Virus record (IMG/VR): IMGVR_UViG_3300015265_000001
Span: 1-64,000 of that record
DNA: 64,000 nt
Strand: one strand, 5' to 3'
Shown here: one piece after another, positions 1 to 64,000 of the stretch
Numbering within the stretch: the first letter of the stretch is position 1
How the letters are laid out: each line of letters opens with the position of its first letter
The notes under the pieces: model-generated
The model's input: the letters and a program-made list of their open reading frames with translations, nothing else
What the model was told of the DNA's origin: nothing
The model's database searches: none
Program-made: the position numbers and the translations under genes

Positions 1-82
1 GATGGCGGCAGAAACACAACGCGATATCGACAAAGCTGTTGCTGTGTACACTGGCTTCTACGGCCCAATCGATAACTGGTAA
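1..82 (+). CDS. 3' end of a gene entering from the left (…MAAETQRDIDKAVAVYTGFYGPIDNW*)
   Basis: Open frame from position 2 to TAA at 80-82, with phage-like codon usage, followed directly by a long hairpin. Confidence 0.55.
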   Translation, partial: MAAETQRDIDKAVAVYTGFYGPIDNW

Positions 83-89
83 TCCGTTA

Positions 90-123
90 TACTCCTCCTA
101 ACCCACGTGGGTTAGGAGGAGTA
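90..123. terminator. Perfect 34-bp palindrome between convergent genes; putative bidirectional terminator
   Basis: TACTCCTCCTAACCCAC|GTGGGTTAGGAGGAGTA is fully self-complementary and lies between stops at 82 (+) and 133 (-). Confidence 0.75.
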
Positions 124-132
124 CTCTGGTTA

Positions 133-1131
133 TTAGTTTTCTTTTGTTTTCACGCAGCAGCTTTCGATGGATTTAGCCATTTCGCTAACACACTCACGCG
201 TTCTCTCAGCAGTCTTGATGACCGTCATGATGGTCGCCATTACGCGCTTAAGGTCGGTGATCTCTTCGATCAACTCCTGTTTGCTGTACTGACTCTTCTG
301 GAGGCCGTCGATTTTCGCCTGAGTATCCTTGATGGCATGCTCATGCTCAGACTTCATAGCCCGGATTGTCAGAAGGCTGTTGTCTGTAGCTTCGAGACAG
401 CGCTTAGCATGAGAGACCCAGGCCTTGGACTCAGCCAAACCTTTACGTGGCTCCTGCATCCCCGTGAAGCCGTTCAGGAACGTTTGGATGGCACGACCCA
501 ACACTTGACGATCCCCATCAGCCGCCGAGAGTTCTTCCTGACGAGCCTTCAGATCACCGGCCAGCTTGTTGAACTCCTTGGCCACCTGATTCATCTTCGG
601 CTTGTCGATGAGCGATTCGTCAAAGACTTCCTTGATCAGCTGGGTCGCTGTAGCTTTGGCTTTGGCGGGTGCTTCAGCTTTGGCAGTCTCGACTTTCTTC
701 TTGAGTTCCTTTTTCTTTCGGGAGGTCTCTGGGAGTTTGTCGATTTTCTTTTCGATATTGGCGACAACTTGTTTAACGTTCGCTTCAGTCACCTGAGGAG
801 ATTCAACGTCCTTGACCGCGTCTTCCACCGATTTAACGGATGCCTTGGCGGCTTCGGAATCTTCCTTGTTCTTCTTGCCGAAGAAGAAGTCCCAGATGGA
901 CTTGAACATCTTCATGACGTATTGCCAGGCGTTGGCAATACCCGTACCGATTTCACTGAAGAAGCCCTCAGTGCCCGTTACGGAAGAACGAGTGATCTCG
1001 GCACCGTCCAGTACGCCGATAACGTAAAGTTGAGCACGGGAGAGGTCAAGGCTCTCAGTGCCGGTAAGCGAATCCAGGATGCCATCCATCATGGTTTCTA
1101 CGTGACTTACTTCTGGGAGTTCTTCGTACAT
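133..1131 (-). CDS. Putative virion head/inner-body protein with a protease-cleaved propeptide
   Basis: 332 aa, helical and Lys/Glu-rich. The acidic N-terminus has TGTE|S (E26) and TGTE|G (E55), followed by an amphipathic 'GFFSEIG..IANAWQYVMKMFKSIWDFFFG' segment typical of phiKZ-family processed head proteins. Confidence 0.6.
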   Translation of the reverse strand: MYEELPEVSHVETMMDGILDSLTGTESLDLSRAQLYVIGVLDGAEITRSSVTGTEGFFSEIGTGIANAWQYVMKMFKSIWDFFFGKKNKEDSEAAKASVKSVEDAVKDVESPQVTEANVKQVVANIEKKIDKLPETSRKKKELKKKVETAKAEAPAKAKATATQLIKEVFDESLIDKPKMNQVAKEFNKLAGDLKARQEELSAADGDRQVLGRAIQTFLNGFTGMQEPRKGLAESKAWVSHAKRCLEATDNSLLTIRAMKSEHEHAIKDTQAKIDGLQKSQYSKQELIEEITDLKRVMATIMTVIKTAERTRECVSEMAKSIESCCVKTKEN

Positions 1132-1141
1132 CGCTTAGTCC

Positions 1142-3988
1142 TTAACAAAAGAGGGAAAGGACGCCGTTGCTCATTTGCAGTGGGCGGCCAATAGGTTCGT
1201 CGCTAATATCCAGGCACTCTTCACCCGTCACGTTGGCAAACGCCACCTGACCGTCCATACGACCCATCAAGACGTCCACCTGTTCTTTACTCCAGGCAAG
1301 GATGTCCAGACTGCGTGTGGTGATGTTGAGCTTGTTACCGGTGTCCATATCCAACATACGGAAGAAGCATTGAGTTGCGTCTTGGCCCGTACGCCAGATA
1401 CGACCTTTTACTTGTCGCAATTCGTTTTCCCTGAACGGGGAATCCAGTCCAATGATCTGGTTAGCCATTAGCAACGGGTAACCTTCTTTCAGACTATTGT
1501 ACACAGCTACCAGTGGGTTGGTCTTAGGGTCTTCATCGAACTGCTTGATGGTAGGTTCCCGATCACTGCTGTTCTCACCGTACACCGATACAGGCTTGTA
1601 GCCCTGGGCAGACAGATAGTCAACCGAGAGTTTCAAGGCTTCCACGTAAGAAGTAAAGATTACGGTCTTCTTCTCAACGTCGTCGATGAACTTAGGCAAC
1701 TCAGCGTACGCAATCAGATCTTTAATCGCATTGATGCGAGCACGACCCAATACGTTACCCAAAGCCTCACCACGGATCTTCAATGCCAAGTACTTAACAG
1801 CCGATTTCACATTACGGAACTCAGCCAGTTCAGGACCTTTAAGACCGCGCTCGATATCCTCCTCTACAGCCTTACAGAAGGCGCTGTCAGCCGCGTCCGT
1901 GAAGTTGTTATACCCTTGGGAGCGGAACCGATTAACGATCGCCTTGTAGCGTTGTAGAGCGGCCAGCTCTTTAGGCTGTTTGAGGATCGTAAACTCATAG
2001 CGCTGGACAACATCGTTATAGAACACGATAAAGTCGGCCATGTGTGCATTGTAGAAACGGACTCGGTCTACAATGTAGGTCTGCATCTCCAGACGGATAG
2101 CATCAAGCGTGTACTTTTCCCCGTTAGGGATTTTAACCTTGATGATCTCAAACGGAGGAGGATCACCCATACCAGCCAGTTCGGGGATCGAGAACTTACC
2201 TCGACCAATACGGTTGGCCAACAATGCCATCAACGCAGGACGGTTACGTCCATAGCTCGCCATGAAGAACTCTCTGGCGGTCTTGTCGAAGTGTTTGTCG
2301 ATAAGGCAGGTGATAGGGAAGATCTCACTCCCAAGCGCCTTCAGCGGCGTCCCAGACATCGGTAGCGCATCTTCAAACAACCCATCATCAGCTAACTCAA
2401 CCAAGCGACGAGTTTGCTTAGACTTAATGTCGTTGAAGTTATGCGACTCATCGAGGATAAGGGAAAACTTCGCCTTGTTACGCTTCATCGCCTCATTGAA
2501 CCACTTACGCAGATGATCGTAGTGATTGCCCTGGAGGAACTCGTAGTGGATGATGTAGTAGTCGTAATCGTCTGTTAGCAAACGACCCGACGTAGACGTC
2601 CACACGCGCGGCATCTCCTTCATGCGTTTCGTCATATTGCCAATCCAAACTTCCTCCACAATGTTCAGAGGGCAAATGATGATGCATTTGTTATCGCTAA
2701 CCAGCACCGACCACATCAGTGACGTCACGGTGTTGTGAGTGACGATCCAGTTATCAACAATGTAGAGATGGTCTTCACTGTCAATGCTGATGCAGGCTGT
2801 TTCGATCTGAGGCTGCTGCTGGATGGCCACGATCTTCAGCTTAAGCTTCATGTACTGGGTAACGTCGAGGATATTCCCCAGCGACTCCAGTATTAAACTG
2901 TCGACCAGCCACACCATATCACGGTGCTTGAAGTTAACCTTATACAGGTCTCCAAAGGGTTCAAGGTTAGCAACCCCTCCCAAGCTCCAGATAACCTTCT
3001 GGAAGTTGCTGGCCCCGTAAGCGTTGTCCGTAATAACTGACACGCCTACCTCGGACAGATGGCACCCTGATTGCTCGATCATGTGCTTAGCAATCTGACG
3101 ACGATCCACGTAGGAAAGTTCTGTCACTGGGTGTGCCATATGTATACCAGCAGTCAGCAGACCCGTGGCAATCTGTACCAGGTCCAGGCCGGATGGTTCT
3201 ACTGTGTCACCTACATCCCCTACCAACGGGATATGGTAACTGAACTGATCGAAGTGGTTAACGATGTCTTTGGTAGTGGTTACGTGGGTTTGTCCCACGG
3301 CATTACCATCTTCGTCAAACCCTGACTCGGCCACTTCCCACAGGTGCAATGGATGGGAGTCAGCAGTACGGCCGTCTTCAAAGGTAAAGCGGAAACTCTC
3401 GGTCACACCTTGGGGGAAGTAACCTGTGACATTGGCAACGTTCCCTTTGGGTCCTATCACCTGGTCACCTATCTTAAGGTCACCAAGACGTTTCCAGCCG
3501 CCCGGTACCTTTACCTGTGTACTCAGGGGCATTGCCTTACCACTACCCACCGCAGCATCCAGCAGCAATCCTTTAAGGTGATAGCTGGGTTTAACGATGG
3601 GGTATTGTTCCAGGAACTCACGTTGTTTAGGGAAAGGAGTAACGTTAAAACGCTCCAGTTTCTTGAAGTCGAACTGTTTACCTACGGGGTTGACAGTATC
3701 TTTAATCCAGGTTTCAGTTTCCAGCAGGTGTTTTAATTCTGCCAGCTCTCTACGACGACTACGAAGATTACGAACCTTTAGCAGTTCACCCAGGGCGATG
3801 TGTAATTCCACCAGAAAGAAGTTATGAACCTTGATGGTGTCCCAGGTCTCTCTACGGATCTGCCATTTGGTGATCAGTGAGCTGCTGTAGAACTTTTCGA
3901 TGTCTCGTGCTAGTGCGCCGTATGAAACTCCTGTGATATGTACATACACCCCAGTTTGCTTTACAGCAACTGAAAAGAAGTTAAACAT
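1142..3988 (-). CDS. SF2 (SNF2/DEAD-like) helicase, intein-containing
   Basis: Walker A AVGSGK|T is split by an intein. Also present: ILDESH (motif II), MSGTP (motif III), SLKEGYPL (V) and QVKGRIWRTGQ (VI). Start reassigned to ATG at 3988, which has a GGAGG RBS. Confidence 0.9.
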   Translation of the reverse strand: MFNFFSVAVKQTGVYVHITGVSYGALARDIEKFYSSSLITKWQIRRETWDTIKVHNFFLVELHIALGELLKVRNLRSRRRELAELKHLLETETWIKDTVNPVGKQFDFKKLERFNVTPFPKQREFLEQYPIVKPSYHLKGLLLDAAVGSGKAMPLSTQVKVPGGWKRLGDLKIGDQVIGPKGNVANVTGYFPQGVTESFRFTFEDGRTADSHPLHLWEVAESGFDEDGNAVGQTHVTTTKDIVNHFDQFSYHIPLVGDVGDTVEPSGLDLVQIATGLLTAGIHMAHPVTELSYVDRRQIAKHMIEQSGCHLSEVGVSVITDNAYGASNFQKVIWSLGGVANLEPFGDLYKVNFKHRDMVWLVDSLILESLGNILDVTQYMKLKLKIVAIQQQPQIETACISIDSEDHLYIVDNWIVTHNTVTSLMWSVLVSDNKCIIICPLNIVEEVWIGNMTKRMKEMPRVWTSTSGRLLTDDYDYYIIHYEFLQGNHYDHLRKWFNEAMKRNKAKFSLILDESHNFNDIKSKQTRRLVELADDGLFEDALPMSGTPLKALGSEIFPITCLIDKHFDKTAREFFMASYGRNRPALMALLANRIGRGKFSIPELAGMGDPPPFEIIKVKIPNGEKYTLDAIRLEMQTYIVDRVRFYNAHMADFIVFYNDVVQRYEFTILKQPKELAALQRYKAIVNRFRSQGYNNFTDAADSAFCKAVEEDIERGLKGPELAEFRNVKSAVKYLALKIRGEALGNVLGRARINAIKDLIAYAELPKFIDDVEKKTVIFTSYVEALKLSVDYLSAQGYKPVSVYGENSSDREPTIKQFDEDPKTNPLVAVYNSLKEGYPLLMANQIIGLDSPFRENELRQVKGRIWRTGQDATQCFFRMLDMDTGNKLNITTRSLDILAWSKEQVDVLMGRMDGQVAFANVTGEECLDISDEPIGRPLQMSNGVLSLFC
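2732..3535 (-). mobile_element. Class-3 intein (268 aa, Ala1) in the helicase Walker A, with a decayed LAGLIDADG remnant
   Basis: GK|AMPLSTQVKVPGGWKRLGDLKIGDQV…SHPLHLW…ETACISIDSEDHLYIVDNWIVTHN|T. It shows the block B Trp, block F Cys and block G Thr (WCT motif) and the HN|T splice junction. Confidence 0.9.
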
Positions 3989-4029
3989 GAACTGCCTCCG
4001 ATGGCACCCATTTAAAAAGAGGGAAAGTG

Positions 4030-5769
4030 ATGAGCGAAGAAAAGAAAAGTGCTGATGCCAGTATCGGTTACGTCCACCCTGATGCCTCCTACGAGACCGG
4101 TATGGCGAATGGCTTTGTAGGGACTGACGAAGAATGGCACACGTTGGTTGAAGAAACCCGAGCCAATGCACCGAAAGAAGGTTACATCGAAAAGATGGAG
4201 GGTGGCATCCCTGTAGCACTTACGATGGACCAAGGGCTGGCTGATCTTGTACAGCTGCCTGTCGGCACAGAAGACCAGTACAACTGCATCACCGCGCTGT
4301 CCCCGGAAGAACAAGGTATCGCCATTGCCAAAGCAGCGGCCGGCGAACCTTGCATCGGTACGTTCATCCTGCTCGATCCAGAAACCGGTAAGCCGGTAAA
4401 AGTCCACAAAGACTTCTTCAAGGTTGAAACTCACACCCCTGAAAGCTCGAAGGAGCTGTTGAAGGAAATGACCACGCCAAAAGAAGGCCAAGACACCGCC
4501 ACGCTTGCAGTCGGCCAGGTAGAAAGCTTCGCCAGTTCCACCAAAGAAGCCGACATTTCCGGCATGCTTGCAAAAGCAGTGCATTCCCTGCCACAGATCT
4601 TCCCGAATCGCGACAACTGTATTACTGTTCCGGTTGGCTGTCTGATCAAGTTCTTCATGCTGGCGGTTAACGACGTCCCGTTCACCAAAGTGGTTCACGA
4701 TCCTCGTATTGAGCTGGCCTACCCGGTCGACCTGCGTATTTTCCGTTATGAGGGCATGGACGGTGATCAGCCAGTGACATGGTTCCGCTTCCAGGTCGGA
4801 GAAGTCTCTCGCTCATTCGTTGTATTGAGCAAGGATGTTCCTGCGTTCTTCGCCGCAATGAGTGGTGACGAACCGATGAAGTGGACTCATCAACGTCGTC
4901 AGTCGGCGAAAGGTTTCAACCTCAATGTAACCCAGGCGCCTATAGAGTTGCCGCTGTCCTTCTTCCCGATGGACTTCAGCAAAGGGCCGATGGACGAACT
5001 CTTTGACGGTGACTTTATCCTGGTTGCCGAGGTCAACGAGCGCCTGAACGAAGACCTGCGTGTGCGCCTGGCAGAACTGAATCGCCTGGCGGTGAAACTG
5101 GCGGATCTGATCCCTCAGAAAGACCACGACCTGTACCTCAGCTTCAAAGGGGTAGACGGTCTGAAGAAGATGAACGTAGCGCTGGATCGCGTTTATCCTC
5201 GTCTGCCGGAATCCGGTGAAATCGTTCTGGGCGATGATCCAATCAACCTGTTCGATTGGACCGACTACAGCAAAGTGGTTCAGGTCAACGTTAAACGTAT
5301 CAGCCACGGTACGCGTCAGATCAACCGCATGTTCGAGAAGTACCGCGCGATGATCAACCCGCATCCGATGGTTCAGGCGATCTTTGATACCAACCTCAAA
5401 GAACAGCTGATGGCCTCCAGTCACTTCCTCAACCGTGTGTATGGCTTCTCTGCGGCATACGGCGTGAAGTACATGGAAGAAGTCGCCAACGAAGTTATCG
5501 GCAAGCTGAACGCTCACGGCGGTAACATCGGTCTGGATCTGAACGAGTGGGTCGTTTACGAGTACCACGAAGAAGGTCGTCCAACTCCGATTGAAAACGA
5601 AGAGCTGGACTTCAAGAAGCAGATCCTCAACAGCTACACGCAGAGCTTCGTAGATGCTCTCTACGGTTACCTGTTGGATGTGCAAAGTCCGTACATTCGT
5701 CCGTACACCTACCGCACTGTAGTGTCGGGCGATGACGGCATTGAAGTTGGGACGATTCGTCAGGTGTAA
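4030..5769 (+). CDS. Hypothetical protein (579 aa)
   Basis: Long ORF with strongly biased phage codon usage, a GAGGG RBS and a downstream hairpin. Confidence 0.85.
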   Translation: MSEEKKSADASIGYVHPDASYETGMANGFVGTDEEWHTLVEETRANAPKEGYIEKMEGGIPVALTMDQGLADLVQLPVGTEDQYNCITALSPEEQGIAIAKAAAGEPCIGTFILLDPETGKPVKVHKDFFKVETHTPESSKELLKEMTTPKEGQDTATLAVGQVESFASSTKEADISGMLAKAVHSLPQIFPNRDNCITVPVGCLIKFFMLAVNDVPFTKVVHDPRIELAYPVDLRIFRYEGMDGDQPVTWFRFQVGEVSRSFVVLSKDVPAFFAAMSGDEPMKWTHQRRQSAKGFNLNVTQAPIELPLSFFPMDFSKGPMDELFDGDFILVAEVNERLNEDLRVRLAELNRLAVKLADLIPQKDHDLYLSFKGVDGLKKMNVALDRVYPRLPESGEIVLGDDPINLFDWTDYSKVVQVNVKRISHGTRQINRMFEKYRAMINPHPMVQAIFDTNLKEQLMASSHFLNRVYGFSAAYGVKYMEEVANEVIGKLNAHGGNIGLDLNEWVVYEYHEEGRPTPIENEELDFKKQILNSYTQSFVDALYGYLLDVQSPYIRPYTYRTVVSGDDGIEVGTIRQV

Positions 5770-5779
5770 ACCACGACTA

Positions 5780-5811
5780 CCTCTAACAGCCCCCGCAAGG
5801 GCTGTTAGAGG
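5780..5811. terminator. 13-bp hairpin between convergent genes, followed by TTATGGCTGC
   Basis: CCTCTAACAGCCC-ccgcaa-GGGCTGTTAGAGG. Confidence 0.75.
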
Positions 5812-5824
5812 CGTTATGGCTGCT

Positions 5825-6565
5825 TCAGGGTACTGGGATAGGTGGAAGACCAGCCGCCACCAATGCCTCGTTAGCGCTTGCCAGCGCCGCCTGAGTCGCA
5901 GTGAGTTTGGTCTGGGTTGTAGCGAGGGTGTTCTTGGTAGTGATCAGATCGCTTTCCAGTTTACCGATATAGGCATCCTTGTTGGCAATCTGTTGCGTCA
6001 ACGCTCGGACCTTGGCTACATCATTACTGGAATCAGTGATGTTATCCTTACGAGTATTCTCATACGCGTCGGCTTGAGCCTGGCTCACGTAACCCACCGT
6101 TGGAATGGTCCCCAAACGGATAGTCGACGTAACCCCCAGCGTAGCAGCAATGTACTGCTTGGTGTGATCCAGCACTTGTTGCATGGCGTCTCGCATGAAA
6201 GGCGGTACAGGGCCCAGAGAAGCGACCATGCACATGTTCTCATACGACACACCGTCTACCAATGGGAACGACGTCAGGTAAGTGGTAGGAACATAAACTG
6301 GAACCCCATTACGGTCCAGCAATGCGCAGATAATAGCTCCGTCGGCTTTGGCACGTTTGAGTACAGTTGGGAAGTCTTCAGCAGTCACCCCAACTGGTGC
6401 AAACACCAGACTGTAGACATCCAGCTTGGCGCCTTCCATCTCGTGGATGGTACGGGTAGCCTCTACCGTGTAATAGGTAGACTGATTAACAATCTGGTCA
6501 AACGGCGCTGCCGCCTCGAAGCGACCCGCGGCATTAATAGCCGGGATCATGTTTTGATCAGCCAT
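5825..6565 (-). CDS. Putative virion structural protein with a C-terminal coiled coil
   Basis: 246 aa, closely spaced behind the upstream structural gene; C-terminal heptad-like helix. Confidence 0.6.
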   Translation of the reverse strand: MADQNMIPAINAAGRFEAAAPFDQIVNQSTYYTVEATRTIHEMEGAKLDVYSLVFAPVGVTAEDFPTVLKRAKADGAIICALLDRNGVPVYVPTTYLTSFPLVDGVSYENMCMVASLGPVPPFMRDAMQQVLDHTKQYIAATLGVTSTIRLGTIPTVGYVSQAQADAYENTRKDNITDSSNDVAKVRALTQQIANKDAYIGKLESDLITTKNTLATTQTKLTATQAALASANEALVAAGLPPIPVP

Positions 6566-6567
6566 GG

Positions 6568-7911
6568 TTAGTTACTCACTACACCGTCTTGCAGCATTTG
6601 CCAGCGCGTCATGACCAGGATTTTCACCTTGCCAATACGACGAGCCACGTAGACCTTGCCGAAACGTTCGATCCGAGTGATGCCCTGAGGCGGCAGGCTG
6701 ATAGGGGTTACCACTTCAGCAGCAGCCAGCAGGTTCTCCATCTGACGAACGAATTCCATCGTGACGTCAGACATCAGACCGAAGTCTGGGTCGAGTGGAG
6801 AGATCATCGAATAATCCGGGAACAACGCAGTGATTTTCTCCATTCCTGCACGGTTGTTCAACTTAGCCACGAAGGCGCAGTTGAGCGACTTATACATGAA
6901 AGGAACCATCTGCATGGATTTTATGACGTGGTCTGACGTCATGTTCGGAGTCAGGTACTTGTCTACCAACACCATCATGGTTTCACGATCGGTGATTGGC
7001 GAGAACTGTTTTGCACCGTTGGCCTTGTTCAGCAAGCCATAGCGGTCAAAGCTCGGAATGACGTACCATTCCAACGGGTTGAACAGGTCCGGGATCTTCT
7101 CTTCCCAACGGTCACGACCGTAGATGGAGTGATCAAGGATCTCTTGTTGCAGTTGATCGAACAGCTGATCTTCTGCATCTTTACCGTTACCCCACCAGAT
7201 ATAGGTCCAGCTACCGACGTTGTAGCTTGGGGTGTTAATGAGGTCCATGATCTGGAACTCCAACACATCCCGGTCGGTATAGGGCCAGGCACTGTCGTTG
7301 TTCAGTGTCTTCAGGCGGTCTTCGATGACCTTAGGGGTTTCCAGCTTCAACCGTTTTTCAATCTGGTTGTAGTTGGCTTCCATCAGGAAGTCCATCTCAT
7401 CCAGCGGAAGAGGGTGGACGGCGGTGAACTTGACCCGTGGGAACTGATCCTGGAAATAGGCGTCAGCAAACCACAGGTAGAACTCTTGACGCTCACCCCC
7501 TACCAGATGCGCGCCTTGCACAAAGCTTGGCAACCAGATGGTGTTGTCGGTGACCATTTCGCCAACATCGGTAATTTCGATGTTGTTCGAGAAGTTGGCT
7601 TGCAGCAGGGCGAGAGTGTTTGGACGACTGCTGGTAATATTACCCAGCTTCGCTTGCGCATACAGCCAGTCGCTGATGTTGATCTGTACCAAGGCAATAT
7701 CGCTTGGCATCTTGATTTCAACGTCATCTTTCAGGCTGAGGAAGTTGACCAACTCAGTAACCGTAGCTGCGTCAGTACGGGTAAAGGTACCAGGGTCTTT
7801 CTGATAGCTCCTGGATTTATTGGAGAGTTCGCCCATTGGAGCAGCGTTCTCTGGATTGTTGTTATAAAGGGGTGATATACTTCCGAAAGACAAAAACATT
7901 GTAACGCTCAT
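6568..7911 (-). CDS. Putative virion structural protein (phiKZ gp157-like by synteny)
   Basis: 447 aa with a GAGG RBS. Its position next to the RNase H-like/UvsX block matches the phiKZ-family layout; W-E-x-x-x-P-D-L-F motif. Confidence 0.6.
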   Translation of the reverse strand: MSVTMFLSFGSISPLYNNNPENAAPMGELSNKSRSYQKDPGTFTRTDAATVTELVNFLSLKDDVEIKMPSDIALVQINISDWLYAQAKLGNITSSRPNTLALLQANFSNNIEITDVGEMVTDNTIWLPSFVQGAHLVGGERQEFYLWFADAYFQDQFPRVKFTAVHPLPLDEMDFLMEANYNQIEKRLKLETPKVIEDRLKTLNNDSAWPYTDRDVLEFQIMDLINTPSYNVGSWTYIWWGNGKDAEDQLFDQLQQEILDHSIYGRDRWEEKIPDLFNPLEWYVIPSFDRYGLLNKANGAKQFSPITDRETMMVLVDKYLTPNMTSDHVIKSMQMVPFMYKSLNCAFVAKLNNRAGMEKITALFPDYSMISPLDPDFGLMSDVTMEFVRQMENLLAAAEVVTPISLPPQGITRIERFGKVYVARRIGKVKILVMTRWQMLQDGVVSN

Positions 7912-7943
7912 AAACTCTCACCTCTTCAGTAAGGAATGGTCCC

Positions 7944-8396
7944 ATGTTAGCGGTCTTTAGAGAGCTAACCAACAGATCTATAGAATTTGTACTCTCGTTG
8001 ACAAAGGGTGAAACACTTGAAGAGCAATTAACATCGGCCCTGAAGACCTTGATTTTCCTGGTTACCGTACTCATGTTTGTATCGACCAGTCTTGCGATTG
8101 CGAACTTCAACATGAGGACAGAGCTGGCGGATATGGAGGTGGGTATTTCTAAAGTTAACCTTTTGTTCGATGGGGATAACGGTGGGCCTATTAAAGGGTT
8201 CATTCGCATCAACGACATGCTGGCAGGTCAGAACATGGCCTTAAAGCAAGAAAATATCCTTTTCCTCAAGACTAACGCTCGTCTGCTCGAACAAAACCGT
8301 TGGTTGCGTTTGCAGCTTATCCAAGCACTGGACGAGAACATCCTCTTGCGGAAAAACAACAGTGTGCTGATGTTGAAGGTTCTGAAAAGTCCGTGA
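7944..8396 (+). CDS. Membrane-anchored coiled-coil protein
   Basis: One hydrophobic segment (LIFLVTVLMFVSTSLAIA) followed by Leu-heptad helices; AAGGA RBS. Confidence 0.7.
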   Translation: MLAVFRELTNRSIEFVLSLTKGETLEEQLTSALKTLIFLVTVLMFVSTSLAIANFNMRTELADMEVGISKVNLLFDGDNGGPIKGFIRINDMLAGQNMALKQENILFLKTNARLLEQNRWLRLQLIQALDENILLRKNNSVLMLKVLKSP

Positions 8397-8456
8397 TGTG
8401 AATCTTCACCCGGGAGCTCATTAATGTGTAACTACACCTCTTAAGGGCACATCACA

Positions 8457-9974
8457 ATGGACGATATTATTCCCACGATAAACATGGTCGTTTATCTCAT
8501 TGCAAACGCCTTAGAACCCAAGGAAGGTCGTCGTAAACATCATTACTACCTGGGTGGCCATGGTTATACCTATGATGTGAACGAAGAGGGCAAAAAGAAA
8601 CTGGCCAAAGATGTAGCCACCTCGACAGGTTACTACACCGGCAACAAACAGAAACCGAACACCGTGGTTGTAGTACAGGATATCGTCAGTCTGACTGTTC
8701 CCAATGCACACAGTTATATTGACAGCTTGTTGAAAGGATTCTTGGAGGTTCTGAAACTAGCCAACGAACGTAAGCAAAAGAACCTGTGGATTGTAACACC
8801 CCACAAGGAACTGGAGCTGATCAGTAAGTTGCAGGAACCCGCGTGGAATGTAGTATCTGGGCAGGATGTGAAAGTTGGTAAGTACACCTTGTCCAAAGAA
8901 GAGATCAAAACCGGTCTCGAAGTTTACGAACAGCTGGAGATTCTGAAGAACGACAAGGAACGCAAGTTATTCTTCGATCTTCCGGGTTCTGCTGAAGGCG
9001 GCATGGGTAACCGGCTTGCACATAAGCAGATGGAAATTGCTGAAATATCCAGCGTATGGGGTCATGAGCAGAAGCCGAATATTTCGGTAATGTCTCGTAA
9101 GGAATACGAGAACCCAGAGACGGATTTTAACAAGATAGTCAGCGCCAGCCGTTGGTACTTCGAAACCGGGCAGTTCGAGAAGTTTTACGACTTGCTCCAC
9201 GGGTATCGGGTTTACAGCTTTGGTAAAGTTGAACCTGATAAAAACTATTACGGCAAGATTACCCCTGACGTTACGTACTCGAAGTTGTATACACTGACTC
9301 CGATCACGTTACTGGACAAGATGTTCGAGTTTACTGCCAAAAAGATTGCGAACCCAGACGGGTACCTGTCGGCAGGAACACTCAACAATCTGACGAGTAA
9401 AGACGTTGCTCGCATGTTGGATACCATTCCTGCTGTTAAGGAAGATAATAACCTTGTCTCGCCTGTTACTAAGGGCAATGGTAAGCCGGTATTGATCGAG
9501 TTGATCTCTCCGGTTTTGATGTCGTATCGTATCCGTGAGTTCTTGGACACCATGGACATTGTACTCGAGTCTTTCCTCAAGAAGGATGAGAACAACGTCT
9601 TTGGCGACACCAAGTTCTACAACATCACGGACATGATCTACGTCAAGGAAACCAACGGCAAGGGCATTACCAAGGTGAAGTTGCATCCTGACTTCAACCA
9701 ACTGAAGACAACCTTTAAGGTTCCGGTCGAACACCGTAATGCGGTTAAGCCGGTTCTGCTCACGTTGTCTGTAGGGTATGACCTTCCAGAGCGTAACGCG
9801 TTTAACTCGGTCGAAGATCCTGATGTGGAAGTGTGGGTGGCGGTTGACTCCCGTAACGCACAAGGCATGCGTTACTGCACACTGGTAAAGACAAACGACT
9901 TTATCTACGTGCACACCAGCGCAGGAGCAAACCTTCGGGTGTTGTCAGAAGCAGAGTTGGGCAGAAAGTCATAA
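8457..9974 (+). CDS. RNase H-like protein (phiKZ gp155-like), catalytic motifs apparently degenerate
   Basis: Syntenic with UvsX. GMGNRLAH resembles the RNase HI GNxxAD motif, and the N-terminal strand VVYLIAN occupies the usual IYTDG position. Confidence 0.55.
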   Translation: MDDIIPTINMVVYLIANALEPKEGRRKHHYYLGGHGYTYDVNEEGKKKLAKDVATSTGYYTGNKQKPNTVVVVQDIVSLTVPNAHSYIDSLLKGFLEVLKLANERKQKNLWIVTPHKELELISKLQEPAWNVVSGQDVKVGKYTLSKEEIKTGLEVYEQLEILKNDKERKLFFDLPGSAEGGMGNRLAHKQMEIAEISSVWGHEQKPNISVMSRKEYENPETDFNKIVSASRWYFETGQFEKFYDLLHGYRVYSFGKVEPDKNYYGKITPDVTYSKLYTLTPITLLDKMFEFTAKKIANPDGYLSAGTLNNLTSKDVARMLDTIPAVKEDNNLVSPVTKGNGKPVLIELISPVLMSYRIREFLDTMDIVLESFLKKDENNVFGDTKFYNITDMIYVKETNGKGITKVKLHPDFNQLKTTFKVPVEHRNAVKPVLLTLSVGYDLPERNAFNSVEDPDVEVWVAVDSRNAQGMRYCTLVKTNDFIYVHTSAGANLRVLSEAELGRKS

Positions 9975-9982
9975 AGTGCCTA

Positions 9983-10018
9983 CTAACTACAGGAGCCTGT
10001 GTGGGCTCCTGTAGTTAG
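9983..10018. terminator. 15-bp hairpin between convergent genes, followed by TTATGGCTGCTTTTT
   Basis: CTAACTACAGGAGCC-tgtgtg-GGCTCCTGTAGTTAG. Confidence 0.8.
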
Positions 10019-10033
10019 GTTTATGGCTGCTTT

Positions 10034-10855
10034 TTATTTCAGGGTGGAGATGGTCTTGACTTGTTCGTTGAACACCGCGGTGAGGTCGTTCAGGAGCACC
10101 AGGATGGCACCCGAGAGGTTCACCAGGCCAACAAACTTGTTGACGATGGTTTCGATGTCGTCGATGCCTTGTTCGCGGATCACCAGTTCGTTGCTTTTGA
10201 TCTTCTGAACCAACAGTTCACCGAGTTCGTACACACCGGTCAGTTGCTTGGCCAGAATCTCGATGTCGCGTGCACCCAGCGTTTGCACAGTGGCGTTGAA
10301 GGCATCAATGCAGGCAAAGAACTCGTCGAAGTTGAAGTACACCTGACCGAGAGTAAACTTCAGTTTACGGCTGTCGGTAGGCAGTTGACGAACAAAGTTT
10401 TCGGTTTTGTTCAGTGCATTGTCGAAGTCGCGGATCGACCAGTTGAAGCTGCGATCGATACGGCCGGTACGAATGATTTGCTTCAGCCAATCATATAGTC
10501 TCGACGCCTCGGTTTTCAAACTGCACACGATGTAGATGCCGTCAGTCACCGCTTTGGTGTGCGCCATCATGTTGCCCATGCCGGCCGCGTAACCTTCAGG
10601 AGTCAGGAGCTCCACCCCGGTATTTTTGACGTACATCACTTTGTTGGCACGGATGTTCTGATGTGCCGCTGAAGCATCTACCTTGTGGATCGACCGGCTC
10701 AGGGTCGCCATGCGGTTGTCGATCGAGGAAGTGAACTCTTTAAAGAACAGATTAAAGTTTTCACCCAGGCTCAGGGCTTCAAAGCCTTGAACAGTAAAAG
10801 GTTCTGGTTTTTTGACCAGTGCCAAGTAGTTAGGGGTGTCGGTAGATTGTTCCAT
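10034..10855 (-). CDS. Putative virion head protein
   Basis: 273 aa, helical, with a GAGG RBS and a candidate protease site QGFE|A at E26. It lies between the RNase H-like gene and UvsX, as in phiKZ-like phages. Confidence 0.55.
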   Translation of the reverse strand: MEQSTDTPNYLALVKKPEPFTVQGFEALSLGENFNLFFKEFTSSIDNRMATLSRSIHKVDASAAHQNIRANKVMYVKNTGVELLTPEGYAAGMGNMMAHTKAVTDGIYIVCSLKTEASRLYDWLKQIIRTGRIDRSFNWSIRDFDNALNKTENFVRQLPTDSRKLKFTLGQVYFNFDEFFACIDAFNATVQTLGARDIEILAKQLTGVYELGELLVQKIKSNELVIREQGIDDIETIVNKFVGLVNLSGAILVLLNDLTAVFNEQVKTISTLK

Positions 10856-10959
10856 TACTGACCTCTGTATTCATATAGTTTGGGGGAGGGCAGTTTGCCC
10901 AATAATGATTGGGCGGATGGCCCCTGGATTGAATTCATAAAATTATCAGGAAGAGCGCA

Positions 10960-12450
10960 ATGTCAAGTCCGCTTTCTTTTATCGCCGACATCAAATCATC
11001 TGATTCGCTGATTCCGGCTTATAATGTGTCGCCAATCAACGACATGATCAACGGCGAACACGTGATCGGCAAGGACGGCATCACGTACCTCAATGGCGGT
11101 GCTTGCCGTAACAACGCAGTAACCGGTGGTAACAACACGCAGAAAACTGGTGAAGCCGCTTTACAGATCGTTCGTATGTTGTTCCGACATCAAACGTCTG
11201 TTGCGTTCGTCATGGACATCGAGGCCACGTTGTCGGTTAAACGTATGGCCGACATGTATGACCGTGAATGTGGTATTCCGGGTTACTTCAACGAACACGT
11301 TCTCGGTAAACGCTTCTTCTACTTCAACCGTAACGACCACAAGGCCAACCCGTTCGGTCGTCTGGATCCAAAGGCTGAGATCGCCGGTGTGGATGGCACC
11401 TGGGTTCACAACTTCTTCAAAGACCTCAACACGAAGGTTAAAGAAGACATCAAGGCCAAGAAAGACATTTACATCGAAACGCCGTACCTCGGTAACGATG
11501 GTTTGCCAATCAAGCAGATCACCCCTATCGTTACCTTTGTGGACTCGATCTCCGAGATGCACTTCCACAAGATCTCCGCACACTTCCAAGACGGTGACGT
11601 CGACGAAGGCGGCGAGAAGCGTACTCGCGATATGGCAATCGGTAACATGCGTCGTATCGTCTACGAAGATGCTGACGTACTCGGCGGTGAAATCCACGCT
11701 GTACAGTTCTGGACTGCTCAGGTTGTTGACACCATCAACATGACCGGCCGTCCTCAGGAAAAGGAATCGGTCTTCATCCGTCCTGGTAAGAAACTCAAGG
11801 GGCCGAAGTCGATGATGCGCATCCCACAAGTGGGCTGGGAGATCATCAAAGGTTCCGCATTGAAGAACGGCCAAGAATGGCTGTACCCCAACCCGTATGG
11901 ACGAGACATTTTTGTTGATGCAGATGCTAAAGAAAACCCTGATCTTTTGTTCTACCCATTTACTGCCTATCGTAACAAGAGTGGCAGCAGTGGTGGCAGT
12001 TTCTTCTTTATTGGTTCCCAAAGTCTAGGGATCCAGGAAGGTCTGACCATGTATCATGCTATGAAAACGAATGGCATGTTCGGTCTCGAAGGTTCGGCTA
12101 TCAGCCACGCCTGCGTACTCTATCCTGAGCTGAAGCTGGGTCGTACCACCGTTTGGGAAAAGACCCTGATCGATGCCAAGCTGGACCGTGCGTTGACCAT
12201 CTGCTATCAGATGCTGCACATGCAGGCCTTCTGGCTGGATACACCGAAGCGTTATCGCATCACACCCCAAGAACTCTACGCGAAGATCAAAGAGCAGGGG
12301 TATAGCTGGGACGACATTCTGGAAAACACCGTGTACTACTGGCACACGAACCCAGAGATCAAGAAGCACACCGTCTCGACTATGGAGCTGTTGAAAATTG
12401 CGCTCGGCGAGCGTAAGCCGTACTGGCTTGAAAAGAAAGCCGCTAAGTAA
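10960..12450 (+). CDS. uvsX: UvsX/RecA-like recombinase (phiKZ gp152-like)
   Basis: Walker A variant TGGNNTQKT, DIEAT motif, Walker B FVDSISE, and RNKSGSSG; the 496-aa size is typical of jumbo-phage UvsX. Confidence 0.85.
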   Translation: MSSPLSFIADIKSSDSLIPAYNVSPINDMINGEHVIGKDGITYLNGGACRNNAVTGGNNTQKTGEAALQIVRMLFRHQTSVAFVMDIEATLSVKRMADMYDRECGIPGYFNEHVLGKRFFYFNRNDHKANPFGRLDPKAEIAGVDGTWVHNFFKDLNTKVKEDIKAKKDIYIETPYLGNDGLPIKQITPIVTFVDSISEMHFHKISAHFQDGDVDEGGEKRTRDMAIGNMRRIVYEDADVLGGEIHAVQFWTAQVVDTINMTGRPQEKESVFIRPGKKLKGPKSMMRIPQVGWEIIKGSALKNGQEWLYPNPYGRDIFVDADAKENPDLLFYPFTAYRNKSGSSGGSFFFIGSQSLGIQEGLTMYHAMKTNGMFGLEGSAISHACVLYPELKLGRTTVWEKTLIDAKLDRALTICYQMLHMQAFWLDTPKRYRITPQELYAKIKEQGYSWDDILENTVYYWHTNPEIKKHTVSTMELLKIALGERKPYWLEKKAAK

Positions 12451-12461
12451 CGCGGCAATGT

Positions 12462-12490
12462 ATAGGGGACTCAATTCATCGAGTCCCTAT
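12462..12490 (+). terminator. Putative intrinsic terminator after uvsX
   Basis: ATAGGGGACTC…GAGTCCCTAT stem followed by a T-rich run. Confidence 0.55.
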
Positions 12491-12512
12491 TCTTATTTAG
12501 GGGATTGCGGGC

Positions 12513-12884
12513 ATGGATACTGAACAATGTGGAAACGTCGTGTTGGTGGTTGCCGACAGTAATTTTATCAACATCTGCGCTGATCCTTTTGGTTACATGG
12601 CCAACTTGAAAGCCAAGTTGGCTGAACGCTCAGAAGACGGCATTACCATGTTTACTGTTTCTGGTAAGTACGGTCTGGGTAACGTTGACGAATCCATTCA
12701 AGTGATTCCGGTCGACGACAAGAACAAAACTGTGTTCGGTCAAACGTTGGAAAACGTAACCATGCTGTTCGACCGCCTGGTGACCATCACGATCGCACAA
12801 AACGATCCCTTCCTCTCGATGGCGTGTGAGGTGGTGACGAACGCCAACAAGCCTTACACCAAGTACGGGTACCTGAGGAAGTAA
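12513..12884 (+). CDS. Hypothetical protein
   Basis: 123-aa ORF with an RBS, 2 nt upstream of the next gene. Confidence 0.75.
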   Translation: MDTEQCGNVVLVVADSNFINICADPFGYMANLKAKLAERSEDGITMFTVSGKYGLGNVDESIQVIPVDDKNKTVFGQTLENVTMLFDRLVTITIAQNDPFLSMACEVVTNANKPYTKYGYLRK

Positions 12885-12886
12885 TC

Positions 12887-13567
12887 ATGGCAAAGAACCG
12901 TAAAGGATTCGAAGACTTTATCCTGACCTTTATGGGTAAAGTCACCAAGGGCGGTGGCAACCGGGTGATCTACGAGCGCCTGTTCAAAGCCATGAATGAC
13001 AAGCAGATGGATGTTTTCGTCGACAAGCTTGAAGAAATTGGAGTACTGGCCATCTGGGGGAGTAACAATGACCCGGATGAGATGATCGATTGGGAAAACC
13101 TCAAAAAGCTTGCAAAGGAATACGGGATTTCCATCGAACAGCGTTTGGTAATCTACGACGAGGAAACGGGCATCAAGTCGATGACTCCGTACACCGCGAT
13201 CGTTGGTACTGATGTACTGCGTAAGCAACGTCAGATGTGGGTAAAAAAGTTCTCCGCTGCCAAAGACGACACAAAAATCGACGACCTCACAGGGCAGGTC
13301 ATGGGTGACAGCCGTTCGACTGGTATCAGTCAGCCTGAAATCACTGTACTCCGGAACCTCGGACTTACGATCATGGCGAACGAGCTGTACAACGTCAAGG
13401 GTGGTGATCAGCAGGCCCTGCGTGCGTACAAGAACGACATCCTCACCACGGGTAAGACCAACACCAACTCCAGTCTGGAGCGGGGCGATATCGCCAAGGT
13501 GTTGAAAACCGCTCACTTCCTGATGCGGGCTCGTGGTATCGACAACAACTTTGATTCCCGGAGATAA
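12887..13567 (+). CDS. Virion RNA polymerase beta-subunit C-terminal part (phiKZ gp149-like)
   Basis: LRKQRQMWVKKFS…IDDLTGQV.GDSR..ISQPE…E..NVKGGD resembles the RpoB C-terminal motifs (L.HMV.DK…S.VTQQP.GG…GEME). Confidence 0.8.
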   Translation: MAKNRKGFEDFILTFMGKVTKGGGNRVIYERLFKAMNDKQMDVFVDKLEEIGVLAIWGSNNDPDEMIDWENLKKLAKEYGISIEQRLVIYDEETGIKSMTPYTAIVGTDVLRKQRQMWVKKFSAAKDDTKIDDLTGQVMGDSRSTGISQPEITVLRNLGLTIMANELYNVKGGDQQALRAYKNDILTTGKTNTNSSLERGDIAKVLKTAHFLMRARGIDNNFDSRR

Positions 13568-13575
13568 GGTGCACC

Positions 13576-14022
13576 ATGGAAGACATGAATGACCTGTTGC
13601 ACCTTAAGCTGGTGATCAACAACGCGTTAATCGATCTTCAGCCTAAGGACATCCCTGGTTTGAAGATTCCAATGTCGACTGTCTTTTTGGTTCCGTTGGT
13701 TCGCTTCGGTGAGGGCTACGACGATTTCTTCAAAGGCGTCGGCAACGACGGTGAAGCTTACGACGCCTGGATCGGCTTCCAAATGCAGGTACTCACCGAC
13801 CTGGGTGCAAAGCGTGAACAGCTGATCGATCAGTTTGAAAAGCTGCTCCAGAGTGTAATCCAGGGTACGCCGGGTGGAGAGATCGCCAAGCAGCATAACG
13901 ACCACAGAGCACTGTCTTACCTTGTTCTGCTGGCAGTCCGTGTTTACGGCGACGCCATGCGCCTGGAAGTCACCCCTCCCGCTGACAACGCGAAAGGTGG
14001 TGAGAAGGGTGAACAGAAATGA
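13576..14022 (+). CDS. Hypothetical protein
   Basis: 148-aa ORF with an AAGG RBS and an ATGA overlap with the next gene. Confidence 0.75.
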   Translation: MEDMNDLLHLKLVINNALIDLQPKDIPGLKIPMSTVFLVPLVRFGEGYDDFFKGVGNDGEAYDAWIGFQMQVLTDLGAKREQLIDQFEKLLQSVIQGTPGGEIAKQHNDHRALSYLVLLAVRVYGDAMRLEVTPPADNAKGGEKGEQK

Positions 14023-14756
14023 ACCGGGTCTTGGAAATCTATACGGAGATTGATTGCATCTATGATCCCCGTCGCGGTTTGCTCAGTCTGTTGATGACTG
14101 AGGGTATCGAAGACGATGCCAAGCGTAAGGCCGAAGGTGATCGGCTGTGGGAACTGCATATCGCCAAGAACTACAAGGAACGTGAATTCGACACCTTCAG
14201 CTACCCGTTCTTCAAGATCGATCGCGAGAAGTATGAGGGTGTCTGGAAGAAGCGTTCTCTGAGCGACTGGCTGATGTACTACCCCTCCAACTTCTACAAC
14301 GACTTCCTCCGCACGGTGGTTGAGTTGGAACAGTTGGATGAACGACCGGTAGCCATCAAGACGGTTAACCTGAATGTCAACACCTTTCCTTATGAGTTTG
14401 ACCAGGCAATGTTGGATGACTTTATCCTGCACTGTCGGGCGGCCTTTAAAGGGTTGGTAACGGTCAAGACGTTCAGCAGTGATCCGGCGAAGATGACGTC
14501 GTCGTATTACAAACAGTTCCGTTACGTGTTTAAGTACGACTCGTTGATCGGTGAGGATTCCAAGCTGTTGATGGAGTCGCTGAGTAAATTGCCGATTCCG
14601 AATACCGCGTTCATTGTGCCAGACATCCTGGCCAAGAAACTCGATACCTTTACTGGCAGTCCATCTGATCTGATCTTCAGTCTCAGTCTGTCGGTTGGTA
14701 CGGCGATTACCTTGATCCCGATCAAGCACCAGTTCTTTGATTATTCTGAAAAATAG
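14019..14756 (+). CDS. Conserved jumbo-phage hypothetical protein
   Basis: 245 aa; IYTEIDCIYDPR N-terminus and NVNTFPYEF motif; coupled ATGA start. Confidence 0.75.
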   Translation: MNRVLEIYTEIDCIYDPRRGLLSLLMTEGIEDDAKRKAEGDRLWELHIAKNYKEREFDTFSYPFFKIDREKYEGVWKKRSLSDWLMYYPSNFYNDFLRTVVELEQLDERPVAIKTVNLNVNTFPYEFDQAMLDDFILHCRAAFKGLVTVKTFSSDPAKMTSSYYKQFRYVFKYDSLIGEDSKLLMESLSKLPIPNTAFIVPDILAKKLDTFTGSPSDLIFSLSLSVGTAITLIPIKHQFFDYSEK

Positions 14757-14765
14757 TCATCCTCA

Positions 14766-14795
14766 CTAGAGTGGAGGCGTGAGCCTCCACTCTAG
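14766..14795. terminator. 13-bp GNRA-loop hairpin between convergent genes
   Basis: CTAGAGTGGAGGC-gtga-GCCTCCACTCTAG followed by CTTTT. Confidence 0.8.
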
Positions 14796-14816
14796 CTTTT
14801 ACGCGGTCTATTATTT

Positions 14817-15374
14817 TTACACAGCGTTGCCATCAATATCGACCAGACTGTTGCCCTGCACCAATTCTTCTGGTTTGATCGGAGCAACCTCCTTGACGCC
14901 TTCCAACAGTGACTTGTTCGGATCGAGCAAGAAGTTGGACATGTCGAATACCGGCAATGCTACTGCGCCACTGCTGATGCTCTTCATGGCTTCCAGCATC
15001 TGGTTGAAAGCCAGTACGTTGGTTTCGCCTTCTTTCTTTTTGGCTTTTTCCTTACGGTTATCCCGTACGGTTTTTTCCATGTGTCCCAACAGAGAACTGA
15101 CGCCTTCCAGAAGAGAGGCGCTGCTCGGTTTGGACAGGTATTGCATCATCGCGTAGTTGAGCGCCAGTGCGCGACCTTGTTGGATAGCCTCTACCAGTTT
15201 GTTCTGGTCTTCGTCTTCCAGGTCAGCTGTCAGCGCTTTACGCAAGGTTTCCATCATGGCAGCGGCTTCGTCGTCTTCGGTCTTGTGCTTCTTATCAAGA
15301 TCAGACATCGTGTCCGCAAAAGGGGAGATCTCCTTTGGAGGGACAACTTTTACTGCTTCTTCTGTGGTGTCCAT
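14817..15374 (-). CDS. Hypothetical acidic helical protein
   Basis: 185-aa ORF with an AGG RBS, ending at the hairpin. Confidence 0.75.
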   Translation of the reverse strand: MDTTEEAVKVVPPKEISPFADTMSDLDKKHKTEDDEAAAMMETLRKALTADLEDEDQNKLVEAIQQGRALALNYAMMQYLSKPSSASLLEGVSSLLGHMEKTVRDNRKEKAKKKEGETNVLAFNQMLEAMKSISSGAVALPVFDMSNFLLDPNKSLLEGVKEVAPIKPEELVQGNSLVDIDGNAV

Positions 15375-15376
15375 AA

Positions 15377-15396
15377 TTTTTTAAACCTATATTACT
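15377..15396 (+). promoter_or_regulatory. phiKZ-type early (virion RNAP) promoter motif
   Basis: TTTTTTAAACCTATATTACT. The same CCTATATTACT core recurs at 39432 and 44462, and TATATTAC is the established phiKZ early promoter core. Confidence 0.75.
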
Positions 15397-15425
15397 AGTT
15401 AGAGAGCAGTAAGGAGCATGGATTC

Positions 15426-16052
15426 ATGATACTCACTAAACGTTCGTTGTTACAGCTGTTGGGGAAGGTTCCTTTTGTGGGTAAATGGGCACAAAAGGAA
15501 CACTGCAATATGTTACTGGCTCAATTCGATGAGGTTCAAAGAGGTTACGGGTCTGCAAAGGTCCGTTTTATTGACTCTGTGACACTTCTATACGATGCGT
15601 TGCTGGAAGTCGCTGCCTTCGAGCTGAAGGAAGATTTCGACTGGCTGTATACCCTAGAGCTAAGTGTTTACACGCGCACCTCTGGGGAGGCTCACAGGCT
15701 GTTAGAAGGGTTGTTCCGCGGTACGCCCGTCAAGGTGGAGGATGCGTTCCGTAGTTTTGATGTGGGAAGAAAGGTACCGTTCATGGACTGGTACAGCAGT
15801 GGGTATACATCGGAGCTCTTCTTTACGTATGGGGTTAACTTGCTCAAGCTGTACTGTGAACAACACAGTTCGCAGCTTACTCCTGAGCAGGCTAAGGCGA
15901 AGAAGAATTCCTTCAATCCACCACTCGATGCATTCTTGAGCAGCAAGCACTTCAAAATGTTAACTGAAGATCTTATCGCAATTGCTCGCTTGATCGTGCA
16001 TTCACAACAAAGGGTGCTCAATGGAGAGGCCAAAGAAAAACCTAAGGGCTAA
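15426..16052 (+). CDS. Hypothetical protein (early)
   Basis: 208 aa, downstream of the early promoter and an AAGGAG element. Confidence 0.75.
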   Translation: MILTKRSLLQLLGKVPFVGKWAQKEHCNMLLAQFDEVQRGYGSAKVRFIDSVTLLYDALLEVAAFELKEDFDWLYTLELSVYTRTSGEAHRLLEGLFRGTPVKVEDAFRSFDVGRKVPFMDWYSSGYTSELFFTYGVNLLKLYCEQHSSQLTPEQAKAKKNSFNPPLDAFLSSKHFKMLTEDLIAIARLIVHSQQRVLNGEAKEKPKG

Positions 16053-16464
16053 TCAGCTCGACAGTATTTCTCATAAATACGTAGACGACGACCAACTCCA
16101 GGATACGCCAGCGCGGTTGTTTCGTAAGCTGCTGCGCAAGATGGACATGAACCCACGTAAGTGGATCAGCTATCTCAGGGACTATCTGGATTGGCGCGTT
16201 ACGACGGAGGATCCTGACGCCGCTAAAGAGGAACGAACCACCCGTACAGGTAACATCAAGGACACGTATTTCCAGAAACCTGGTTTGACGTTTAACAAGT
16301 TTCTGGAGGGGCTTTCAATTTTAAGGATGGCCAAGGTGGAGATTATCTTTAAGGTAACTGACACTGAGGGCAAGGAATATGTCGTTTCGGAAGTACAACG
16401 CATAGTCGGTAAAGACCGTGCGCAGTTACCTCCAGTACGCGACGACGAACCTGAAAGTTCTTGA
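16021..16464 (+). CDS. Conserved jumbo-phage hypothetical protein
   Basis: 147 aa; LFRKLLRKMDM and GNIKDTYF..GLTFNKFLEGL motifs; overlaps the upstream gene by 32 nt. Confidence 0.75.
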   Translation: MERPKKNLRANQLDSISHKYVDDDQLQDTPARLFRKLLRKMDMNPRKWISYLRDYLDWRVTTEDPDAAKEERTTRTGNIKDTYFQKPGLTFNKFLEGLSILRMAKVEIIFKVTDTEGKEYVVSEVQRIVGKDRAQLPPVRDDEPESS

Positions 16465-16476
16465 CCGGTACGGTAT

Positions 16477-16520
16477 AGGTGGGGCGCTTGCCCCACCTCA
16501 ACCTCTTTATTTTTTTGTTT
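16477..16520 (+). terminator. Intrinsic terminator
   Basis: AGGTGGGGC-gctt-GCCCCACCT followed by a T-rich tract. Confidence 0.7.
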
Positions 16521-16535
16521 GAATGGAGAGATCCA

Positions 16536-17642
16536 ATGAACTTATTTGAAGGGCTGGACCTTAGCCCCTCTGTGAGCAGTTTCCAGAGCAATACCAACAC
16601 TGCCATGAAGTCGGTCAAGGAATCCTCTTTGACGCCGGCAGACGTTACCACAGCCAACCAGAAACAGGGTGTGGCGTTAAAGACCAGTCGTGACACTGGT
16701 GTAATGGGAACCATCAGTGAATACCGCTCGACTGCGGTAGAACAACTGAACGGCATTATCGGCTCTCTGTCGGGCGGTATCCTGAATCTCAAGGATCTCA
16801 CCAAAAGCATCAAGATGGGTCCTGATGGGGTGGTCTTCAGTGAGAACGCCATTATCTCGGCCGTAACGGGTGCGGCGGGTTACAAGATCAACGGTGGTCA
16901 GAATGGTGCTGCTCGTGCACTGTCTGCATCGTTGGCTGAGGAGTTCAGGAAGATTACTGGTTTGAATATCGGTAACATCTTGACCACCAACGGCACCAAC
17001 TTCCGTATCAACGATAACTGGCGGGGTCAACTGGGTAAGCAAGCGTTGAACATGGTGGGTAAAGCCGCTGGCTTGGATGACCTGCTCGACGTCAGTGTTA
17101 AGGGTGCGTTCTATAACAGCGTGCTGAAGAACGCAACCATCTTCGGCATGTCTGACAGTTACCGCAAGATCTGGGATTCCTATCCGAAAGGATTTGAACT
17201 GATCAAGCGGGATGCTGCACTGGAAGCCATGCAGAACGTGATCACCAATGGTGACATCGAATCCATGGATGCCATGCTGAAACTGTTCGATACACAGACC
17301 AAGAACGTGTTGCTGGGTAAATACCCACGATTCGTTTCTGTGTTGTTCAGCAACTTCCGTTTTGATAAGACGGCAATCCCTGAGCAATACCCGGCTATCC
17401 GTGACAAGCTGCTGGCCATTCTGACTGACTTGATTGGTCCTGACTGGTACTTGAAGCAGACTTACTTCGGTAAGGTGTTGGATCTCGGTTTGATGAACTC
17501 TGCCAGTCCGGATTTGATTAAGCTGCTGCAAACGTCGGAAGAACTGGTTCCCCTGTTGTGTACCGCAGGTATATTCCACGACCAGTCTGCATTGTTCCAA
17601 CTGAGAGCTCAGTTTCCTGGTGCCGCACAGTACGCGTTCTAA
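16536..17642 (+). CDS. Putative virion structural protein
   Basis: Start reassigned to ATG 16536 (GGAGAG RBS); 368 aa; adjacent to the tail-lysin block. Confidence 0.65.
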   Translation: MNLFEGLDLSPSVSSFQSNTNTAMKSVKESSLTPADVTTANQKQGVALKTSRDTGVMGTISEYRSTAVEQLNGIIGSLSGGILNLKDLTKSIKMGPDGVVFSENAIISAVTGAAGYKINGGQNGAARALSASLAEEFRKITGLNIGNILTTNGTNFRINDNWRGQLGKQALNMVGKAAGLDDLLDVSVKGAFYNSVLKNATIFGMSDSYRKIWDSYPKGFELIKRDAALEAMQNVITNGDIESMDAMLKLFDTQTKNVLLGKYPRFVSVLFSNFRFDKTAIPEQYPAIRDKLLAILTDLIGPDWYLKQTYFGKVLDLGLMNSASPDLIKLLQTSEELVPLLCTAGIFHDQSALFQLRAQFPGAAQYAF

Positions 17643-17647
17643 ACACG

Positions 17648-17689
17648 CTATAACCCCTCCTACCCTTTGCGGGGTAGGAGGGGTTATAG
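17648..17689. terminator. 18-bp perfect hairpin between convergent genes
   Basis: CTATAACCCCTCCTACCC-tttgcg-GGGTAGGAGGGGTTATAG. Confidence 0.85.
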
Positions 17690-17704
17690 TTACCACTGAG
17701 TTTT

Positions 17705-19876
17705 TTATCGGGCTACAGGTCTTACAAAGATACGAGCCAGGTCACCTACGATCGAGTCGTTCACCTTGGCTGCAATGTTGTCAGCCCGGATGCTTTGTTT
17801 CAGATCGAGGGAAATCCCGGTCAGGTTACGGTTGAGGCGAGCGTACTTCATTACGGTGTCAAGGTAATCAACACCTGTCAAACGAGCCAGATAGTTGTTG
17901 TACGCGGTGTCATCGTTGAACAACCGGTTGGCCACCTGCGAAGGGTTGGTCAGATCCAGGATGCTCAGCGAGCGGTCAACAGGAACAGTAATCAGCGGTT
18001 CCAAGTCAACAACCGTGAAATCCATCTTCAGGTTCAGAGGACGACGGTCCAGTGTCCAGCCACCGTCACCAGAACCCAGAGTGAAGTTCAGACTTTCCAT
18101 CATCCCGGTACGAATAATCGAACGAGACTTACAGAAAGCCTTCAACATAAACGGTGAGGTGTACGTCGAACCACCAGCGGTATTAGGAGCAACCATTGGC
18201 AGGAACAAAGACAGCAGCACCCAGATCTTCATGATCTGTTCATACGGGTGAGCGTAGTTGCAGACCGAAGTGATCGAGTAGCTTTCTTTATGCAGGTTTG
18301 TGGTCGAACCATCCCAGTGATCCGCAATCTTTACGTAGCTGTTGTTTACCAACGCCAACGGGATGTTGCCGATTACAGAACCCGACAACGCACCGATAGC
18401 GCCTTCCTTGATAGTGTTGACCACCGAGTCGATGATACCGATACCCGTTGCACCGCCGGCCACGTCGAAACGGAAGTCGTTCGCTGCTTTAACCACCGAG
18501 TTGAATTTCGATGCCATCGGTGAAGGTGAGTGACTGTTGGAGAAGCTGTCCGATACAGGACCTGCCGCACCATCCACCCGGAACGTAATGGCATCCAGAC
18601 CACCAGAGAACGCCGTCTGTACCAGGTCCATTACATCGCCAGCCCAGGTACGGTCGTTCGGGTTGTCTTCGTACGAAATGGTTTGGCCACTTGCAATGGC
18701 GGAGTTACCACCGACCATCGAAGAAGCTGGTTGAGGACGGGTAGACTGTTGGTTAGGGTTAATACCAGGCGTAGCACCTGGAGCACCCAGACTGGAGTTT
18801 TCCATACCTGCACTACTGCCAGCCGCCCCTGCACTGGCCGCTTGGTCAACACCCAACGACGCTACACCTTGTTCTGCGTTGTTGATGTTGCTGTAAGCAG
18901 TTTCGTTGAGATAAGAGCTGTCCTGTTCAATGAACTTACCCTCATCCTCCCCACGGTACTTACCGACCGATCCGAATTCTTTCTCGATAAAGTCTTGGGT
19001 TGGATCACCCGCCCAAACGGTATCGTCGAAAGTAACCTCTTCCATGAGTTGCTGAGCGCGACTAAATTTCTCTTCTGGTGTGGTCAGTGCCTCGTTATCC
19101 ATCGCCGCCAGTTTGTTCAACATGACTCGATGTTTACGAGTACCTTTCATGATCAACCGCATTAAGTCGATCGTGCCGTCTGCGTTGATAACGTCAGGCA
19201 TCAGCAGGCTGAGGTCTTGTACAGCCTTGCTGTTATCGTAATCAGGCTTACGGCCGTACAACGTGTCCGTTTGTTCCTGGTTACGCTTAGGGAGCACGGG
19301 GTCGATATAGCCCAACTTAACCATGAGGTCGTTGAGGATACCGGTGGCCGCCATGGTGTATGCACCCATTGCTGGCTTACAGGTCCAGAAGTTGTTCTTG
19401 GGTGATTCTGCCAGGAACGACAGGAACTGCACACCAATGCTGATCAGCTGCATTGGCCAGAATGCAATAGCCGTTGCTGCCTGACCCATGTAAAACGCAG
19501 TACCTGGAGCACGGCCTTTGTTAGCAATGATCGCCGCTGTAGGGCTGAACATGTTGGTGATGAAACTGAGCAACCCTGCAAACTGAGGGACACTTGGGGT
19601 AAGGGTAAGAAGGGTAACGTTGTTCTCGTACACCTCTTTGTACATGCTACCCATGCCGCCTTCCTGAGAGTTCAGGAAACGGCTGTAGCGAGGGTCGGTG
19701 GCAGGACTGCTTTGAGGAATAGGGTTAACGTAGCGGTTGTCGCCTGTCGCGCTGCTAAACACGTTGAAGTAACGATCCCAGTCCATTTGCTGTAGCAGGT
19801 CACTGGGTTGGACACCACGTGTAAGCAATCGAAACGACTTGGTGACAATGTCTCGATCTCGAATCGTTACGGCCAT
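17705..19876 (-). CDS. Virion structural (baseplate-associated) protein, phiKZ gp182-like
   Basis: 723 aa, directly downstream of the gp181-like gene; SYTSPF…G…SL.FTLG.G motif; central low-complexity linker. Confidence 0.65.
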   Translation of the reverse strand: MAVTIRDRDIVTKSFRLLTRGVQPSDLLQQMDWDRYFNVFSSATGDNRYVNPIPQSSPATDPRYSRFLNSQEGGMGSMYKEVYENNVTLLTLTPSVPQFAGLLSFITNMFSPTAAIIANKGRAPGTAFYMGQAATAIAFWPMQLISIGVQFLSFLAESPKNNFWTCKPAMGAYTMAATGILNDLMVKLGYIDPVLPKRNQEQTDTLYGRKPDYDNSKAVQDLSLLMPDVINADGTIDLMRLIMKGTRKHRVMLNKLAAMDNEALTTPEEKFSRAQQLMEEVTFDDTVWAGDPTQDFIEKEFGSVGKYRGEDEGKFIEQDSSYLNETAYSNINNAEQGVASLGVDQAASAGAAGSSAGMENSSLGAPGATPGINPNQQSTRPQPASSMVGGNSAIASGQTISYEDNPNDRTWAGDVMDLVQTAFSGGLDAITFRVDGAAGPVSDSFSNSHSPSPMASKFNSVVKAANDFRFDVAGGATGIGIIDSVVNTIKEGAIGALSGSVIGNIPLALVNNSYVKIADHWDGSTTNLHKESYSITSVCNYAHPYEQIMKIWVLLSLFLPMVAPNTAGGSTYTSPFMLKAFCKSRSIIRTGMMESLNFTLGSGDGGWTLDRRPLNLKMDFTVVDLEPLITVPVDRSLSILDLTNPSQVANRLFNDDTAYNNYLARLTGVDYLDTVMKYARLNRNLTGISLDLKQSIRADNIAAKVNDSIVGDLARIFVRPVAR

Positions 19877-19895
19877 TGATAAATACCTGGTTTGT

Positions 19896-19932
19896 GAAAA
19901 TAAAAAAGAAGAGGTGGGTGTGACCCCACCTC
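19896..19932 (-). terminator. Intrinsic terminator after the giant tail gene
   Basis: GAGGTGGG/CCCACCTC stem followed on the minus strand by TTCTTTTTTATTTTC. Confidence 0.7.
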
Positions 19933-19940
19933 CTATACAG

Positions 19941-22900
19941 TCAGATGTTTACGCTGTTAGGCGCAGGCTCTGAGTTCTTCGCCATCTTTTCCAGCAGGCT
20001 ATGAATGCCAGCCAACAGTTGGTTGGTGTCACTCTGCTTACTTGTACCCTCACCGACAGCACTGGTGAGTTTCTCCATCAAGCCACCTGGATCTGCTGGG
20101 GCAGGCTCCTGGTTACTGGCTTGTTGTTTAGGCACTTGTTTGCCATAACCTTCTGGTAGAGGCTGACGATTACCCTGAGGAACATCGTTAGGACCAGCCA
20201 CAGGGCCTTGAGGGTTATCCGTGGTTCTGGCCCCGCCTGGCAACGGCAGGTTGGTGTATGGACCAGGGATTGCTCCCCCACCCGCTCCTGGTGCAGTTTG
20301 TGTACCACCTGCTTCAGGGGCATTGCTCTTCATTGCCGGAGTTGGAGTGGTCGTCGTGTCTGGCGGAGTCGACGGCATTTGACCTGGATCGTACTGCTGA
20401 TCTTTGGCTGTTACCGTACCGCCCGCTGTTGTATCCTGACCTGCTGGCTGAGCAGCACCGGCAGCTTGAGCAAACCTGTCAGCTGCTTCTTTGGACTTGA
20501 AGCCCACGTGCACATGACCACCAGTAGCACCAGCCGAAGCTTTAGCGTACTCGTTAAGCAACAGGAAGTCAGCAGGCCCCAGGTTAGCGGTCCGCAAGAT
20601 ACCTGCTACAATGCTCATGGCCTGACTAGCACCACTTGCACCGTTGGTCAAGGTAAAGTCCAACGCCAATCCTTGCGCGTGCTTGGATTGAGGTTTTACA
20701 CGTTGATGGTACGCGTCGTTCAACGCAGAGAAGTAACGGAAGTTAGGAACCTGAGTCTGGATCAGTTGCGCCAGACGGTTAATGCCAGGGTGAGCGTTAC
20801 CGCCCGCAATGGCCTCTCCTGACTTAAGACGCAAGCCACTCGAGTTAATACCCGTACCGCCACCTACCAGAGAACCAGGAGCCCCACCGCCGGCACCCGC
20901 CATACCACCGCTGTAGTCCGCACCACCGCCTCCTGGAGCCATCAAGCTTGGAGGAGTACCGTAGGCCGCCGCGTTACGCGAACCGCCACCAGGAGCCACA
21001 CCGATCGTTGGAGTGTTACCCCCACCAATGGTTGGACCCCCACCTCCGCCATACATCGAACCCGCACCCATGGTAGGTGCAACGTTCGTGCCTTGAGCGC
21101 TCGCATCATCCGCTTTCAACTGACCGCTGGTGAGTTGCTTCAGGTAGTCAGTGTAGAGCTGGAAGCGCTTAGGCATGCCTGGCAATGCATTACCACCATT
21201 CAAGCCGGTGGCCGCACGACCAAAGTCGCCGTCTGCTGTGATGCTTTGCAGGAGCTTACTGTTCTTGTAGAAGTTGACCGCAATCGCTGCCATAACGTTT
21301 GGATCGTTCGACGCCAGCTCTGGGTTGTTAACCAGGTCAATGCCCAGCTGTTGTCCAATGCGTGCGTACTGCGCCCGACCCGTCAGTTGTACCAAGCCAC
21401 GACCACGATACTTCCACCCATCCCCTGGGGCAACGTTGCCCAACGATTGACCTTTACCACCACCGTAAACAGTGTTGGCAATAGCCACAGGACCAGCCGC
21501 AATAAGCGCTCGCGCCTGTGCCAGACTAGTGACCTCACGGAAGGTCTTCATCAGGTTCTCAGGAGTGGTGTAGTTCATGTTTTCTACGGTACGACCAAAA
21601 CCACCGGTCTCGTAGTTGGTGAGCGCCAACATCTCAGCAATAGCGCGAGGGTCAGTAAAGCCCTGTTTCAACATCTCGCGAATGATGAGCTGTTCTGCCA
21701 ACGTTTTAGGGACCTTAACACCGTTATCCTTACCATCGGCCGCCTGCACGCCACTCAAGTCCAGGTGACTGGTGTCGCTGTCGCCTGTGAGCGGTTGGTA
21801 GCCGTAGGAATTACCCGGGGTCTGATAAGCACCGCCCAGGTTAAAGGTGTTGCCCGTACCTGAACCACGACTGGTACTTGTACCGTATTGCCCGCCCAAG
21901 GCAACGTCGCGACTATTTCTAGCCTTGCTCACATCATCGATGTTTGCTTGCTTCGTTGTAAAGTCACCACCCACCTTGCGAGGGGAGATTTCTTTAGCCC
22001 AGGCACTGGTACTGGTTTTCCCAGCTTCTTTCTCTGGATCCTTCAGCTTAGCCGTTGTACTCGCCTCACCCAGGATGTTCAGCATCCGGTCTACCCGGTC
22101 TGGCTTACCTGGAGACACGGAGTCTTTAAACGGAGCAGCCCTGACAACCCAAATCGGTACCAACAGCCCACGTCCTGGTTCCACCTTAGTCTCTACCAGC
22201 CCTCGGGCGATCTCGTAACGTGCAGTAACCGACAGCGTTCTCCAAACCACACCCGGGTTACCCCGACGGTAGTTTTGCATCAGGTTGAAGTAGTTGATGA
22301 GTACTGGCATGAACCGGTCTTTAAACCACCGGCACCAGTTGTCTGCATCACCTGCATCAAGGCGGAAGGAATCCTTGAAGATACCGAACATGTCACCGAC
22401 TTGACCTTTGAACTGAGCACCCCCTTCAGAAATCACCATCAGGGATTCGCAGTAGCGTTCCAGTTTCAGAACGGCTTCTACGCGCCAGGTTAGATCGAGG
22501 TCGTTACCGTAGCACGCCAAACGAATACCGGTGAGCATATCCACCGGACGGTTATCAGGCAGCAAGTCCTTGATAAAGACCTGAGCTGCAACCGCAGACA
22601 CCTTGTAGGTACTGTTCAGCTGATTAAGCTGATTGTTCACCTCACTCAGGCGCTTCTTCGCTGCATCGACGTTTTGGATACGTTCGTTACCACTGCCGAA
22701 AGCACTCAGCGGGCCGTTCAGTTTATCCTGGAGTGTCTGTTGTTCCTTTTGCAGCATGGCGACACTTTCAGGAGTTCTGATAGGTGCATCATCAGCTTTC
22801 GCATCGGTCTTGCGATCGATGTATTGCTTTAACTCTTCGAGCAAGTTGTTGCAACGGACAACGGTAGCCTTCTCGCCCAGCAGCGGGGTCTCCTGATCGA

Positions 22901-25900
22901 TCTTAGCCACAATCGAGTAAGGATACGGCATCACTGAACCGAGGGTCTGGTGGACCTGCTTAGCCACCTTGTAGACGTCTTGGCTAACCGCGTCGTCATA
23001 TTCCTTCAATGACTTCAACTTGATAACATCCAAGCAAGCCATGTAGGTCATGAAGACAGGTTTGAAACGACCGTTGAACCAACTGAACACGCTACCGATC
23101 TGCGTCTTGTCATTGGCGTTGGGGATGAAAGCTTGCAGAACTTCTTGCAACGGCGCATCCTTAGACAGCGATGCCTTGCCATTACCAATTACCACGAAGT
23201 CTTTCAGCTTCTCTTCAACCTGGAGAATCTTCTTCGCCAGATCGCTGTCTGGGTCAGACACACCGTATTGCGTCATGCGGAGTTCGTACTGCTTACCCGA
23301 ACCGCGTTTCACGTAACGATAAATGCCGTAACCAATCGCACCGACGGCGAGCACACCCAGCGTAATCGGGTTGAACAGCAGAGGAGCGGCCATGCCCCAT
23401 GCAGCCGAAGCCGCAGTCCCTGCACCTGCCGCCAGAGCACCTACCCCAATGTCTATCCCACCCGCCGCAGCAACGCTGGCTGCCATCTGGTAAGTACCCA
23501 AGGCGGTAGTTGCCGTACTCGCAATATCCCCAATCTTCTCCAGCGCCCCGCCTTCGTCGATCACGCCAGAACTGACTAGAGCATCAACACCCATACCCAC
23601 CGCAAGACCAGCTCCCACTTTCAAACCGCCGTTCTTGAAACGACCGTAATGGGATTTGCGACCAGCGCGGATCCTGTCGCGTTCAGCCTTGGTGCGCTTC
23701 TTACCACGAAGATGATCCAAAGCATCACCACCAGCGCCTGCCAGTCCTTCGCCACGAACCATGGCAAAGATCCCTTTAGCAATCGCCCCGATCCCTGTGG
23801 CGATAAACGGCAGAGTCTTGAGGCCCATACTGGCAAAGCTACCCAGAATCTTGAAGCTGTTCCACCACGAGCCGGTGAAGAACTTAGTCAGACCGAAGAT
23901 ACCGCCGGCAATTGCACCCAGACCGTCTTTCAACAGACCGAAGATGCCCTGACCTTTCTCCTTGTCTTTCTTATTCCCCCCACCAAAGAACCCCATACCC
24001 TGACTCATTTTGATCAAGGCATCTTTGGCGTCGCTGTCCTTCTTCTCTTTAGCCTTGGCGTCCTTATCGGCACGAGAGTTCAGTCGGACGTCTTGCTCGG
24101 GTTGCTCACCCAATTGCTCGCGAACACGCTTCTTGATTTCTTCGCTGACAGAACCGTAAGCACCACCCTTACCATTCCGATCGGCTTCTTCCCGACGTTC
24201 CACTTCCTCTGGGCTCACTTCTTGTTGCTGAGCGTTCTTCGGAATTTCCAGTGGATCGCCCTTACCGTCTTTCTTGTCATAAGCCGAGCCTTTCAGCTTA
24301 ACTTTCAACTTAGGCGGTTTGACTGGTGTTACGGGGATAGTGGTTTCCTCCCCGTCGACAACAGCGGGTGCAGTTGGAGCAGTCGGTACTTCCTCCTGGT
24401 ATCCCCAATGTTTCAACATCAGGTGGTAGATACGGTCAACCGAGTGAACGATCGGACTATAGTCAGCCTTAAAGACATTTGCAGCGCCGTCCTTAGCCTT
24501 ACCAAAGGCAGGAGCCGCTTTAGCCCTGGCTTTGTTGAACAGACCCATGGCCATAGAGCCGAAGCTCTTACCAGCCGCACCCAGCTTGTTGATGCTCACA
24601 CCCATCGAGGTTTTCAGACCGCGGTCGTATTCCTCTTGGGTAATGATGATCTCGCCATTCTCGTCATAGACGGGTCCGTCGATCTCATGCCAGCCGGTCA
24701 GCTGTACAGCCTGTCCACCTTCACCACGTTTCCAGTAAGCACCAGTGGCAAAGCGCTTACCGACCAAGGTAGGTGAACTTTCCCCTTCCTTGTAAACGTC
24801 CATCTGGTGGAAACGGTTAACGATCTTGTCCTTCAGCGCAACGGCTCGGCCAAATGGATCAGCCCAACGGAAAGCACGCATGGTCAAGTCGCGAATCTTG
24901 CTCAGGCCACTGAGGAGCACTTCCTTGTTCTCAGCAGTGAACAATTTCGCCGACAGACGACGAGCACCAATCACAACGCCGTTGTAGGCATCGGTACTGA
25001 TGATCTTGATGCTGCCGGTGATTTCGTTCCAGGCGTTAATGATCTTGTTCTTGGTCATGTCGTAATACTGACCGTCCTGGAGTCGCTTGGATTCCAGGAT
25101 AGGGGTATCCGACCCTTCCTCGTAGAGATCTTCAGTATCCTTGGCCGCCCGTGTCATTGCCATGCCGCGCAGTTTGCTGTAACCCACCGCAACGGCCGCA
25201 CCACCCGCCATCAAAGCAGCGGCTTTTGGATCGTGCAGGGCGTAGGTTGCCAGACCGCCCAACAGACCGCCCAGGATCAGCGGTTCTGCATCAAGCAGTT
25301 TACCCACACCCTTGTTGAACATGTCCTTCAGATTCGTTGCTTTCAACCGATCGATGATCGACCGCTTACCGGCTTCGATGTCCCGCTTGGCTTCTGGAGT
25401 ACTGTTCTTGCTGTTATCAGGCTGGCTGTTGAGGATGCGAGTCAGAAGGTCATTACGCTCCCCACCCATCTCCACCAAACGCTTAACCTGGTCGTTCAGA
25501 CTGCCGATGCCCGAAGTAACCGGCCCGAGGTCCAGCAACTGTCCCAGTGGGTGACTAGGACCCATGTTGTGAATCGCTGTCTTCAAATCACCCATTGACG
25601 CCAGGGATTCAGTCAGCTTGTCCATTCCTTGGACTTTAATGCCCTCTGCGGCTTCGTCTCCGCCGATTACAGGCGTTCTACCACCGAACTGCGGCACTGC
25701 GTAAGGGATGCCATTAAAACCGCCTGCACGAGTCGGTAGAGGTGCCTGATCAGGAACACCTTTATTACGACGACTTGGATCAGCGATGTAAGAAGCAATC
25801 GCCTGCTTGATCATGTCCATGTTGATGTCATCACGGTTATACTCATCCGTGACGATCAGACCTGATTCTTTCAGTGCGTCGTAACTGCCGGTGCCTTTAT

Positions 25901-27947
25901 GGATGTCCAGCTGTGCAGCAATGTCCGGAACCAGGTTACCCAGGCTACGAACAGCGTCAGCCACACCCACGACATTCTTCCGGGCCTTTTCAGTTGGCAG
26001 GTAACCCGCCATCTTGATCCGGTCCACATCACTACCCGTTTCGAAGTCGTTGATGTGTTTGTCGGTAATGTCGAAAGCAGCCTTCATGGCACGGCGGATT
26101 TCCTTAGCGATTTTTGGAGAGACATCGGAATGCTCATCCAGCTTCAGGAAGTTCCAAGGCGTGAACGCCTCTTCCTTATCGCTACCCATGATCAGTTCCA
26201 TCGCCAGCGCACGTTTGGCCTCAGGGCTGAGCGTGCCCATACCCAGTTGATCAATCGTGTCGGTGATGTTGTTCGAAGACTGAGCCACCGAACTGAAACT
26301 GTTACGATCCAGAACCTTGTTAACGACGTTGTTAACTTTCTGGTCATGGGTCATGAACCGCGCTTTCACGTAGTCATACGACATAGGCTTCAGACGGTCA
26401 TCACCAGTACGTTGTTTTTCCAACGACAAGTGAATCTGACTCAGCCACTGAGGAATGATTTCGTTCAGCGTGCGGTCACTGCGGCGGTTCCACTGAGCTT
26501 GCTCGTAGCTGTCAGCCAGCGTACGGTTAGTCAGGGAGTAACGGTTGCCGCTGCTGGACCAAGTGTTTTCATAGATCGAACCCAGGCCTTTGTTACCAGC
26601 TTTCTTCAAACCGGTCAGGACTTCCCATTCCAGTTTGGCAACAGGCTTAACACCAGGGGCCAGCGACGCCAGGTACTCATCGTAGTCAGCATGAGCATTC
26701 AGGTCCATGTCGCCGGCGTAGTGACGCTGCATGGCGTTGATCAAGCCAGTCGCGTTACCGGTGGTGTAGGTTGCGACGTTACCCAGGTCCTCCATTCGCT
26801 TATAGGCGTCTTCCGCCCACTTCGCTTGTTTCGGATAGTTCTTCTTGAACTTGGCCAGGTACTCACGCGCCTTACCAGACTTCAAGAGACGAGGGAGGTT
26901 GCTGATGAACAATCCAGCCGCCGCGTTACCAGCGATGTCGCCGAGATTGAGGTTCATACCCTCAGTCATTTCAGCAGCCATGCGGATAGAGCCTACAACG
27001 TCGCCTACGGCCTGTATCGAGTCACCCCTGGCGTCCTTACCGAACTTCTCGTTAATGAAGTCAGAGATACCGCCAAACTTGCTCTTGACGGTGTTGAAGA
27101 ACTCAGACCGAATTTGTTTGCGGATGGCTTGGCTGTGAGAGGTCTTCTCATAGTCGGACATCTTCGAGAATTCGCGGATGCTCTTCAGTTCGGTGATAAC
27201 CCGGTGCTGAGCCGCTTCCTGGAACTTGTAGTATTTAGCGTTCGTCAAGTACATCCGTGTCATGACGTTGAGTTGCATGGCGTCGTTGCGTGCCTGCACT
27301 CGGCGCTGATGATCGATCAGCTGTTCCATGAGTTGGTTATTGCGCACCAACGCACGGTTCAAGGTGTTCAAGCCACCGATGGTACGACCACCCACCTCAG
27401 ACATCATACTCATCGTACGGTCTGCGATGTTCTCCATGGTCTCGCGCTCTAACAGCGAGTTAGCCTCGCCGGCTTCGAGCACCATCTTGATCTCTTCTTC
27501 ACTGGTACCTTCCATCCGAGGAGTCTCTTCACCACTCGAAATATCGGGTTTTTCCCAGTCAGAGAAATCGTGATCACTGAATTTCATCAGTTGATCGGAG
27601 ATTTTATTAGGACCCCCTTTACCCAGTTTGGATGCGGCCCTTTTTGCGAGATACTGGAGATCCTGTACCGTCTGGTAACTTTCTCCCTTAATCTCCTCCA
27701 TCACCTCGCGGCGGCGCTGGTTCAGTTGAGCAACGTTACTGAACGCCCCGAGCCACGTATTGGGCAAAGCCATTTTGAGGGTGTTGATCCTGGCGTCTGT
27801 ATCGCCGATCGTTTTACCGACGACACCCGACAGGAAGCCTGTTGCGAAGCTTCTGACAAAACCATGTTTGGGTTTATCAAAATCGTCGTCAAAGTCTAGA
27901 TCGCCATCAAAGGGATCTTCACCCCATGAATCGAAATCATCGGCCAT
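19941..27947 (-). CDS. Giant tail-associated peptidoglycan hydrolase (phiKZ gp181/EL gp183-like) with a GH19 domain and an M15-like peptidase domain
   Basis: 2668 aa, divergent from the RNAP beta' gene. GH19 motifs: YETGGF..VENMNY and GDGWKYRGRGLVQLTGR. After a Gly-rich linker comes SKHAQGLALDF…GHVHVG. Hydrophobic Gly/Ala segments lie mid-protein. Confidence 0.85.
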   Translation of the reverse strand: MADDFDSWGEDPFDGDLDFDDDFDKPKHGFVRSFATGFLSGVVGKTIGDTDARINTLKMALPNTWLGAFSNVAQLNQRRREVMEEIKGESYQTVQDLQYLAKRAASKLGKGGPNKISDQLMKFSDHDFSDWEKPDISSGEETPRMEGTSEEEIKMVLEAGEANSLLERETMENIADRTMSMMSEVGGRTIGGLNTLNRALVRNNQLMEQLIDHQRRVQARNDAMQLNVMTRMYLTNAKYYKFQEAAQHRVITELKSIREFSKMSDYEKTSHSQAIRKQIRSEFFNTVKSKFGGISDFINEKFGKDARGDSIQAVGDVVGSIRMAAEMTEGMNLNLGDIAGNAAAGLFISNLPRLLKSGKAREYLAKFKKNYPKQAKWAEDAYKRMEDLGNVATYTTGNATGLINAMQRHYAGDMDLNAHADYDEYLASLAPGVKPVAKLEWEVLTGLKKAGNKGLGSIYENTWSSSGNRYSLTNRTLADSYEQAQWNRRSDRTLNEIIPQWLSQIHLSLEKQRTGDDRLKPMSYDYVKARFMTHDQKVNNVVNKVLDRNSFSSVAQSSNNITDTIDQLGMGTLSPEAKRALAMELIMGSDKEEAFTPWNFLKLDEHSDVSPKIAKEIRRAMKAAFDITDKHINDFETGSDVDRIKMAGYLPTEKARKNVVGVADAVRSLGNLVPDIAAQLDIHKGTGSYDALKESGLIVTDEYNRDDINMDMIKQAIASYIADPSRRNKGVPDQAPLPTRAGGFNGIPYAVPQFGGRTPVIGGDEAAEGIKVQGMDKLTESLASMGDLKTAIHNMGPSHPLGQLLDLGPVTSGIGSLNDQVKRLVEMGGERNDLLTRILNSQPDNSKNSTPEAKRDIEAGKRSIIDRLKATNLKDMFNKGVGKLLDAEPLILGGLLGGLATYALHDPKAAALMAGGAAVAVGYSKLRGMAMTRAAKDTEDLYEEGSDTPILESKRLQDGQYYDMTKNKIINAWNEITGSIKIISTDAYNGVVIGARRLSAKLFTAENKEVLLSGLSKIRDLTMRAFRWADPFGRAVALKDKIVNRFHQMDVYKEGESSPTLVGKRFATGAYWKRGEGGQAVQLTGWHEIDGPVYDENGEIIITQEEYDRGLKTSMGVSINKLGAAGKSFGSMAMGLFNKARAKAAPAFGKAKDGAANVFKADYSPIVHSVDRIYHLMLKHWGYQEEVPTAPTAPAVVDGEETTIPVTPVKPPKLKVKLKGSAYDKKDGKGDPLEIPKNAQQQEVSPEEVERREEADRNGKGGAYGSVSEEIKKRVREQLGEQPEQDVRLNSRADKDAKAKEKKDSDAKDALIKMSQGMGFFGGGNKKDKEKGQGIFGLLKDGLGAIAGGIFGLTKFFTGSWWNSFKILGSFASMGLKTLPFIATGIGAIAKGIFAMVRGEGLAGAGGDALDHLRGKKRTKAERDRIRAGRKSHYGRFKNGGLKVGAGLAVGMGVDALVSSGVIDEGGALEKIGDIASTATTALGTYQMAASVAAAGGIDIGVGALAAGAGTAASAAWGMAAPLLFNPITLGVLAVGAIGYGIYRYVKRGSGKQYELRMTQYGVSDPDSDLAKKILQVEEKLKDFVVIGNGKASLSKDAPLQEVLQAFIPNANDKTQIGSVFSWFNGRFKPVFMTYMACLDVIKLKSLKEYDDAVSQDVYKVAKQVHQTLGSVMPYPYSIVAKIDQETPLLGEKATVVRCNNLLEELKQYIDRKTDAKADDAPIRTPESVAMLQKEQQTLQDKLNGPLSAFGSGNERIQNVDAAKKRLSEVNNQLNQLNSTYKVSAVAAQVFIKDLLPDNRPVDMLTGIRLACYGNDLDLTWRVEAVLKLERYCESLMVISEGGAQFKGQVGDMFGIFKDSFRLDAGDADNWCRWFKDRFMPVLINYFNLMQNYRRGNPGVVWRTLSVTARYEIARGLVETKVEPGRGLLVPIWVVRAAPFKDSVSPGKPDRVDRMLNILGEASTTAKLKDPEKEAGKTSTSAWAKEISPRKVGGDFTTKQANIDDVSKARNSRDVALGGQYGTSTSRGSGTGNTFNLGGAYQTPGNSYGYQPLTGDSDTSHLDLSGVQAADGKDNGVKVPKTLAEQLIIREMLKQGFTDPRAIAEMLALTNYETGGFGRTVENMNYTTPENLMKTFREVTSLAQARALIAAGPVAIANTVYGGGKGQSLGNVAPGDGWKYRGRGLVQLTGRAQYARIGQQLGIDLVNNPELASNDPNVMAAIAVNFYKNSKLLQSITADGDFGRAATGLNGGNALPGMPKRFQLYTDYLKQLTSGQLKADDASAQGTNVAPTMGAGSMYGGGGGPTIGGGNTPTIGVAPGGGSRNAAAYGTPPSLMAPGGGGADYSGGMAGAGGGAPGSLVGGGTGINSSGLRLKSGEAIAGGNAHPGINRLAQLIQTQVPNFRYFSALNDAYHQRVKPQSKHAQGLALDFTLTNGASGASQAMSIVAGILRTANLGPADFLLLNEYAKASAGATGGHVHVGFKSKEAADRFAQAAGAAQPAGQDTTAGGTVTAKDQQYDPGQMPSTPPDTTTTPTPAMKSNAPEAGGTQTAPGAGGGAIPGPYTNLPLPGGARTTDNPQGPVAGPNDVPQGNRQPLPEGYGKQVPKQQASNQEPAPADPGGLMEKLTSAVGEGTSKQSDTNQLLAGIHSLLEKMAKNSEPAPNSVNI

Positions 27948-27974
27948 CTTTAACTCCTAAGGGATAATTTTTAA

Positions 27975-29591
27975 ATGAAACCCACAAACCTTACGTTGCT
28001 GGACTTTAACAAGATCGGGCCACCTGTGTTTAAGCCGGTGACGTCCACTGACGCGTTTGAAGGCATGACCAAAGACCTCAATGACGAAGGTCTGTACTCG
28101 TTGGAAATCTTTGGCAAGATGGGTAGCAAACAACGCGACGAAACCGAAGCGTACATTGACACCAAATTAGAAATTTTCAACCCAACTTACTTTAAAGCGA
28201 TGATTCAAACAAAGTCGCTTTACCTCGGAATTCTCAAAGGCACGGAATATGCCGTCTGGGACCCACAGGCCAAAGATTTCATAAAATCCAACCTCATCGA
28301 AGGTGAGACCGGTTTCAGTTTCTTTGCCAGTCATTTCAAAGAACTGATGCCAAGTTTGACCGACAGTTATAAGCGTAAGCAAAAGGTGGAGTTGGTGCAG
28401 CGGTTCAAGCCTATTGCGCTGGCTGCAAAGGTTTTGGTTCCACCAGCTGGTTTGCGGGATATCGAATTCCAACCGGACGGGTCTACTGTGGAGCCGGAAA
28501 TCACCGACCTCTACCGTAAACTGTTGTTCCGTACCCGAGTGGTCACTTTGGGTGTTCGGGAGGATGCGGAGAATCCACTGTACGATACCGTACGTTGGGG
28601 TTTGCAAAACTCCTACAACGACATCGATCAATACCTGTTCGATTTGATGGACGGTAAGTCGGGTCTTTTCCAACGTCGTGTTTCGACACGTGGTGTGGTG
28701 TCGGGTACACGTAACGTTATTACCGCGCGTAAGGTCTCCAGAGAGCACTTGTACAAAGGGAACGGGGTAAACCCCAACTCGGTGGACATGGGTCTCTATC
28801 AGGCGCTGCTGAACTTCCAGTACGTCTGTATTCATGCACTGCTCACCAAGTACCTTGGCGATATCTTTGCCACGGGCTCCCAAAACGTCAAGCTGGTTAA
28901 CACCAAGACCTTGGAGTACGAATATGTCGAAGTCTCAGCAAGTGTTGTCGAAAAGTGGTCAACTGCCACCGGCATCTCCAAACTCTTTAACGGATTTGGT
29001 AACGCAAGACTCCGTTCCAAGCCCATCATCCTTTCTGGGCACTATCTGGCGCTGGTGTACGACGACGGTCATGATGTTTGTGTCCTGAGTGACATCAATG
29101 ATTTGCCAGCAGGAAAAGATCGCAAACTGGTGACTCCAATCACCTACATGCAACTTTATTATCTCTCCTGCCACAAAGTTATTGGTGAGCAAGTTTCTCA
29201 GCAGACGCGTTATCCAGTAATCGGTATCGGTTCGATCTTCCCGGCCAAAGTTAACCTCCTCAGTATCGAAGGGGCTAAACCGCGAATGATTCGGGATGCC
29301 GAATGGAACGAGGTCGAAGAGTGCCTGCGTTATCCGCACAACGTTGATAAGCCGGACTACTATGACGCCATGTCGGTAGACCCAAGTCGTGAAGCCGGTC
29401 TTGATTCCGACCACGACGGTGACATGCTCAACAGTAACAGTGTGTGCGCTGAAGACAGTAAAGCTCAAGTGGCTGATCTCTTCGGTAAGCGCGAGTACTA
29501 CATCAGTGGCAGCGGTCGGTTCCTGTATGACCCTGTGAACGAACCCATCTTGTTTATGCTCAAAGCCGCCACCAGCGGTATGGAGAGTTAA
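27975..29591 (+). CDS. Virion RNA polymerase beta' N-terminal/catalytic subunit (phiKZ gp180-like)
   Basis: DEGLYSLEIFG, VPPAGLRD, GTRNVIT, TRYPV and the catalytic DxDGD motif (DSDHDGD). Confidence 0.9.
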   Translation: MKPTNLTLLDFNKIGPPVFKPVTSTDAFEGMTKDLNDEGLYSLEIFGKMGSKQRDETEAYIDTKLEIFNPTYFKAMIQTKSLYLGILKGTEYAVWDPQAKDFIKSNLIEGETGFSFFASHFKELMPSLTDSYKRKQKVELVQRFKPIALAAKVLVPPAGLRDIEFQPDGSTVEPEITDLYRKLLFRTRVVTLGVREDAENPLYDTVRWGLQNSYNDIDQYLFDLMDGKSGLFQRRVSTRGVVSGTRNVITARKVSREHLYKGNGVNPNSVDMGLYQALLNFQYVCIHALLTKYLGDIFATGSQNVKLVNTKTLEYEYVEVSASVVEKWSTATGISKLFNGFGNARLRSKPIILSGHYLALVYDDGHDVCVLSDINDLPAGKDRKLVTPITYMQLYYLSCHKVIGEQVSQQTRYPVIGIGSIFPAKVNLLSIEGAKPRMIRDAEWNEVEECLRYPHNVDKPDYYDAMSVDPSREAGLDSDHDGDMLNSNSVCAEDSKAQVADLFGKREYYISGSGRFLYDPVNEPILFMLKAATSGMES

Positions 29592-29595
29592 AGGT

Positions 29596-32500
29596 ATGAA
29601 TATCCCACCGGCGATTACGCTGAGTCCCCTAGACGCTGTAACGGGGGAAGAAGCACTGTACCCCCAGTTCTACCGCGCCTTCGTGCAGCGGAAGCGTCAA
29701 GAGTTGATCGCCCCTGTATTCATCGGGATTGGCGAGATCATCTTGCCACGTTCCTCGCTGCTTCACTTCTTTCCAAGCAATCCACAAGAGATCGGTCCTT
29801 CGGTTTCTGAAGCGTTTATCAGCAACTATCCAGATGACGTGTTCATCGAGTTCCCGGCTAAGTACACCCCGGTGATTGGTAACGGTCGTGCTGTACAGAT
29901 CGAAGCCCGCAAGATCATCACCGGTTACCGTGGTACTCATTACAAGTACAACTGGACCAAAGACATCAACACGGTCTACAACAAAGAGAAGGTGCTGGTT
30001 GTTAAGAGCTACGGCCTCGCCGATCTTCTCTGGCACCCACGGGCTTCTCTGTTCATCAACTTCGAGCGGTATTACAACCACTTCAACCTGTTGATGGATG
30101 GCGTTAACGAAGAAGCTACTCGGGCAAAGCGGCGTAAGCAGTTCTACCGCATTGACCTGCCGCTGCACATGCCGTCTTTTACCGACCTGATGATCGACTA
30201 CGACCATTACGTTGGGAGTTTCCGTAACGGCTTGCCGCTGGCCAGCAACAAGACCGTACGGACCACCAAGCAAGAGAACTCCTACTGGTTGATGGACTGG
30301 ATGGCGTTCCTGTTTGGCGACTACGAGTACAGCTTGCTGAACAAGTTGTCTGCTGAAGCGATCGAAGATTTCCACCTGATCTTCGTATTCAACAGCCGTG
30401 CACTGGTGATTCACCTGGGTACGCTGAAAGGGTGGTTGGATGCCGAACTGGATCCAAAGGCAAAACTATCCGACAAGAGTTCGCCACAGAGCGAGCGAGA
30501 AAAGCACAGTAAACGTTTGAACGCGTCCAAGCGTGTTTATTTAGCCTTGCTTAACCTTACCCGAGGTGGTGTCTCGGAGGAGGAAGTGGTAAAAGAAGGA
30601 GAGTCGGATGAACGAGGAGAAAAAGCAGCGTCGGCTGAGCATGTGGCTGCAAAAGAGACGGGAACTCCGAAAGGGCAAAGTCAAGCACCCCATCGATCCG
30701 GAGAAGGAACGGTTCCTGGCAAAAATGACAAGCGGCCAGCTGCTACTCATTCTGATCCTCTCCGTGATGCTTTCGGTGGTGGTAAAGGAGCTGACGACGG
30801 AGTTCATGAAGGGGCCGGACAAGCGGGAGACGGAGCAAATCCTGAAAGCACTGAAGACTGGACATCCCATGTAGATGACCGCTTGCTCGAACAAGAGAAA
30901 GTGGTTGCTGAGGTCTCGGTCAAGAAGGATCCGTTTCCAAAGCTTGAAAGTGGTGTACAGGCAGCGTTGGAAGCCAAGACCCGCGAAAGCGGCATGACTG
31001 TCGCCGAGCAACAGTTCTTCATGCGTAAGGGTACTCAGGTTTATCACATCGAAATGGGTAACGGTCAGAGTCTGGCTGAATTCATGGAGATCAAACCTGA
31101 GGAGCTGAAGTCGCTTAAGGCGGACGGGAAGATCCAGGGTAACTTTACCACGATCAACGACACGTCTATGCTTGAGAGTCGTGCCAAGGTCTTGAAGCAG
31201 GGCTATGTGAACAAGTTCCTGCATAAGGACTACGCGACCATGGCAGTCGGCATTCAAAACGCCGGCTTTGCTTTGAACGACTATCGTCATGAAGTGGTAG
31301 AGGGCCCTGAAGGTTCCTACGATGTATTGACTATTCAGGTTCATCACCCTGATGGCGAACAGTCGACTCACCCGATTCGTTTCCCTAAGGTGAGTAACGA
31401 CGACGCTTCCTTTACGGTCGACGGCGTTAAGTCCCACCTCCAACTGCAACGCATGGAGCTGCCGATCCGCAAGATCGATGCAAGCACTGTGCTGTTGACA
31501 TCTCACTACGACCGCCAGTTGATGGTGACCCGTAGCAAGAAGGTGGTGGACGACCTGGGCGTGTGGATGAAGAAGCAGATCTTGTTGCGCGCTATGGCGA
31601 ACAAGGAGATCACTCTGAGTCGTGGTACCGGTCGCAGTCGCGAACACATCGGTCCTCGCATCTACAGCATCCTGGCGGGCAGCTTCCAGTGGATCAATGT
31701 CGGCGGTTACATGCTGGACTTCCGCATCGACAAGTTGCTGGAGGAGCATCCGGAGTTCAAGAAACTCACCAAGACAGACATGTTCCTGGTGGGGGTCAAG
31801 GACAAGAAGCCGATCACCATTGACAGCTACGGTTATCTCTACCTCGACGGTGTTGAGTTCAGCTCCTTCGAAGAGCTGATGGGGATCAACTTCAGCAAAG
31901 CGCCTAACGAACACGCCGTGATCAACATCAGCGGCTATCCGTTCCCTCTGGGTGTTGTGCTGTGCTACTACTTCGGGATTGATGAGCTGTTGAAAGTCAT
32001 CAAGGCTACCACCCGGACTGTGCCAATGGGAACCCGTCCAAAGCTGGCTGATGACGAGTACGCCATCCAGTTCAACGACGAGTACCTGATCTTTAACCGT
32101 CGTGAGAAGTTGACGACGTTGATCTTTGGCGGGATGCCTAAGCTGACCAACATCAGTAACTTCAGCCGAAGTGATCTGAACAGCCAAAACATCTGGGGCC
32201 CTCTGATGGGGGATCCAAAGGTACGGCCGGGTCAGTTCCTGGAAATGAACCTGCTTTACAAAATGTTCATCGATCCAATCACCAAGAAACAATTGGCTGG
32301 TATGGGTTACAGCGAGTCGTTCCATTACTTGCTCATCGATGCTGCTCGACTGTTGGAAACCGACTATACCCGTCATGAGGTAGAAATCGAGGAACAACGC
32401 TTTGTCGGGTATGAACGTTTTGCTGGGCACTTCTACAAGGTCATGGTGGGGGCTGCACGTCAGTTCTTTAACAAGGGTAAGGGTCGTAAGCAAAAGCTTG

Positions 32501-33969
32501 AGATCAATCCTGAAGCTGTGATCATGGCAATCCTCAAGGACACTTCGGTGAACCGTGTGGAAGAAGTGAACCCTATCCACCAGTTGAAGGATCAGGAAGA
32601 ATTGACCTTTGGCGGTACTGGTGGGCGCAGCGAAATCACTGTGGTTAAACGTGCTCGTGTACAACTGCCTACCTATCGCGGTAAGGTCTCTGAGGCGAAC
32701 AAGGACAGCGGTAAGGTAGGGTTTGTAACCTACACGACTTCTGACCCGTTGGTTCTTGACTACCGTGGCAATATCGACACCAAGAGTGAACCGTCTCCGA
32801 CTTCGCTGTATTCGGTCACGGGTAACCTGGCATTCGGTATGAATAAGGATGACACCAAGCGGGGGATGTTTACCTCGACTCAGGCGTCTCAGGCAGTAAG
32901 CGCTGAAAACTACACCATGCCGATTACCCGCACGGGCTATGATAACATCATTGCTCACCGGACCTCCGAACTCTACAGCAAGGTTGCTAAAGAGGACGGT
33001 AAGGTTACTGCGGTTGAAGCTGACCATCTGGAGATTACCTACACTGACGGCACTGCTGAGAAGTATCCGTTGGGTCTGGTGATTGGTGAAGCGAGCGGTG
33101 AATACCATCGTCACACCCGTGTTACCGATTTGAAAGTCGGCGACAAGTTTGTTAAGGGTGATGTGGTAGGTTGGGACAAGCAGTGGTTTGCACGTGACCC
33201 ATTCTGCCCGGGTCAGGTGACTTGGCTTAACGGCCGTCAAGTTCGTATTGCGCTGGTAGAAGACCAGGACACCTACGAGGACTCCATCGCTGTTTCTAAA
33301 GCGATTATGGAAGAATCGATTACCCCGTTTATTACGAAGAACACTTTCGTAGTGGATGTGGATAAAGTTGTGACCTTCCGGGTTAAACAAGGTGACCAGA
33401 TCGACTACGACGCGATTTTATGCGAGATTGAAGAAAGCCACCTGGCGGGGGTGGGAGAGGCCTCCACGCAAGTCGACGATATCAACCGTTTGGGGATCAA
33501 ACAACACCGCTCCAAGCACCACGGCGAGGTGGTCAAGATCGAAGTGCTTTACAACTCGCCTATGGAAAACATGTCTGACAGTGTGCGTAAACTGGTCGTC
33601 GCTGGCGACAAAGAACGTAAGCGCATGTCCTCGATTGATGGCAGCTTCCCAACAGGTAACGTGGGTAACAACCTTAACGTGGCTAAACCTGTATTGTCAC
33701 CAGGAAAGGTATTGTTTACTGTCTACGTGGAATCGATGGACGGGTCTACGACTTCGGACAAGTACGTAATCGGTAACCAGATGAAGGGTACCGTCAACGG
33801 TGTGATGAAGAAACCGTTGATGACTCAAGATGGTCGTGTGGTGGACGTCAAGTGTAGTTTTAAAGGCGGCTTTAACCGCATGGTATTGAGCTTACGTGAT
33901 CGACTGGGTACAAGTGAACTGTCGGTTGGGGTTACCAAACAGGCTATTGCCATTTACAGGGGTAAGTAA
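29596..33969 (+). CDS. Virion RNA polymerase beta subunit, large part (phiKZ gp178-like)
   Basis: 1457 aa; SEANKDSGKVG, DDTKR..F…QA, TYEDSIAVS and DKYVIGNQMKGTV correspond to RpoB conserved blocks. Confidence 0.9.
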   Translation: MNIPPAITLSPLDAVTGEEALYPQFYRAFVQRKRQELIAPVFIGIGEIILPRSSLLHFFPSNPQEIGPSVSEAFISNYPDDVFIEFPAKYTPVIGNGRAVQIEARKIITGYRGTHYKYNWTKDINTVYNKEKVLVVKSYGLADLLWHPRASLFINFERYYNHFNLLMDGVNEEATRAKRRKQFYRIDLPLHMPSFTDLMIDYDHYVGSFRNGLPLASNKTVRTTKQENSYWLMDWMAFLFGDYEYSLLNKLSAEAIEDFHLIFVFNSRALVIHLGTLKGWLDAELDPKAKLSDKSSPQSEREKHSKRLNASKRVYLALLNLTRGGVSEEEVVKEGESDERGEKAASAEHVAAKETGTPKGQSQAPHRSGEGTVPGKNDKRPAATHSDPLRDAFGGGKGADDGVHEGAGQAGDGANPESTEDWTSHVDDRLLEQEKVVAEVSVKKDPFPKLESGVQAALEAKTRESGMTVAEQQFFMRKGTQVYHIEMGNGQSLAEFMEIKPEELKSLKADGKIQGNFTTINDTSMLESRAKVLKQGYVNKFLHKDYATMAVGIQNAGFALNDYRHEVVEGPEGSYDVLTIQVHHPDGEQSTHPIRFPKVSNDDASFTVDGVKSHLQLQRMELPIRKIDASTVLLTSHYDRQLMVTRSKKVVDDLGVWMKKQILLRAMANKEITLSRGTGRSREHIGPRIYSILAGSFQWINVGGYMLDFRIDKLLEEHPEFKKLTKTDMFLVGVKDKKPITIDSYGYLYLDGVEFSSFEELMGINFSKAPNEHAVINISGYPFPLGVVLCYYFGIDELLKVIKATTRTVPMGTRPKLADDEYAIQFNDEYLIFNRREKLTTLIFGGMPKLTNISNFSRSDLNSQNIWGPLMGDPKVRPGQFLEMNLLYKMFIDPITKKQLAGMGYSESFHYLLIDAARLLETDYTRHEVEIEEQRFVGYERFAGHFYKVMVGAARQFFNKGKGRKQKLEINPEAVIMAILKDTSVNRVEEVNPIHQLKDQEELTFGGTGGRSEITVVKRARVQLPTYRGKVSEANKDSGKVGFVTYTTSDPLVLDYRGNIDTKSEPSPTSLYSVTGNLAFGMNKDDTKRGMFTSTQASQAVSAENYTMPITRTGYDNIIAHRTSELYSKVAKEDGKVTAVEADHLEITYTDGTAEKYPLGLVIGEASGEYHRHTRVTDLKVGDKFVKGDVVGWDKQWFARDPFCPGQVTWLNGRQVRIALVEDQDTYEDSIAVSKAIMEESITPFITKNTFVVDVDKVVTFRVKQGDQIDYDAILCEIEESHLAGVGEASTQVDDINRLGIKQHRSKHHGEVVKIEVLYNSPMENMSDSVRKLVVAGDKERKRMSSIDGSFPTGNVGNNLNVAKPVLSPGKVLFTVYVESMDGSTTSDKYVIGNQMKGTVNGVMKKPLMTQDGRVVDVKCSFKGGFNRMVLSLRDRLGTSELSVGVTKQAIAIYRGK

Positions 33970-33971
33970 AG

Positions 33972-34898
33972 ATGAGCTTCCGGACAGTCAACGGGGTTAA
34001 AGACATTCAAGTGGTTCTCGGTGAGGGCCAAGTCTACCCCGGCGGTATTGACGGTGTCTGGGGAAATGGAAGTCGGGATGGGGTCCTGAAGTTGTTTCAG
34101 GACTACCACCTGTTCCTCAACGGGGGGCGCTCTGTGCCCCTGCCTGTTGCCTCAGGAGCTGGTTACGATGTTGCAGTACAAGCGATCAAGGATATCCAGA
34201 GCAACCTGAAGTTGGTAGGTCTCTATTCGGGTGCCGTTGATGGCATCCCAGGTAACGGCAGCATCGGCGGTCTGCGTCAATTGCTGTTCAGTTATGTCAA
34301 GCGTAACAAGCTGCCGTTCTACGACCTCGGTTGGAGTAAGCTGGTTCCTCCGGCTTTCGCTCAGAAGGTTCGTGACTGGTGCACCAAGAACAACATGTTC
34401 CCGGGTGCGGCTTCTGCGCTGATGGCATGCATGCACTTCGAATCGGGTGGTACCTTCCGCCCTGATAAGCAGAACAACGGCGGCAGCAACTACTGGGGTC
34501 TGATCCAATTCGGTAAGGACGCAGTCGCTGACCTGGCGAAAACCTATGGGTTGAAGATTACCCTGGACGACGTCAAGGCCATGAGCCAACTGGATCAACT
34601 CGATCTGGTGTTCAAGTATTTCGAAATGTGGCAAAAGCGCGGCAAGGTTTACAAGCGCCTCGAAGACTTCTATCTGACGATCTTCTATCCTGCTGCGGTG
34701 GGTAAAGGTCCAGACGAAGTTCTGTTCAGCAAAGATTCTCCGGTGCCCATCATTGCCAAGTCTTACCTGCAAAACAACGGGTTCGACATCAACAAGGATG
34801 GTGACATCACCGTAGGCGAGATCTGTACTCGTCTCTACGACACGTATTACACCGGGATGTCGGTCAAGAACCGTGTCTCCAGTCCTAACCCACTCTAA
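33972..34898 (+). CDS. Modular endolysin (EL188-like): PG-binding repeats plus a lysozyme-like catalytic domain
   Basis: Two PG_binding_1 repeats (IDGVWGNGS, VDGIPGNGS), then MHFESGGTF…YWGLIQFG…QLDLVFKYF…N.GFDINKDG.IT. Confidence 0.85.
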   Translation: MSFRTVNGVKDIQVVLGEGQVYPGGIDGVWGNGSRDGVLKLFQDYHLFLNGGRSVPLPVASGAGYDVAVQAIKDIQSNLKLVGLYSGAVDGIPGNGSIGGLRQLLFSYVKRNKLPFYDLGWSKLVPPAFAQKVRDWCTKNNMFPGAASALMACMHFESGGTFRPDKQNNGGSNYWGLIQFGKDAVADLAKTYGLKITLDDVKAMSQLDQLDLVFKYFEMWQKRGKVYKRLEDFYLTIFYPAAVGKGPDEVLFSKDSPVPIIAKSYLQNNGFDINKDGDITVGEICTRLYDTYYTGMSVKNRVSSPNPL

Positions 34899-34919
34899 CC
34901 CTACCAGGAGATCGGTCCG

Positions 34920-35096
34920 ATGACTGATAAAGAGCAACTCATCACCAACATCATCACGGGTGCGAATACCGTGGAGGTGGTTAAACGGACCCTCGCCAAA
35001 GTAGGGTTGCAATTCCTTGCCCCTCTGAGTGAGTCGGTGCTGGATGAAAAGATCAGCAAGGCCATCACTGGTCGTGTCCAAGGAGCGTCGAAATGA
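34920..35096 (+). CDS. Small hypothetical protein (58 aa), absent from the ORF track
   Basis: AGGAG RBS; MTDKEQLITNIITGANTVEVVKRTLAKVGLQFLAPLSESVLDEKISKAITGRVQGASK*; its stop overlaps the next ATG (ATGA). Confidence 0.75.
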   Translation: MTDKEQLITNIITGANTVEVVKRTLAKVGLQFLAPLSESVLDEKISKAITGRVQGASK

Positions 35097-36622
35097 TTCG
35101 TGAATCCAGCATTGCGCTTTCTGAACTGATCGCTGTAGGCGGCGGTAGCTTCCGTCCAAGTCCTGTTATCGCCGGCCTCAACGGTGAATCCGGCGGCGCT
35201 CTGGCGTTTACCGACAACTTCCGCCAGGAAATCATGGATGCCACCAAAGGCAACATGCACACCGAAGCGCTGGAAGCCAGTTCGGATCGTCTGGCGGAGA
35301 TCATCCGTGAGTCGTTGGAAAACATCCGTAACTACGGCGTTCCAATGGCGCGCAAGGTTCTGGCTGACACCAGCCTGCTGTACTCGCGTCAACAGCTGCA
35401 AAGCCTGACCGAGCAACTGGTTGAAGTGCAGTACGTCAACGTCGACAACGGCTTCTTCGAGTCCCCGCTGTATCCGACCGAAGTGCGCGACAAGACCCTC
35501 ACCTACACCGGTGTGGACCTGAACGCGGCCAAGCAGCTGAAATGGCGCTGGCCTGACCAGAAGGAGATCCTCGATTTCATCGCGGCCTCCCATGGTGATC
35601 TGGTAGCCATCCTCGAAGACGACGATGAAAGCCTGAGCGACGCGTGCAGCCGTATCAGTGACCTGGGCGAACTGCAAAACCTGTTCGTCAACAAAGACGG
35701 TATCTTCGACTTCTCGCAAGTTAAGTCGGTGCGTTTCGTCCTGCTGCTGAAGATGTACGTACTGCTGACCAAGATGTACTTCTCCGAAGATCCGGCGCCG
35801 TGGCTGCAAACGGGTGAACTGTCGACCTACCGCAGCTTTGTTAGCCTGCTGTGGAACGGCATGACCCTGTACCTCACCAAGCTGAAACAGACCGTCCAGG
35901 TTTACCGTCAGCGTCAACTGGTGATCGTGCCGGAGAAGCAACCGTCTCTGACCGTGCACAGCCAGTCGCAGTTCGGCGACACTCGTTTCATGCAGGCCAA
36001 GTTGAAGGTGTTCTACACCAACGCTATCCTGGACAAGATCCAGGCAGCCAACGTGGGCTTTACTGAAGCCATCATGGGTTACTACTGGGCTTCGCTGACC
36101 GGCTCCCCAATGTCGATCGTCGACTTCATTGCCGACGTGAGCCGTGGCCGTGGTCATGCAAAAGCCTACTACGACCACATCCACGAGAAACTGACGACCC
36201 AGTCGAAGGCGTTGTTCATCAAAGGTGGTGTTAAAGCCATCTTCGACTTCATCTCCGAAACCGGTCCGCTGCTGGCTCGTGCCAATGCCGTACGCGGTGG
36301 CAATCAGATGTTGCAGACCTGGGTGCAGGAGAAGTTTGCCGGTGAGTTGGAAAAGGCTCACTACATCCTCGCTGAGCGTTTCAGTGGTGGTGATGTCATC
36401 GATATCGCTCCGGGCTCTGAAGGTGCTGATCCTCGTCTGGACACCCTGCTGGAAACCACCCTGGTTCCTGCCTTCCTGCGCGCCTGTGGTGCTACTCTGA
36501 CCGCCGATGTCATCGAAGCCACCTTCGTGGACACCAGCAAAGAAGATAACGTCATGGACAAGCGCGAACGCCTGACCGTGGCTGTTATCAACGAGCTCGT
36601 GAAACGTCTGCTCGAGGCCTAA
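35093..36622 (+). CDS. Conserved hypothetical protein (phiKZ gp177-like by synteny)
   Basis: 509 aa with strongly biased codons, located between RNAP beta and the protease. Confidence 0.75.
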   Translation: MIRESSIALSELIAVGGGSFRPSPVIAGLNGESGGALAFTDNFRQEIMDATKGNMHTEALEASSDRLAEIIRESLENIRNYGVPMARKVLADTSLLYSRQQLQSLTEQLVEVQYVNVDNGFFESPLYPTEVRDKTLTYTGVDLNAAKQLKWRWPDQKEILDFIAASHGDLVAILEDDDESLSDACSRISDLGELQNLFVNKDGIFDFSQVKSVRFVLLLKMYVLLTKMYFSEDPAPWLQTGELSTYRSFVSLLWNGMTLYLTKLKQTVQVYRQRQLVIVPEKQPSLTVHSQSQFGDTRFMQAKLKVFYTNAILDKIQAANVGFTEAIMGYYWASLTGSPMSIVDFIADVSRGRGHAKAYYDHIHEKLTTQSKALFIKGGVKAIFDFISETGPLLARANAVRGGNQMLQTWVQEKFAGELEKAHYILAERFSGGDVIDIAPGSEGADPRLDTLLETTLVPAFLRACGATLTADVIEATFVDTSKEDNVMDKRERLTVAVINELVKRLLEA

Positions 36623-36625
36623 TCG

Positions 36626-37351
36626 ATGGAAATCGACAACCTCAAGCATGATCCTGACATTGCTGACCGGTTGTGGACTGAAATGGAGGATGGGTCTGTT
36701 ATCGCTAAACGTGATTTCGAGATCCATCTTCCTAAACGGTTTGTAGACAGCGGCATGGCCGAGGTCGGCGAAACAGTCACAACGCCGGTGGTGCTTGGGT
36801 TGGTGATCCCGGGGGAGAGTTACGCTGCCCTGATGTCACTTATGGATGTCACCCTCGTACCGCTGAGCATTCGTGAAGTTGCAATCAAGGGCACTCAGTA
36901 TCTGGTGTTGGAGTTTACCAAAGGTGACACGGTCATCGAAAACACCAACGTACTGCAAGAGCCCAATCAGCCGTACGCGTATTACATGGAGTTCCTCTAC
37001 TACGCCAAACGTCCTTGGTATGTCGCTGAAAACGCGTTGTCGTCGATGTTTGACTTGGCGGCTTCGCAGAGCGGCGATCCGGTGGGTAGCAGTCCCCAGG
37101 TAATGCGTGTGTACATGTCATTAATGTTCCGCGATCCAGACAACCTGGAAAAGCCGTACCGGTACAGTAAGGCGATGTTGGAAGGACGACCTCCAGTAAT
37201 TGTGGGTCTTAATAACAGTGGTCTATTGATCGACGGGACCTTCCCGAAAATCATGGGCGGTTACCAACGTGATAACACGGTGGCGGCAATTGTGAACCCT
37301 GATGACCGCGTTACTGATCTGGAGAAGATTATTAAAGGGGTCCCCGTATGA
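36626..37351 (+). CDS. Conserved hypothetical protein (phiKZ gp176-like by synteny)
   Basis: 241 aa; IHLPKRF, Y.EF.YYAKRPWY and KIMGGY motifs; directly precedes the protease. Confidence 0.7.
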   Translation: MEIDNLKHDPDIADRLWTEMEDGSVIAKRDFEIHLPKRFVDSGMAEVGETVTTPVVLGLVIPGESYAALMSLMDVTLVPLSIREVAIKGTQYLVLEFTKGDTVIENTNVLQEPNQPYAYYMEFLYYAKRPWYVAENALSSMFDLAASQSGDPVGSSPQVMRVYMSLMFRDPDNLEKPYRYSKAMLEGRPPVIVGLNNSGLLIDGTFPKIMGGYQRDNTVAAIVNPDDRVTDLEKIIKGVPV

Positions 37352-38208
37352 GTCAGACGTTATCATTTGGCAGCACCCTGCTGCCGCAGACGGGTAAGAA
37401 GGGCATCCTCAAGCCCATGGAACCCGGCGGTCATTACTACCTGATGAACGCAGGTGGTTTCAACATCCTCAACCGTGGTGGTGTGGGTTATCGCCTCAAC
37501 GATTACATCAAAGAGTGCATCAACCCAGACAGCGACCTGAACCGTCGTGCCGCCGAGAACCAGCTCTGGTGTGAACTGGGGCACCCTCCGCAGTACTTCT
37601 GGGAGCGTAAAGACGGTCGCATCATTCAAACGCCGATCACTGAGCTCTATCAGTGGATCCACCGCCTGCGTACAGTGTTGGAACCCAACGTCTGTGCGTC
37701 GATCCGGAAGATTCACTTCCGCTTCACCGGTGGTGATCGTGACCCGGTGCACAACCAAGTAGAGATCCGTTCATTCGGCCCTCTCAAGGAAGTGTTCCAG
37801 GACAGCATCGAAGATCCGGACATGAACACGGCCATTTCCATCCGTACGGTGACCAAGCCGCAGCAGATGGGTGATCGTGTTCGTGAAGTTGAATTCTGGA
37901 CAGGGTACGATGTGGTTATGGAGCAGGGCATGTTGGAAGCCTGCAAATACCGCACCGCCGGCCTGGAAGACTTCCTGTCTTCTGCGCTGTATAACCCGAC
38001 TCCGGCTGAAGTGGAAACAACGGTAGACGAGTTCCTGTTCATGTGCAAACAGAAGGCTGGTAGCGACGCGGCGTTCTCCCGCTTTGCTGGCACTGAAAGT
38101 TTCGAACGGGTTACCTCGATGATCCGTGAAGTAGAACAACGCCTTCGTGGTCAACACGACAAGAAGGTTCAGATCGTTCGTTCCAGCGCTTTGTCTGTCT
38201 TCAAGTAA
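37348..38208 (+). CDS. Prohead (head maturation) serine protease, phiKZ gp175-like
   Basis: ELGHPP (catalytic His), TAISIRT (catalytic Ser) and YDVVMEQG; C-terminal self-cleavage-type AGLE|D and AGTE|S. Confidence 0.88.
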   Translation: MSQTLSFGSTLLPQTGKKGILKPMEPGGHYYLMNAGGFNILNRGGVGYRLNDYIKECINPDSDLNRRAAENQLWCELGHPPQYFWERKDGRIIQTPITELYQWIHRLRTVLEPNVCASIRKIHFRFTGGDRDPVHNQVEIRSFGPLKEVFQDSIEDPDMNTAISIRTVTKPQQMGDRVREVEFWTGYDVVMEQGMLEACKYRTAGLEDFLSSALYNPTPAEVETTVDEFLFMCKQKAGSDAAFSRFAGTESFERVTSMIREVEQRLRGQHDKKVQIVRSSALSVFK

Positions 38209-38216
38209 GGCATCAT

Positions 38217-38250
38217 TAACCTCTACCAGGGATAGCCCTGGTAGAGGTTA
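38217..38250 (+). terminator. 15-bp perfect hairpin ending the RNAP-protease operon
   Basis: TAACCTCTACCAGGG-atag-CCCTGGTAGAGGTTA. Confidence 0.8.
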
Positions 38251-38318
38251 TATTTATTAACGGTGTGGCAATAGATATAGCCATTAGTGCGTTTTGTTAA
38301 AACCAAGAGGATGAAGTA

Positions 38319-39395
38319 ATGGATACTCAATCGCGTGCAGCTACCCAGCTGTTGGAAGCGCTGTCTTTCGTAAATACGCTGCGCGAAACCGTAGGCGGGA
38401 TCAATGTGGTTCACGCTTTGCTGGAAACCTCCGCCAAGGAGTGGGCTAACGCCAAAGATGCCAGTACCGATAACCACCTGATCAAGGGTGTTGCGGTAAG
38501 CACGAAGAAGTCCGACGCCGTTCACATCTACATCGCCAAGATCGTTGCGCAGAACATGCGTTCCGTGGGCAACCGTCTGACCGCCTGGACAAAGGCCACT
38601 GTTGGTTCCGAAAACCATACCAACGTCGCTGTTTCCAACCGTATCTCCGCTGGCGACTTCAACGAACATACCGACCTGTTCAAAATGGTTGCTGGTCGTC
38701 TGCTCGGTTACGATGACGGCATCATTGCCTTTGCCATGGCTGAAACGCCGCGGGCTAAAGCAGAAGCGCTGGTGTCCTACCTGGCCACTCGTTTCGACCT
38801 CACCGAAAACCGTGAAACCGCACTCACCGAATACCTCGGCGCTATCGACCTGTTCGAAGCCATGTTCGAGAAGAACGGCTTCACCAACGAGTACTACCTG
38901 AAAACTATCGGGCGGGTAATCGCGTACTACCACTCGCCGGTGTCCGAAGGTACTGTACTGCTGGACAACCCGTTCGACCTGCTCGACATGCTGGCTACCG
39001 ATGCTCCATTCGATTCGCTGTCTGAAGCAATTACAACGCTGGGTGTCGTGCACACTGTGATCATCGACAAAGATGATCCGGATCCCCAGGCTACTATCGC
39101 TGAACTCCGCAAGATCTATGGAGCCGTCGTGTACGTAGCGCCTAATGGCGTAGTCGATCTGAACCTCGATGAGCCGACGGCGGTGCAAGTTGGGGTTGTT
39201 TCTCCGCTGCCGGATGATGTGCGCCAACTTCTGTCGACGGCGCAACTGTCGGTCCCTCAGGTAGTAGAGGCGATGCGTGCTTCCTCTCTGACTGTGGGGG
39301 TCAGTGCTGAAGGTTCTGCTGAGCAAGTCAAAGCTGACGTACAAGAAGGCATGGCTTTCGCCGGTGAGACGCTCGATAAGCCGCTGAGCGAGTAA
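38319..39395 (+). CDS. Conserved hypothetical protein (phiKZ gp174-like by synteny)
   Basis: 358 aa, GAGG RBS, biased codons. Confidence 0.75.
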   Translation: MDTQSRAATQLLEALSFVNTLRETVGGINVVHALLETSAKEWANAKDASTDNHLIKGVAVSTKKSDAVHIYIAKIVAQNMRSVGNRLTAWTKATVGSENHTNVAVSNRISAGDFNEHTDLFKMVAGRLLGYDDGIIAFAMAETPRAKAEALVSYLATRFDLTENRETALTEYLGAIDLFEAMFEKNGFTNEYYLKTIGRVIAYYHSPVSEGTVLLDNPFDLLDMLATDAPFDSLSEAITTLGVVHTVIIDKDDPDPQATIAELRKIYGAVVYVAPNGVVDLNLDEPTAVQVGVVSPLPDDVRQLLSTAQLSVPQVVEAMRASSLTVGVSAEGSAEQVKADVQEGMAFAGETLDKPLSE

Positions 39396-39424
39396 GGTCC
39401 AGGTCTGTTGTTTGGGTAAGAATA

Positions 39425-39442
39425 TTTCAAACCTATATTACT
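39425..39442 (+). promoter_or_regulatory. Early promoter motif TTTCAAACCTATATTACT
   Basis: Same core as at 15386 and 44462; upstream of the accessory early island. Confidence 0.75.
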
Positions 39443-39535
39443 TTCCCGAGCAACAGACTTACCGTCTGGGGGGACGTGGACACCACCTCTTCTTGCTTCC
39501 TTATTTTTCACACACCTGTACTCACGAGGTTTACA

Positions 39536-39976
39536 ATGAGCTTGAATCAAGAATACACCGAAGCACAAAACGCAGCCGTCAAACAACTGGTGGAAAACAG
39601 CACTTTCGAAAAGGCCACCAACCACGCTGTGTTCGATGCTTCGAAACTGGAACTGCCGGAAGACATCACTCCGGAATCCATGCAGGCGCACGTGACCTAC
39701 ATCAACCAGCTGTCCGGCCAGGTTGAAGTGGCTACCTCGCAAATCGCTCGTGATCAGTTCGCTGACAACAACAAGCTGACCACCATCGACGGCACCCTGG
39801 ACTTCGGCGGTTTCACCATCAACTCCCAGCATCACCTGAAACAGCAGGTGGGCGACGATTTCCTGCACGGCATCTCCAGCACGGCGATCGACTACTACCA
39901 TTCCGAAGAGCAGACCGACTGGCTGCAAGAACATCGTGACAACGCTACCTCGCTGGCAGCTAAGCTGTTCGGCTAA
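39536..39976 (+). CDS. Hypothetical early protein (146 aa), probably highly expressed
   Basis: Start reassigned to ATG 39536 (GAGG RBS); strongly biased codons; has its own promoter and terminator. Confidence 0.8.
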   Translation: MSLNQEYTEAQNAAVKQLVENSTFEKATNHAVFDASKLELPEDITPESMQAHVTYINQLSGQVEVATSQIARDQFADNNKLTTIDGTLDFGGFTINSQHHLKQQVGDDFLHGISSTAIDYYHSEEQTDWLQEHRDNATSLAAKLFG

Positions 39977-39993
39977 GTAACCCGCAGTAGTAA

Positions 39994-40047
39994 GGATGAC
40001 TAGGGAGAGATCCTTAGTCATCCACTATTACGCATTTTCATTTTTTT
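39994..40047 (+). terminator. GNRA-loop hairpin terminator
   Basis: GGATGACTAGGGA-gaga-TCCTTAGTCATCC with T-tracts downstream. Confidence 0.65.
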
Positions 40048-40061
40048 ACTGGATGGAACCA

Positions 40062-40505
40062 ATGACCGCTACTCCTAACAAAGCAGATCCAAAAATGGCT
40101 CGTATTAACTATCGCGATGCTGTCGCCGATTTGGCGAAAGAAGAGAAGTTGCGTTTCCACGGCCTCTTCTACAAACCTCAGAAGGATGAGCCCAGTCCTT
40201 TTGGTGAGAAAGCTGTGGGCGTGGATGACCATCCTTGGGTAGTGTGGCGTCGTGAACGTTACTCAACTCCTCTGGGTGCCAAGGGTGATGAACATCGCCG
40301 TGCATTGATTGCAGCCCTGGAAAGTGAACCTCTGCGTCCGGTTAACAGCATCAGTCTGGTGAACTGTGAGCGTGAACGCAACGGTCATCTTACACTGGGT
40401 TGGGTTATCTGTATGTTCTACAACTTCGGGGGCAAGACCTGGGAGGAGATTCACCAGGTAGGTGTAGCCCGCAACGAATACTACCGTGAACACGGTCACG
40501 ATTAA
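40062..40505 (+). CDS. Hypothetical protein
   Basis: Start at ATG 40062 (or 40053), downstream of the terminator; 147 aa. Confidence 0.7.
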   Translation: MTATPNKADPKMARINYRDAVADLAKEEKLRFHGLFYKPQKDEPSPFGEKAVGVDDHPWVVWRRERYSTPLGAKGDEHRRALIAALESEPLRPVNSISLVNCERERNGHLTLGWVICMFYNFGGKTWEEIHQVGVARNEYYREHGHD

Positions 40506-40519
40506 CAGGGTAAACAAAC

Positions 40520-41290
40520 ATGATAATGCGTGATGATTACAACGAAGATCTGGCTCTTACCTTAGGGCTCGTACGCAGTGATCTTAGAAAGTTGATGGAT
40601 GGTCGAACGTACGCCACTCAGGACGATCTGACAGGTGGTGAGTCCACTTGCTTCTTCCTGCCAGATGGTTTTGCTGTTATGGCAGGCAGCCGTAACCTGG
40701 GCGAAGATTCTTCCGCTCAAATCATTTCTACGTTTAGCGTTATTGCTAAACCAGCTACCGTTGTTGTTCATGACGGCAGCACCGAATATGAGCTGATGTT
40801 TGCGTGCTTTAAAGACGAGAAATTGGACTGCATTTCTTTAGGTATGGAGCGTGCTGTTGAGTATCGCGACATCTCCTTGCATGAATTGCACCTCACCCAG
40901 GGCGGTGACTCTGGGGTGATTAATGTTCGCACTTCTCTGAACAACGCCAGCAAAGCATGCGTGGATAAAGTATCCCTGCGCCGAGTCGGCGGACATGAAG
41001 TGGCTAATCCAGATCCTTATTTTCTTGGATTGTTGGCTAGCCCTACTCTGGGGCATGAATGTCGTTCACTACATATCGCCATGACTATCGAGGGTGAGTA
41101 CAACATCTCTCGCGATGGCGATCAACACCGTTATATCCCCAATGCCTGGGTGTCTGCCAAAAAGCTGCTGTCAGACCCTAACACGTTTGAAAAACTATGT
41201 CCGTGGTCGGTACAGTTTGTTGAGGCGTTGCGGGTTAGTCATAAGGACTGGACTCCGCCTCGCGAACAAGGTTTGAAAACTATCTGTTAA
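40520..41290 (+). CDS. Hypothetical protein
   Basis: 256-aa ORF with an AGGG RBS. Confidence 0.7.
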   Translation: MIMRDDYNEDLALTLGLVRSDLRKLMDGRTYATQDDLTGGESTCFFLPDGFAVMAGSRNLGEDSSAQIISTFSVIAKPATVVVHDGSTEYELMFACFKDEKLDCISLGMERAVEYRDISLHELHLTQGGDSGVINVRTSLNNASKACVDKVSLRRVGGHEVANPDPYFLGLLASPTLGHECRSLHIAMTIEGEYNISRDGDQHRYIPNAWVSAKKLLSDPNTFEKLCPWSVQFVEALRVSHKDWTPPREQGLKTIC

Positions 41291-41317
41291 TCGCTTTATC
41301 CATCAGGAGTAATACCC

Positions 41318-42124
41318 ATGCTGTTGAAGTCTATCCCTAAAGGCGCTGAATTCACTTACGGTGTACACGGCCCATCCCTGGCCGCTATCGTCCCTGACAA
41401 CGCGTTCACGCTGTTGCCGCAGGAAGAGCTGCGTACCGCACTGCGCAAACTCGACGATATCACCATGGGCTCCGTGCGCGCCCTGAACGCCAAGTTCGAG
41501 CTGCTGCGTCAAGGTATCGGTTACATCCTGTTCTACCGTATCGAACGTGATTTCAGCGGCAACGTCTTCGTTGAATTCATGGTCTACCGCCGTAACAAGA
41601 CCAACAACGAAGGCCAGCTGGTCTCCAAGTTGAGCCTGGGCGCCGGTGGCCATATCGAAGGCTTCGACGTGTCTTACCACCAGATCGTGATTGACGAGTT
41701 GCTGGAAGGTACTCCGATCATCGACATGGACGAGACCACCGACGACTCCGTTGACCGTGAAGGTTGCGAAGAAGTCAAGCTGTTTGACAAGAACGGCCAG
41801 AACGTTACCGATATCGTCATGATCGATGCCAAAGAAGCCAACTTCAACAAGATCGGCTTCGTCATGGACAGCAAACCAGAACCTGGTTACGTCGGCAACA
41901 TCCACTACGGTGTGGTGTACGCCATCGATGCTTCTGAAGCCGTAACCTTCGATATGGCTGAGCCTCAAAACGACGCCGTCGCCTGGGCAACTTCCGAACA
42001 ACTCAAGAACGACGTGCTGTTCAAGAACCCTGAGTGTCCGCTCGAGCCGTGGTCGCAAATGATCGTTGATCAGATCGACGCGGTTGAAGACTACATCCTG
42101 TCGCACTTCGCGCCAGCGGCCTAA
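41318..42124 (+). CDS. Nudix-family hydrolase (COG4112-type predicted phosphoesterase)
   Basis: Q.IGY…YRR…E..L..KLSLGAGGHI…REGCEEV…VGNIHYGVV…LEPWS follows the COG4112 Nudix pattern. Confidence 0.8.
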   Translation: MLLKSIPKGAEFTYGVHGPSLAAIVPDNAFTLLPQEELRTALRKLDDITMGSVRALNAKFELLRQGIGYILFYRIERDFSGNVFVEFMVYRRNKTNNEGQLVSKLSLGAGGHIEGFDVSYHQIVIDELLEGTPIIDMDETTDDSVDREGCEEVKLFDKNGQNVTDIVMIDAKEANFNKIGFVMDSKPEPGYVGNIHYGVVYAIDASEAVTFDMAEPQNDAVAWATSEQLKNDVLFKNPECPLEPWSQMIVDQIDAVEDYILSHFAPAA

Positions 42125-42131
42125 CCGCAGC

Positions 42132-42170
42132 ACACTGCCCTCTTCGGAGGGCGGTGTTTTATTTTTTGTT
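42132..42170 (+). terminator. UUCG-loop intrinsic terminator
   Basis: ACACTGCCCTC-ttcg-GAGGGCGGTGT followed by TTTATTTTTT. Confidence 0.85.
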
Positions 42171-42187
42171 CAATGGGGGATTTATTA

Positions 42188-43138
42188 ATGACAGTGGTAA
42201 ACATTGCTTTCAGTTCTGGTATTGACTCCACCGCTTTGCTAATCATGGCTTTGCGTAAAGGGTTTCGGGTTAACCTGCACATGATCAACGTGTCGGGGAT
42301 TCTTGAAACAACAATGTTCGAAGCCTATGCCATGCAGCGCATTGTTGACGAAGTAAAGAAAATGGAGTTCAAAGGAAACGGCGGTATTGACAAGATTTCC
42401 TACGGCATGCGTGCACCATTCAAGGCTTGGCAGAGTGGTCCCGAAACCCCTGTTTGCAACAGCATTGTTCAGCAGTTTGCTACTGTTCTCGGTATGGCCA
42501 ATATACGCCGGATGAACAGTAATAGTCTTCCAGGAACCTGGATTGGGTGGAACAGAGAAGATGCGTCCGAATCCTCTTTCTGTGAGTACGATCACTCTGA
42601 GCAAGATTACGACGACATGGTAAACCTGTTACCCAAGCTTATTGGTCGTTTGGGTAATGGTGACAATCTTGAGACTCCATTCCGGTTACCGCTGTGGAAT
42701 AAGTCCAAGAAAGAGATCTACTCAATACTCCCGCCGTCTATTCGCAATCTGACTGTGGTAAATGGCCGGGCGAGTGTCATCCCTGAAAAGAACAAGGTGG
42801 TGTACAACGCTTATCCTCACAAGCTCAAAGAACTGGGCTTACAACTGGATATGGAGATGCGTGAGCATTGGGAAGTTCCACTGACCGATATCCCCGCTCA
42901 TATTCGCATCATGTGCGGCTACGGTCTTCCTGCTGATATTGAGATGGAAGCTACTGAAGAATCCCTTGAGCTGGTAATGGAGTTGAGTAAGGTTTACACC
43001 GCAGGTCAATTCGACATCGAGTTCGAAGAAGACAAGCACTCCATCATACGTGATTTCAAGCATTACGTTAATCGAAACATCGAGCTGGTTACCAGACTAT
43101 CCGCATTTAAACCGGCTAAAGAAGAAACAGTAGCTTAA
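42188..43138 (+). CDS. PP-loop (adenine nucleotide alpha-hydrolase) protein, QueC-like
   Basis: N-terminal AFSSGIDST PP-loop, WIGWNRED, and PLWNKSKKEIY; no C-terminal Cys cluster. Confidence 0.7.
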   Translation: MTVVNIAFSSGIDSTALLIMALRKGFRVNLHMINVSGILETTMFEAYAMQRIVDEVKKMEFKGNGGIDKISYGMRAPFKAWQSGPETPVCNSIVQQFATVLGMANIRRMNSNSLPGTWIGWNREDASESSFCEYDHSEQDYDDMVNLLPKLIGRLGNGDNLETPFRLPLWNKSKKEIYSILPPSIRNLTVVNGRASVIPEKNKVVYNAYPHKLKELGLQLDMEMREHWEVPLTDIPAHIRIMCGYGLPADIEMEATEESLELVMELSKVYTAGQFDIEFEEDKHSIIRDFKHYVNRNIELVTRLSAFKPAKEETVA

Positions 43139-43148
43139 GGAGATAACT

Positions 43149-43469
43149 ATGGGGACCGAACAGGCTTATGATTATAAAGGACTGCATGCCAGGCTGAAGG
43201 CTCGATCAAAGTTGAAGACGCTGGGTCCTCAAGAAGTGGCAGGATTCCTTATTACGCTGCACGACAGTTGGGGCAATGGCGCTCTGTCTGTGCAGAAAGA
43301 AGCCGATAAGGTAGTGGGTGATCGTTACAGACCATCGCGGCCATTACGCAAGGTTGTAGACTTCTACCCAGACGGTTCTGTTTGGGTGGCCCAACCACAC
43401 TTATTAAAAGACGCCATGGAAGCAGTGGAGTCGTTAATTATTTCTCTTGAGAAGGAAGTAAAGCAATGA
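43149..43469 (+). CDS. Hypothetical protein
   Basis: 106 aa, AAGGAG RBS, ATGA-coupled to tmk. Confidence 0.75.
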   Translation: MGTEQAYDYKGLHARLKARSKLKTLGPQEVAGFLITLHDSWGNGALSVQKEADKVVGDRYRPSRPLRKVVDFYPDGSVWVAQPHLLKDAMEAVESLIISLEKEVKQ

Positions 43470-44185
43470 AGGGGCAACTTTGGGTAGTGGAAGGTCTGGA
43501 CGGTGCTGGCAAAACCACGATGATGGATAAAGTGGTTGAGTTCCTTACCAGTCATGGCGTACCGTATGTCCGTACACGTGAGCCGGGTGGTACGCCGCTG
43601 GCTGAACATCTACGAGACGGTTTGAAGTTTGGGTTCCACGGACTGCGGGATTATGAAATTTCCCCCATGGTTCAAACCATGTTGCTTAATGCGGCACGTG
43701 TGGATCACGTTGAAAAGGTGATCAAACCAAGCATGGCCGAAGGCAAGATCGTTCTCTGTGATCGCTTCATGGATTCCACTTTTGCCTACCAAGGCGGGGC
43801 GGGTGGTTTGGACTTTCAAACCTTGTGGCGGATTCACGTAACGGCTTGTAACTTCTTTCCGGACATGGTTATCATGATGGACGGTGACCCCAAGGTATTC
43901 GCAGAGCGCATGGCTGATCGTGGCGAGCCTGATAAACTGGATCAGCTCCAGATTGAAAAGGGTGAACGGATGCGTCAGTGGTTCCGTGATTCTTGTGATC
44001 GCTCGTCGAAGGTCTACAAGTTGATCGACGCAACCCAGAACCAAGAACAGGTTTACGCGCAAGTCCTTCCGCATCTGATGCAGAAGTTGAATGAACTTAA
44101 GCGACGTCCTTCGGTTGACCGTGACAGCCCGGTGATGGTGAAATATCCAACCCCAGGTGAAACCTTTAAGGGTCTGATGCTATAG
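43466..44185 (+). CDS. tmk: Thymidylate kinase
   Basis: EGLDGAGKTT P-loop, TREPGGTPLAE, LCDRFMDSTFAYQG. Confidence 0.95.
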   Translation: MKGQLWVVEGLDGAGKTTMMDKVVEFLTSHGVPYVRTREPGGTPLAEHLRDGLKFGFHGLRDYEISPMVQTMLLNAARVDHVEKVIKPSMAEGKIVLCDRFMDSTFAYQGGAGGLDFQTLWRIHVTACNFFPDMVIMMDGDPKVFAERMADRGEPDKLDQLQIEKGERMRQWFRDSCDRSSKVYKLIDATQNQEQVYAQVLPHLMQKLNELKRRPSVDRDSPVMVKYPTPGETFKGLML

Positions 44186-44198
44186 TCAACAAGAGGAT

Positions 44199-44393
44199 AT
44201 GGCTATGACACCTGATGACGAAATGCGTCAACGACTTCACCTGGATTCACTGGGTAAGGTCTACTCGACCGTTCCCCCAGAGCGTCAACCCTGGAGTCCT
44301 AATGGGCTCAAGGAAGATCCGAACTTTGTAAAACGTGCTGAACCGCCTAAGCAATTCGGTTACGGCATGGAACTGCAACTGCCGAAGAAGTGA
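44199..44393 (+). CDS. Small hypothetical protein
   Basis: 64 aa with a GAGGA RBS, followed by a hairpin. Confidence 0.6.
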   Translation: MAMTPDDEMRQRLHLDSLGKVYSTVPPERQPWSPNGLKEDPNFVKRAEPPKQFGYGMELQLPKK

Positions 44394-44399
44394 TCCGTT

Positions 44400-44440
44400 A
44401 ATAACCCTACCCAGCCCTTAACAGGCTGGGTAGGGTTATT
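44400..44440 (+). terminator. 17-bp perfect hairpin
   Basis: AATAACCCTACCCAGCC-cttaaca-GGCTGGGTAGGGTTATT. Confidence 0.8.
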
Positions 44441-44452
44441 TAAGATACATTC

Positions 44453-44472
44453 TTTTTCAGGCCTATATTACT
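44453..44472 (+). promoter_or_regulatory. Early promoter motif TTTTTCAGGCCTATATTACT
   Basis: Third copy of CCTATATTACT, ~45 nt upstream of ATG 44518. Confidence 0.75.
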
Positions 44473-44517
44473 CCTGTGATTAAGACAATTATGTCTTTCA
44501 TACTCCGGAGTATTACC

Positions 44518-45405
44518 ATGACTACTTTTAACAGCGCTGTTGTAAAACGTAACTTCCTTTCCCTTTTCGACAAGCTCGATATTGCAATCCCATTCAACCC
44601 AGAATGGAAAAATGGCACCGGTTACTTTGACCACGCTGTCGATTGCTGGGTAATGAAAGGGAACGTGGTGAAGACGATTTGTCCAACAACGGCACGTCGC
44701 ATCATCCTGATCGGTACTGTGCTGGGTACCGTAGTGGTATTCGAGCGTTACTCGCCAGACATGGACCAACCGTTCATCCTGACCTGGCATGCACCAAAGG
44801 CATTACGTTCGTTCATCGGCGATCCGGCATTGACCGCTGAGAAGCTGGACTTCATTGTCTGCACCTACTACCCGCAAGAAAACATCAGCAAACACGTTGA
44901 TGCTCTGATCGACGCAGGCGTTAAAGCGCGCATTCCCGGGAGCGTTGATCTGGCCTCCAAAGCAGCGCAAGAGAAGGGCGTTGTTGCGCGTGCGGTGCCT
45001 GACGATGAAGTATCGACTGATGATCGTCCCCTTGTACTGGCCAATAATGCACAAGGTTACGGCTTTGCAAAAGTGGTAGAAGCAGTAAGGTCGGTTAACG
45101 GCCTGGTGATGGACGATCACCGCGCCTCGATCGGCGGTCAGTTGAAGTTGTGCGGTGTGGCGACTCTGGATAAAGATGGTATCTCCATTCCTATCGCTCT
45201 GATCGACGACGACTACTTCTCGCTCAACGAAGTGTATCTGGACGAAGCAGGCGTAGCTCACATCTCTACTCGTGCAGTAGCCGGTGTGGTCCATACGCCT
45301 AAGTCGCGGAACGTGACCGTAGAAGAAGGCATCGCTGCGTACAACAAAGCCATGGATGGGAATCGCTTCTCCTGTGGCTTGATCAACAACGTAACGCTGT
45401 TGTAA
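44518..45405 (+). CDS. Hypothetical early protein, apparently two-domain
   Basis: Start reassigned to ATG 44518 (GGAG RBS); 295 aa; N-terminal EWKNGTGYFD…GTVVVFERY domain. Confidence 0.8.
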   Translation: MTTFNSAVVKRNFLSLFDKLDIAIPFNPEWKNGTGYFDHAVDCWVMKGNVVKTICPTTARRIILIGTVLGTVVVFERYSPDMDQPFILTWHAPKALRSFIGDPALTAEKLDFIVCTYYPQENISKHVDALIDAGVKARIPGSVDLASKAAQEKGVVARAVPDDEVSTDDRPLVLANNAQGYGFAKVVEAVRSVNGLVMDDHRASIGGQLKLCGVATLDKDGISIPIALIDDDYFSLNEVYLDEAGVAHISTRAVAGVVHTPKSRNVTVEEGIAAYNKAMDGNRFSCGLINNVTLL

Positions 45406-45412
45406 CCGGGCT

Positions 45413-45449
45413 AAAAGACAGGGGAGCGATCCTCTGTCTTTTATTTTTT
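45413..45449 (+). terminator. GNRA-loop intrinsic terminator
   Basis: AAAAGACAGGGGA-gcga-TCCTCTGTCTTTT followed by ATTTTTT. Confidence 0.75.
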
Positions 45450-45489
45450 GGGGGATTAGAAATATTCCCCTTCATCAAAGGAGTTAGTT

Positions 45490-45954
45490 ATGCGATTGCT
45501 TACCGCGCTGTTTCTTATCCTTGTTTCGGTAACCGCCCATGCCGGAATCATGGCTGGCATTCCTAAGGATAAGCAAGAAGATGTTCTGTTAAGTTGTGAC
45601 ACAGAAGCCGCCAAAAGCCTGCTAGTTCTGCGTGACACCGAGACAGACACCTTCACGATACTCTACGGCAAGGACTTGATCCAGCCGGAGCAGACCATCG
45701 TTAAGCAGGGCAACGACATGGGCACCTCCTATCACCATTCAGCGGCGGAAGCAACCGACACTCGAGAGATCTACTCGGCGGATGGAAAGGAGTTCACTAC
45801 AGTGGGCTACATGGATAAGGGCGGTGTCCTCTCGGCGTACTACAAACTGCAAACAGGCGTGACGGTGTTGATCTCGGACAAGTGTACTGCGGCTAGTATC
45901 AGCAGTGCGTTTGATTTCTCTGAGCACTTCGCCAACATGACTGAGGTCGATTAA
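45490..45954 (+). CDS. Secreted/periplasmic protein with a Sec signal peptide
   Basis: MRLLTALFLILVSVTAHA| (A-x-A site); two Cys residues (possible disulfide); AAGGAG RBS. Confidence 0.8.
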   Translation: MRLLTALFLILVSVTAHAGIMAGIPKDKQEDVLLSCDTEAAKSLLVLRDTETDTFTILYGKDLIQPEQTIVKQGNDMGTSYHHSAAEATDTREIYSADGKEFTTVGYMDKGGVLSAYYKLQTGVTVLISDKCTAASISSAFDFSEHFANMTEVD

Positions 45955-45999
45955 AAGGTGGGAGGGTTTCCTCCCCACCTTGACTTCTTTTATTTTTTT
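45955..45999 (+). terminator. Intrinsic terminator
   Basis: AAGGTGGGAGG…CCTCCCCACCTT stem followed by T-tracts. Confidence 0.65.
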
Positions 46000-46022
46000 G
46001 CCCTAATTTACAGGAGTAACCT

Positions 46023-46754
46023 ATGAACCGGTTTCGTGCCGCGGACCGAAAAAACTTCCAGCTCTTTCAGGGCATTCTTACTATTGTGGGTAACTACCTC
46101 CCTTTGGACTTCATTTCCACAATCTTCAATCACATGAAGAAGAACCCAGAGGGATACGATCACGAGTGGCTGTACAACGCTCTGTGTGCCACCAAGGAGC
46201 TGTCTTCTCTTCATTCCCTACCCGAGGGTACTCTTCACATCATGTACGCCGTGACGATGCTCATGGAGACGGGTAAGCGATATGACGGAGTCACTCCTGA
46301 CGCTTCAGCAGCCTTTGCAGTGGTTTTCTTGAATGAACGAGCTGATGGCTTCTTTACCGACGAAGACATTCAGAGCATTTACAAGAGTTGTCGTCGTGTC
46401 AGTTTGATGAACCTACGTCCCTCAGTGGATACCACCGTCGCCGTTATCGCCAATGAAGTTCGTTTGTTAACAGATGTCTTCTATCCAAACCCAGCAAAGG
46501 TTGTGGTCGATTTCGTTAGAAACAATTCTACGCCTAATCTCGCCCCCATGGACCCTGATGAATGGTGCTTGGCGTTGGCGAGTGGTTTTGCCGAACGCTA
46601 TGGCCGACGTGGAACGGCGTGGAAAACGCTGCCAGTCATGGTCCTTAACAACAAGCAGGAGCAGTTAAGAAACTTCCAAGCTTTAGCCGATGACCCTGAG
46701 TATATCGGAGGGCTTGTGAAGAATAACTATAACCGCATTTTTGCTCGAAGGTAA
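46023..46754 (+). CDS. Hypothetical protein, possibly an HD-fold remnant
   Basis: 243 aa, helical; spacing resembles HD-domain helices but the His-Asp pair is absent (LMETG). Confidence 0.6.
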   Translation: MNRFRAADRKNFQLFQGILTIVGNYLPLDFISTIFNHMKKNPEGYDHEWLYNALCATKELSSLHSLPEGTLHIMYAVTMLMETGKRYDGVTPDASAAFAVVFLNERADGFFTDEDIQSIYKSCRRVSLMNLRPSVDTTVAVIANEVRLLTDVFYPNPAKVVVDFVRNNSTPNLAPMDPDEWCLALASGFAERYGRRGTAWKTLPVMVLNNKQEQLRNFQALADDPEYIGGLVKNNYNRIFARR

Positions 46755-46759
46755 TAGGT

Positions 46760-47188
46760 ATGTCAGAGCTCATCATGGATTTGATAACGGTCATGATCTG
46801 GCTATCCGTTATTGTCTTACTGGTAGTCAGGAAGAAGGAACGCCGTGGTTTGCTCTATGGTCTGACTTTAACCGACGATGGTTTGACGTTCTGGTACAGA
46901 TTGGGAATCTACGCCGGGACAGTAACAATGGTTCGCGACATAACGGTAAAGGAGCCGCAACTTTCTGGAAACGTTGTGGGTTGGCTATGTCGATTCCCTG
47001 TTCGCTACACGAACAAGGAGATGTGTGACTACATCAGGATGTACGCCCCTTTCTGTTCTGATAAGACACCTCACTCAAAAGACCTTTGGATCTTCAACGA
47101 GGTGGTTAATCGAAACAACAATGCTTTGATCAGCGTCTATGGTCAGATCTTTGTGTTTGACAATCGCGACGGTAAGGGCTTTTATTGA
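46760..47188 (+). CDS. Membrane-anchored hypothetical protein
   Basis: N-terminal TM segment (LITVMIWLSVIVLLVV) followed by RKKERR. Confidence 0.7.
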   Translation: MSELIMDLITVMIWLSVIVLLVVRKKERRGLLYGLTLTDDGLTFWYRLGIYAGTVTMVRDITVKEPQLSGNVVGWLCRFPVRYTNKEMCDYIRMYAPFCSDKTPHSKDLWIFNEVVNRNNNALISVYGQIFVFDNRDGKGFY

Positions 47189-47196
47189 AAAGCAGC

Positions 47197-47236
47197 TATA
47201 AGCCCTCCAGCCCTTTGCGGGGCTGGAGGGCTTATA
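47197..47236. terminator. 17-bp perfect hairpin between convergent genes
   Basis: TATAAGCCCTCCAGCCC-tttgcg-GGGCTGGAGGGCTTATA; the minus-strand tail is TTATAGCTGCTTTT. Confidence 0.85.
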
Positions 47237-47243
47237 TTTACGC

Positions 47244-48146
47244 TTAACCCAGGTAGTCGCCGTTTTCGACGGTCGCTTTCGCTTGCGTCATACGTTCGAT
47301 GGTCCCCGCGTTGGTCAGGTTTTCCAGTACCGAAGTACGTTCCTGGAAGCCTACCGGCGCCGTCACTGCGTCAGGGTTGAACAGTGGCAGGAGTTGCAGC
47401 ATTTTGCGAGCGATCTGTTTCACCGCGAGGGTGTCCATTTCGATCACACCGGTGAATTCCATCTCGATGGAGCGGATCTGGTTTTCATCGGCTTTGTTGC
47501 GCTTGATCTCGATCGGAACGGTCGTGGTCGGCTGGCCCGCTACCAGGATCGCGGCGTGAGCTACGTCCTTCATGTTGCGGGTTGGCTCGAAGTAGATCGC
47601 CGAGTACGAGGTGTCGTCGAGCAGCATGTCGCCCGGATCGTCCAGAATCACCATTTTGGCGTTCAGGATTTCGGGGTCCATTACACCCCAACGCGACCAG
47701 GTCTTCAACATGTGGGTGAATACTTCACCTTCCACGTCGTAGGCCTTGTGGGTCACGCTACCCAGGCTGCGGGTAGCACCGGTTGCCACCGACATTTTGT
47801 GACCCGTCCACTCCATCGAACCGAAGTTGATTTCAGTGGAGTCACGGATGCCGCTCCATTCCTGCGAACGGTTCTCGAAGAACGCCTTGCACAGGGAATG
47901 AAGTTTGTTACCGCCCGGCAGACGGGAGAAGAACCCCGGGGTGCTCAGGACGATACACCAGCCCTGTTGAGACACATGTGGCTGAGCCGACATGTACTCG
48001 AATACGTTCCCGGCCCAACCGTACATGCCACCGGCGTCGCCATCGATAACGGGACGATTACCGAGGTCAAGGGCCTCGACAAACGGATCGCTCGACGGCA
48101 TCAGCGTGGTGTCTGTACGGTGCGGGTAGTTAGTATCAGCTGCCAT
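47244..48146 (-). CDS. Tail tube protein (phiKZ gp30-like)
   Basis: 300 aa directly downstream of the sheath; W.RWGVMDPE and YFEPT motifs; highly biased codons. Confidence 0.8.
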   Translation of the reverse strand: MAADTNYPHRTDTTLMPSSDPFVEALDLGNRPVIDGDAGGMYGWAGNVFEYMSAQPHVSQQGWCIVLSTPGFFSRLPGGNKLHSLCKAFFENRSQEWSGIRDSTEINFGSMEWTGHKMSVATGATRSLGSVTHKAYDVEGEVFTHMLKTWSRWGVMDPEILNAKMVILDDPGDMLLDDTSYSAIYFEPTRNMKDVAHAAILVAGQPTTTVPIEIKRNKADENQIRSIEMEFTGVIEMDTLAVKQIARKMLQLLPLFNPDAVTAPVGFQERTSVLENLTNAGTIERMTQAKATVENGDYLG

Positions 48147-48159
48147 AACTACTTACTCC

Positions 48160-50334
48160 TTACGAGTTGGTGGCCAGATCTTCTTCATTGTAAGCGAAGA
48201 GATCCAGGTTCATCATGTACTTACCCTTGTTGAAGTAAGCATGGGCGATGGTGTTCAGTACCGCGCGTCCACCCGGTTGGGTTTCGTCGTAGGTCGGCAC
48301 GAACGTGATGGACTTGCACAGGCCACCGAGGCGATCGCGGCACTTGCGTTCCGCACCGTCTTTGAAGTTCGCCACGTAATCGGAAGCCGACAACGAGGTG
48401 TCACCGCAGACGTTGTTCCACTCGTCTTGTGCGATCTTTTCGATGCACACGCAGAGGAAGTTGGTGACCAGGTCCTTCAGCACGGAATCCGCGTTCGGGT
48501 ACAGGGTAACCAGGGATGGACGGAACAGGGTTTCGGTGTTGCGCGGACGCAACGTGATACCGCCGTTGGTGAAGTTGTCGCCAGCGACGAAGTCTTCCTC
48601 GAACTCGATGTTCGGGGAGTGCATGGTGCGCAGGTTACGGTTGTCCTTGCTGTCCGGCGAGAACGCCGCACGGATCACACCAGCGCTGTTACCAGCGAAG
48701 AGTGCAAACGCGTAAGCCAGGTCGAGGTTACCCGACATTGCTTCACCGCTCTTCTCGTCGATCACGTAAGCTTCGATGAGGTTGACGGCCGAACGGCAGG
48801 TTGGAGTACCCCAGTACTGGGATTCCGGGAACAGCTTGGCTTGAGCCGACAGCGAGGTGAAACGCGAGTACACGTCCGCCAGGGTGTTGGTCTTGCCAGG
48901 CTTCCACACCGTCGCATCTGGAATCACGATGATGTCTTTACGGCTGGCCAGGAGCTCCACCGCGAGGTCTTTCACTTCCTGGGAGAAACCAACGTCCCAG
49001 TAGAAGGATTGACGGTTCTTGGTGTAGTTCTTGGTTTCGGTACCGGCCAGGTACTCGGTCATGTCAACGGCCATCAGGTGGTTGTTCACCTGCCAGGCTT
49101 GTTCGTTGGTGATCGGATACTTGGCGTTAGCCAGAACGTTGAACGGATCGTCCAGTTCAGGCAGGGTCACGTACGAAGGCAGCTTGCCATCGGCGTCCAG
49201 GAACGGCGAGATACCGCCGGTCGCTTTAACCGAACCGGTCATGTCCCAGGTCACTGCGCCGGCGTTGACGATGGCGTAGTAAGGAGCACCGGTGTGGTTC
49301 ATGCAGGTGAAAGGGTTCATCTGCTGGTACGGGAACTGACCGACGTCGACGAGGCTTGGGTTGTTCGGTTCTTCAACCGCGTACATAGCCTGGCAGAGCG
49401 AGGTGATCGATTCTTCGTAGACGTGAACCGAGTTGAACGGCTGTTGAACCGGAACAACTTTACGGTTTACGTTGGTGCCGGTGAACTGGCCGAAGGCGTC
49501 TTTGATGCCGTACTTGGTCTTGTTCAGTTCAGTCTTGAACAAGGTGTAGGAAACGGTTTCCAGACGTTTTGGCGTCTTGGCGAAGGTGCGGATACCGGTG
49601 TCGCTTTCGGTAAACATCTTCAGATCGAACGGGAACACGCCCGTTGCGTTCACGAAGTCCGAAATCTGACGCCAGTTGATAGCGTTGTCCGCAACGCCGG
49701 TAACCAGACCGCCTTTGTTGTAGACGTCGCCCACACCGGCTACCGCTTCGTAAAGCGGGTAAACGATGGTGTCAGGCGTGGCCGGGATTTCACCGTTGGC
49801 CGGAGTGCCTGGGATAGTGCGACGAACCAGTTGACCGACGCCAACGCCTTTCTTCGCTTCAGGATCAGGTTTGATCTCGATGCTCAGGGCGGTGGTGAAG
49901 GTTTCACCGGTAGGAATCTTTTTGCCGTCGGCGTCACGCTTGAACTTGCCCGACATGTCACGCTCGTAGTCTGGCAGTGTCACCAGTTGAACGAACGCAG
50001 AGATCGCCACACGGGCAATTTCTTTGTTGGCAGAAACGCGACGGATACCGATCGTGGCCTGTTGGCCCAAAGCGAGCTGATTGATCAGCGCGGCGTTCGG
50101 GTTGTAGAACGGAGTGGTGTGGTCGAAAACGTTGCCAAACTTCTTGGTAACGTCAGTCGTAGCGATCCACTGGGTGCCTTTGTCATCGGCCAGATCACCC
50201 ACGGGGGTCACCATGGTAATCACTGGAAGGTGCAGCGGATATGTCGGCTCGGAGATGGTGTAATCGGGGATCGACTTGTCGTTGATACCACGATTATTCA
50301 CTTTCCCCGGAATGATGCTGTTAAGAACAGTCAT
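48160..50334 (-). CDS. Contractile tail sheath protein (phiKZ gp29-like)
   Basis: 724 aa; GINDKS…PLHLP, YWDVGFS..K, FPESQYWGTP.CR and Y.N..SVL motifs; highly biased codons. Confidence 0.85.
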   Translation of the reverse strand: MTVLNSIIPGKVNNRGINDKSIPDYTISEPTYPLHLPVITMVTPVGDLADDKGTQWIATTDVTKKFGNVFDHTTPFYNPNAALINQLALGQQATIGIRRVSANKEIARVAISAFVQLVTLPDYERDMSGKFKRDADGKKIPTGETFTTALSIEIKPDPEAKKGVGVGQLVRRTIPGTPANGEIPATPDTIVYPLYEAVAGVGDVYNKGGLVTGVADNAINWRQISDFVNATGVFPFDLKMFTESDTGIRTFAKTPKRLETVSYTLFKTELNKTKYGIKDAFGQFTGTNVNRKVVPVQQPFNSVHVYEESITSLCQAMYAVEEPNNPSLVDVGQFPYQQMNPFTCMNHTGAPYYAIVNAGAVTWDMTGSVKATGGISPFLDADGKLPSYVTLPELDDPFNVLANAKYPITNEQAWQVNNHLMAVDMTEYLAGTETKNYTKNRQSFYWDVGFSQEVKDLAVELLASRKDIIVIPDATVWKPGKTNTLADVYSRFTSLSAQAKLFPESQYWGTPTCRSAVNLIEAYVIDEKSGEAMSGNLDLAYAFALFAGNSAGVIRAAFSPDSKDNRNLRTMHSPNIEFEEDFVAGDNFTNGGITLRPRNTETLFRPSLVTLYPNADSVLKDLVTNFLCVCIEKIAQDEWNNVCGDTSLSASDYVANFKDGAERKCRDRLGGLCKSITFVPTYDETQPGGRAVLNTIAHAYFNKGKYMMNLDLFAYNEEDLATNS

Positions 50335-50452
50335 GGAGAACCTCGTAGATGTCCTGTTTGTGGGTCCTAAAACAATCGTATGCTAGCCATTTCTGGGCCG
50401 TACAGTGTGTTATACCACTGGCACATAACATGTTATTTTTAGAGGTAACCCC

Positions 50453-51331
50453 ATGCTGATCAACGCCTATGACACTACGGTCGGGAAACCCTTCAAGGCC
50501 ACTGACAAGGTCGAGAGCACGATTAAGACCCTTCATGTGACCCGTAACCTGACCCCCACCAAGAAGCCTGGGGTGTTCGTGGTGACCAATGAATCGGACA
50601 TTCTCGTCCCTACTTTCGCCTTCCCTATCACCATGGAGGGTTTCAATCGTCAACGGATTACGGTCTACGACGAACGACTGTTTCGCAACAAAAGCAACGG
50701 TGTCGTGAACCCAAGTGAAATCACCATCATGCGTCTGGCTGCGTTCCTGCAACACGACGTGGCTGACGGTGATACGACCCCTTTGAAGAACTGCCGTTTG
50801 ATGGTGGCCAAGGCATTTGCTGAATCCTTCGGTGCCAAACTGATCAAGCGCGGTAGTCTGAACATGAACGCCGGCATGATCCTCAAAGTGCTTCTGGTGC
50901 ACTTCTTTGTCTCCATCACGGAAGACAACACCACGGATCTGGAACTGGTGGTGATGAACATGGTTCGCTCCATCTACGGCAGCGACAAAGGTTTCGTATT
51001 GGGTGTAATCGAGGGCAAGCCAAAGATCGCTACCCTTGAAGAACTGTACAACACCATCCAGGCACAACCTGGTTTGTTCCAAATGAGCGAGGTCGACTTC
51101 AAAGACTTCCTGGCTCTGCTGGGTAGCATCATCTTCATGTCGCTAGGCAGCAAGATCGTCCTTGCGGCGGCCGAAGCACCTTGCCTGTTGACTGCAATGG
51201 TCTACGGTGCAGCGCGTTTCAAAATGTACGCTAAGTTCCCGTTGGGGATGGCGTTGGAACCTAAATTCAACAAGGGTGTACTGGAGTCGTTCACCAAACA
51301 CATCGACTACACCTACGACCTCAACGGGTAA
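50453..51331 (+). CDS. Virion structural protein (phiKZ gp28-like)
   Basis: MLINAYDTT N-terminus; divergent from the sheath, as in the phiKZ family. Confidence 0.7.
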   Translation: MLINAYDTTVGKPFKATDKVESTIKTLHVTRNLTPTKKPGVFVVTNESDILVPTFAFPITMEGFNRQRITVYDERLFRNKSNGVVNPSEITIMRLAAFLQHDVADGDTTPLKNCRLMVAKAFAESFGAKLIKRGSLNMNAGMILKVLLVHFFVSITEDNTTDLELVVMNMVRSIYGSDKGFVLGVIEGKPKIATLEELYNTIQAQPGLFQMSEVDFKDFLALLGSIIFMSLGSKIVLAAAEAPCLLTAMVYGAARFKMYAKFPLGMALEPKFNKGVLESFTKHIDYTYDLNG

Positions 51332-51336
51332 ACATC

Positions 51337-54006
51337 ATGGGTATTCGTGGACCGGAAGACAATACGCCGCTGGTCAGATACACGGACGATCATCTCTGGT
51401 CTAATCCGGAAGAAAACCAGCAGTACCAGGTAAAGCTTAATCGCATTACCGAAGAATACGGTTACAGTTCCAACTTCAGCTACATGAACAAGTGGCGGAG
51501 TTTGCCGAAGAAGAATACCTTCTTCCATGTGTTCTCGGCAGGGGGTTTGCATCCCGGATACTGGAACTTCAAGAACAACACCCTGCGACGCAATCCGTTG
51601 GATCGTTGGGTTAACTTGGGGATGCTCTGCAAGTCTCGTGGCTTGCTGACGGATGTCTACTCCACCAAGGGCTACATGCAAAGCCGCAGTCACTGCTGGA
51701 TCATGGTGACTTACGACGGTTTGGTGTTGATCGCTATTCAGAAGCTGGCAAGAACGCCTGTGGTGAATGGTGACGACATGCACTTCCGTTGCTACACCCC
51801 TTCGGTACTGGTGGACAAGAGCCGGCTGGTAACGAATGAGACGGGTAACCCCTTCATCTTCGAAACCTGCGTGTACGAAAACCCAGCGGAGTACAGCACG
51901 TTCCTGGGTCGTTACGCGGCAGTCAAGGCACGGCCTGGTTATACCGGTTTGTTCCATAACGGTGTCTGCATCAACGGAACACCGTCTGTGATCAACCCTG
52001 TGGCTCCTGGTGACGTGATCGAGTTCTGGCACGACCCTACGGTGCTGCGCACTGAGTTGTACGCTTACAACCAGTTACAGGCCTTCTACTCCGAAATGGA
52101 TCTGAAGCACAAGGTCATCCTGCATCCTCCAAAGATCAAGGGTGATTTCACCATTCGCTACTTCGATGACAACGACTACTTCTGGATGGGTGGTAAACGT
52201 CGCGGTGTGTACCTGCATCGCAATGACGAGAAAACTATCCGTCAGTTGACTCATGTCGACGTGGCCATTGCGGATGATGTGTTGCAGGCCGCAACTGAGT
52301 ACCACCCAGATCTGTCCAATGCAGCTGACTGCCGAATCTTGGTGTTGGTTCGTAAGACCGCCTGGACCTTCCAGTGGCCTCATGAGCATCAGCGCATTCG
52401 TTACCTGTATCGGATGCCAGATATCGACATCATGCGTGCCATGGTGGATGCACGGGCGAACATGCCGGAGTGGACTGCCAAGCAATTGGAACAAGGTCCG
52501 GTCATGCAGTTGCTGCGTAAGCAGTGGAAGAACGTGAAGCGTGAAGACGCTATCTTGTCGGTAGGCTACAACGCCGCCACACGCGTTCTGAGCGAGACTC
52601 CGGTTCGGGCCACCTACTTGCTGGGTAGCCGCGGTGTCGACATCCCTGTGACCTACCAGGAGGCTTGTACAGCCTGGGAACACGATGAGAACGGTCAGCT
52701 GTTGGAATGGCGGAACATGACGGGGGTGTTGTACTACTCTCCGAACAATCCAGCCTGCGCCATGGTTGAATTCACCATGGGGTCCACGGGTCGAACACTC
52801 GATACGTTGATCACCAACCAGGACGTCGAGGTTTCCAAGGATTGGGACTACCAGGTCTACGTGGCTTCGTGGAACATCAACCTTAACGAACTCGTTGGCG
52901 AATGGACCAACGTAACGGGTGATCCATCCATGTACGTCATCACTGATGGTGTCCTGGAATGGAAAGGTTTGGACCGGGTAAATAAACGCGGGATCCTCAT
53001 CAGCAACAAGAAGATCCTCGGTTATCAGTTCCAGCTGGAACACTTGGACCACAGTCTGGCGTTTGCAATCACGGACATTTACGAGGACGGCGGTCACCTG
53101 ACTGACCTGACTTGGGCACAGATCGACATTTGGCTTAACGGTCATCCGTTGATCGACAAGGTGGATTGGATTTATGAGGACCAGTATTGCTATATCAACA
53201 ACAAAGAGTTCCTCGTTGACGGTCCTCAGACGATTACTGTCCGCGCGATGGGTCTCGACAAAACTGTGGTTCTTCCGAACTCTGACACCGAACTCGGATT
53301 TGTGGATGGCGGCGTTATTGGCCGCGTCGATCGCTACAATCTGCGCGGTGATCGAGTCACTCGTACGGTTATTAATGGAGCACTTTACCTGACCGATGAA
53401 GTACCTCGGGCAGAACGAGAAGTTCCTGATGACATCGCTAACCCTCTGAACGGTAAGCCGTACATGGTTAAGCACCACTGGTGTCCAATCCGTTTCGTGG
53501 AAGACTACGACGAGTTGCCTTATCGTCAGCGTAGCCGTGAAACCGACCAGCGGGTCAGTGACTACCTCACCCTGTGGTTGCCGAAGCCCCAAACCAATGA
53601 CGAAGAGATTCACTGGGAGAATGGGGATCCTCATCGTCCAGACGGCAGTGGTGTGTCGGTGATTCCAAACCTGCAAGACAAATACCGTTTGTACAGTCCG
53701 TTCTTGAACGTGGTGGTGAACGGTGTGTTGAATGGTTTGATCGTCTTGCCTCCTAAGGCCGGTGGGGAAACTTACTACAGCGACCAGGACGTTAAGGATG
53801 CGGTTAAAGCCTACACCTGGTGGTTGAAGTACGACCCTGTGACCCTCAAGTTTGACCGTCGTTATTTCGCTATTACCCCGTTTGCTAACTACGGTAAACT
53901 TACCGTGTCGGATAAGCAACTCATCTTCTTCAAGCAGGTTAACGATCTCTTCCTGGAATCGGTCTGTGTAGTTGAAGGTTACTTCGAGGTGAACAACAAT
54001 GTTTGA
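51337..54006 (+). CDS. Virion structural protein (phiKZ gp27-like)
   Basis: 889 aa; LWSNPE, RQLTH.D, GYNA and D.WLNGHPLI motifs; synteny. Confidence 0.72.
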   Translation: MGIRGPEDNTPLVRYTDDHLWSNPEENQQYQVKLNRITEEYGYSSNFSYMNKWRSLPKKNTFFHVFSAGGLHPGYWNFKNNTLRRNPLDRWVNLGMLCKSRGLLTDVYSTKGYMQSRSHCWIMVTYDGLVLIAIQKLARTPVVNGDDMHFRCYTPSVLVDKSRLVTNETGNPFIFETCVYENPAEYSTFLGRYAAVKARPGYTGLFHNGVCINGTPSVINPVAPGDVIEFWHDPTVLRTELYAYNQLQAFYSEMDLKHKVILHPPKIKGDFTIRYFDDNDYFWMGGKRRGVYLHRNDEKTIRQLTHVDVAIADDVLQAATEYHPDLSNAADCRILVLVRKTAWTFQWPHEHQRIRYLYRMPDIDIMRAMVDARANMPEWTAKQLEQGPVMQLLRKQWKNVKREDAILSVGYNAATRVLSETPVRATYLLGSRGVDIPVTYQEACTAWEHDENGQLLEWRNMTGVLYYSPNNPACAMVEFTMGSTGRTLDTLITNQDVEVSKDWDYQVYVASWNINLNELVGEWTNVTGDPSMYVITDGVLEWKGLDRVNKRGILISNKKILGYQFQLEHLDHSLAFAITDIYEDGGHLTDLTWAQIDIWLNGHPLIDKVDWIYEDQYCYINNKEFLVDGPQTITVRAMGLDKTVVLPNSDTELGFVDGGVIGRVDRYNLRGDRVTRTVINGALYLTDEVPRAEREVPDDIANPLNGKPYMVKHHWCPIRFVEDYDELPYRQRSRETDQRVSDYLTLWLPKPQTNDEEIHWENGDPHRPDGSGVSVIPNLQDKYRLYSPFLNVVVNGVLNGLIVLPPKAGGETYYSDQDVKDAVKAYTWWLKYDPVTLKFDRRYFAITPFANYGKLTVSDKQLIFFKQVNDLFLESVCVVEGYFEVNNNV

Positions 54007-55717
54007 CCAGTCGCCGTTGTCTAACGCGGTTGCTGCGGTTGCGGGGACGAACATCAGTCCCCTCAATACCGGCGAACGCAGAAACTTCCACTACATCGAA
54101 AACGTTTACGACCCGGATATCCATCCGCCAAGTGATCTGACGAAGTACGTGGTTCCGCAAGAAGGGGAGTTGGTGTTCGACACCGACAATGGGATGATCT
54201 ACTTTGTGGCTAAAGTGGATTGGCAGGCTACCCTGAAATCGACGCTGGTGCCTTGGCGCCTGCAAAACGTCGACGACGGTAATACCACTGACCAGGATTA
54301 CATCTACGGTCTGCAAGGTGGTCCAATGGCAGGTGAAGCCCTGCTGTCGATTGACTACTCGGTACGTCCAAACGTAGCGCGTGTGGATTCCACCATCATG
54401 CGTCCGGGTGCAACTCATGCCTTCGTGTATCTGGGCAGTTCGGCTGTCGAGAGCAACATCATCTCGGCTCAGTACGACCAGTCGATGAACATGATCAGCA
54501 AGAAAGTTCCAGTCAAACTGGCTTTGATCAACGAGTACACCAACAAGTCGATCATGACCACTGGTCCGTTCAGTGTTACCAAGAACGACCTGGCGCTGCC
54601 TGACGGCACTCGTGCGTGGCTGGTATTCTTCGAGGGTGATAACTTCATTCCTCCTGCTCAGCCGCTGATGGTTCAGCATTCGTCGTACATGAAAGATCAC
54701 AACATCGGTGTCAAGTACGTCACCAGTGTTGAACTGCTGTCGCCATGGTTTACCCATGTCAGCGATCGCGACCGTCTGATCATTCCGGTCAACGTCCAGT
54801 TGTCGGCTGTTGAGCTGCGTGCAGTTACGCATTACTCTGACGGTTCGACGTCTGAACCTGCTCCGGTTAACGGCGGCGAGTACGCACTGCACGGCGTTAA
54901 AGAGTATCGTCCGAAGTTCCCTGGCCAGTCTGCTGATGTGGTATTGGTCAAGAAACTGGCTCCCAACGAGCAGCATGACGTGGCTCAGCCGGGTAACCCG
55001 AACTTTGCTCGGCACACGTACACCTTCGAGGCCGGTGCGTCTAAGGGCGCTTACAGCCCGCGGATCTTCACCTACCCTCAATGGGATGCGACACAGAACG
55101 GTTACCGTTTGCAGCACTTCCTGTACGACCTGGATCGCAAGACGTTCACCGACGTCACTGCCGTTGTTACCTACAACGACAAGAGCCCGGTCTACAAGCC
55201 GTCGGCGTACGGCCTGGCTCAGGCGCTCATCTTCAACATCAACCTCAAAGACGTCGCTGTGACGTACGAAAGTGTGCCGTTCATTCAGCATACCGAGATT
55301 GTGTTGCTGAAGGACGTCAACGGTCCGGGTAAACGCTGGAGTGTGAACTACTCCTACGGCAAGCCTTCCTACACTGCGCTGAATGTCGTGGCGAATAACA
55401 ACGGGGCTAACACCACGTTTACCATCGCCAACGGTCAGGATCACATTGATGAATGGCTGAACGTGATGTACTGGTCGATCTACCCGAGCTATGACATCTT
55501 CAACGAAGATAAAGCGCCGACACCTACGCACTTTGACCTCATGCATGAAGACGGTCGCAAATGGCGGTTCCCGATTACGGCCTGGAACCAAACCAATGCG
55601 ATCACCATCGCCATGCAGAAGGGCAAGACCTGGTACCTCGACTGGATCAACAAAGATGCGTCGGGCACTGAGTTGCAGCTCGGTATGACGGGTGTTACGG
55701 TGGAGCTGACGCCTTAA
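53999..55717 (+). CDS. Virion structural protein (phiKZ gp26-like)
   Basis: 572 aa; V.YSDG and YPQW…GY.L..FLY.LDR motifs; precedes the terminase. Confidence 0.72.
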   Translation: MFDQSPLSNAVAAVAGTNISPLNTGERRNFHYIENVYDPDIHPPSDLTKYVVPQEGELVFDTDNGMIYFVAKVDWQATLKSTLVPWRLQNVDDGNTTDQDYIYGLQGGPMAGEALLSIDYSVRPNVARVDSTIMRPGATHAFVYLGSSAVESNIISAQYDQSMNMISKKVPVKLALINEYTNKSIMTTGPFSVTKNDLALPDGTRAWLVFFEGDNFIPPAQPLMVQHSSYMKDHNIGVKYVTSVELLSPWFTHVSDRDRLIIPVNVQLSAVELRAVTHYSDGSTSEPAPVNGGEYALHGVKEYRPKFPGQSADVVLVKKLAPNEQHDVAQPGNPNFARHTYTFEAGASKGAYSPRIFTYPQWDATQNGYRLQHFLYDLDRKTFTDVTAVVTYNDKSPVYKPSAYGLAQALIFNINLKDVAVTYESVPFIQHTEIVLLKDVNGPGKRWSVNYSYGKPSYTALNVVANNNGANTTFTIANGQDHIDEWLNVMYWSIYPSYDIFNEDKAPTPTHFDLMHEDGRKWRFPITAWNQTNAITIAMQKGKTWYLDWINKDASGTELQLGMTGVTVELTP

Positions 55718-55750
55718 TGTTATACGTGTAATCCATCATCGGAGAAATGT

Positions 55751-55981
55751 ATGACATCGCAAGTTAAGGTTGATGCTCACTGTGCTGACAACAAGGAAGT
55801 CGTTGTAAAGGTGTTCAACGTCGCTAACGACAGCCTGATCGAAGAGTTCGTACTGCAAAACGGCGAAAGCCGTGAAGTACTGATCTACGACGATCGTGCT
55901 GTGGCGACGTACGAGCGCCTGAAAGAAGAAGCAGAACCCGTGGATCCTGAAGTTGGGGTCCCTGCGTCGATCCTGAAGTAA
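55751..55981 (+). CDS. Small hypothetical protein
   Basis: 76 aa, GGAG RBS, followed by its own terminator. Confidence 0.7.
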   Translation: MTSQVKVDAHCADNKEVVVKVFNVANDSLIEEFVLQNGESREVLIYDDRAVATYERLKEEAEPVDPEVGVPASILK

Positions 55982-55991
55982 CCCGCTACAA

Positions 55992-56028
55992 CAGGCCTGG
56001 GGGTAACACCCTGGGCCTGCTTTATTTT
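55992..56028 (+). terminator. Intrinsic terminator
   Basis: CAGGCCTGGGG…CCCTGGGCCTG followed by CTTTATTTT. Confidence 0.65.
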
Positions 56029-56071
56029 CAATTGAGTTCTTTTCTTTTTTGATGTGTAATAGGAACCTACC

Positions 56072-59000
56072 ATGGATACAACCGCTAACACGGTAGACGA
56101 GGGTAAGCTCAAGTTTGCCAAAGACCTCATGAACTATCTTGGGGCACAGAACCTTCCACGTGAATTGATCGACGACCGTAAGAACCGAATTGATTGGGAG
56201 AAGCGCACCGAAGACGAACTGGTCATGGCTCACTTCAATGAAGACAGTCTGTTCAAGATCAAGACAGTTCGTTTCCTGAAGGACTTCGCTCGTTACGGCG
56301 CTATCCCGGACAAGACTACTCGTAACACCAGTTTCATTCGCACTGCTGAGATCTTCAGACAGCAGGGCATTAAGAACTTCAACTTCATCCTGCAACTGAA
56401 CAACCCCGCGCTAATCGGTGTAGACCCTTATGCCGAAGACTTGACCAATGAGCAAAAGCTCATGATCATGTACGAATGCGAAAACAACTTCTGGTACTTC
56501 CTCCGCGAAGTTTGTAAGCTGCGGGCTGACCGCCAGTTCCTGGCGAATCGCGGCAACATCAGTTTTATCTGGAACTACCTGAACCATATCACCCAGTACA
56601 TGATCATGCCTCGCCAGCAAGGTAAGTACCAGGACGATAACGATAAGGTTCGCATGGCGGACGGGACCTGGTCGCGGATTGGCGACCTGCAAGCAGGCGA
56701 TCAGGTTATTGACCGTTATGGCAAGAAGTCTACGGTCATTGGCATCCATGCTCAGGGTATCAAGCGTCTGTACAAGGTATACGCCAGCGATGGTCGTTAT
56801 GTAAGTGCGGGTCCAGAACACCTGTGGACGTTGGCTGACCATAGCCGCAGTGTTAACGGTGAGCCTGTCTGGGACGACTACAGTACCGCCGAGATGATCA
56901 CCAAACTCAAGGATGGGGTTAAGCTTGAGTTCCCGTTGATTGAAACCGAGAAAGGTGAGGCCAAGGACTTCAAGGTTCATCCGTATGTCATGGGGACTTT
57001 GATTGGCGGTCAACGCATTGGCAGTTTCCTGCTGATCAAGAAAGTCTCGGATGCTTGCGATGCTTTCCTCATGGAGAATCTTCCTGAGGGATTGGAACTC
57101 GTTTGCAAAGGTAATCGTCGGGAAATCCATTCCACTGATGAGAACGTCAAGATCTCGTTTGATCCAGACATGGGTGTGCCGGCTGCGTACCTGGAAGGTG
57201 CCTGGGAAGATCGTCTGCTGCTGTTACAGGCGTTTCTGGATCAAGGGGTAGTCGGCGATGAGGGTGTGATCTACAAGACCACCAGCAGGCTTGTAGGCGG
57301 TCATGTGCAATACCTTGCTCGTGGCCTTGGTGGTACTGCTCTGAAAGAGGGTAGCGAGTTTACCGTGACTCTGCCGGCATCTATGGCCTTGTTTAAGTAC
57401 AAGCCTGTGGAGGACGAGTTTGTATTCGAGAACCGTTTGTTTGTAGATCGGATCGAGTACTACGGTGAAGCCCCTTGTACCTGCATTGAAGTGGATAACG
57501 AGGAACACCTCTACGTTACCGATGACTTCCTGGTAACCCACAACACGGTATCGGTTCAGGTGATTGCATTCTGGCTGACGTACATCATGGGTCGAGGTTA
57601 TAAGTCTCACCTGGTAACCCTGAAGTCGGATAACCGGGCTCAGTTCATTGACGCGATCAAGAAGATCCGGACGTGTCTGCCGAAGTACCTGGTTAACCCA
57701 ACCTGGAAGGACAAGGATGCGGGTAACTACCTGACGTATAAAGCGTTTGGGGAGGAGCACGTTAACACCCTGACCATCTCGGTACCACAGATGGGTGAAG
57801 ACGCCGCAGGTGACCTTGGACGGGGTCTCACGGTAGGCACCACGAACTACGACGAGCCAGGTTACATCAACTGGATCGAGGCGATCATCAACGGATGCTC
57901 TCCTTCTGCTTTGACAGAGATGGAGATTTGTCGTGACAGTGGGATTCCTTACGGGATCAGTTACATCACGACACCGAACACGACTCTTCACCCAAGCGGT
58001 GAGTTCATGTTCGAGAAGCTGATGACCTCCACCGAGTGGCGTGAGAAGTTCTTTGACTCCTACAGCGAAAGTCATCTGAAGATGCGTCTGCTGAAAGCGT
58101 CTCCGAAGAAGACCACGTCGCCATCTGTGGCTCTGGTGTATAACTACCTGCAACTGGGTAAAGACAAAGCCTGGGTACGCGAAACGATTGACAGCCTGAA
58201 CCTCAGTTTGGCTAAGGCGAAGATCGACTTGCTCCTGATGTGGGTTGAAGACGGTGAGAACCGTGTGTTCGACGACATCACTCGTGAAGCGATTAACAAC
58301 GTGAAGCGGGATAAGGTTTGGAGTAAGGAGTATCGTGACACGGGTCTGTTTGTAGACTTCTTTGTCACGCAGCAAGAACTGCTGGAGATGGCGAAGAAGA
58401 GCCATAACGACTTCTTCCTCATTGGGGTGGATACCTCATCGGCTATCAACAAGGACGCCTGTACGCTGATTATCCGCAGTATGCGAACCGGTAAGGTAAT
58501 TGGGGTGGGTCGTTATCAGTTGGCGTTCCTGGACGATGTGACGGGCATTATCGTCGACATGTTGTCTACTCTGGAAAACAGTCTGCTGGTGATTGAGCGT
58601 AACTATGCTCACCACATGATCGATAACCTGCTGGTGATGTTGCCAGCTAAAGGGATGGATCCGTTCGCCAAGATCTATAACCAGATCTTCCAGGATCCGG
58701 TCAACCACTCGAAAGAGTATGAGGCGGTACAGCACACCAAGTTCGCCCACCGCAGTAAGAGCTTCTACCTGAAATACAAACAGTTCTTTGGGTTCAACAC
58801 CACGGCTAAATCCCGTGAGACCCTGTACGGTTTGATTCAGGAAGCTGTGGGGGTAACAGGGTATGGGCTGAACTACGATCGACTTGCAGATGAGTTGATC
58901 AACCTCAAAACCAAGGGAGACCGTATTGACCACGACAGTAAACAGCACGATGACTTGGTTATCGCCTGGCTGCTGACGTACTGGTTCATCAAGCTGGGGC

Positions 59001-59329
59001 AGAACAAACCGATGTACGGGATCCCTACCGGGATTCAGTTGTCGGACACTGTTAACCTGCTGGATGCTGGTAAGCGGAAGAATCAACCTGATGTGGATCC
59101 GAGCATCATCTCCTTCATGGACAATATCAAGAAACGTGTACAGAAGTTGACGGAAGAGTTGTTGAACACCAACGACAATATCCTGGCTATGCGTCTGGAA
59201 GCTGAGATTAACAAGCTCAGCAGAATGTTGCCTCCAGACACGGCTAAGCTCCTGACCGTAGATAGTCTCCTTGAAGACGCTAAACTCGAAAGGGCTAAGC
59301 GGATGCTGCGGGAACGTAAACGCGCGTAA
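56072..59329 (+). CDS. terL: Terminase large subunit (phiKZ gp25-like), intein-containing
   Basis: NFWYFLRE, Walker A PRQQGK|T split by an intein, GRGLT…YDE Walker B, and nuclease motifs IGVDTS, VIERN and HDDLVIAWLL. Confidence 0.92.
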   Translation: MDTTANTVDEGKLKFAKDLMNYLGAQNLPRELIDDRKNRIDWEKRTEDELVMAHFNEDSLFKIKTVRFLKDFARYGAIPDKTTRNTSFIRTAEIFRQQGIKNFNFILQLNNPALIGVDPYAEDLTNEQKLMIMYECENNFWYFLREVCKLRADRQFLANRGNISFIWNYLNHITQYMIMPRQQGKYQDDNDKVRMADGTWSRIGDLQAGDQVIDRYGKKSTVIGIHAQGIKRLYKVYASDGRYVSAGPEHLWTLADHSRSVNGEPVWDDYSTAEMITKLKDGVKLEFPLIETEKGEAKDFKVHPYVMGTLIGGQRIGSFLLIKKVSDACDAFLMENLPEGLELVCKGNRREIHSTDENVKISFDPDMGVPAAYLEGAWEDRLLLLQAFLDQGVVGDEGVIYKTTSRLVGGHVQYLARGLGGTALKEGSEFTVTLPASMALFKYKPVEDEFVFENRLFVDRIEYYGEAPCTCIEVDNEEHLYVTDDFLVTHNTVSVQVIAFWLTYIMGRGYKSHLVTLKSDNRAQFIDAIKKIRTCLPKYLVNPTWKDKDAGNYLTYKAFGEEHVNTLTISVPQMGEDAAGDLGRGLTVGTTNYDEPGYINWIEAIINGCSPSALTEMEICRDSGIPYGISYITTPNTTLHPSGEFMFEKLMTSTEWREKFFDSYSESHLKMRLLKASPKKTTSPSVALVYNYLQLGKDKAWVRETIDSLNLSLAKAKIDLLLMWVEDGENRVFDDITREAINNVKRDKVWSKEYRDTGLFVDFFVTQQELLEMAKKSHNDFFLIGVDTSSAINKDACTLIIRSMRTGKVIGVGRYQLAFLDDVTGIIVDMLSTLENSLLVIERNYAHHMIDNLLVMLPAKGMDPFAKIYNQIFQDPVNHSKEYEAVQHTKFAHRSKSFYLKYKQFFGFNTTAKSRETLYGLIQEAVGVTGYGLNYDRLADELINLKTKGDRIDHDSKQHDDLVIAWLLTYWFIKLGQNKPMYGIPTGIQLSDTVNLLDAGKRKNQPDVDPSIISFMDNIKKRVQKLTEELLNTNDNILAMRLEAEINKLSRMLPPDTAKLLTVDSLLEDAKLERAKRMLRERKRA
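56627..57544 (+). mobile_element. Class-3 intein (306 aa, Tyr1) in the terminase Walker A, with a degenerate LAGLIDADG endonuclease
   Basis: GK|YQDDNDKVRMADGTWSRIGDLQAGDQV…AGPEHLW…PYVMGTLIGG…RLLLLQAFLD…YLARGLGG…CTCIEVDNEEHLYVTDDFLVTHN|T. Confidence 0.9.
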
Positions 59330-59336
59330 ACACCTA

Positions 59337-59370
59337 AGCCCTGGAGCCTCCTTACGGGGGCTCCAGGGTT
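59337..59370. terminator. ~15-bp hairpin between convergent genes, followed by TTATGGCTG
   Basis: AGCCCTGGAGCCTCC-ttac-GGGGGCTCCAGGGTT (includes G-U pairs). Confidence 0.75.
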
Positions 59371-59377
59371 ATGGCTG

Positions 59378-60061
59378 TTATTCGACTGAACTGTGTGTAA
59401 CGGTCAGTGCTTTGATAACGCACACTGACCCATCATCAGCTGCGGTGGTATCAGAGTAGTCGACCTGGTTATAGACGCCGCCATGAAATTGCAGCAGTTG
59501 TCTTTGCCAGGAGTAGTTCATTTGCAGATTGCACGGTTCGAATGCTACCCCGTTGCAAGTACCATTGATCTGCACTTTACCGCTTCGGGTCACCCCGATA
59601 TTAAGTTTGAATTTGGTGCCCAGTGGAACGCCTGCGCAAACAGTAACGTTTTCAATATCCGGGCGATCAAAGCTAGCTCGGAAACCAGCGGTGATATTAC
59701 CCCGGTTCCAGAACACTTTCAGTGGAGGGGTGTTTGCGTCCTTGACATGGATCTGGGCGATGACAACCTTTTGCGCCGAGTTGACCTTTTCCAGGATCAT
59801 CTCTTGGCGGCTCCAGTGACGATCCGTACTACTCAGAGACCAGTACGCGGATTCCTTCCATTCACAGCGTGTGCGTTTAACGCTCTTACTCGATGCTCCA
59901 AGGGTCAAGGCGGTCATCTGGAGAGATCCGTCTTCCAATAAACGAATCACCTCAGGACAGCGTTCCAGGGCTTCCAGGCCAGGTATTTCGAGAGCTACCG
60001 GGTTGGTATCTGAAACGGGTAGTGGTGTAGCAATGAGAAAGTTGCTGATGTCAACAGACAT
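59378..60061 (-). CDS. Polysaccharide lyase family 7 (alginate lyase)
   Basis: All three PL7 signature regions are present: RTRCEWKE (RxELR-like), IAQIH, and FHGGVYNQ (YFKAGxYxQ-like); no signal peptide. Confidence 0.85.
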   Translation of the reverse strand: MSVDISNFLIATPLPVSDTNPVALEIPGLEALERCPEVIRLLEDGSLQMTALTLGASSKSVKRTRCEWKESAYWSLSSTDRHWSRQEMILEKVNSAQKVVIAQIHVKDANTPPLKVFWNRGNITAGFRASFDRPDIENVTVCAGVPLGTKFKLNIGVTRSGKVQINGTCNGVAFEPCNLQMNYSWQRQLLQFHGGVYNQVDYSDTTAADDGSVCVIKALTVTHSSVE

Positions 60062-60102
60062 GACGGTCTCGCAATTAGTGGGCGTATCGAAATTAAGGAA
60101 TT

Positions 60103-60143
60103 TAACTCCCGCCCTAGCCCGTTAAGACTAGGGGTAGGAGTTA
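60103..60143 (-). terminator. Imperfect hairpin between the 60163-60594 gene and the lyase
   Basis: TAACTCCCGCCCTAG…CTAGGGGTAGGAGTTA. Confidence 0.45.
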
Positions 60144-60162
60144 GGGGAGGAGTTACATAAAA

Positions 60163-60594
60163 TTAGAACCACTCCGTACGTTCGATGATCACGTTGAGCA
60201 TGGTTTCCATACAGGACAGTTGTGACACCATCAGCTGTATTTCCCATTCAGTAACGTGAAAGGTATCCACGTCATTGATCTCTTTTTTCAGTGCAGCGAT
60301 GTCATGCTCCAGCTGGACTTTCTTGGCGAAAACCTTTTGTTGCTCTGGAGTGTATTTTCTCATGTCGCCCATATTGAGGTAGGCATTTTCATGCTGTTCC
60401 TTGGGCGACCAGGAGATGTAGCCTTCGTGATTAGGATGGTTAGGTTTCCCTCCATCCAGGTACTCGACCAAATAGCCTTCATCAGTGCCATCTTCATCAG
60501 CTGGGAGATCCCAGCCTCTGTAATCGTTGTACGCCAATCTTGTCATTGGCTCTGACTTAACGATTTTCGTTCCTACGAAGTGTTGAAGAACCAT
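60163..60594 (-). CDS. Two-domain phage protein: GTK…GYLVEY…GYISWSPK N-domain plus a crAss001_48-like helical C-domain
   Basis: N-terminal FVGTKIVKSEPMT…EGYLVEY…GYISWSPKEQHENAY; C-terminal QQKV…L…QLMVSQLSCM…IIER…F. Confidence 0.7.
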   Translation of the reverse strand: MVLQHFVGTKIVKSEPMTRLAYNDYRGWDLPADEDGTDEGYLVEYLDGGKPNHPNHEGYISWSPKEQHENAYLNMGDMRKYTPEQQKVFAKKVQLEHDIAALKKEINDVDTFHVTEWEIQLMVSQLSCMETMLNVIIERTEWF

Positions 60595-60610
60595 GACTGG
60601 TCTCCGTGTG

Positions 60611-61177
60611 TTAAGAGTTGAGTAGCATGCTCACATCAGAGCGACCCCCGTTACCAAACTCGTACTGTACGTACTTGAAACGAGACATGGCGTCGCCCAT
60701 ACGTTGAGCCCGTGTTTCAAACAGCTCGAAGTAACCTTCAACGAGGTCGACCTCATCCACTCCTTTTACAAGGATTACTCCCGCTGGATAAGCGACCCCA
60801 CCCAGGGATTGTAACATCTCCAGGTTTTCTTTCAAGACAGTCTGGAAGGAGTCCATGCGGTAATCCATCCAGCGCATGTCATGAATCAACCCGCCCTTAA
60901 CCAGCACAACTTCGTACTGACTGAGAGCGGGAAGCAGGGTTTCTTTGTAGAACTTTGAACGTGCCTCAAGAAGAGCCACGATCTTTTCTTCGTTGCTCTT
61001 ATCGGGGTGAGTGAGGGTCATCCAGAGTTCACGGTCGTCCGACAGGGCGTTGGATCCCACACCAACGTCAGAACAGATACCAACAGTCTTACCTTCGAGG
61101 GTCAGCTTGTCTTTGATCTGGTCAATAGCGGCCGCCACGGTCAAGTCGTTCTGACCATCCACGTTAAAGTAATGCAT
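60611..61177 (-). CDS. Thymidylate-kinase-like protein lacking the P-loop (putative pseudokinase)
   Basis: By eye it is colinear with the TMK at 43466 (LLEARSKFYKETLLPALSQYEVVLV vs LNAARVDHVEKVIKPSMAEGKIVLC), but it has no GxGKT or DR motif. Confidence 0.5.
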   Translation of the reverse strand: MHYFNVDGQNDLTVAAAIDQIKDKLTLEGKTVGICSDVGVGSNALSDDRELWMTLTHPDKSNEEKIVALLEARSKFYKETLLPALSQYEVVLVKGGLIHDMRWMDYRMDSFQTVLKENLEMLQSLGGVAYPAGVILVKGVDEVDLVEGYFELFETRAQRMGDAMSRFKYVQYEFGNGGRSDVSMLLNS

Positions 61178-61188
61178 TGAAACACTCC

Positions 61189-62658
61189 TTACTCAAAATA
61201 ATCCTTGCTCAGGATACGCAGCACAATGTACAGACACAGTGCGGTGCGTACCAGTTGCACGGTTTGTTGGGTTTTAACGCCCGTACGTTCTTTGACGATC
61301 TCGTCGCCAAGGGTTCGGATAACCTTTACGGTATCGTTCTTGCTACGAGGAGCCCCGTAGGCACCACGCATTTTCACCAAGACGTCATACACGTTGGTTT
61401 TCTTAATACCATTGGTGTGCAGGTATTCAAACATGTGCTGAAGTACTGCATCAGCAAACTGTTTGTATTCCGGTTTCTTCGGGTTGTTGTACAGCGCAGG
61501 AAACTGCTGAATCACATACGCCAACTTATCCCGAGGAGTGCCTTCCAGCGCATCTGCCGAATACTTGATCAGCTCGTCCTTGTAAAACGAGGTTTCTTCG
61601 GTGAGGATGCGATCGAGGTAAAGACCGTACTGGGTAACTTCTTTGGTCTGAGACTTCAGCGCCAGTTCATCGCCCAGGTTTACCTTAGCCCCGTCGATGC
61701 GCACGATGTCGAGTTTGTTCTTGACGTCGTGGAAGACCTTGTTGATGTCGTTGATCGCCCGACGCAACCGGTTCTGGATATCCCCGACCATGTAGACGAT
61801 TTTCTTGTCGTCGTCCATTTTGGTGAAAGCGTCGTAGTGGATACCGGTCTTTGGGTTGATGATGAACTCAGCCCGCGCCTCGATCAATGCCCGCCAGCTG
61901 CCGTAACGCTTGATGTCGTATTTCAGACTCAGGCGGTTGTAGGTCTCCATCACGACTTCTTTGCGAGCCATGAACGGATAGTCGTTGTGAATGATCGAGG
62001 TCAAACACTTGTAGTGATACATCGACAAGATATCGATCATCGCCTGGTGCTTGGTGTCCTTGCTCAGACTCGACTTGTTGACCCGGTACAGCAGGTATGG
62101 AATGGTCAGGTTGAAGGTATCACCCACAACACTCCATTCCTTGTTCACCGCTTTGGCTGCGTGGAGGTTCTCTTTGAGTTCCTCTTCGTCGACGTCAAAG
62201 ATCTCAGAGAACCACTGGTTACGGTCCGCTGTGGTGAAGGTGATCTTGTGCAGTCCCAGGTAGGGAGAACCGAAGAACTCCATATGGCTGACCACGCCCA
62301 CGCTGCGGGTTACGAATGCATACACGTAACGACGCAGTGCCTTGGCCCACTTCTCATCCACAACCAAGAAGTCGCCGAACTTGTTGCAGATGTCGAGGAT
62401 GGCGTGGTTGGTTTCGAAGTTGACGTCCTTCAGCAGAGCCTCGGCGCCGGTTACCGATTGGATCTCGTTGTTATCCAACGGATACAGGTAAAGACCACCC
62501 TGCGCCAGGATGCTGTGTTGTTCCATCCCTTCGAACAGACTGAGTACGTCTTCATTCAGATAGTTGAGACGATCCCAGTATTCACGTTCAGCCGATTCGG
62601 CCGCTCGATTGCTACTGAGGTCCTCCGGGTTGTACTGTTTCGGTAAAGTGGCGAACAT
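61189..62658 (-). CDS. Conserved jumbo-phage protein, probably a virion head protein
   Basis: 489 aa; acidic N-terminal propeptide-like segment ending VTGAE|A (E73); HMEFFGSPYLG and L.LKYDIKRYGSW motifs. Confidence 0.65.
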   Translation of the reverse strand: MFATLPKQYNPEDLSSNRAAESAEREYWDRLNYLNEDVLSLFEGMEQHSILAQGGLYLYPLDNNEIQSVTGAEALLKDVNFETNHAILDICNKFGDFLVVDEKWAKALRRYVYAFVTRSVGVVSHMEFFGSPYLGLHKITFTTADRNQWFSEIFDVDEEELKENLHAAKAVNKEWSVVGDTFNLTIPYLLYRVNKSSLSKDTKHQAMIDILSMYHYKCLTSIIHNDYPFMARKEVVMETYNRLSLKYDIKRYGSWRALIEARAEFIINPKTGIHYDAFTKMDDDKKIVYMVGDIQNRLRRAINDINKVFHDVKNKLDIVRIDGAKVNLGDELALKSQTKEVTQYGLYLDRILTEETSFYKDELIKYSADALEGTPRDKLAYVIQQFPALYNNPKKPEYKQFADAVLQHMFEYLHTNGIKKTNVYDVLVKMRGAYGAPRSKNDTVKVIRTLGDEIVKERTGVKTQQTVQLVRTALCLYIVLRILSKDYFE

Positions 62659-63506
62659 CAGAATCTCCTTGGAACAGAGCGACGTACCGCGTCAGTCACA
62701 CGTTGACGATCACTGTAAGCCATGCGCTTGGTCCATTCAGTCGTGAGGTATTCATGGTAGTCCTTCCAGGCATCTCGGTATTCCAAGATATCGTCCTTGA
62801 TGTCGCTCAAACTGACACCACTACGGATGATGGCTTCCTGGGTAGGTCGGCGGCAGGTGCGATAGATATACGCCTTAACTGCCAGTTCCACGAGGTGAGC
62901 AAAGTGTTCATGTTGGCGTGTCGAAATACTGCTCAAACCTTCGTCATACTCCAGGATCATTTTGGCCGACATCGAGTAAGTACCCGAGTTCAAACCAAAG
63001 ATCACGAAGCAGTTGTTGCCGGTCATGTGGATGTTGTTGTAAGTCACCGGCATCTGACGGTTGGAACTGAGGCTGTCGATCAACGCTTCAGTCATGTCCG
63101 TGATCGAGCCCTGACCGCACATGTCGTTGGTATTGGTGCTCATGCCCAGCATACCAGTCGACGAGGTCATCGAACCCAGGTAGATCTCGGTAACCGAAAT
63201 GATCTTGCGACCACCGGTAACGATATCCGGTACGTTGACTTCGATGCAGGCGTTACCCAAGTCGCGGATACGAGCGCCGCTCAGGTCAATGAACTCAGTC
63301 TTACCGCCGTTGGCATTGCAAGCCGGCAGTACAGTACGGTGAATCACTTTCTCACGAATGCCTTGCTCCACGGTGGTGTGGTTCACAAGGTTGTACCAGT
63401 TGCCTGCGAAGTTACCGTTGGGGGCTTCGAAAGCAAGTTTAAGCAGGTAGTCGTCGATGTCACAGTTCGTGACCCGATTGATGGCATAGTCCACCGCATT
63501 ACTCAT
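62658..63506 (-). CDS. Virion structural protein (phiKZ gp32-like)
   Basis: MSNAVDYAI…I…LKLAF, V…VLP.CN..GG and LVELAVKAYIY motifs; GGAG RBS. Confidence 0.65.
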   Translation of the reverse strand: MSNAVDYAINRVTNCDIDDYLLKLAFEAPNGNFAGNWYNLVNHTTVEQGIREKVIHRTVLPACNANGGKTEFIDLSGARIRDLGNACIEVNVPDIVTGGRKIISVTEIYLGSMTSSTGMLGMSTNTNDMCGQGSITDMTEALIDSLSSNRQMPVTYNNIHMTGNNCFVIFGLNSGTYSMSAKMILEYDEGLSSISTRQHEHFAHLVELAVKAYIYRTCRRPTQEAIIRSGVSLSDIKDDILEYRDAWKDYHEYLTTEWTKRMAYSDRQRVTDAVRRSVPRRF

Positions 63507-64000
63507 GACGTGTCACTCCTGGAGACGGTGTAAATAATTTGGTTTAAGAGGGGTCATAGCATCCCTTTCGGGAGTGATTAACCGAAAGGTACTGACCCTC
63601 TAAAATCGTCTTAAACAACGATGTTTTTCAAACTGGTACCTTAGGGTATCCAGCATGGAGAAAGCTGCTAGGAAACGTTCCTAGGTGGGTTAAAATCGAT
63701 CTTGAGATGAACTCAGGGGTCAGTATAAACCCTCCCACAAAGTCTCCCATTTAAATCTCATCTCACCTATATATTCTATTTGAGATCGGCCGCGGCGGCC
63801 GGGGGGCAAAGGGTATATTTTTGTTTTTCACAGTTCCTTCGGAAAACTTGTTAAGTTTTTATTTTGTCAATTGGCTAATTTCAAAGGAAATTCTTTTCCC
63901 TTCATTATTCGCGTACACGTGCGCGCACGCGCTCCGTGCGCTAAAGAACCTATTAATATATTTATATATTAATATTCTTTATTGCTTTTAAAGCTTTTAA
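63507..64000. other. Long non-coding region with a multi-hairpin element and an origin-like GC/AT segment
   Basis: No ORF of 60 aa or more; several inverted repeats; direct repeat TAAAATCG; an alternating purine-pyrimidine tract next to an AT-only palindrome. Confidence 0.6.

What the first reader, a model, noticed from the sequence alone, without database searches (positions are those of the whole stretch)
59378..60061. Stand-alone PL7 alginate lyase inserted beside the terminase
Seen: the three PL7 motifs with catalytic His (QIH) and Tyr (VYNQ) retained. There is no signal peptide or tail-fibre anchor, and hairpins flank the gene like a cassette. Established: PL7 enzymes cleave alginate, QIH is associated with polyG preference, and alginate is the mucoid Pseudomonas exopolysaccharide. 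Phage depolymerases are usually beta-helical tail spikes. Inference: a host-derived soluble enzyme released at lysis to open the biofilm matrix. The substitutions RCEWKE and FHGG may shift its substrate preference.
Basis: partly seen in the sequence, partly recalled or inferred. Interest (0 to 1): 0.6.

Follow-up and report, generated by a model that had tools for sequence, protein, structure and literature searches.

The report
Small alginate-lyase gene in jumbo phage
A soil Pseudomonas jumbo phage carries an intact, well-conserved 227-residue enzyme of the alginate-lyase family PL7 next to its DNA-packaging gene, probably to cut the host's slime layer; the gene is real but of a known kind, long resident in such phages rather than freshly taken from a host.

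Summary
Window 59378..60061 (-) encodes a 227-aa protein that is one full-length PL7 domain (Pfam PF08787, 135 bits against a cut-off of 29.7). The AlphaFold model (pLDDT 91.6) matches P. aeruginosa PA1167 at TM 0.80-0.82. The catalytic Arg65, Gln103, His105 and Tyr197 are kept. There is no signal peptide and no second domain.

The window comes from a complete 226,985-bp uncultivated relative of Pseudomonas phage EL, from a rhizosphere metagenome.

Parts of the interpretation need correction:
- RTRCEWKE and FHGG are not phage-specific changes. They mark a Pseudomonas-restricted PL7 subfamily found in chromosomes, prophages and jumbo phages.
- The strong downstream hairpin is the terminase terminator. 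Phage EL has it too, and EL lacks the lyase.
- The gene is not a recent host capture. Its GC equals the phage's, dN/dS is 0.07, and jumbo-phage copies group apart from the bacterial clades, with weak support. The nearest bacterial proteins are 52-62% identical.
- The slot between the head gene and the terminase is variable, and the lyase sits there in several positions and both orientations.

Release at lysis as a soluble enzyme is the best reading, but it is inferred. Side finding: bacterial homologues often lie behind a CI/LexA-type repressor gene or an SOS box. This is a new member of a known kind, of moderate interest.

The parts
59378..60061 (-). CDS of a 227-aa single-domain PL7 (Alginate_lyase2) protein
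   Evidence: ORF. PF08787 at 135 bits, full length. phrog_31475 at E 4e-99. AF2 model at pLDDT 91.6. Best PDB fold match is PA1167 (1vav), TM 0.80/0.82.
59852..59875 (-). Motif 1, R63-T-R65-C-E67-W-K69-E70, the counterpart of R(S/T)E(L/V)R
   Evidence: Aligned to YPRSELRE of A1-II'. R63, T64, R65, E67 and W68 are invariant in 22 phage and bacterial homologues.
59747..59755 (-). Motif 2, Q103-I-H105, with the catalytic His
   Evidence: Aligned to QIH of PA1167 and A1-II'. Q103 and H105 are invariant. Bacterial members have QMH.
59465..59488 (-). Motif 3, F192-H-G-G-V-Y197-N-Q199, with the catalytic Tyr
   Evidence: Aligned to FKAGNYVQ of A1-II'. The Y284F mutant 2zab identifies the Y of VYNQ as the catalytic Tyr. 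H193, G194, G195, Y197, N198 and Q199 are invariant. DNA read directly.
59337..59370 (.). 15-bp GC-rich hairpin between the converging terminase and lyase genes, a likely bidirectional terminator
   Evidence: -36.7 kcal/mol with z -6.7 on the plus strand and -30.8 kcal/mol with z -5.7 on the minus strand. A homologous hairpin lies downstream of the terminase in phage EL, which lacks the lyase, and in relatives L005 and L008.
60103..60143 (-). Imperfect hairpin followed by a U-rich tract, the likely terminator of the upstream 143-aa gene; it makes the lyase its own transcription unit
   Evidence: Fold (z -1.9). The same position in L005 holds an 18-bp stem of different sequence that still pairs (z -4.3).
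56072..59329 (+). Terminase large subunit (1085 aa) with an intein-like insert; neighbour, not part of the lyase function
   Evidence: 64% identical to the EL-group terminase. EL gp011 is annotated as terminase large subunit.
60163..61177 (-). Two small accessory genes (143 aa and 188 aa) of unknown function upstream of the lyase, in the variable slot
   Evidence: ORFs. PHROG families of unknown function for the 143-aa protein; no PHROG or Pfam match for the 188-aa protein. Present, absent or rearranged among EL-like relatives. EL has only a 98-aa gp012 here.
61189..63506 (-). Conserved head-region genes (homologues of EL gp013 and gp014) that bound the variable slot on the far side
   Evidence: 67% identical to EL gp013, annotated as 'putative structural head protein' in Erwinia phage RisingSun. 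PF24302 DUF7484 in the 282-aa neighbour of relatives.

Best explanation
The gene encodes a functional, single-domain polysaccharide lyase of family PL7. The carrier is an uncultivated 227-kb jumbo phage of soil or rhizosphere Pseudomonas, related to phage EL. The protein keeps the PL7 beta-jelly-roll and the catalytic Arg, Gln, His and Tyr, so it should cleave a polyuronate by beta-elimination. The likeliest substrate is the alginate that fluorescent pseudomonads secrete. The protein has no export signal and no virion-attachment domain. It is therefore most likely made in the infected cell's cytoplasm, set free when the cell lyses, and acts on the surrounding matrix so that progeny reach neighbouring cells. 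The gene is a long-standing accessory gene of Pseudomonas jumbo phages. It is kept under purifying selection and is shuffled within a variable slot between the head genes and the terminase. Shown here: family membership, fold, catalytic residues, conservation, composition and gene context. Inferred: the substrate, the timing of expression and release at lysis.
For: Family and fold. PF08787 matches full length at 135 bits. The AF2 model has pLDDT 91.6. The top 40 or so PDB fold matches are PL7 lyases, led by PA1167 at TM 0.80-0.82. R65, E67, Q103, H105 and Y197 align with Arg146, Glu148, Gln189, His191 and Tyr284 of A1-II' (the A1-II' numbers other than Y284 and H191 come from my own knowledge of that enzyme).

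Functional constraint. dN/dS is 0.067 against the 92%-identical relative L091 and 0.075-0.13 against more distant ones. 66 columns are invariant across 22 homologues.

Long residence. GC is 50.6% in a 51.6% genome. The Psa21 copy is 41.6% in a 41.9% stretch, and bacterial copies are 56-60%. The EL-like copies form a clade with support 98/93. Relatives on 214-317 kb contigs carry the gene.

No export or anchor. The domain spans residues 3-223 of 227, and the N-terminus is acidic and forms a strand of the fold.

No other recognisable depolymerase. No Pfam match for beta-helix, pectate lyase or SGNH esterase in the 227-kb genome.

Precedent. Soluble phage depolymerases released at lysis are an accepted category. 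Small phage alginate lyases of 30-37 kDa with no identified protein sequence are on record for Azotobacter and Pseudomonas phages (PMC5380687).

Supporting context. The distant homologue in temperate phage AH02 lies two genes upstream of the holin, with an esterase gene next to it.
Against: No activity, expression or localisation data exist for any member of this subfamily. PL7 also contains beta-glucuronan lyases (7nde appears among the fold matches). Residues next to the catalytic ones differ from characterised enzymes: Lys to His in FHGG, Arg to Lys and Leu to Trp in RCEWKE. Alginate is therefore the likeliest substrate, not a proven one. Similarity to the nearest characterised enzyme is low (PA1167, 24% identity, sequence E 4.5e-9). 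The gene ends a cluster that includes head genes, so a virion role is not excluded. Cultured EL-group phages of P. aeruginosa, the classic mucoid alginate producer, lack the gene.
Confidence: 0.6

Rival explanations
1. The lyase is a virion component, carried in or on the particle without a dedicated anchor domain. It acts at adsorption, clearing alginate so the tail can reach its receptor.
For: The gene lies at the end of a leftward cluster that contains head-protein homologues and abuts the terminase. In the P. putida jumbo phages (Aura group) the 39%-identical homologue lies next to a 'minor tail protein' gene. Phage polysaccharide lyases are often classed as virion-associated (PMC5380687; bioRxiv 10.1101/2024.12.20.629349).
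Against: There is no N-terminal adaptor, no trimerisation domain and no beta-helix; the whole protein is one jelly-roll domain. In Psa21-like phages the gene sits among tRNA and HNH-endonuclease genes, not structural genes. In prophages it sits by the immunity region, not the tail module. It is separated from the upstream genes by a terminator-like hairpin.
Confidence: 0.15
2. The protein is a PL7-fold enzyme with a substrate or role other than opening an alginate matrix. It might act on another polyuronate of the envelope or matrix. It might instead have an intracellular or lysogeny-related role tied to the DNA-damage response.
For: The subfamily differs from characterised PL7 enzymes in substrate-site motifs (RCEW[KTS]E, FHGG). 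PL7 includes glucuronan lyases. The whole subfamily lacks signal peptides, although alginate is made outside the cytoplasm (my knowledge of the pathway). 42 of 80 bacterial homologues follow a CI/LexA-type S24 repressor gene. 30 of 72 have a LexA-box-like CTGT-N8-ACAG within 300 nt upstream, against about 0.004 expected.
Against: All four catalytic residues of the alginate-lyase mechanism are kept. The best structural matches are alginate lyases, first of all PA1167, also without a signal peptide and from Pseudomonas. SOS or repressor control fits release by lysis equally well. No match to any defence-system model.
Confidence: 0.2
3. One reading: a recently host-derived gene cassette, bounded by hairpins, dropped beside the terminase.
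For: Closest cellular homologues are exclusively Pseudomonas (80 of 80 loci). The slot is variable, and phage EL lacks the gene. Orientation and position differ among relatives.
Against: Composition is fully that of the phage. Identity to any bacterial copy is at most about 62%. Jumbo-phage copies group together and none nests in a bacterial clade. The same position is kept in relatives whose terminase is only 71-95% identical. The strong hairpin pre-exists in EL without the gene.
Confidence: 0.05

Closest known systems
PA1167 of Pseudomonas aeruginosa (PDB 1vav), a small PL7 alginate lyase
   Same: Same size (222 against 227 aa), single beta-jelly-roll domain, QIH and (V/L)Y motifs, Pseudomonas origin. 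It is the best fold match, TM 0.80/0.82, and the best sequence match among solved structures. From my knowledge it also lacks a signal peptide.
   Different: Only 24% identical, E 4.5e-9. PA1167 has the canonical YFKAG and lacks the RTRCEW / FHGG signature. The window protein belongs to a separate subfamily whose members are 52-92% identical to it.
PSA21_405, 'polysaccharide lyase family 7 protein', of jumbo phage Psa21 (Tepukevirus, P. syringae pv. actinidiae)
   Same: 60% identical over the full length, the same subfamily signature, in a nucleus-forming-type jumbo Pseudomonas phage. It falls in the same jumbo-phage group in the tree.
   Different: It lies in a tRNA / HNH-endonuclease / RtcB region, not beside the terminase. 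The phage belongs to a different lineage (305 kb, 42% GC). It is annotated but, as far as the held literature shows, not studied.
Chromosomal and prophage PL7 proteins (224 aa) of the P. fluorescens, mandelii and putida groups
   Same: 52-62% identical, same length, same motifs, no signal peptide.
   Different: GC is 56-60%. They form two well-supported clades separate from the phage copies. They frequently follow an HTH-S24 repressor gene, with or without DUF1654, lie inside lambdoid prophages, or have a LexA-box-like site upstream.
Soluble phage depolymerases released at lysis, and the small alginate lyases of Azotobacter phage and Pseudomonas phage PT-6
   Same: The proposed way of working: a small (25-37 kDa) enzyme that degrades host exopolysaccharide and need not be part of a tail spike (PMC5380687).
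   Different: That review's table gives no protein accession for those enzymes ('ND'), so homology cannot be tested. Soluble status here is inferred, not measured.
Beta-helical tail-spike depolymerases (for example the pectate-lyase-like spikes of Pseudomonas phages phi15 and AF)
   Same: They probably serve the same end, getting phage through host polysaccharide.
   Different: Different fold (trimeric beta-helix against monomer-sized jelly roll), an N-terminal virion adaptor and a much larger size. No beta-helix or pectate-lyase Pfam match exists in this genome.

Membership tests
Polysaccharide lyase family 7 (Pfam Alginate_lyase2, PF08787) | Significant full-length match to the family HMM | tested here: met
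   135.1 bits against a gathering cut-off of 29.7. Residues 3-223 match profile positions 1-225 of 225. Confirmed on the genome.
Polysaccharide lyase family 7 (Pfam Alginate_lyase2, PF08787) | Beta-jelly-roll (beta-sandwich) fold with a substrate cleft | tested here: met
   Predicted only. The AF2 model has pLDDT 91.6 and is nearly all-beta. Foldseek top hits are PL7 lyases at TM 0.74-0.84 with probability 1.00.
Polysaccharide lyase family 7 (Pfam Alginate_lyase2, PF08787) | Conserved motifs R(S/T)E(L/V)R, Q(I/V)H and YFKAG(V/I)YNQ with catalytic Arg, Gln, His and Tyr | tested here: met
   R65, E67, Q103, H105 and Y197 are present and invariant in the subfamily. The flanking residues deviate: RCEWKE, and FHGG in place of FKAG.
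Polysaccharide lyase family 7 (Pfam Alginate_lyase2, PF08787) | Beta-eliminative cleavage of alginate or another polyuronate | not testable with these tools
   Needs an enzyme assay. No characterised member of this subfamily was found in the held literature.
Polysaccharide lyase family 7 (Pfam Alginate_lyase2, PF08787) | CAZy / dbCAN subfamily assignment | not tested
   dbCAN is not among the tools. NCBIfam has no model that matches.
Soluble (non-virion) phage depolymerase released at lysis | No virion-attachment domain and no secretion signal | tested here: met
   A single domain fills the protein. The N-terminus is acidic and forms part of the fold.
Soluble (non-virion) phage depolymerase released at lysis | Present in lysate but absent from purified virions; halo around plaques | not testable with these tools
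   The phage is uncultivated. No RNA run holds the locus.
Tail-spike depolymerase (trimeric beta-helix receptor-binding protein) | Right-handed beta-helix catalytic domain plus an N-terminal adaptor | tested here: not met
   Jelly-roll fold, 227 aa, no extra domain.
Recently acquired host gene (moron) | Composition unlike the phage and close identity to a host gene | tested here: not met
   GC is 50.6% against 51.6% for the window. The best bacterial identity is about 62%. The gene is not nested in a bacterial clade.

The most novel reading that the evidence does not exclude
This PL7 subfamily may be a lysis-coupled matrix-opening enzyme family of Pseudomonas. It is cytoplasmic and has no signal peptide. 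In cells and prophages it would be switched on by DNA damage, through a LexA box or a CI-type S24 repressor. In infected cells it would be made by jumbo phages. In every case it would reach its extracellular substrate only when the producing cell bursts, helping phage progeny, and possibly tailocins, to move through alginate. The jumbo-phage gene would then be one arm of a widespread system that has not been described.
Probability: 0.3. Interest if true: 0.65.

Novelty: new member of a known kind. Interest (0 to 1): 0.4.

Why it matters
Small phage alginate lyases have been known by activity for decades, but a standard review still lists no protein accession for them. This subfamily is a concrete, testable candidate, and it has a cultured carrier (Psa21). 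It is compact at 25 kDa and probably tolerant of Pseudomonas-type alginate, which makes it a possible anti-biofilm reagent. It also shows that uncultivated soil relatives of phage EL carry a matrix-degrading enzyme that the clinical P. aeruginosa EL-group phages lack. The link between the bacterial homologues and SOS or CI-type control, if real, would connect DNA damage, lysis and matrix turnover in soil pseudomonads.

Tried and rejected
- Nucleotide search of the phage collection with the locus found nothing, so protein mode was used instead.
- The sigma-70 promoter and terminator scan did not report either flanking hairpin and found no promoter for the lyase. Jumbo phages use their own RNA polymerases, so this says little. 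I looked at phage EL's annotated promoter but did not find or pursue a shared motif upstream of the lyase. Expression timing remains unknown.
- PADLOC defence models gave no match for the lyase, the 274-aa S24 repressor or DUF1654. The 244-aa repressor gave only generic HTH hits.
- NCBIfam has no model for the lyase.
- BFVD viral structures gave only giant-virus PL7-like proteins, which are not informative.
- Literature searches for jumbo-phage or prophage PL7 lyases, Psa21, the P. putida jumbo phages and SOS-regulated alginate lyase found no study of this subfamily.
- Outgroup rooting of the tree with Aura and AH02 gives very long branches (1.4-7.2 changes per column), so the direction of transfer between bacteria and phages was left open.
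- The locus used to inspect an 'orphan' bacterial copy (L179) has no SOS box itself. The box is present in other orphan loci such as L049.
- Not used: read laying, because no RNA holder was found; the large representative-protein search, because the family was already clear; complex prediction, because no binding claim is made.

Full report
**What is at the coordinates.** Window 59378..60061 on the minus strand is an ATG-initiated ORF of 227 codons. It converges on a 1085-codon ORF (56072..59329, +), and their stop codons are 48 nt apart. Pfam's Alginate_lyase2 model (PF08787, CAZy family PL7) matches residues 3-223 over its whole length of 225 positions, at E 4e-39 and 135 bits against a cut-off of 29.7. 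PHROGs places the protein in phrog_31475, a family of unknown function. A sequence search of solved structures aligns them to YPRSELRE, QIH and FKAGNYVQ of Sphingomonas A1-II'. The deposited Y284F mutant differs from wild type at exactly the Y of that last motif, so Tyr197 is the catalytic tyrosine and His105 is the counterpart of His191. An AlphaFold model built on 22 homologues is confident (pLDDT 91.6, pTM 0.89) and almost entirely beta. Its best matches among solved structures are PL7 alginate lyases, led by P. aeruginosa PA1167 (TM 0.80/0.82).

**No signal peptide, no anchor.** The domain fills the protein. The first 30 residues contain no Lys or Arg, carry three acidic residues, and residues 8-15 form a modelled strand of the jelly roll. 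This is inspection, not a SignalP run, but it is unambiguous. The bacterial homologues start in the same way.

**Which genome.** The window is the first 64 kb of an IMG/VR virus record of 226,985 bp with direct terminal repeats, rated complete. Its head-region protein (61189..62658) is 65-68% identical to gp013 of Pseudomonas phage EL and its close relatives. The terminase is 64% identical to that of an EL-group phage. A PhuZ-type tubulin lies nearby in relatives. The only sequencing run that holds the whole locus is a rhizosphere metagenome, which may be the source sample. Runs holding a quarter to a half of its sampled words are mostly soil metagenomes. It is therefore an uncultivated EL-like jumbo phage, almost certainly of a soil Pseudomonas.

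**The 'substitutions' are a subfamily signature.** A word-based search of 5.8 billion proteins returned 393 homologues. In an alignment of 22 of them, R-T-R-(C/T)-E-W and H-G-G-x-Y-N-Q are essentially invariant in phage and bacterial members alike. Bacteria have Q-M-H where most phages have Q-I-H. RCEWKE and FHGG therefore define a Pseudomonas-restricted PL7 subfamily. That subfamily is only distantly related to PA1167 (24% identity, E 4.5e-9). These residues are not adaptations of this phage. They may still bear on substrate choice for the whole subfamily, since Lys to His sits next to the catalytic Tyr. From my own knowledge, Pseudomonas alginate lacks G-blocks, so polyG specificity would make little biological sense here.

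**Where else the gene occurs.**
- Cultured phages: 13 phage records. Psa21 of P. syringae pv. actinidiae is 60% identical and already annotated 'polysaccharide lyase family 7 protein'. Nine P. putida jumbo phages are 38-40% identical. The temperate phage AH02 is 28% identical, annotated 'alginate lyase', with an esterase gene next to it and the holin two genes further downstream. No P. aeruginosa phage carries it.
- Uncultivated jumbo phages: many contigs of 130-317 kb at 60-92% identity.
- Bacteria: one homologue in each of at least 80 Pseudomonas species of the fluorescens, mandelii and putida groups, at 52-62% identity.
- Small IMG/VR contigs of 15-60 kb, several from isolate genomes, look like prophages.

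**Is it host-derived?** Four lines of evidence bear on this.
- Composition. The gene is 50.6% GC in a 51.6% window. The Psa21 copy is 41.6% in a 41.9% stretch. Bacterial copies are 56-60% in 58-61% surroundings. Each copy matches its carrier.
- Selection. dN/dS is 0.067 against the 92%-identical relative, and 0.075-0.13 against more distant ones where dS is saturated.
- Phylogeny. A 163-row tree has three groups: all 25 jumbo-phage rows (SH-aLRT 85), a fluorescens-group clade of bacteria and prophages (99), and a putida-group clade (96). A careful 62-row tree keeps the jumbo phages on one side of a branch, but weakly (55/76). It gives strong support (98/93) to a clade of the 12 EL-like copies, including the window.
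- No jumbo-phage copy nests within a bacterial clade.

The outgroups are too distant to root the tree, so the direction of the original transfer is open. The safe statement is that the gene is an old resident of Pseudomonas jumbo phages, not a recent capture.

**The hairpins and the 'cassette'.** Both hairpins exist. The strong one (59337-59370; z -6.7) has a clear homologue downstream of the terminase in phage EL, which has no lyase, and in relatives L005 and L008. It is the terminator shared by two converging transcription units. The weaker one (60103-60143, minus strand) follows the stop codon of the 143-aa gene and is followed by a U-rich tract. In L005 the same position holds an 18-bp stem of different sequence that still pairs. 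The lyase is therefore probably its own short transcription unit, but the hairpins do not mark a mobile element.

The slot itself is variable. EL has only a 98-aa gene between gp013 and the terminase. Among EL-like relatives I found five arrangements:
- gp013, 188-aa gene, 143-aa gene, lyase, converging on the terminase (the window, L091, L005, L097; in L094 no 188-aa match was found).
- The same flanking genes, with the lyase inverted so that it follows the terminase 27 nt downstream on the same strand (L095, L103).
- gp013, a 188-aa-like gene, lyase (L092).
- gp013, lyase, a 188-aa-like gene (L099, L101, L111).
- gp013, lyase (L107).

In L095 and L103 the terminase is 88-89% identical to the window's, but the lyase is only 65-67% identical. 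L005 has the same terminase identity and a lyase at 76%. This points to rearrangement or allele exchange in a hot spot, which gives the cassette idea partial support on different grounds. In Psa21-like phages the gene sits in a tRNA / HNH / RtcB region instead.

**How it most likely works.** Shown: an intact PL7 catalytic domain under purifying selection, without an export signal or virion adaptor, in a phage genome with no Pfam-detectable beta-helix, pectate-lyase or SGNH-esterase protein. Inferred: the substrate is alginate, which fluorescent pseudomonads make, particularly under water stress (my knowledge). Also inferred: the enzyme accumulates in the cytoplasm and meets its substrate only after lysis, thinning the matrix for progeny. 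Soluble depolymerases released at lysis are an accepted class, and small phage alginate lyases with no identified protein sequence are on record (PMC5380687). I put about 0.6 on this overall: near certainty for PL7 membership, about 0.75 for uronan lyase activity, and about 0.5-0.6 for the soluble, lysis-released mode. The main rivals are a virion-borne enzyme (0.15) and a different substrate or role (0.2).

**A side finding that bears on function.** In bacteria the homologue is often wired to DNA-damage-type control.
- In 42 of 80 species it follows an HTH-Peptidase_S24 (CI/LexA-like) repressor gene on the same strand, in some cases with a divergent DUF1654 gene between them.
- In one P. putida chromosome this module is the immunity region of a lambdoid prophage. 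Elsewhere it sits among ordinary housekeeping genes.
- A LexA-box-like CTGT-N8-ACAG, mostly CTGTATAT.C.TACAG, lies within 300 nt upstream in 30 of 72 scorable loci. These include 13 of the 38 loci in which no S24 repressor gene was found. The rest of the same loci carry about 0.004 such sites per 300 nt, and none of 22 jumbo-phage loci has one.

Two caveats apply. The loci are orthologous and so not independent. The box lies in a divergent intergenic region, so it may serve the small upstream gene rather than, or as well as, the lyase. I found no paper on this. It fits a picture in which this signal-less lyase is made when a cell is about to lyse, whatever the cause.

**Comparison with known things and novelty.** The protein is a member of PL7 by every test available here. 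It is not a tail-spike depolymerase. It is closest in kind to PA1167 and closest in sequence to an already annotated but unstudied Psa21 gene. A soil-virome preprint counts 33 PL7 genes among soil viruses and classes them, by family alone, as virion or lysis associated. I therefore rate it a new member of a known kind, of moderate interest (0.4). The more novel reading, a lysis-coupled matrix-opening family shared by the SOS response, prophages and jumbo phages, is not excluded (about 0.3).

**Limits.** No dbCAN, no SignalP, and no expression or proteome data. Tree rooting is unresolved. Structure and active-site statements rest on a predicted model and on sequence alignment.

Noticed in passing
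window 56072..59329 (+), residues about 184-500 of the terminase: The terminase large subunit carries an intein-like insert of about 310 aa. There is a weak Pfam Hint match, and the N- and C-terminal blocks match DnaB and gp41-1 mini-inteins in the PDB (E 2e-5). The insert ends ...LVTHN|T. PhiKZ-type terminases align in two pieces that skip it, while unrelated phage proteins match only this segment. EL-group, Vibrio and Aeromonas jumbo phages align across the whole length, insert included.
   Followed up: partly
L174:8572-10675, L175:9012-10675, L171:7345-10675 and 42 of the 80 bacterial loci L011-L090: Bacterial homologues of the lyase lie directly downstream of, and on the same strand as, an HTH-Peptidase_S24 (CI/LexA-like) repressor gene. 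In some loci a divergent DUF1654 gene lies between them. In L171 the module is part of a lambdoid prophage immunity region. In others it stands alone among housekeeping genes.
   Followed up: partly
L049:5864-5879, and equivalent sites about 140 or 225 nt upstream of the lyase in 30 of 72 bacterial loci: A LexA-box-like palindrome (CTGTATATACATACAG and variants) lies in the intergenic region upstream of the bacterial lyase gene, about 100-fold more often than elsewhere in the same loci. It is absent from all jumbo-phage loci. The region is divergent, so it is unclear which gene the box controls.
   Followed up: partly
L095:2708-7189 and L103:2714-7184 compared with window 56072..60594: In two EL-like relatives the lyase gene is inverted. 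It follows the terminase on the same strand after 27 nt, with no hairpin between them. Its sequence is more diverged (65-67%) than the flanking terminase (88-89%) would predict, which suggests allele replacement or inversion in a hot spot.
   Followed up: partly
L003:4505-8034 (phage AH02): In the 39-kb temperate phage AH02, a distant PL7 homologue (28% identity, 285 aa) sits between an 'aminohydrolase' and an 'esterase', two genes upstream of the holin. This could be an alginate lyase plus deacetylase pair expressed with the lysis genes.
   Followed up: no
L002:6001-12152 (phage vB_PpuM-Aura): In the roughly 200-kb P. putida phages the 39%-identical PL7 homologue is annotated 'hypothetical protein'. 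It lies next to a 948-aa 'minor tail protein' gene and a 798-aa 'lipase' gene on the opposite strand.
   Followed up: no
window 60163..60594 (-): The 143-aa protein upstream of the lyase has a sub-threshold match to the crAss001_48-related family (PF21825, E 0.003) and matches four PHROG families of unknown function. Its presence varies among relatives.
   Followed up: no
L016 and L030 (P. mandelii and Pseudomonas sp. GM50 contigs): An RtcB-like gene 58-65% identical to the jumbo-phage RtcB lies about 5 kb from the bacterial lyase homologue. RtcB is also a neighbour of the lyase in Psa21-like phages. This may be coincidence or a shared mobile region.
   Followed up: no

What the first reader, a model, noticed from the sequence alone, without database searches (positions are those of the whole stretch)
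63564..63726. Compact multi-branched structured element (candidate ncRNA or ssDNA signal) in the only long non-coding region
Seen: a hairpin CCTTTCGG/CCGAAAGG (63564-63589) is followed by a ~11-bp closing stem GTACTGACCCT (63589-63599) / GGGGTCAGTAT (63716-63726). That stem encloses at least four internal hairpins: AAAATCGT…ACGATGTTTT; CTGGTACC-tta-GGGTATCCAG; the perfect CTAGGAA-acg-TTCCTAG; and CTTGAG-atgaa-CTCAGG. TAAAATCG(A)TCTT occurs twice (63601, 63691). Several mismatches resolve as G-U on the + strand. Inference: a ~160-nt multi-way-junction RNA, or a folded ssDNA signal for replication or packaging. It does not resemble a tRNA or a simple terminator.
Basis: partly seen in the sequence, partly recalled or inferred. 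Interest (0 to 1): 0.62.

Follow-up and report, generated by a model that had tools for sequence, protein, structure and literature searches.

The report
Structured non-coding leader, EL-like jumbo phage
A roughly 200-base non-coding stretch in front of a virion-protein operon of an EL-like jumbo phage keeps a four-way-junction fold in its close relatives.

Summary
The 163-nt stretch folds far better than shuffled sequence on both strands (z about -6.3).

The window is the first 64 kb of a 227-kb EL-like jumbo phage. The element lies in the genome's longest intergenic region (63507-64127), between a late virion-protein gene (DUF7484, minus strand) and an early HslV-like gene (plus strand).

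Ten related metagenomic phages carry a homologous element. Its sequence drifts at about the neutral rate, yet a closing helix plus three hairpins (63593-63713) and a separate hairpin (63564-63589) are kept. About 85% of pair cells stay paired, against 36-54% in slid controls.

G-U pairs and per-sequence z-scores mildly favour the minus (gene-sense) strand.

The element sits between a near-invariant TATAG block (63746-63787) and a phiKZ-type TATG late-promoter motif (predicted +1 at 63555).

Best reading (about 0.4): a minus-strand structured leader or 5'UTR-type small RNA. No RNA data exist, so the strand, the transcript ends and the function are inferred. It matches no Rfam family, tRNA, MITE or ORF. 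Sister phages with 95% identical flanking genes carry a different, unstructured cassette.

The parts
63507..63555 (-). Predicted 49-nt 5' UTR of the DUF7484 virion-protein gene (ATG at 63506), with a GGAG ribosome-binding site.
   Evidence: ORF 62658-63506(-) matches PF24302/phrog_3179. The stretch is 81-92% identical in close relatives. The transcript start is inferred from the TATG motif.
63553..63562 (-). Late-promoter-like motif ATGCTATGAC. TATG lies at 63558-63555 and the predicted +1 G is at 63555.
   Evidence: The motif ATG[CT]TAT(A)GA[CT] is found 33-74 nt upstream of the orthologous ATG in all 14 distinct relatives checked, including EL. It is also present in RisingSun, FishSpeaker and phiKZ gp28. 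In phiKZ, TATG with G as +1 is the nvRNAP late promoter (PMC4666361).
63564..63589 (-). Hairpin Ht (8-bp stem, 10-nt loop) abutting the late-promoter motif. Terminator or insulator candidate.
   Evidence: The hairpin is kept with changed sequence in relatives: 4 of 7 pairs change on both sides and 78% of cells pair. In L012/L013 it is followed by five T. A hairpin sits in the same position before GATGCTAT(A)G in RisingSun and FishSpeaker, where it ends the tail-tube operon. It is weak in L007, L008, L137 and L139 because of an A-C mismatch in minus sense.
63593..63713 (-). Conserved core: a four-way junction made of closing helix P1/P2 and hairpins Ha, Hb and Hc.
   Evidence: RNAalifold consensus. 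Covariance model R1 hits this place at 115 bits, E = 3e-26, and nowhere else in the genome. 84.7-85.7% of cells pair, against 36-54% when partners are slid. The structure conservation index (SCI) is 0.77 for minus sense.
63698..63710 (-). 5' strand of closing helix P1/P2. It pairs with 63596-63607.
   Evidence: This is the best-kept helix: 93.6-93.9% of cells pair. Its exceptions are G-U in minus sense and never A-C (13:0).
63596..63607 (-). 3' strand of closing helix P1/P2, within the conserved word GCGATTTT.GA.GG.
63662..63691 (-). Hairpin Ha: the perfect CTAGGAA/TTCCTAG stem plus a G-U-containing extension.
   Evidence: In the L012 type it is replaced by a different 9-bp hairpin with two G-U pairs in minus sense (-13.5 against -7.4 kcal/mol for the two strands).
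63635..63650 (-). Hairpin Hb (GGTACC-type stem, 4-nt loop).
   Evidence: A shifted version survives in the L010-type cassette.
63608..63633 (-). Hairpin Hc. It is variable in sequence but the stem is kept.
Evidence: Three pairs change on both sides. The G-U to A-C ratio is 17:1.
63727..63745 (-). H5 region: a short, poorly conserved hairpin between the block and the core.
   Evidence: The strand preference is mixed; in L012/L013 it favours the plus strand.
63746..63787 (.). Near-invariant 42-bp block. On the minus strand it holds TATAG (63771-63767), a candidate upstream promoter with +1 near 63767. On the plus strand it loosely resembles the genome's early-promoter subclass.
   Evidence: It is 81-95% identical in relatives, and 76% of columns are invariant. 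The core is kept in L012/L013. The G-to-G distance to the late TATG is 212-214 nt in all nine homologues. The orientation is ambiguous.
63788..63800 (.). Short GC hairpin (GGCCGC/GCGGCC) next to a C/G run.
   Evidence: It stays GC-rich but variable in relatives. Its role is unknown.

Best explanation
The element is the body of a non-coding transcript, or long 5' leader, read from the window's MINUS strand. This is the same sense as the late virion-protein operon that begins at 63506.

Transcription would start at the conserved TATAG block (about 63767). The RNA would run about 200 nt through a weak 5' hairpin and fold into a four-way junction (63713-63593). It would end at, or read through, the hairpin at 63589-63564. 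That hairpin abuts the operon's own TATG late promoter (+1 about 63555).

The most likely role is cis-regulatory. The structured leader and terminal hairpin would decide how much upstream transcription enters the late operon, and would leave a stable short RNA. This resembles the 5'UTR-derived short RNAs mapped in phiKZ.

Shown here: the fold, its conservation, the flanking motifs and their spacing. Inferred: the transcription itself, the strand, the transcript ends and the function.
For: 1. The fold is real and conserved although the sequence drifts.
- The core is only 65-72% identical to the relatives, close to the 60-67% identity of four-fold degenerate sites in the neighbouring gene. The flanks are 81-95% identical.
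- Even so, 85.7% of pair cells stay paired, against 80.5 +/- 0.8 in shuffles (0 of 500) and 36-54% when partners are slid.
- Ten pairs change on both sides (similar). The core SCI is 0.77.

2. A long-range closing helix spanning about 95 nt is the best-kept helix (94% paired). That points to a single-stranded fold rather than a DNA palindrome. Its exceptions are all G-U in minus sense (13:0).

3. Other strand evidence favours minus sense.
- Across the seven close homologues there are 35 G-U cells against 9 A-C.
- Core z-scores are -1.4 to -4.3 in minus sense and +1.3 to -3.0 in plus sense. Minus sense is the more negative in 7 of 8 homologues, and it gives the same four-way topology in most of them.

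4. Minus-sense transcription signals bracket the element.
- A TATAG in a near-invariant block lies 212-214 nt upstream of the late TATG in all nine homologues, despite internal indels.
- TATAG is strongly enriched between genes: 45 of 125 copies lie in the 5.6% of the genome that is non-coding.
- TATG with G as +1 is the phiKZ nvRNAP late promoter.

5. A hairpin directly before GATGCTAT(A)G also occurs in RisingSun and FishSpeaker, where it ends an upstream same-strand operon. In L012/L013 the hairpin is followed by five T. A terminator-like hairpin here implies upstream minus-sense transcription to stop.

6. phiKZ makes abundant short (<250 nt) structured RNAs from 5' UTRs by premature termination (PMC10914365).
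Against: - No RNA data exist. No public run that holds this DNA is an RNA library.
- The strand evidence is modest. In helices predicted on both strands, G-U and A-C counts are balanced. Counted by pairs rather than cells the ratio is 14:7, p = 0.19.
- The Ht and H5 hairpins favour the plus strand in some relatives.
- This genome's own element folds slightly better on the plus strand.
- The conserved block can also be read as a plus-strand early-type promoter, with ATTTAA, CCTATAT, TTGAGAT and then a hairpin. If so, the element lies upstream of both divergent promoters.
- Ht has no U-run in this clade and is weak in four relatives.
- Only 6-10 pairs covary, and the pair-count measure is not significant (17-53 of 500 shuffles reach it).
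- Sister phages with 95% identical flanking proteins carry a cassette with no significant fold (z about 0, SCI 0.45). The structure is therefore not needed to express the operon.
Confidence: 0.4

Rival explanations
1. It is a non-transcribed DNA element between two divergent promoters: the late TATG promoter on the minus strand and an early-type promoter in the conserved block on the plus strand. Its palindromes would act as DNA, either as binding sites for dimeric regulators or as cruciform-prone repeats that absorb the negative supercoiling made by divergent transcription.
For: On the plus strand the block shares four features with the genome's early-promoter subclass: an upstream ATTTAA, a CCTATAT core, TTGAGAT, and then a hairpin. 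A similar dual-reading site exists at 87950/87956. Ha is a perfect palindrome whose sequence is conserved in seven relatives. The fold is strong on both strands in this genome.
Against: The block fails two positions that are invariant in all of about 20 early-promoter sites and scores -15 on the subclass matrix. The HslV-like gene already has a canonical early promoter at 64057. The best-kept helix is a long-range one (about 95 nt apart) that a DNA palindrome cannot explain. About 13% of pair cells are G-T in one sense, which would be A-C on the other arm of a cruciform. Hc and the L012-type Ha keep a stem while changing sequence, which is unlike an operator.
Confidence: 0.17
2. It is a plus-strand structured RNA, as the first reader leaned towards. 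It would be antisense to the late promoter and 5' UTR region of the DUF7484 gene and would run towards the GC hairpin and T-rich tracts at 63786-63830.
For: In this genome the plus strand gives the lower energy (-62.4 against -54.5 kcal/mol). The G-T pairs of the outer stem fall on the plus strand. Ht in L007, L008, L137 and L139, and H5 in L012/L013, are more stable in plus sense. Hairpins followed by T-rich runs lie downstream in plus sense. The plus-sense SCI of 0.72 is only slightly lower than the minus-sense value.
Against: No promoter-like motif of either class lies on the plus strand to the left of the element. The outer stem is not conserved. In plus sense the closing helix would carry an A-C mismatch in nearly every homologue. 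Plus-sense z-scores are weaker in 7 of 8 homologues, and +1.3 in L012.
Confidence: 0.13
3. It is a folded single-stranded DNA signal that belongs to a replication origin. The multi-hairpin element would act as a priming or assembly site beside the AT-rich unwinding element flanked by GC clamps at 63908-64035.
For: It lies in the longest intergenic region of the genome with divergent transcription. An adjacent conserved AT-rich core sits inside GC-alternating inverted repeats, with a DNA fold z of -4.9. A strand-specific fold with G-T tolerance also fits ssDNA. Multi-hairpin single-strand initiation signals are known from plasmids and from phage G4 (my own knowledge, not tested here).
Against: Cumulative GC or AT skew shows no turn at this place. 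No iterons are conserved: the repeated word is specific to this genome. Sister phages with near-identical replication and flanking genes lack both the element and the AT/GC structure. Nothing is known about origins in this phage family.
Confidence: 0.12
4. It has no function of its own. It would be a hairpin-rich spacer left by the rearrangement that joined the DUF7484 operon to the early HslV/PhuZ region, with hairpins persisting by descent.
For: The core evolves at about the neutral rate. Covariation counts are small and partly inherited. Closely related phages do without it. It is restricted to one clade.
Against: At 28-35% divergence, random drift should break about half of the pairs, yet about 85% are kept. 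Hc and Ha have been rebuilt with new sequences. The length between the block and the late promoter is held at 212-214 nt despite indels. z-scores are negative in every homologue in minus sense.
Confidence: 0.13

Closest known systems
5'UTR-derived short non-coding RNAs of phiKZ and other Pseudomonas phages (ONT-cappable-seq; PMC10914365)
   Same: Both are short (<250 nt), structured and promoter-proximal. Both lie in front of a phage gene and are bounded by a hairpin. Both are conserved only among close relatives. Function is unknown in both cases.
   Different: Those RNAs were seen as transcripts, whereas this one is only predicted. Here the operon has its own promoter after the hairpin, so the unit looks more like a separate upstream transcription unit. 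There is no sequence similarity, and phiKZ has only 128 bp at the equivalent place.
phiKZ-type transcription signals: the nvRNAP late promoter TATG (+1 = G) and intrinsic terminators made of a C/G-rich hairpin plus TTAT
   Same: The TATG motif before the DUF7484 gene is conserved across the family, including phiKZ gp28. The genome has typical hairpin+TTAT(AG) terminators. The layout of a hairpin followed by a promoter motif is shared with RisingSun and FishSpeaker.
   Different: Ht is AU-richer than those terminators, lacks the TTAT or U tail in this clade, and is weak in four relatives. The upstream motif is TATAG rather than TATG. No start site has been mapped in any EL-like phage.
Single-strand initiation (ssi) signals and the phage G4 complementary-strand origin (my own knowledge, not tested here)
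   Same: Both are non-coding, multi-hairpin folds of about 100-150 nt on one strand, close to an AT-rich region.
   Different: Those act in ssDNA replicons or plasmids and recruit primase or PriA. Here there is no evidence of an origin, no skew signal, and sister phages lack the element.
tRNA-like cloverleaf (four-way junction)
   Same: The topology is the same: one closing helix and three hairpins.
   Different: The element is 121 nt rather than about 76. It has no T-loop or D-loop signatures. ARAGORN and the Rfam tRNA/tmRNA models find nothing.

Membership tests
Any Rfam 15 family | A covariance-model score at or near the family's gathering threshold | tested here: not met
   The best hits in the region are MIR1886 (19.9 bits against 62) and RAGATH-9 (16.5 against 75.2), with E > 0.5. 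No hit falls in the homologous element of eight relatives.
tRNA / tmRNA | A cloverleaf with an anticodon arm, detectable by ARAGORN | tested here: not met
   There are 0 such genes in the whole window.
phiKZ-type late (nvRNAP) promoter, for 63553-63562 | A TATG motif with G as the transcription start, upstream of a late gene | tested here: met
   TATG lies 49 nt before the ATG of a virion-protein gene and is conserved in all relatives and in phiKZ gp28. The definition comes from PMC4666361.
phiKZ-type late (nvRNAP) promoter, for 63553-63562 and the TATAG at 63767 | Transcripts start at the motif in vivo or in vitro | not testable with these tools
   No RNA run holds this DNA.
phiKZ-type intrinsic terminator, for hairpin 63564-63589 | A C-rich/G-rich stem-loop followed directly by TTAT or a U-rich tail | tested here: not met
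   The stem is CCUUUCGG/CCGAAAGG and is followed by GAUGC. Only L012/L013 carry a U5 tail.
5'UTR-derived ncRNA formed by premature termination | A promoter, a short structured RNA and a hairpin end, all upstream of a gene on the same strand | tested here: inconclusive
   The layout fits in minus sense. However, the promoter's orientation is ambiguous and no transcript has been seen.
Structured RNA in general | Helices are kept through compensatory change, beyond what sequence conservation alone gives | tested here: met
   85.7% of cells pair against 80.5 +/- 0.8 in shuffles (0 of 500). The covariation score is 0.231 against 0.162 (0 of 500). Slid controls give 36-54%. Ten pairs change on both sides, which 17 of 500 shuffles reach. 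The sample is small (9-10 related sequences), so the support is moderate.
MITE / small transposon | Terminal inverted repeats kept in all copies, several copies present, and a target-site duplication | tested here: not met
   The genome holds a single copy. The inverted ends exist only in this genome, while the interior is homologous in relatives.
Small protein-coding gene | An open frame conserved in relatives | tested here: not met
   The 40-aa minus-strand ORF (63628-63750) stops after 5-15 codons in relatives. The 66-aa antisense ORF of the L012 type has no counterpart here.
Replication origin | A skew switch, iterons, or mapped initiation | tested here: inconclusive
   There is no skew turn at 63.8 kb and there are no conserved iterons. 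An AT-rich core with GC clamps lies beside the element. Initiation cannot be mapped with these tools.

The most novel reading that the evidence does not exclude
The four-way-junction RNA is a new, clade-specific class of jumbo-phage regulatory RNA carried on a swappable intergenic cassette. It would either sense a protein or small molecule to gate entry of transcription into the late virion operon, or act in trans on host or phage targets, for example as a decoy during infection by nucleus-forming phages.
Probability: 0.12. Interest if true: 0.6.

Novelty: new member of a known kind. Interest (0 to 1): 0.36.

Why it matters
Non-coding RNAs of nucleus-forming jumbo phages are almost unstudied. 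A few candidates are known from phiKZ and none from the EL group.

This element is a concrete, bounded candidate. It has a testable fold, predicted 5' and 3' ends, and a natural control: sister phages with 95% identical neighbouring genes that carry an unstructured cassette at the same place.

If it is transcribed, it would allow a test of how the phage's own RNA polymerases handle tandem promoters, leaders and weak hairpin terminators. If it is not transcribed, the same region is a candidate origin or insulator in a family where neither has been mapped.

The practical value is modest, and the element is restricted to one metagenomic clade.

Tried and rejected
- Rfam at permissive thresholds, on the window region and on eight relatives: nothing.
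- tRNA/tmRNA scan: none.
- A second copy in the genome: none by blastn or by covariance model.
- INPHARED phage records by blastn: no DNA match.
- Two conserved DNA words scanned in IMG/VR: only contigs already known, plus chance hits.
- Covariance model R1 against EL, RisingSun, FishSpeaker, phiKZ, the L010-type cassette and more distant relatives: no homologue outside the WIN and L012 clades.
- MITE reading: rejected, because the inverted ends are not conserved and there is a single copy.
- Remnant of the tail-tube gene that precedes DUF7484 in RisingSun: no similarity; that gene lies at 47247-48134.
- Small ORFs: not conserved.
- GC and AT skew as an origin signal: no turn at this place.
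- Sigma-70 promoter and intrinsic terminator scan: nothing above background inside the element.
- Expression: the nine runs that hold this DNA are all DNA. Laying four of them showed relatives about 3% diverged, but the table was cut before the element, so no variants were gained.
- Published phiKZ start-site tables: no supplements are held, and the 2014 phiKZ transcriptome paper is not held.
- Strand test by shared helices only: balanced, so not decisive.
- My first shuffle script timed out. Its replacement under-randomises, so only the relative values are used.

Full report
CONTEXT

The window is bases 1-64000 of a 226,985-bp virus record. The gene ending the window on the minus strand (62658-63506) is a DUF7484/phrog_3179 protein. 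Its nearest named relatives are Pseudomonas phage EL (67% aa), Erwinia phages RisingSun and Joad, and Shewanella phage FishSpeaker.

The next gene, on the plus strand at 64128 and just outside the window, is an HslV-like peptidase. EL has the same divergent pair, gp014 and gp015. The gap between them (63507-64127, 621 bp) is the longest non-coding stretch of a genome that is 94% coding.

THE OBSERVATION

The 163 nt fold with z = -6.3 on either strand, and no shuffle of 200 does as well.

RELATIVES

Protein-guided searches of IMG/VR, JGI metagenomes and Logan/ENA assemblies gave three groups.

- Seven close homologues of the whole intergenic region: the window itself, L137, L009, L139, L007, L008 and L015. 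Their DUF7484 proteins are 95-98% identical.
- A second clade at 83% protein identity: L012, L013 and L151.
- One truncated near-identical copy, L134.

Four-fold degenerate sites of the flanking gene are only 60-67% identical between the window and the close set. That is the neutral yardstick. Against it the region splits as follows:

| Segment | Identity to the window |
|---|---|
| Late-promoter motif plus 5' UTR | 81-92% |
| 42-bp block at 63746-63787 | 81-95% |
| Element core (63590-63726) | 65-72% |
| Hairpin 63564-63589 | 50-77% |

The element's sequence therefore drifts at about the neutral rate.

The 11-bp outer stem and the CTTGAG/CTCAGG hairpin exist only in this genome. RNAalifold on the relatives gives four parts:

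- a closing helix P1/P2 (63698-63710 with 63596-63607)
- three hairpins: Ha (63662-63691), Hb (63635-63650) and Hc (63608-63633)
- a separate hairpin, Ht (63564-63589)

Only its pairing halves are conserved.

On nine sequences, 85.7% of pair cells form standard pairs. Column-preserving shuffles give 80.5 +/- 0.8 (0 of 500 reach the observed value). Sliding the partners gives 36-54%. Ten pairs change on both sides, which 17 of 500 shuffles reach. Searches give similar figures.

Hc has been rebuilt with different sequences in different lineages. Ha is replaced by an unrelated 9-bp hairpin in the L012 clade. The structure conservation index (SCI) of the core is 0.77.

The sample is small and related, and the structure was derived from these same sequences. 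I rate the structural support as moderate, not conclusive.

WHICH STRAND

Evidence for the minus (gene-sense) strand:

- In the closing helix the non-Watson-Crick cells are G-U in minus sense 13 times and A-C never. In Hc the ratio is 17:1.
- Over the seven close sequences the totals are 35 G-U against 9 A-C.
- Core z-scores are more negative in minus sense in 7 of 8 homologues. The mean is about -2.6 against -1.4, and L012 is +1.3 in plus sense. The minus-sense minimum-energy folds mostly show the same four-way junction.

Evidence against a clear call:

- Helices predicted on both strands show balanced G-U and A-C counts.
- By pairs the ratio is 14:7 (p = 0.19).
- Ht and H5 prefer the plus strand in some relatives.
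- The window's own copy folds a little better on the plus strand.

I take the minus strand as mildly favoured.

SIGNALS AROUND THE ELEMENT

Late promoter. A motif ATG[CT]TAT(A)GA[CT] lies 33-74 nt upstream of the orthologous start codon in every relative examined, including EL. It is also present in RisingSun, FishSpeaker and phiKZ gp28. In phiKZ, TATG with G as +1 is the late promoter of the non-virion RNA polymerase (PMC4666361). Here that predicts a start at 63555 (minus strand) and a 49-nt leader.

Hairpin Ht. It abuts this motif. In RisingSun and FishSpeaker a strong hairpin occupies the same place and ends the tail-tube operon. In L012/L013 the hairpin is followed by five T.

Upstream block. 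The near-invariant block contains TATAG on the minus strand. The G-to-G distance to the late TATG is 212-214 nt in all nine homologues despite internal indels. It is 211-223 nt in a second cassette type. TATAG is heavily enriched between genes: 45 of 125 copies. Part of that enrichment comes from phiKZ-type terminators, which are a hairpin plus TTAT.

Early promoters. These are easy to recognise in this genome. About 20 sites of one extended AT-rich motif are present, all on the plus strand. One at 64057 serves the HslV-like gene (EL's annotated promoter is the same kind; general rule in PMC7598289).

Ambiguity of the block. Read on the plus strand, it loosely resembles a subclass of these early sites, but it fails two invariant positions. 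Its orientation therefore remains ambiguous, and this is the main weakness of the favoured model.

THE MOSAIC

L010, L011, L014, L135, L141, L142 and L144 have 95% identical DUF7484 proteins and the same four-fold divergence. Their 470-480-bp intergenic cassette is different.

- That cassette has no significant fold (z about 0, SCI 0.45).
- It keeps only remnants of the element: a shifted Hb and one strand of the closing helix.
- It keeps an upstream TATATG/TATAGG motif and the late-promoter motif.

More distant relatives, including EL, have other, C-rich sequences at this place, and the covariance model finds nothing in them. The four-way junction is thus clade-specific and is not required to express the operon.

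WHAT IT IS NOT

- It is not an Rfam family, tRNA or tmRNA.
- It is not a repeat or MITE.
- It is not a conserved ORF.
- It is not a remnant of the tail-tube gene.
- There is no skew signal of an origin.
- No RNA library holds this DNA, and the DNA runs added nothing for the element.

VERDICT

The most likely reading (about 0.4) is a minus-strand structured leader or short non-coding RNA between a conserved upstream TATAG site and the late promoter of the virion operon. It would be comparable to the 5'UTR-derived short RNAs mapped in phiKZ (PMC10914365).

Rivals:

- a DNA-level element between divergent promoters (0.17)
- a plus-strand RNA (0.13)
- an ssDNA/origin signal acting with the neighbouring AT-rich structure (0.12)
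- a functionless spacer (0.13)

Transcription, strand, ends and function are all inferred. Only the fold, its conservation, the motifs and their spacing are shown here. It is a new member of a known kind and of moderate interest.

Noticed in passing
window 63908-64000, continuing to about 64035 in L001 (1902-2029): There is a second structured element in the same intergenic region. Alternating-GC inverted repeats (CGTGCGCGCACG type) enclose a 70-bp AT-rich core with two perfect or near-perfect AT palindromes. The DNA fold has z = -4.9. It is 74-94% conserved in close relatives and about 83% in the L012 clade, which is better than the finding itself. It could be an unwinding element or origin, a cruciform, or a bidirectional insulator.
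   Followed up: partly
whole genome G000, e.g. 15385, 39431, 44461 in the window; 64057 just outside it: About 20 intergenic copies of one extended AT-rich motif (TTTCAAACCTA.AT.A) are present, all on the plus strand. These are the presumed early (virion RNA polymerase) promoters. A subclass of five sites adds TTTAAGATACA upstream, and TGTGATTA plus a hairpin downstream (an AAGAC/GTCTT hairpin at three of the five: 44461, 138669 and 225169). Some sites point through small minus-strand genes.
   Followed up: partly
window 17652/17685 and 47200; genome 103326, 109420, 203228/203257, 210012, 210812: C-rich/G-rich hairpins flanked by TTATAG sit mostly at convergent gene ends. They match the phiKZ intrinsic-terminator motif (hairpin plus TTAT) reported from ONT-cappable-seq, and they explain part of the intergenic excess of TATAG.
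   Followed up: partly
loci L010, L011, L014, L135, L141, L142, L144 (upstream of the DUF7484 gene): The intergenic region is a swappable cassette. These phages share 95% identical flanking proteins with the window but carry an unrelated 470-480-bp cassette. In L141 and L147 an HNH-endonuclease-like gene replaces the HslV-like neighbour.
   Followed up: partly
L004 3175-3267 (RisingSun), L006 3403-3497 (FishSpeaker), L133 6209-6336 (phiKZ gp28 upstream): The module of a hairpin followed by (G)ATGCTAT(A)G precedes the DUF7484 orthologue in RisingSun and FishSpeaker. phiKZ gp28 carries the promoter-like motif (GATGTTATGAG) about 88 nt upstream of its start; no hairpin was checked there. This promoter-like word is unusually extended for a phiKZ-type late promoter and is conserved across genera.
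   Followed up: partly
genome 87950(+)/87956(-): A second divergent intergenic site has a CCTATAT...TTTGAGA word that, like the block at 63746-63787, can be read either as an early-type promoter on the plus strand or as TATAG on the minus strand. It may be a bidirectional promoter module.
   Followed up: no
L003 (EL) 3150-3350; L017, L020 upstream regions: EL and two metagenomic relatives carry a different conserved element at the equivalent place. A short stem encloses about 55 nt, flanked by C-rich runs (CCTCCCCC / ACCCCCTCC) on the gene-sense strand. In these phages the antisense strand folds better (z -2.2 to -4.0).
   Followed up: no
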